From assembly GCA_029856525.1 (NCBI GenBank), contig JAHQXC010000045.1, positions 1 through 10,756 of the forward strand: a stretch of 10,756 nucleotides of DNA, in the 5' to 3' direction. The position numbers and the translations under genes are program-made. Below are positions 1 through 10,756 of this stretch, one piece after another. The DNA is from Candidatus Odinarchaeia archaeon (lineage in GTDB: Archaea; Asgardarchaeota; Odinarchaeia; Odinarchaeales; Odinarchaeaceae). The stretch's first letter is position 1; each line of letters opens with the position of its first letter. The notes beneath the pieces were generated by a model, which worked only from the letters and a program-made list of their open reading frames with translations, made no database searches and had not been told where the DNA came from.

Positions 1-38
1 TGAGTGTTCAACAGACTTAAAGAGTATAGGGGAGCAGG

Positions 39-560
39 CTAGCTTTCAGAAACCCGGTTTTTTAACTGTCTCTCAAATTTTTTAAGCGCTCTCTCAAAAA
101 GGTTAACCGTTTTTTTAAGCCTCTTCAACATGACTTCATGATTATCTTTTATATAGTATATTATAAGCTTGGAGGCTGTTTCACCTTCACCGCTTCTAGC
201 TTTCTCAACGGTTTCACGAAGACGCTTGCATACTTCTAAAAGACTTATAAGCCTATCTCTACCAGAGTTTAAAAAATAATAGCGCATTTTATCATCTAAA
301 CCACCTTTACATAAAGCTTTAACAGTATCAGTGAAAGCTAAAAGCTCTTTTAACAGCTCCTGTCTTAAATCTAATATCTCCAAGTATAATTCCAGTTCTC
401 TACGTATAATATTATCGTGTTCAAGGTATCTTTTCAATAATACGTCTACCAGACGCGTCTTCTCCTCTAAGGTATTGGGAGCCGGGTCTTGCGGTGAACC
501 GAAATGAGATTTTAAATACTCGTATAATAAGTTTAGATACTCGCACTCCTCTTCTCTCAT
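39..560 (-). CDS. Hypothetical, mostly alpha-helical protein (~173 aa)
   Basis: ORF track gives 39..575. The second ATG (560) is preceded by an SD-like GGAGGGGG, so 560 is the preferred start. L/E/K/R-rich with heptad-like repeats near the C-terminus (LKKTVNLFER-ALKKFER-QLKN). No family recognised. Confidence 0.75.
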   Translation of the reverse strand: MREEECEYLNLLYEYLKSHFGSPQDPAPNTLEEKTRLVDVLLKRYLEHDNIIRRELELYLEILDLRQELLKELLAFTDTVKALCKGGLDDKMRYYFLNSGRDRLISLLEVCKRLRETVEKARSGEGETASKLIIYYIKDNHEVMLKRLKKTVNLFERALKKFERQLKNRVSES

Positions 561-575
561 ATTACCCCCCTCCAT

Positions 576-688
576 TACAACACTAATACTATCTGCGAAT
601 ATTAATAGTTTTTTTAAACACGTATTTAAATTATAAGGTTACCTTTTTAACTGTTATTTTAATAAACTAAGATTAAACTAGTAGTAAT
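576..688. promoter_or_regulatory. Divergent AT-rich promoter region between the orphan gene and dinB
   Basis: Several TATA-like elements (TTTAAATTATAA 625-636; TTTTAATA 657-664) and an 11-bp palindrome AAGGT-T-ACCTT at 635-645. The individual elements cannot be assigned with certainty. Confidence 0.5.
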
Positions 689-1777
689 ATGCGTATTATT
701 TTACACGTTGACTTAGATTATTTCTACGCTCAAATCGAGGAGCGGGATAACCCTGTTTTAAAGGGGCGGCCTGTAGTCGTATGCGTTTACTCTGATCGCG
801 GCGGTGGAAGCGGGGTTGTAGCTGCAGCTAACTATATTAGTAGACGCTATAATGTTAAAGCCGGTATGCCTGTTAAAACAGCTGAAAAACTGTTGAAAGA
901 TTTTAACCCTGTGTTTCTACCTGTCCGCTTAAACTATTATGAAATAGTATCCGAGGAGGTTATGAATATTATTAAAGGTTACGGTGACGTCTTCGAACAG
1001 GCTAGCGTTGATGAAGCCTACCTGGATGTTACACGCAGGTTAAACGGTGATTTCAGTGAAGCCGCCGGCTACGCTTTTAAACTTCAAGCCGACGTCTACT
1101 TGAAAACAGGGCTCACATGCTCTATAGGCGTCAGCTATAATAAGCTTCTAGCTAAGATCGCGGCAGGCTACCGTAAACCTAACGGTGTAACTGTTATAGC
1201 TCCAGGTGAAGCTGAAAGCTTTCTGAAAACTTTAAAGATTTCTAAGATTCCAGGTATCGGCGTTAAAACTACTCGTATACTTGAAAGCAAAGGCTATAAG
1301 ACTGTAGGGGAATTGCAGAGTATACCTGTTGAAGAGTTGATGAGTTTTTTCGGCAGGAAAACCGGCTTATACATTTATAACGCGGCTAGAGGCTTAGACG
1401 AGGAGCCTGTTAAACCCCGCGGTCCGGTGCTTCAACACAGTAGGATTAAAACTCTCAGAGAGAATACTCGCAGCCTCGAGTATATTTTAAGCGAGCTTGA
1501 ACCGCTTATATCAGATTTAAACCGGGATTTAACATCTGAAGGCTTAAGTTTTAAAACTTTAACCGTGTTTTTCATCACCGTGGATCTTAAAATCCATTCT
1601 AAAAGCGTTACTTTCGAACACCGTTTCAACTCTTTAAACCCTGTTAGAAAAGAGATTTTAAAGTTGACTGAAAGCTTTCTAAGCGAAAACCCGTATAGTG
1701 TTAGGAGAGTAGGGTTAAAGGTTTCTAATCTTCTATGCGAGAGGGGTTCAGGCCAGGTGAAGCTTACATTCTTCTAA
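689..1777 (+). CDS. dinB: Y-family DNA polymerase IV (DinB/Dpo4-like translesion polymerase)
   Basis: HVDLDYFYAQIEE (catalytic Asp and steric-gate Tyr), PVVVCVYS..SGVVAAANY..R.Y.VKAGMP, SVDEAYLDVT, TCSIGVSYNKLLAKIA, thumb HhH IPGIG, little-finger domain and a C-terminal PIP-like QVKLTFF. Closely follows the Dpo4 motif pattern. Confidence 0.97.
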   Translation: MRIILHVDLDYFYAQIEERDNPVLKGRPVVVCVYSDRGGGSGVVAAANYISRRYNVKAGMPVKTAEKLLKDFNPVFLPVRLNYYEIVSEEVMNIIKGYGDVFEQASVDEAYLDVTRRLNGDFSEAAGYAFKLQADVYLKTGLTCSIGVSYNKLLAKIAAGYRKPNGVTVIAPGEAESFLKTLKISKIPGIGVKTTRILESKGYKTVGELQSIPVEELMSFFGRKTGLYIYNAARGLDEEPVKPRGPVLQHSRIKTLRENTRSLEYILSELEPLISDLNRDLTSEGLSFKTLTVFFITVDLKIHSKSVTFEHRFNSLNPVRKEILKLTESFLSENPYSVRRVGLKVSNLLCERGSGQVKLTFF

Positions 1778-1778
1778 G

Positions 1779-4259
1779 CTATCTACTAGACACGCTAGCG
1801 TATACTTTCAACTCTTCTAAAGCCATTTTAATAGTGTCCTCTTCCAGGTTACCAGGCGACTTATAAGCGTTGAAGAATAACTCGACTTCGCTGATATTCT
1901 TCAACCCGCTGAAAGGTGTGACGCTGGCGATCACCCTGCCTAAGTGGGTTAAAGGTAATTGTTCAAGTCTCTTAATATTATCTGTGAACCAGCTCCAAAG
2001 CCAGTTTAAAGCTGTAGGATTCCGTGCAGCTGAGTTCACTACTATGAATATATTGTTTTTAGCTACTTTACGCAGAGCATAGTCTAAAGCGTCTTTTAAC
2101 AGTTGACTGTCTGATACAGCTCCTAAAGCGTTCAACAAGTAAACTTTCTCCGTTTCAGTTATAGTATTCGACTCTAATCTTCTCTTAATATAGTTTAAAC
2201 CAGCCGGGTTCACGTATACGCCTGCTTTTAACGCGACTGGTTGAAGATCAGGGTGAACTATTCCACCTTCCAGTATCCTCTCGAATAAGCTGCTGCAATA
2301 TTCTCGGATACGTTTAGAGCCTAGAACGGTAGCTGTCCAGAGCATGATGTTACGGAGCTCTGATCTCTGCGGGGTTTCATCTTCAACAGGTTGCAGTCCT
2401 ATTCCGTCAAGTATTCTCTCACTCAGCTTCAACCCGTAGCCTATTATCTTAGACTTATACTGTGGGGTGATTAAATTTAACTCTAACAGGTTTCCAGCTA
2501 TATCTGAGGCTGGCAGATACCTGTCTTCGCTTCCATAATATTTTTCTAGAAGATACAGGTATTCTCCGATCGAATAGTCTCCTCTAAGCGTTAAAGCGTA
2601 GAAGTCGTTTTCAATGTTGAAGCTGTCAGCCGAGTTTAAAATCTTCTTAGAGGCTAATTCACCTAACCTTTCAAGGTTGCTCATACCATATTTAACTCTA
2701 TAGAATCCTCTTCCACCGCTATTCAACTTGAATACTGAGTCAACCGGTAAATCTTTAATACACTCCTCTCTGTTTCTTAAAACATACTCGAAGATTCCAC
2801 TATGCTCTCCGCCGTGTACAGTTAATTTAACAGGGATAATCCACTTTTCTTTAAACTCTCCAGGCTGATATGTGAAACGGGCCTGTTTTAATCGAAGAGT
2901 GTCATCTTCTAAATAAGCTGTGATTAAAGGATAGCCTGGTTGCTTAATCCAGGCGTCCGCGAACTCTCTGACAGGTGTCTGCGAAACCTCTTCGAATACA
3001 CTCCAATAGTCGTCTGTTGAAACATTTCTATAAGCGTGCCTTCTCAGGAAGACGCTGACAGCTTTCTGGAAGTCTTCTTCTCCCAGGTATTCAGCTAGCA
3101 TTAAAAGTATAGCTGCGCCTTTATTATATATTATCGGCGCTGTGGATGTGTTAATATTAACCGGGAGGTTTACAGGTAGTTGAATAGGGTGAGTGTGCTG
3201 TAACGAGTCTCTTTTAAACGCTTCCACACTATTCTCTAAAAGAAAGCGATCCCACATCTCCCAGTCAGGGTGTTGAACATCCACAGCCGCGTAGGAGAAA
3301 TAAGTGGCGAAGGATTCGTTAAGCCACAGATAACTCCAATCTAAAGGTGTAACTATATCCCCGAACCATAAATGCGCTGTTTCATGAGCTATAATAGAGG
3401 CGATTCGAACCAGGTTGCTACGGTTAGTCACATTCGGGTAGACTAGTAGAGCGTTCTCCCTGAACGTGATCGCCCCGTAATTCTCCATAGCCCCGAAGAC
3501 GAAGTCTTGTACACTAATATAATCGCATTTACCTGTCGGATAATCTAACCCAGTATACTTCTCCATGAAGCTTAAAGCCGCTCTAGCCTTCTTCAACGCG
3601 TAACCTGCGTAAACAGTTTTACCTGGAGGCGTCAGCACACGTATAACCGGTTTACTTGAAGCGTCTTGAATATGCTCGAATTCGCCGACGGCGAAGAAAA
3701 CCAGGTATGTGCTAAGTAAAGGCGTTGGCGCGAAACGCACCAGCCTCCTACCGTCGCCTAGCGGATACTCTTCTAAAATCTCAGTGTTAGATACAGCCGT
3801 CAACTTTTCGTCTACGATCAGCTCAATATTGAATACGGCTTTAAAAGAAGGGTGATCGAAGCATGGGAAGGCTCTCCTAGCTTCACGCTCCTCGAACTGG
3901 GTGACCGCGATATACTTTTCAACACCGTCAGCTGTAATATACTTGCTTTTATAGAAGCCGATCATTAAATCATTTATAACACCGTTAAACCTGATTTTTA
4001 AAACGAAACGCCCCTTCACCCTCCTAGGCGGGTGAACATGCAACTCCTCTCTTTCACCCACCACACTATAAGAGCACACATCCTCTCTACCCTTATATAA
4101 TAGAATACACTCTTCAACAGTTAAATCCTTCACGTTTAAAATAATCCGGTCAACCGGTGTATCCGACTTCAAATCAATAGCGACGAATCCTTTAAACTTA
4201 AACGATCCTAGATCAGGCTCCAATCTCACCAAATACTTTAAAGGCTTCAAACCAACCAC
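1779..4259 (-). CDS. M1-family zinc aminopeptidase (PepN / tricorn-interacting factor F2/F3 / PSA-like) with ERAP1-like C-terminal domain
   Basis: TQFEEREARRAFPCFDHP, GAMENYG exopeptidase motif, HETAH-x18-E zinc motif (HETAHLWFG...WLNESFATY), IIYNKG catalytic Tyr. Start is GTG 4259 or TTG 4250; the latter has GGTG at SD distance. Confidence 0.95.
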   Translation of the reverse strand: MVGLKPLKYLVRLEPDLGSFKFKGFVAIDLKSDTPVDRIILNVKDLTVEECILLYKGREDVCSYSVVGEREELHVHPPRRVKGRFVLKIRFNGVINDLMIGFYKSKYITADGVEKYIAVTQFEEREARRAFPCFDHPSFKAVFNIELIVDEKLTAVSNTEILEEYPLGDGRRLVRFAPTPLLSTYLVFFAVGEFEHIQDASSKPVIRVLTPPGKTVYAGYALKKARAALSFMEKYTGLDYPTGKCDYISVQDFVFGAMENYGAITFRENALLVYPNVTNRSNLVRIASIIAHETAHLWFGDIVTPLDWSYLWLNESFATYFSYAAVDVQHPDWEMWDRFLLENSVEAFKRDSLQHTHPIQLPVNLPVNINTSTAPIIYNKGAAILLMLAEYLGEEDFQKAVSVFLRRHAYRNVSTDDYWSVFEEVSQTPVREFADAWIKQPGYPLITAYLEDDTLRLKQARFTYQPGEFKEKWIIPVKLTVHGGEHSGIFEYVLRNREECIKDLPVDSVFKLNSGGRGFYRVKYGMSNLERLGELASKKILNSADSFNIENDFYALTLRGDYSIGEYLYLLEKYYGSEDRYLPASDIAGNLLELNLITPQYKSKIIGYGLKLSERILDGIGLQPVEDETPQRSELRNIMLWTATVLGSKRIREYCSSLFERILEGGIVHPDLQPVALKAGVYVNPAGLNYIKRRLESNTITETEKVYLLNALGAVSDSQLLKDALDYALRKVAKNNIFIVVNSAARNPTALNWLWSWFTDNIKRLEQLPLTHLGRVIASVTPFSGLKNISEVELFFNAYKSPGNLEEDTIKMALEELKVYASVSSR

Positions 4260-4262
4260 CCT

Positions 4263-5579
4263 TCAATCACAGCTTACACGGGTAATCCTATCACCTAGAA
4301 TAATATATAAAATTAAGCCGGCGACCACTATAATAAACTCCACTAAAACTATTAAAATATTAAAAGAGAATAATAGAAGCAGACATATAAAGGCACCTAT
4401 AATAGGAGGCGCCGGGATATTCTTCAAATTCAATCCTATTCTAAAAACCCGCGGTCTCCCCGGCTCCCTTATACGTAAAACAATCACACTTAAATTCACA
4501 AATAAGAATACGATTAGAATCCCGTAAACAGTCGCACTAGCAACCATCGATAAATCACCCATCAAAAGCATTAAAAGACTAACCGCCATCGCGAAGAATA
4601 CAGCTATATGCGGAGTCCCGGTTCTAGCTGAAACCCTGCATAAACGCGCAGGCAGCGCTCTATTCTTAGCCATACCGTAAACCAGCCTAGAAGTAGTCAC
4701 TAAAACGATTAAAACAGTATTCGCGGTCGCGAATAAAGCGATAAAAGAGATTAGAAACCCGCCGGCTGAGCCTAAAACAGTTAAAGCAACCAGGTTTAAA
4801 GGAGCGGGAGATGAGGCTAAAACACTGTAAGGTAGAATACTAACAACAGATAAAGCGAACAGACAGTAAAGCACAGTCGTAATAATAATCGAGTAGATAA
4901 TAGCCTTCGGAATATTCCGCTGCGCGTCAACACCCTCCTCCGCGAGATTCGCTACAACCTCGAAACCGAGATAAGCGAAGAAAACCAGGTTAACCGAGGA
5001 CACCAATCCGTCTAAACCGACACCAGCCGGAAGCTCAAAGTAATTCACGGAACCCCAGAACGGCACCCCGATAAAAATAATGAATAGAAGACCAGCCGCC
5101 TCCACAACCGTGAAAACAATATTCATCAAAGTCGACTCCCTTATACCAATATAGTTAACCAAACTCATCACAACAATTAAAACAGCAGCTAAACCAGCGT
5201 CAACCCATCCACCAGACAACCCTAATAAAGCTGAAAGATAACCGCCGAAACCTAAAGCAACAGCAGCCGCTGAGAATAAACCTGAAAAAACAACAATCCA
5301 ACCTAAAATAAAAGATAAAACCCTCACACGGAAAGCCCTGTCAACGTAAATAAAAGAAGCCGCACTCTCAGGATACATCGAAGAAAGCTCAGCGTAAGAT
5401 AAACCGATTAGAAAACCGATAAAAGCGGTTAAAACAAAACTCAGCCAAGCCATATTACCAGCTAAACCAACCACAGACCCGATTAAAGCATAAACACCAG
5501 CACCTAAAATATTCCCAACCCCGTAGAAAACCAAACCAATCAAAGAAACACGCCGCTTCAACACACCCCCATCAACCAT
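4263..5579 (-). CDS. APC-superfamily amino acid permease
   Basis: LKRRVSL...GVGNILGAGVYALIG (TM1), YAELSSMYPESAA, FFAYLGFEVVANLAEE (TM6), SRLVYGMA; about 12 hydrophobic segments. Start overlaps the upstream stop by 8 nt. Confidence 0.93.
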   Translation of the reverse strand: MVDGGVLKRRVSLIGLVFYGVGNILGAGVYALIGSVVGLAGNMAWLSFVLTAFIGFLIGLSYAELSSMYPESAASFIYVDRAFRVRVLSFILGWIVVFSGLFSAAAVALGFGGYLSALLGLSGGWVDAGLAAVLIVVMSLVNYIGIRESTLMNIVFTVVEAAGLLFIIFIGVPFWGSVNYFELPAGVGLDGLVSSVNLVFFAYLGFEVVANLAEEGVDAQRNIPKAIIYSIIITTVLYCLFALSVVSILPYSVLASSPAPLNLVALTVLGSAGGFLISFIALFATANTVLIVLVTTSRLVYGMAKNRALPARLCRVSARTGTPHIAVFFAMAVSLLMLLMGDLSMVASATVYGILIVFLFVNLSVIVLRIREPGRPRVFRIGLNLKNIPAPPIIGAFICLLLLFSFNILIVLVEFIIVVAGLILYIILGDRITRVSCD

Positions 5580-5988
5580 AAAAACCCTCCGACTTCAACA
5601 TCACACAAACACCCCAAACAACCTCGAAACCATTCCTCCTACAAAACTCTAAAACCTCATCAGACTCAGCTCCAGGCTGAAACCAAACACGCTTAACCCC
5701 AACCCTCAAACAATCCTCTAAAACCTTCAAACCAACACTCGGAGGCACCACAAACACTACAAAATCCACTTTAACAGGTAAATCTAAAACAGACCTGTAA
5801 ACCCGATCCCCACCAATAAAATCAACATTCGGATTAACCCCGTAAACCTCAAAACCCTTACCCTTCAAATCAAAATAAACACGGTAACCATACTTACCAG
5901 GATCACGAGAAACACCGACAACAGCCACCCGCCTACCACGCCTAAGAAAATCCTCAACCAACCCCTCCACAGCAACCACCAAAAACAA
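5572..5988 (-). CDS. CoA-binding domain protein (YccU/COG1832-like)
   Basis: VAVVGVSRDPGKYGYRVY, VYGVNP, YRSVLDLP.KVD.VV..VPP, VWFQPGAES, CVM: all characteristic of the family. Start uncertain (TTG 5988, GTG 5970 or TTG 5961). Confidence 0.92.
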   Translation of the reverse strand: MFLVVAVEGLVEDFLRRGRRVAVVGVSRDPGKYGYRVYFDLKGKGFEVYGVNPNVDFIGGDRVYRSVLDLPVKVDFVVFVVPPSVGLKVLEDCLRVGVKRVWFQPGAESDEVLEFCRRNGFEVVWGVCVMLKSEGFYG

Positions 5989-6002
5989 GAAACAAAAACC
6001 AT

Positions 6003-6025
6003 AAAATAAAAAATAAAAAGAAAAA
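6003..6025 (-). terminator. Oligo-T archaeal terminator downstream of the ferritin-like gene
   Basis: TTTTTCTTTTTATTTTTTATTTT directly follows the TAA at 6026-6028 on the minus strand. Confidence 0.6.
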
Positions 6026-6445
6026 TTAAAGCTCCTCTAACAAAGTAGTAAACGTATCGTGATGATCCTCCTCATCCGCTAAAATACCCCTGAACAAATG
6101 AGCAGTAGTCACATCACCCTCCTTCGAAGCCACCTCAATCACAGACTTATAAAGCTTAATAGCACCCTCCTCATCCCTAGCATCCTGCTCCAACATCTCC
6201 TTCAAACTAGAACCCACAAAAATAGGCTCAGGCTTAGTCGTCGGAACACCGCCAAGATAAACAAGACGCTCAGCAATAGCCTCAGCATGCTTCATCTCAA
6301 CAACAGCAATACTACGCAAAACATCCTTCACCGCAAAACCCTTAACACCACGCCACTGAACATGCTGCCACATATACTGAATACTAACCTGCAACTCACG
6401 AGCAATAGACCTATTCAACAAATCCAACAACTCCTTACTCACCAT
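6026..6445 (-). CDS. Short bacterioferritin-like / ferritin-superfamily di-iron protein (139 aa)
   Basis: Start moved to ATG 6445, which has SD GGTGGTG. Ferroxidase ligands E17, E50-x-x-H53, E92, E125-x-x-H128 and Y24 match E. coli Bfr E18/Y25/E51/H54/E94/E127/H130 spacing. Met51 in EMKH matches heme-ligand Met52. Confidence 0.9.
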   Translation of the reverse strand: MVSKELLDLLNRSIARELQVSIQYMWQHVQWRGVKGFAVKDVLRSIAVVEMKHAEAIAERLVYLGGVPTTKPEPIFVGSSLKEMLEQDARDEEGAIKLYKSVIEVASKEGDVTTAHLFRGILADEEDHHDTFTTLLEEL

Positions 6446-6468
6446 ACACACCACCAAACAACAATAAT

Positions 6469-6594
6469 TTAAACAAAACTATAAGCAAAACCCCTTTTAT
6501 ACCTTTCCATAAAAGCCTCGCTAAATTTTTTAGGTTTATTAAGGCGGAAAATTAGAACAAATGAAACAATAAATATAATAACAAAACCTAACAT
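6469..6594 (-). CDS. Possible small single-pass membrane protein (41 aa), not in the ORF track
   Basis: ATG 6594..TAA 6469 gives MLGFVIIFIVSFVLIFRLNKPKKFSEAFMERYKRGFAYSFV: hydrophobic stretch then basic cluster. No clear SD, it overlaps the promoter above, and the T-rich composition could mimic hydrophobicity. Confidence 0.2.
   Translation of the reverse strand: MLGFVIIFIVSFVLIFRLNKPKKFSEAFMERYKRGFAYSFV
6494..6510 (-). promoter_or_regulatory. BRE-TATA promoter for the ferritin-like gene
   Basis: GGAAAGG-TATAAAAG on the minus strand, about 50 nt upstream of ATG 6445, predicting a TSS near 6470-6475. Confidence 0.6.
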
Positions 6595-6675
6595 AAAATT
6601 ACACGTAAAAATCAAAAAACACTCAACCAACAAGATTAGAGAAACCCGTAAACTAAATTTATCAAACAGTTTAAC

Positions 6676-7107
6676 CTAACCCATAGTTAAATATTCATCC
6701 AACACCCGGTTAACCAGCATATCAGCTCTCATAATCATAGGGTGCCCTCTATAAACGTGATTATATACCACACTGTGAAATAATTTCTCTAATCCCTTAA
6801 CACGCGTATACAATTCTTTAAGCCTAATATTTCTAACCTTGTAGACACCGTTTAACTGGCTAACAACAAGCCTGCTATCAGAGTAAACGTCAACTCTATT
6901 CCGAGTGTAATCTTTAGCAGCAGTCAAACCTTCAATAATCGCGTTATACTCAGCCCAATTATTAGATCCTAAACCTAGAAAAACACCCTTCTCAAATAAA
7001 ACCTGATCTTTAAAATCGCAGAGAACCACACCTACCGCACACTCACCTAGCTCAACCCGATTCCCACGCGACCCACCGTCAGCGTAAACTCTAATATACT
7101 CGTACAG
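6676..7107 (-). CDS. rnhA: Ribonuclease HI (type 1 RNase H); true start upstream of the ORF-track start, probably CTG 7107
   Basis: The frame stays open upstream of GTG 7029 and encodes YEYIRVYADGGSRGN (first catalytic Asp). The other catalytic residues are in NNWAEY, VYSDSRLVVSQLNG and RADMLVN. In-frame TAG at 7122-7120; SD AGGAG at 7121-7117. Confidence 0.9.
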   Translation of the reverse strand: MYEYIRVYADGGSRGNRVELGECAVGVVLCDFKDQVLFEKGVFLGLGSNNWAEYNAIIEGLTAAKDYTRNRVDVYSDSRLVVSQLNGVYKVRNIRLKELYTRVKGLEKLFHSVVYNHVYRGHPMIMRADMLVNRVLDEYLTMG

Positions 7108-7127
7108 AAGAATACTCTCCTATAATG

Positions 7128-7433
7128 TCAGCCTAAATTTCTCATAACAGATTCAACCTTAGACTTAATAGAAATCTTCTTATCACGTCGATCATCGATT
7201 TTAACCTGTGTTAAAACACGGTTCACACCCATCTTGAAAACAGCTTCATGAGCTTGTTTAACAGCTTCGAAAACAGTATCCAAGTCTTCAGCCTCTATAA
7301 TAGTAGCCATAGAGGTGACCTCTACACGAATATTTTCAAAAGACTGTAAAACAGTTATAGCTCTAGCAACATACTTACTTAAACTAGCAGTAGCGGTCCC
7401 TAAAGGAACAATACTAACCTCCGCGACAACCAT
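7128..7433 (-). CDS. MTH1187/YkoF-like thiamine-binding family protein
   Basis: AEVSIVPLGT..ASLSKYVA, TSMATIIE, EAH.AVF..G..RVLT.VKIDDRRDK, KVESV; SD GGTGG at 7443-7439. Confidence 0.93.
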   Translation of the reverse strand: MVVAEVSIVPLGTATASLSKYVARAITVLQSFENIRVEVTSMATIIEAEDLDTVFEAVKQAHEAVFKMGVNRVLTQVKIDDRRDKKISIKSKVESVMRNLG

Positions 7434-7464
7434 TCAAACCACCATAGTAATAATAACAACATAG

Positions 7465-7474
7465 TTTATAAAAA
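7465..7474. promoter_or_regulatory. Palindromic TATA box TTTATAAA between divergent genes
   Basis: TTTATAAA at 7465-7472 reads the same on both strands; 32 nt from ATG 7433 (-) and 65 nt from ATG 7537 (+). Confidence 0.5.
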
Positions 7475-7536
7475 TATAATAGAATACGGTGAAAAATAAA
7501 CCAGCTTGCGAATAACACTATTACAGGTAGAGTGAA

Positions 7537-8226
7537 ATGAATCGTTTGAAAAATATAGTAGACGAGTATATGAGCAAGGTTACAGGTTTAAAAGAACACT
7601 GTGAAAGATGTCTTAGAACAGAGCGGTGGGGTGGCAGCGTAGTTTTAATGATAGTCGACGCAGCTTTCACTTCAATAGGATTAAATTATTTTACAGCGGT
7701 AGTCCCTAAAGTAGAGTTGTTTAATAAAAGATTCGTCGAACCCGGGTTAATAAATAATTTAAGAGAGTTAGCTGCAGTCGATTACAATACTCTGAGAAAT
7801 ATCTGGGGTAACAGGAGATCCTGGGATGTGGCTAAAAAAATAGCAGGCTACCTTTCAACTTTAGACAGCGATGATAGAAAAGCGTTTAGAAGCTGGGCTG
7901 GTTCAACTACACTCGAGGATTGGCGAAGAAATCCTATAGGAGTCATAAAAGGAGTCGGATTAATCACATACCAGTATCTTAGAATGATGGGAGGAGTTGA
8001 CACGGTGATGCCTGATAAAATAGTTAAAAAAGTGATAAATAGAATACGAGTTGAAGCTGGTTTAAACCCGATAATAGATGATATAGAATTCGTTAAAAAA
8101 ACCGAGGAGCTCGCATATCAAACAGGCTACAGGCCGATAGAGTTATGCTGGATGACATGGCTTATACAATCTGAAGGGGAGAAAACTAGAATAGACAAGT
8201 ATGCTAATCTTCTAGCGAGAATATGA
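7537..8226 (+). CDS. Uncharacterised HhH-GPD superfamily (DNA glycosylase-like) protein
   Basis: Helix-hairpin-helix IKGVGLITYQYL (137-148) followed by G.D.VMPD with Asp160 at the catalytic-Asp position. N-terminal helix LMIVDAAFTSIG resembles the Nth LLIAVLLS helix. Pattern recognition only; no search run. Confidence 0.65.
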   Translation: MNRLKNIVDEYMSKVTGLKEHCERCLRTERWGGSVVLMIVDAAFTSIGLNYFTAVVPKVELFNKRFVEPGLINNLRELAAVDYNTLRNIWGNRRSWDVAKKIAGYLSTLDSDDRKAFRSWAGSTTLEDWRRNPIGVIKGVGLITYQYLRMMGGVDTVMPDKIVKKVINRIRVEAGLNPIIDDIEFVKKTEELAYQTGYRPIELCWMTWLIQSEGEKTRIDKYANLLARI

Positions 8227-8233
8227 AAAATAG

Positions 8234-8253
8234 TTTTTTAAAAAAAAATAAAA
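8234..8253. terminator. Back-to-back oligo-T terminators between convergent genes
   Basis: T6 at 8234-8239 on + follows the TGA at 8224-8226. The A-tract at 8240-8253 is a T-tract on - following the permease stop at 8266. Confidence 0.6.
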
Positions 8254-8265
8254 GGAGAAGTAAGT

Positions 8266-9957
8266 TTAGTCGGGCGGGATCTCTTTAAATCTTAAATCCA
8301 TCGGCACGCCTTTACGCTTGTTAATGAAGTACGCTGCATAGTAGAGTATGAACGGTATGATTACGAAGAATGCTACTGTACCCACTATCTGCTCCATGCC
8401 ACCTCCGCCGCCTATTAAAGCAGCTACAGGCGGGGCTAAAGCAGAGTAGGCACCCCAAGCTGCAACACCGAGAGTTACAACGCCTAGAATTGAAATAGCT
8501 GGTATACCTCCTATCCGTTTCTGAACGACACCCGGTGATTTCTCGAAGATATCTCTTCTCCTCCACGGGAATACGATACCTGCTATGCCGAATACACACC
8601 AGCCGATCATCCAGATAGCGATCGTGTGTATAATATATGCTAGCCATGTAGTCCAAGTGTTAATCGTGAATATAATCCATGCTATTGCACCGCCTAAAAT
8701 CACTGAGTTCACAGGTGAACCGCGTCTATTCACCTGGTTAACCCATTTCGGTAGAATACCGTCAAAAGACCATGCGAACAGGTTTCTCACAGGACCGAAC
8801 GCGAGAGTCAGCATACCGCCGAAGTCGATAACCGCGAAGTGTATCGTGCTTATCCCTGTTAGAATCGGGTTAGCTGTAGTGAATATAACGTTATAGGTAG
8901 CTAACGGCAGTTTATAAGCTATGTCGAAGCCGAAGTAGTATGCAAGCCAGTCACCTGTAACACTGCCAGGGCACGGTATACCTGCAGCGTTAGCTTGATC
9001 CATCATAGCGATAGCCTGATACCATACTGAGCCGAATCCAGCGTATTGGAAGAATGTGAAGATCTCCCAGTATACTACGAAAAGCGCTAATGAGCCTAGT
9101 TGAGCCAGCGTCTGAGCTGCTTTAACCTCTTTTATTTCACCGGCTATGTTAGCGGTGAAAGTTGAACCGAGCGTGCTAAGATTCAGATATGTAGCACCAG
9201 CCATAAGAGTCGGTAGAAGATATGTAGCACCGTTCGGGAATGTTTGACCAAGCGCGGTTGCCGCGCTTACAGCACCGTTTATAATATCAGTGTATGAGTG
9301 CCCTGTGTATAGTAGAATATTATTCTGCACGGTCGCTGACATCGGGCCGCCGGCCATTAAAGCAGCGATACCGTAGACGGCTAAACCGATAAAGTTCCAT
9401 ATGAAGATAATCCATGTGAACTTTATAACTGTTCGTGTACCCCTAGCCATGATAAAGTAGCAGACGATTAACGCTAATGTTCCTATAATCCATGCTTCGA
9501 TTGTACTAGGCTGGTTAAGATATAAGCCTAAGTCTCTTAGCGCTGTGTTACCTGAAAGAAGACCCTGCGCTAGTAGAGTGTCACCGAAACCCCAGTTAAT
9601 CAACCATGTGGTAAGGCAACCGGACCAGTTTAAACCTACAATAGTCAACGTCCAACAGGCGAATAAACCCCAGGCAGGTGATATAACCCTGCTTACATAA
9701 ATGTATTCACCGCCGGATCTAGGCATGCTGATCGAGAACATCACGTATAAGCCTGCGATAGGCATCAGTGATAGAATCCACAGCGAAGCTATGTAAACAT
9801 CAGCCCCCGGGTTGAATGTCTGACACCATATAATATAGTGAGCTGCGTAAGCTATGGTTGGAGCTACGAAAGAATAGGCCAGTGCATCCCACTTGCTTAT
9901 AACTCTTGTAAGACCTGAGGCTTTCCTAACGAATACAGTTTTAGCTTCCTCGCTCAT
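8266..9957 (-). CDS. APC-superfamily amino acid/amine permease of the archaeal FVR.ASGL.R type
   Basis: N-terminal FVRKASGLTRVIS..DA, MPRSGGEYIYVSR, AGEIK, RNLFAWSFDG.LP, C-terminal FKEIPPD; 12-14 hydrophobic segments; SD AGGGGA. Confidence 0.92.
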   Translation of the reverse strand: MSEEAKTVFVRKASGLTRVISKWDALAYSFVAPTIAYAAHYIIWCQTFNPGADVYIASLWILSLMPIAGLYVMFSISMPRSGGEYIYVSRVISPAWGLFACWTLTIVGLNWSGCLTTWLINWGFGDTLLAQGLLSGNTALRDLGLYLNQPSTIEAWIIGTLALIVCYFIMARGTRTVIKFTWIIFIWNFIGLAVYGIAALMAGGPMSATVQNNILLYTGHSYTDIINGAVSAATALGQTFPNGATYLLPTLMAGATYLNLSTLGSTFTANIAGEIKEVKAAQTLAQLGSLALFVVYWEIFTFFQYAGFGSVWYQAIAMMDQANAAGIPCPGSVTGDWLAYYFGFDIAYKLPLATYNVIFTTANPILTGISTIHFAVIDFGGMLTLAFGPVRNLFAWSFDGILPKWVNQVNRRGSPVNSVILGGAIAWIIFTINTWTTWLAYIIHTIAIWMIGWCVFGIAGIVFPWRRRDIFEKSPGVVQKRIGGIPAISILGVVTLGVAAWGAYSALAPPVAALIGGGGGMEQIVGTVAFFVIIPFILYYAAYFINKRKGVPMDLRFKEIPPD

Positions 9958-9966
9958 AACTTATCC

Positions 9967-10002
9967 CCTTTAAAATTCACCTGTCTAGATGAATTTTAAA
10001 GG
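9967..10002. repeat. Perfect 13-bp inverted repeat with 10-nt spacer
   Basis: CCTTTAAAATTCA (9967-9979) / cctgtctaga / TGAATTTTAAAGG (9990-10002). Confidence 0.95.
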
Positions 10003-10022
10003 TAGATTATTCAAACAAGTAG

Positions 10023-10040
10023 TATATAAAATTTAACTTG
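10023..10040 (-). promoter_or_regulatory. TATA box and upstream BRE region of the second APC permease
   Basis: TTTTATATA at 10031-10023 on the minus strand, predicting a TSS near 10000. Confidence 0.6.
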
Positions 10041-10078
10041 AGTAAAGTATATTAAGTATACTAAATTATAGCAGCCGG

Positions 10079-10669
10079 TTACTTGTAAGATAAGAGAGAT
10101 CTCACACCTAGAACAGATATGAAGAAAGCTGCAGGAAAAGCTGTAATAGCTTCAGGGATAGCTACACCACTCCAAACCGGTAAAGCCCATGCGACAACAC
10201 CTATTAAACCGAAAACAATACAGTACAAGCCAAGCCACCTACACTTCATCTCAAATAAGCAACCTGCACCGTAACTTAGAAAAGCGAATAAAACGAATAC
10301 GAAGAATAAAACTGAGAAAACAAAGTGGTGGGGAGAATAATCCTCTGTGAAAACACCTATACCTATAAGAGATATAGAAGCTAAAACTAGGAAGCCTGTT
10401 CCAACTCGGCCTCCTATACTGCTTCGAACAGATTTAAAATGGGATAACGCGAATATGAAAGCGAAAAAACCGCTTACAATCAAACCCTGGTTGAAGATTA
10501 AAGCCGCTGAAGATACGCCTAGATCGCTTAAAGCGTTAGAAATCCAGTTAAACCATGGGGAGACGCTGATCGCGATTAAAATAGATGTAACACTCCATAC
10601 ACCCGCTAAAACGCCGAGAATAGACGCCAGCTTAAAGAAAACGAGACTTCTACCAGTCAAATAATCCAC
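10079..10669 (-). CDS. DUF998 family integral membrane protein
   Basis: SPWFNWISNALSDLG, FN.GLI.SG, GIGVFTED...H...S.LFF; about 6 TM segments. Start is GTG 10669 or TTG 10660 (GGGGTG SD 6 nt upstream). Confidence 0.85.
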   Translation of the reverse strand: MDYLTGRSLVFFKLASILGVLAGVWSVTSILIAISVSPWFNWISNALSDLGVSSAALIFNQGLIVSGFFAFIFALSHFKSVRSSIGGRVGTGFLVLASISLIGIGVFTEDYSPHHFVFSVLFFVFVLFAFLSYGAGCLFEMKCRWLGLYCIVFGLIGVVAWALPVWSGVAIPEAITAFPAAFFISVLGVRSLLSYK

Positions 10670-10710
10670 CCCGATTATATTAGAGAATTATATTAAGAAA
10701 ATATTATAAA

Positions 10711-10720
10711 GATTACGCTG
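10711..10720 (-). promoter_or_regulatory. Candidate TATA box for the DUF998 gene
   Basis: TTTATAATAT on the minus strand about 45 nt upstream of the start. Confidence 0.4.
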
Positions 10721-10756
10721 AAAACCTGAAATATCAGGAAAACGGTTTAAACAATT

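Follow-up and report, generated by a model that had tools for sequence, protein, structure and literature searches.

A heritable G+T-rich strand tract at a bacterioferritin promoter region of an odinarchaeal chromosome and its possible origin in a displaced DNA strand

The window, by which we mean the whole stretch of 10,756 nucleotides that was analysed, contains a series of minus-strand genes. In the direction of that strand, these are one thiamine-binding-protein gene (7128–7433; Pfam Thiamine_BP), one rnhA-like gene (6676–7029; Pfam RVT_3/RNase_H), one bacterioferritin-like gene (6026–6457; Pfam Ferritin, E=5e-31), one CoA-binding-domain gene (5572–5988; Pfam CoA_binding_2, E=3e-31, full length), one APC-family amino-acid permease gene (4263–5579; Pfam AA_permease_2, E=3e-43) and one M1 aminopeptidase gene (1779–4259; Pfam Peptidase_M1). 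The best solved match of the bacterioferritin-like protein is a 139-aa bacterioferritin (E=1e-33), and both ExxH motifs are kept. The bacterioferritin gene is preceded by an upstream element (6459–6590, minus strand), of which ∼125–130 b are kept in all four genomes of the genus; it contains one TATA-like box ∼55 nt 5′ of the ATG, one leader composed of G and T only, and one conserved upstream block.

The plus strand of positions 3300–7525 is A+C-rich, and the minus strand is G+T-rich. This tract, delineated by composition profile, genome-wide ranking, codon-block gradient and jump analysis, is ∼3.5–4 kb in its entirety. Its core (4263–6590, minus strand) is ∼2.3 kb in length, and a weaker part of the same polarity lies upstream at 6676–7433. 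Over ∼3.5 kb of this hot-spring Odinarchaeota genome, the freely changeable A and C are almost all gone from one strand, and the genes are ordinary in nature; all are coded on the G+T-rich strand, intact, and match their families over the full length. Among 8351 windows of 600 b, the mean keto skew is −0.007 with an SD of 0.070; the one starting at 5401 reaches −0.553 (∼8 SD), and the four most extreme ones of the 1.32-Mb genome all fall inside the bacterioferritin/CoA-binding island. The plus-strand counts of the first-pass annotation, A23 C26 G2 T9 at 5581–5640 and A24 C23 G5 T8 at 6301–6360, are exact; the lack of G at 6421–6480 was reproduced, as was its internal control, the second APC permease, in which 10 of the first 19 codons end in A or C. 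The same annotation let the skew fade at the 5′ end of the aminopeptidase gene on the left, which stands, and end at 6670 or within rnhA on the right, which does not. A weaker skew, with G/T-ending fractions of 0.69–0.70, persists across the rnhA-like and thiamine-binding genes up to ∼7525. There, inside the divergent intergenic region (7434–7536, no strand assigned), a jump scan with arms of 200 and 300 b placed the upward keto-skew jump that is larger than any other in the window; it marks where the whole tract ends on its upstream side.

Long open reading frames of the genome (n = 1186) have a mean G/T-ending codon fraction of 0.492 with an SD of 0.067. The bacterioferritin and CoA-binding genes rank 1 and 2 with 0.958 and 0.906, respectively; by codon count, 138 of 143 (0.965) and 126 of 138 codons (0.913) end in G or T. 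The last count had been given before, together with 30 Val, one Ile and neither Thr nor His in the protein, and we obtained the same values. The four-fold sites of the bacterioferritin gene are G14 T42 C1 A0, and its second-position composition is normal. In the CoA-binding gene, the first and second codon positions are skewed too (0.76 and 0.65). In the APC permease gene, the fraction is 0.86 at the 5′ end and drops to 0.58 towards the 3′ end; the product of this gene is shifted to Val and Arg and shows replacement asymmetry against the G006 and G013 orthologues. In the aminopeptidase gene, only the first ∼100 codons (∼3960–4259) are clearly skewed (0.70–0.72); the remainder is at baseline and serves as an internal control. 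The gradient thus runs along the minus strand, from bacterioferritin through the CoA-binding and permease genes to baseline ∼100 codons into the aminopeptidase gene. The skew is highest directly 3′ of the bacterioferritin promoter region, from where it declines over ∼3 kb in the minus-strand 5′-to-3′ direction.

The pressure is strand-specific and hits all codon positions and the spacers; as the first-pass annotation held, it is indifferent to gene boundaries. Minus-strand A and C have become G and T wherever the proteins allow, while selection on the constrained sites preserves protein function. At four-fold sites, neither the T:G nor the A:C ratio departs from the baseline, so the composition can be accounted for by just two biased minus-strand transitions, C>T and A>G, as had been proposed.

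The tract is present at the orthologous genes in all four genomes (species) of the genus, with peaks of 0.47–0.59, and its genes keep the same order in the four species; orthologues also occur at the order and phylum levels. Silent third-position differences between species affect 37–42% of the identical-residue codons in the aminopeptidase gene and 7–9% in the bacterioferritin gene, where about half of them are G<->T. Silent transitions are near saturation, yet the tract is kept in four genomes, so each lineage maintains the skew. The tract is therefore ancient, heritable and actively maintained with a fixed polarity; it is neither a past event nor a recent burst. The order-level orthologues (52–53% identity) have no skew, and the proteins are recoded relative to them in the direction predicted at the outset: Ile>Val 36:5, Lys>Arg 11:2 and Leu>Val 10:0. 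One gene inserted only in the closed relative G002, between the bacterioferritin and CoA-binding genes, has just moderate skew.

The strong part of the tract begins at the 6459–6590 element. In the two genomes with differing upstream neighbours, the skew sets in ∼150–200 b before the ATG and is ∼0 farther upstream. Two observations here weigh against the reading preferred below: this onset lies upstream of the predicted transcription start, and in the source genome the tract extends over the rnhA-like and thiamine-binding genes. In G002, these two genes are located at another place, where they again directly precede a very strong island with this polarity. A second copy of the element precedes the thioredoxin gene of G002, at the sharp edge of an island that runs in the same direction and is the only other one of comparable strength. 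A 112-b inverted repeat flanks a 41-kb inversion in G002; the spacer upstream of the bacterioferritin gene makes up one of the arms of this repeat, and only this 112-b promoter piece is duplicated. The same spacer is a synteny breakpoint in two of the four genomes. G001 has a single copy of the element, unchanged synteny and an equally strong island. In the Logan contigs of the source run, we also observed a break at 6546–6575.

The island is not unique: ∼27 are found in the source genome and 42 in G002. In dozens of tracts, the G+T-rich strand has a sharp onset at the 5′ end and gradually fades 3′-wards. Abrupt jumps up and down number 21:5, 12:3 and 5:0 in G002 at thresholds of 0.35, 0.4 and 0.5, respectively. 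In 440 kb of an Asgard archaeon of another family, they number 8:1 and 5:0, versus ∼3.8:3.7 after block shuffling, and all 12 skewed contig ends of G000 carry the predicted sign. Seen in two Asgard families, this polarity rule is a constraint on every mechanism proposed for GRINS-like skews. It rules out that the skew stems from deaminated 3′ tails, as break resection would leave them at the start point, since the sign would then be opposite.

Polarity does not track gene direction genome-wide: among the strongly skewed genes, the coding strand is G+T-rich in 19 and A+C-rich in 28, and single islands cover both orientations. A weak general effect of the same sign as the tract does exist at transcription-unit starts, where the G/T-ending fraction over the first 40 codons deviates by +0.046 in first genes versus −0.019 in internal ones (Mann–Whitney p=1e-10). 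Islands running against the genes that they cover include those at cas4-cas1 beside a CRISPR leader, at the 3′ end of a class-I tRNA synthetase gene and at the actin gene of G002. Since sense transcription cannot be the displacing process there, all islands, the bacterioferritin tract included, may share a non-transcriptional cause. Their neighbourhoods contain CRISPR arrays, rearrangement breakpoints and defence islands, the latter with type III restriction-modification, methylase and SMC/helicase genes. Among the 42 islands, 25 lie within 1 kb of a segment without a sister-genome orthologue (7.1 ± 2.4 expected); the flanks of such variable segments show −|+ polarity in 12 cases versus 1, and the inserted segments are unskewed, whereas their host flanks are skewed.

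Taken together, these observations point to a strong and local mutation process on one strand, with fixed polarity. Considering that all codon positions and the spacers are affected, that the replacements are directional and that islands cover both gene orientations, its origin looks mutational rather than codon-driven. Our preferred reading, to which we give not quite an even chance, is that the strand running 5′-to-3′ from a fixed start, which is the bacterioferritin promoter region in this tract, is displaced time and again, becomes single-stranded and gains C>T and A>G changes. At hot-spring temperature, the displaced strand would gather C-to-U and A-to-hypoxanthine damage, which would become fixed as these two transitions. 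The start point coincides with a conserved co-directional promoter, so an R-loop would be the most likely displacing structure, either by itself or as the primer of DNA synthesis in a D-loop, like the one known from the mitochondrial heavy-strand origin. A displaced strand enriched in G should in turn favour R-loops, which may lead to a self-reinforcing state. Two points of background weigh against strand displacement: in a re-annealed strand, accurate repair of the deaminated bases is to be expected, and uracil and hypoxanthine in the template stall the replicative polymerases of archaea.

Error-prone synthesis linked to recombination or repair is unlikely as the cause, but it ranks first among the alternatives. 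In such a GRINS-type process, synthesis would begin at sites prone to recombination and proceed outward, and G:T-type mispairs would let the new strand gain G+T; break repair that re-synthesises the resected 5′ strand would give the same geometry. It is independent of gene orientation, and the association of the islands with hypervariable loci, CRISPR arrays and defence islands, the excess of −|+ flanks, and the breakpoint, repeat and inversion at the bacterioferritin-upstream spacer all speak for it. Daughter-strand C>T and A>G changes arising from mispairs, with a link to gene conversion, were proposed by Nivina et al. (PMC8256042). However, the island of G001 is equally strong with one element copy and unchanged synteny, the island is single-copy, the two strongest islands are co-directional with their shared promoter, and rare events would have to exceed background mutation >10-fold at silent sites. 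We regard as improbable a short-range start of DNA synthesis without transcription, origin-like or recombination-dependent, which would often abort within a few kb and leave the lagging-strand template or the displaced strand exposed. The sharp upward jumps share their sign with those of bacterial origins, and several sources show two-sided −|+ patterns. Against it, we found no opposite-sign partner of the one-sided bacterioferritin tract and no orc1/cdc6 gene near it (the Cdc6_C matches of G002 are at 503, 606 and 625 kb, versus 1318–1320 kb for the island), a 3-kb decay is unlike that of normal forks, and CRISPR arrays are unlikely origins.

Selection, either for translational codon preference or for G+U-rich, weakly structured mRNA of stress genes, is very improbable. 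It is plausible that the bacterioferritin and thioredoxin genes are stress genes with high expression, and bacterioferritin is extreme at third positions only, but spacers and first and second positions are skewed elsewhere in the tract, protein composition is shifted radically, the gradient crosses four genes, and other islands are biased oppositely on the coding strand or span both orientations; a search for motif enrichment found none. Expression-type codon preference had been named by the first-pass annotation as a possible refutation, and it fails on the islands that oppose their genes. So does block transfer, the second one, since the same-genus gradient is tied to one start across changed synteny. 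A block from a strand-asymmetric donor, such as a virus or plasmid replicating via single-stranded DNA, would fit the many islands that adjoin mobile or defence DNA. Nevertheless, we give it slightly less credence than selection: these are core genes whose orthologues keep their order in the four species and also outside them, the skew persists despite saturated silent sites, inserts are unskewed beside skewed host flanks, and the gradient ends inside a gene, that of the aminopeptidase. An artefact of assembly, binning or sequencing, the third such refutation, has next to no chance. Many islands do lie at contig ends in the draft genome, but the tract is found in four assemblies, one of which is closed, that were made independently and from different samples, its genes are all intact, and Logan contigs made from the source run (X1) by a second assembler cover 20–6575 with three differences and even depth.

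The displaced-strand reading can be extended, although the extension is speculative and on balance unlikely: Asgard chromosomes may contain dozens of fixed displacement tracts, in which a strand is peeled off for 1–3 kb by an R-loop or a mostly abortive, R-loop-primed D-loop. Starting at strong promoters, CRISPR arrays and the edges of defence islands, this would happen so frequently that the strand evolves like the mitochondrial heavy strand. Such tracts would change the encoded proteins and be hot spots at which rearrangements and gene insertions occur, and they may reinforce themselves via G-enrichment. If so, the prokaryotes most closely related to eukaryotes would have a heritable layer of local mutation-rate architecture that had not been described before. 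Should the displaced-strand reading hold, DNA topology, namely which strand is exposed and where exposure starts, would direct how sequences and proteins evolve over kilobases, and would do so as strongly as is otherwise known from mitochondria alone. Tract starts are found at CRISPR arrays, at defence-island insertion sites and at inversion breakpoints, and this ties the process to genome plasticity. In practice, such tracts are a source of distortion when codon usage, phylogeny or horizontal transfer of Asgard genes is analysed, and short-read assemblies break there.

The tract can be compared with several known systems. At bacterial origins and in human skew N-domains, the G+T skew jumps upward abruptly and then gradually declines. 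The Asgard tracts share this shape and sign convention; however, origin skews span hundreds of kb, while the tract is 2–3 kb in size and one-sided, and it has neither the adjacent orc1/cdc6 gene nor the skew sign flip of an archaeal replication origin.

The closest printed kind is GRINS, described in 2021 in bacteria and two eukaryotic groups without mention of archaea (PMC8256042). GRINS are >500 bp, with mean absolute GC and TA skews >0.15 in 150-nt windows that are correlated and of the same sign, and they have a duplicate of >80% DNA identity in the same cluster or genome (PMC8256042). The tract exceeds this length, and its mean absolute GC and TA skews are 0.39 and 0.31 over 3900–7300, versus 0.14 and 0.12 outside. 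The core plus-strand values are −0.38 and −0.40, and the two skews correlate with r=0.38 over the whole window and weakly (r=0.11) inside the island. Like GRINS, the tract shows intense skews on the kilobase scale within functional genes, of the same sign in its core and strongest at third positions, with gain of Val/Gly-type residues and loss of Thr/His/Pro/Gln and with recombination-prone or mobile DNA nearby; C>T and A>G transitions have been proposed for both. Different from GRINS, which are duplicated, it is single-copy: blastn of 3800–7500 against the draft genome (93% complete) returned only itself. GRINS also change sign abruptly within the element, whereas the Asgard tracts obey a single polarity rule, lie beside the variable or repeated DNA instead of within it, and are passed on at positions that are orthologous between species.

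In mammalian genes, a G+T excess of the non-template strand begins near the transcription start and fades over 1–2 kb; it has been attributed to the single-stranded state, and GC skew has been linked to R-loops (PMC10030826). The tract likewise has a non-template G+T excess that fades downstream, with an onset, measured in the genomes with differing upstream neighbours, within ∼200 b of the element; the bacterioferritin tract and its G002 twin both begin at the promoter and run with transcription. The amplitude is different, 96% versus a few per cent in mammals, and many sister islands oppose their genes. Vertebrate mitochondrial DNA also has one G+T-rich and one A+C-rich strand, a difference attributed to deamination of C and A on the strand that is displaced during strand-displacement replication, for which a promoter transcript serves as the primer. 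In mitochondria, the asymmetry extends over an entire small genome whose mode of replication is known, whereas the tract occupies 3 kb of a 1.3–1.4-Mb cellular chromosome, with a putative displacement process; at silent sites, the strand asymmetry of the two is of similar degree.

The window is the entire contig C75 of the draft genome (1.32 Mb, 127 contigs), and the closed relative, G002, one of three further genomes from the genus, has a closed chromosome of 1,418,269 b. Six genes lie in a row on the minus strand, each with a full-length match to its family. In transcription order they encode a thiamine-binding protein (7128–7433), an rnhA-like protein (6676–7029), a bacterioferritin-like protein of 143 residues with both ExxH iron-site motifs retained (6026–6457), a CoA-binding-domain protein (5572–5988), an APC permease (4263–5579) and an M1 aminopeptidase (1779–4259). 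The aminopeptidase gene converges with a plus-strand gene for a Y-family (DinB/Dpo4-type) translesion DNA polymerase (689–1777); the two 3′ ends are 1–2 b apart, leaving no space for terminators. That an error-prone polymerase gene and rnhA adjoin a mutation tract may be coincidence.

The base, codon and residue counts of the first-pass annotation were each reproduced exactly. In 300-b windows, the plus-strand GC skew falls to −0.67 and the AT skew is +0.42 to +0.56. The keto skew, the excess of G+T on one strand, reaches −0.553 in 600-b windows, compared with a genome-wide mean of −0.007 (SD 0.070), and the four most extreme 600-b windows of the genome are all inside this island. Along the minus strand, the fraction of codons ending in G or T is 0.70 in the thiamine-binding gene, 0.69 in rnhA, 0.965 in bacterioferritin and 0.913 in the CoA-binding gene, the last two being the highest among 1186 long ORFs; it drops from 0.86 to 0.58 within the APC permease. 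The first-pass annotation had placed the tract between a fade in the 5′ part of the aminopeptidase gene and position 6670. The left fade was borne out, as the first 100 codons of that gene have values of 0.72 and 0.70 and the remainder is at the baseline of ∼0.45. The right limit was not; because the bias persists through the rnhA and thiamine-binding genes, we place it at ∼7525, the largest upward jump of the window.

In the other three genomes of the genus, the orthologous genes have this island too, in the same shape and with peaks of 0.47–0.59. Reassembly of the source run with a second assembler gave one 6.5-kb contig that spans the island at even depth, with three differences. An assembly artefact, which the first-pass annotation had considered, does not fit these results. 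The break between Logan contigs of the source run, at 6546–6575 with a 30-b overlap, falls within a conserved promoter element and suggests a branch in the graph (a second copy or a population structural variant). The island is absent from orthologues in the same order and phylum (permeases 52–53% identical). Import as a transferred block does not fit the gradient, which ends within a gene, or the changed surrounding gene order. A recent burst does not fit either, since the island is shared by species whose divergence at silent sites is old: in the unskewed aminopeptidase, 37–42% of identical-residue codons differ at the third position between species. For bacterioferritin the value is only 7–9%, about half of it G↔T. 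If the pressure had ended with the common ancestor, every lineage would have lost the bias to transitions; it is therefore still being maintained in all four.

In the second APC permease (8266–9957, minus strand), protein identity between species is 95–96%, compared with 70–80% for the neighboring genes. Recent inter-species transfer, to which 95% identical residues might point, is rejected by an ordinary silent divergence of 34%, which indicates unusually strong purifying selection instead.

Several observations favor mutation rather than selection as the source of the focal skew. Codon positions 1 and 2 are also skewed (0.76 and 0.65 in the CoA-binding gene, 0.65 and 0.65 in the permease), and so are the spacers within the tract. 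The Ile to Val and Lys to Arg shifts predicted by the first-pass annotation were found when the permeases of the genus were compared with unskewed orthologues: Ile>Val 36:5 and Lys>Arg 11:2, together with Leu>Val 10:0 and Met>Val 4:0. Bacterioferritin retains its iron ligands and has a normal second codon position; purifying selection preserves the protein as its silent sites go to fixation. Strongly skewed and unskewed genes have equal T:G and A:C ratios at four-fold sites, so two biased transitions on the G+T-rich strand, C>T and A>G, suffice and an extra transversion process is not needed. Direct purine-to-T damage (depurination), suggested by the excess of T over G at four-fold sites, was dropped because unskewed genes have the same ratios. 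A polar motif of the Chi or KOPS type was ruled out as the cause, because no 5- or 6-mer is strongly enriched and no context preference is seen around residual C or A on the G+T-rich strand.

The first-pass annotation had suggested counting similar islands genome-wide. In the draft genome, |keto| exceeds 0.22 over 500 b or more in 27 stretches; G002 has 56 of these, or 42 after merging. According to family searches, island genes with a G+T-rich coding strand include a DNA methylase, a radical-SAM enzyme and Cas6, and those with an A+C-rich coding strand include Cas4, a primase-polymerase, a PadR regulator, a dehydrogenase and the 3′ end of a class-I tRNA synthetase. Among strongly skewed genes the coding strand is G+T-rich in 19 and A+C-rich in 28, and in G002 individual islands extend over adjacent genes of opposite orientation with the plus-strand sign unchanged. 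Since islands cover either gene orientation, codon preference and sense transcription alone cannot explain the class.

Third-position skew per gene correlates between the draft genome and G002 (r = 0.69), and part of the islands are lineage-specific. The actin homologue (534,567–535,727 in G002, L056; 5684–6321 on draft contig C3) is 99% identical in protein and differs at half of its third positions; its skew is −0.60 (strongly A/C-ending) in G002 versus −0.12 in the draft genome, and the net flows are T>C, G>A and T>A. The actin gene of G002 adjoins a 5-kb insertion bearing a methylase, and the draft contig terminates within actin. Islands are also present in samples of three other closed Asgard genomes, which rules out a restriction to thermophilic Odinarchaeum.

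The islands follow a rule of polarity: sharp skew changes on the plus strand are nearly always upward. Upward and downward jumps in G002 number 21:5, 12:3, 7:1 and 5:0 at thresholds of 0.35, 0.40, 0.45 and 0.50, respectively. In a contiguous 440 kb of G017, a closed Asgard genome of another family (49% G+C), they number 8:1 and 5:0, compared with 3.8:3.7 after block shuffling. As the statistic is invariant to reverse-complementing, the excess means that the G+T-rich strand begins sharply at its own 5′ end and fades toward its 3′ end. Draft contigs end at sharp edges, and with the terminal 600 b and a threshold of 0.2, left ends were positive in 4:0 and right ends negative in 8:0 cases, 12 of 12 as predicted.

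Many of these starts lie beside variable segments, defined as at least 1.5 kb of G002 without a good orthologue in the draft genome. Within 1 kb of such a segment we found 25 of the 42 G002 islands (7.1 ± 2.4 expected), and the conserved genes flanking the segments show minus-then-plus skew in 12 cases versus 1. The variable segments include both CRISPR arrays of the genome (1,343,568–1,349,614 and 1,360,362–1,363,077) and genes of defence-island type (type III restriction-modification, DNA methylases, and a helicase alongside an SMC-like ATPase). The inserted DNA itself has no skew, and one flip point is present in the draft genome though the 10-kb insertion of G002 is absent there. At 1,203,169–1,204,229 (L090), a 1-kb insertion found only in G002 encodes a membrane protein of 337 residues that belongs to no known family; the flanks of the insertion have a strong minus-then-plus skew (−0.51 and +0.62), and the same genes, adjacent in the draft genome, are unskewed there. 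tRNA genes were rejected as general starts, with 4 of 42 islands within 1 kb and 3.0 expected.

Positions 1,150,000–1,405,000 of G002 hold a concentration of skew islands, defence islands and rearrangements, along with both CRISPR arrays. The cumulative keto skew has its maximum at 1.29 Mb, approximately across the chromosome from the three orc1/cdc6 genes (503–625 kb); the region may be a terminus-like, highly plastic zone. The first-pass annotation had proposed relating the islands to orc1/cdc6. No Cdc6/Orc1 gene is near the focal tract, on which ground an origin of replication there was rejected.

The strong part of the focal tract starts at a predicted promoter. All four genomes have in common a conserved stretch of ∼125–130 b 5′ of the bacterioferritin start codon, with a TATA-like box ∼55 nt before the ATG and a leader almost purely of G and T. 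Synteny breaks in the spacer beyond this stretch: G001 has the gene order of the window, and G002 and G003 have different neighbors. In the latter two, the skew is ∼0 farther upstream and turns on 150–200 b before the ATG. G002 alone has a second copy, a 112-b inverted element (94% identical) that precedes a thioredoxin gene, so that one promoter is common to two oxidative-stress genes in this genome. The two copies, at 1,279,348–1,279,457 and 1,320,247–1,320,358 (L094/L095; L105, L107), bracket a 41-kb segment inverted relative to the window gene order. The thioredoxin copy sits at the sharp edge of the only other similarly strong island of G002 (keto +0.45, third positions 0.96), and both islands run in the firing direction of the predicted promoter. 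As a universal island start the element was rejected, because a profile search matched only bacterioferritin in the four genomes and the one thioredoxin gene of G002. Genome-wide, the first genes of transcription units exceed internal genes in G/T-ending codons, a weak effect of the same sign that declines with distance. Between the bacterioferritin and CoA-binding genes, G002 carries its own insertion of ∼600 b (1,319,205–1,319,827, L095), only moderately skewed despite lying in the strongest part of the tract. It encodes an apparently frameshifted, fasciclin-like reading frame, which we take to resemble a FAS1-type C-terminus.

Every tract fits a single geometry, in which the strand with its 5′ end at the start point is exposed or receives special treatment. 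At the focal locus, silent-site G/A and T/C ratios above ∼15–25 imply exposure for a sizeable share of the time rather than in rare events. Candidate processes would be an R-loop formed by a transcript that sets out from the start, DNA synthesis that is primed at this point and displaces the parental strand (a D-loop, as known from mitochondrial DNA), strand displacement initiated at a nick, the lagging-strand template of forks departing from the start, the 3′ tails of an imported linear fragment with the variable segment at its centre, or error-prone synthesis that replaces a resected 5′ strand. If a break were resected and the remaining 3′ tail deaminated, the flanks would be plus-then-minus, the reverse of those observed; by geometric reasoning, fork stalling at the start with a damaged exposed template also predicts the opposite sign. 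Both were rejected.

For the focal locus we tentatively prefer a putative R-loop, or an R-loop-primed process, because the start coincides with a conserved, predicted promoter oriented in the same direction, its duplicate heads the twin island, and a general transcription-unit-start effect exists. Non-template-strand G+T excess and the link of GC skew to R-loops are both established (PMC10030826), and G-enrichment that promotes further R-loops could explain discrete, heritable islands. However, many tracts run against their own genes, which counts against the R-loop reading and makes a single recombination-linked cause for all tracts a serious, though less probable, rival.

Our literature search turned up no account of tracts of this kind in archaea; the closed Odinarchaeum genome paper gives global cumulative skews only. 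The polarity rule, the placement of tracts beside rather than within CRISPR arrays, defence islands and breakpoints, and their inheritance at orthologous sites were likewise not found in print. The nearest printed description is that of GRINS, skewed repeat elements described in bacteria and two eukaryotic groups. Their GC and TA skews are intense, lie within functional genes, peak at third positions and arise by an unknown mechanism, and the elements are associated with mobile and recombination genes; the paper mentions single-copy skewed regions only in passing and does not treat archaea (PMC8256042). Different from GRINS, the focal island lacks the repeats by which these elements are defined. 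Like GRINS, it has the length, the intensity and the codon-position pattern that characterize them, and it shows the same amino-acid shifts.
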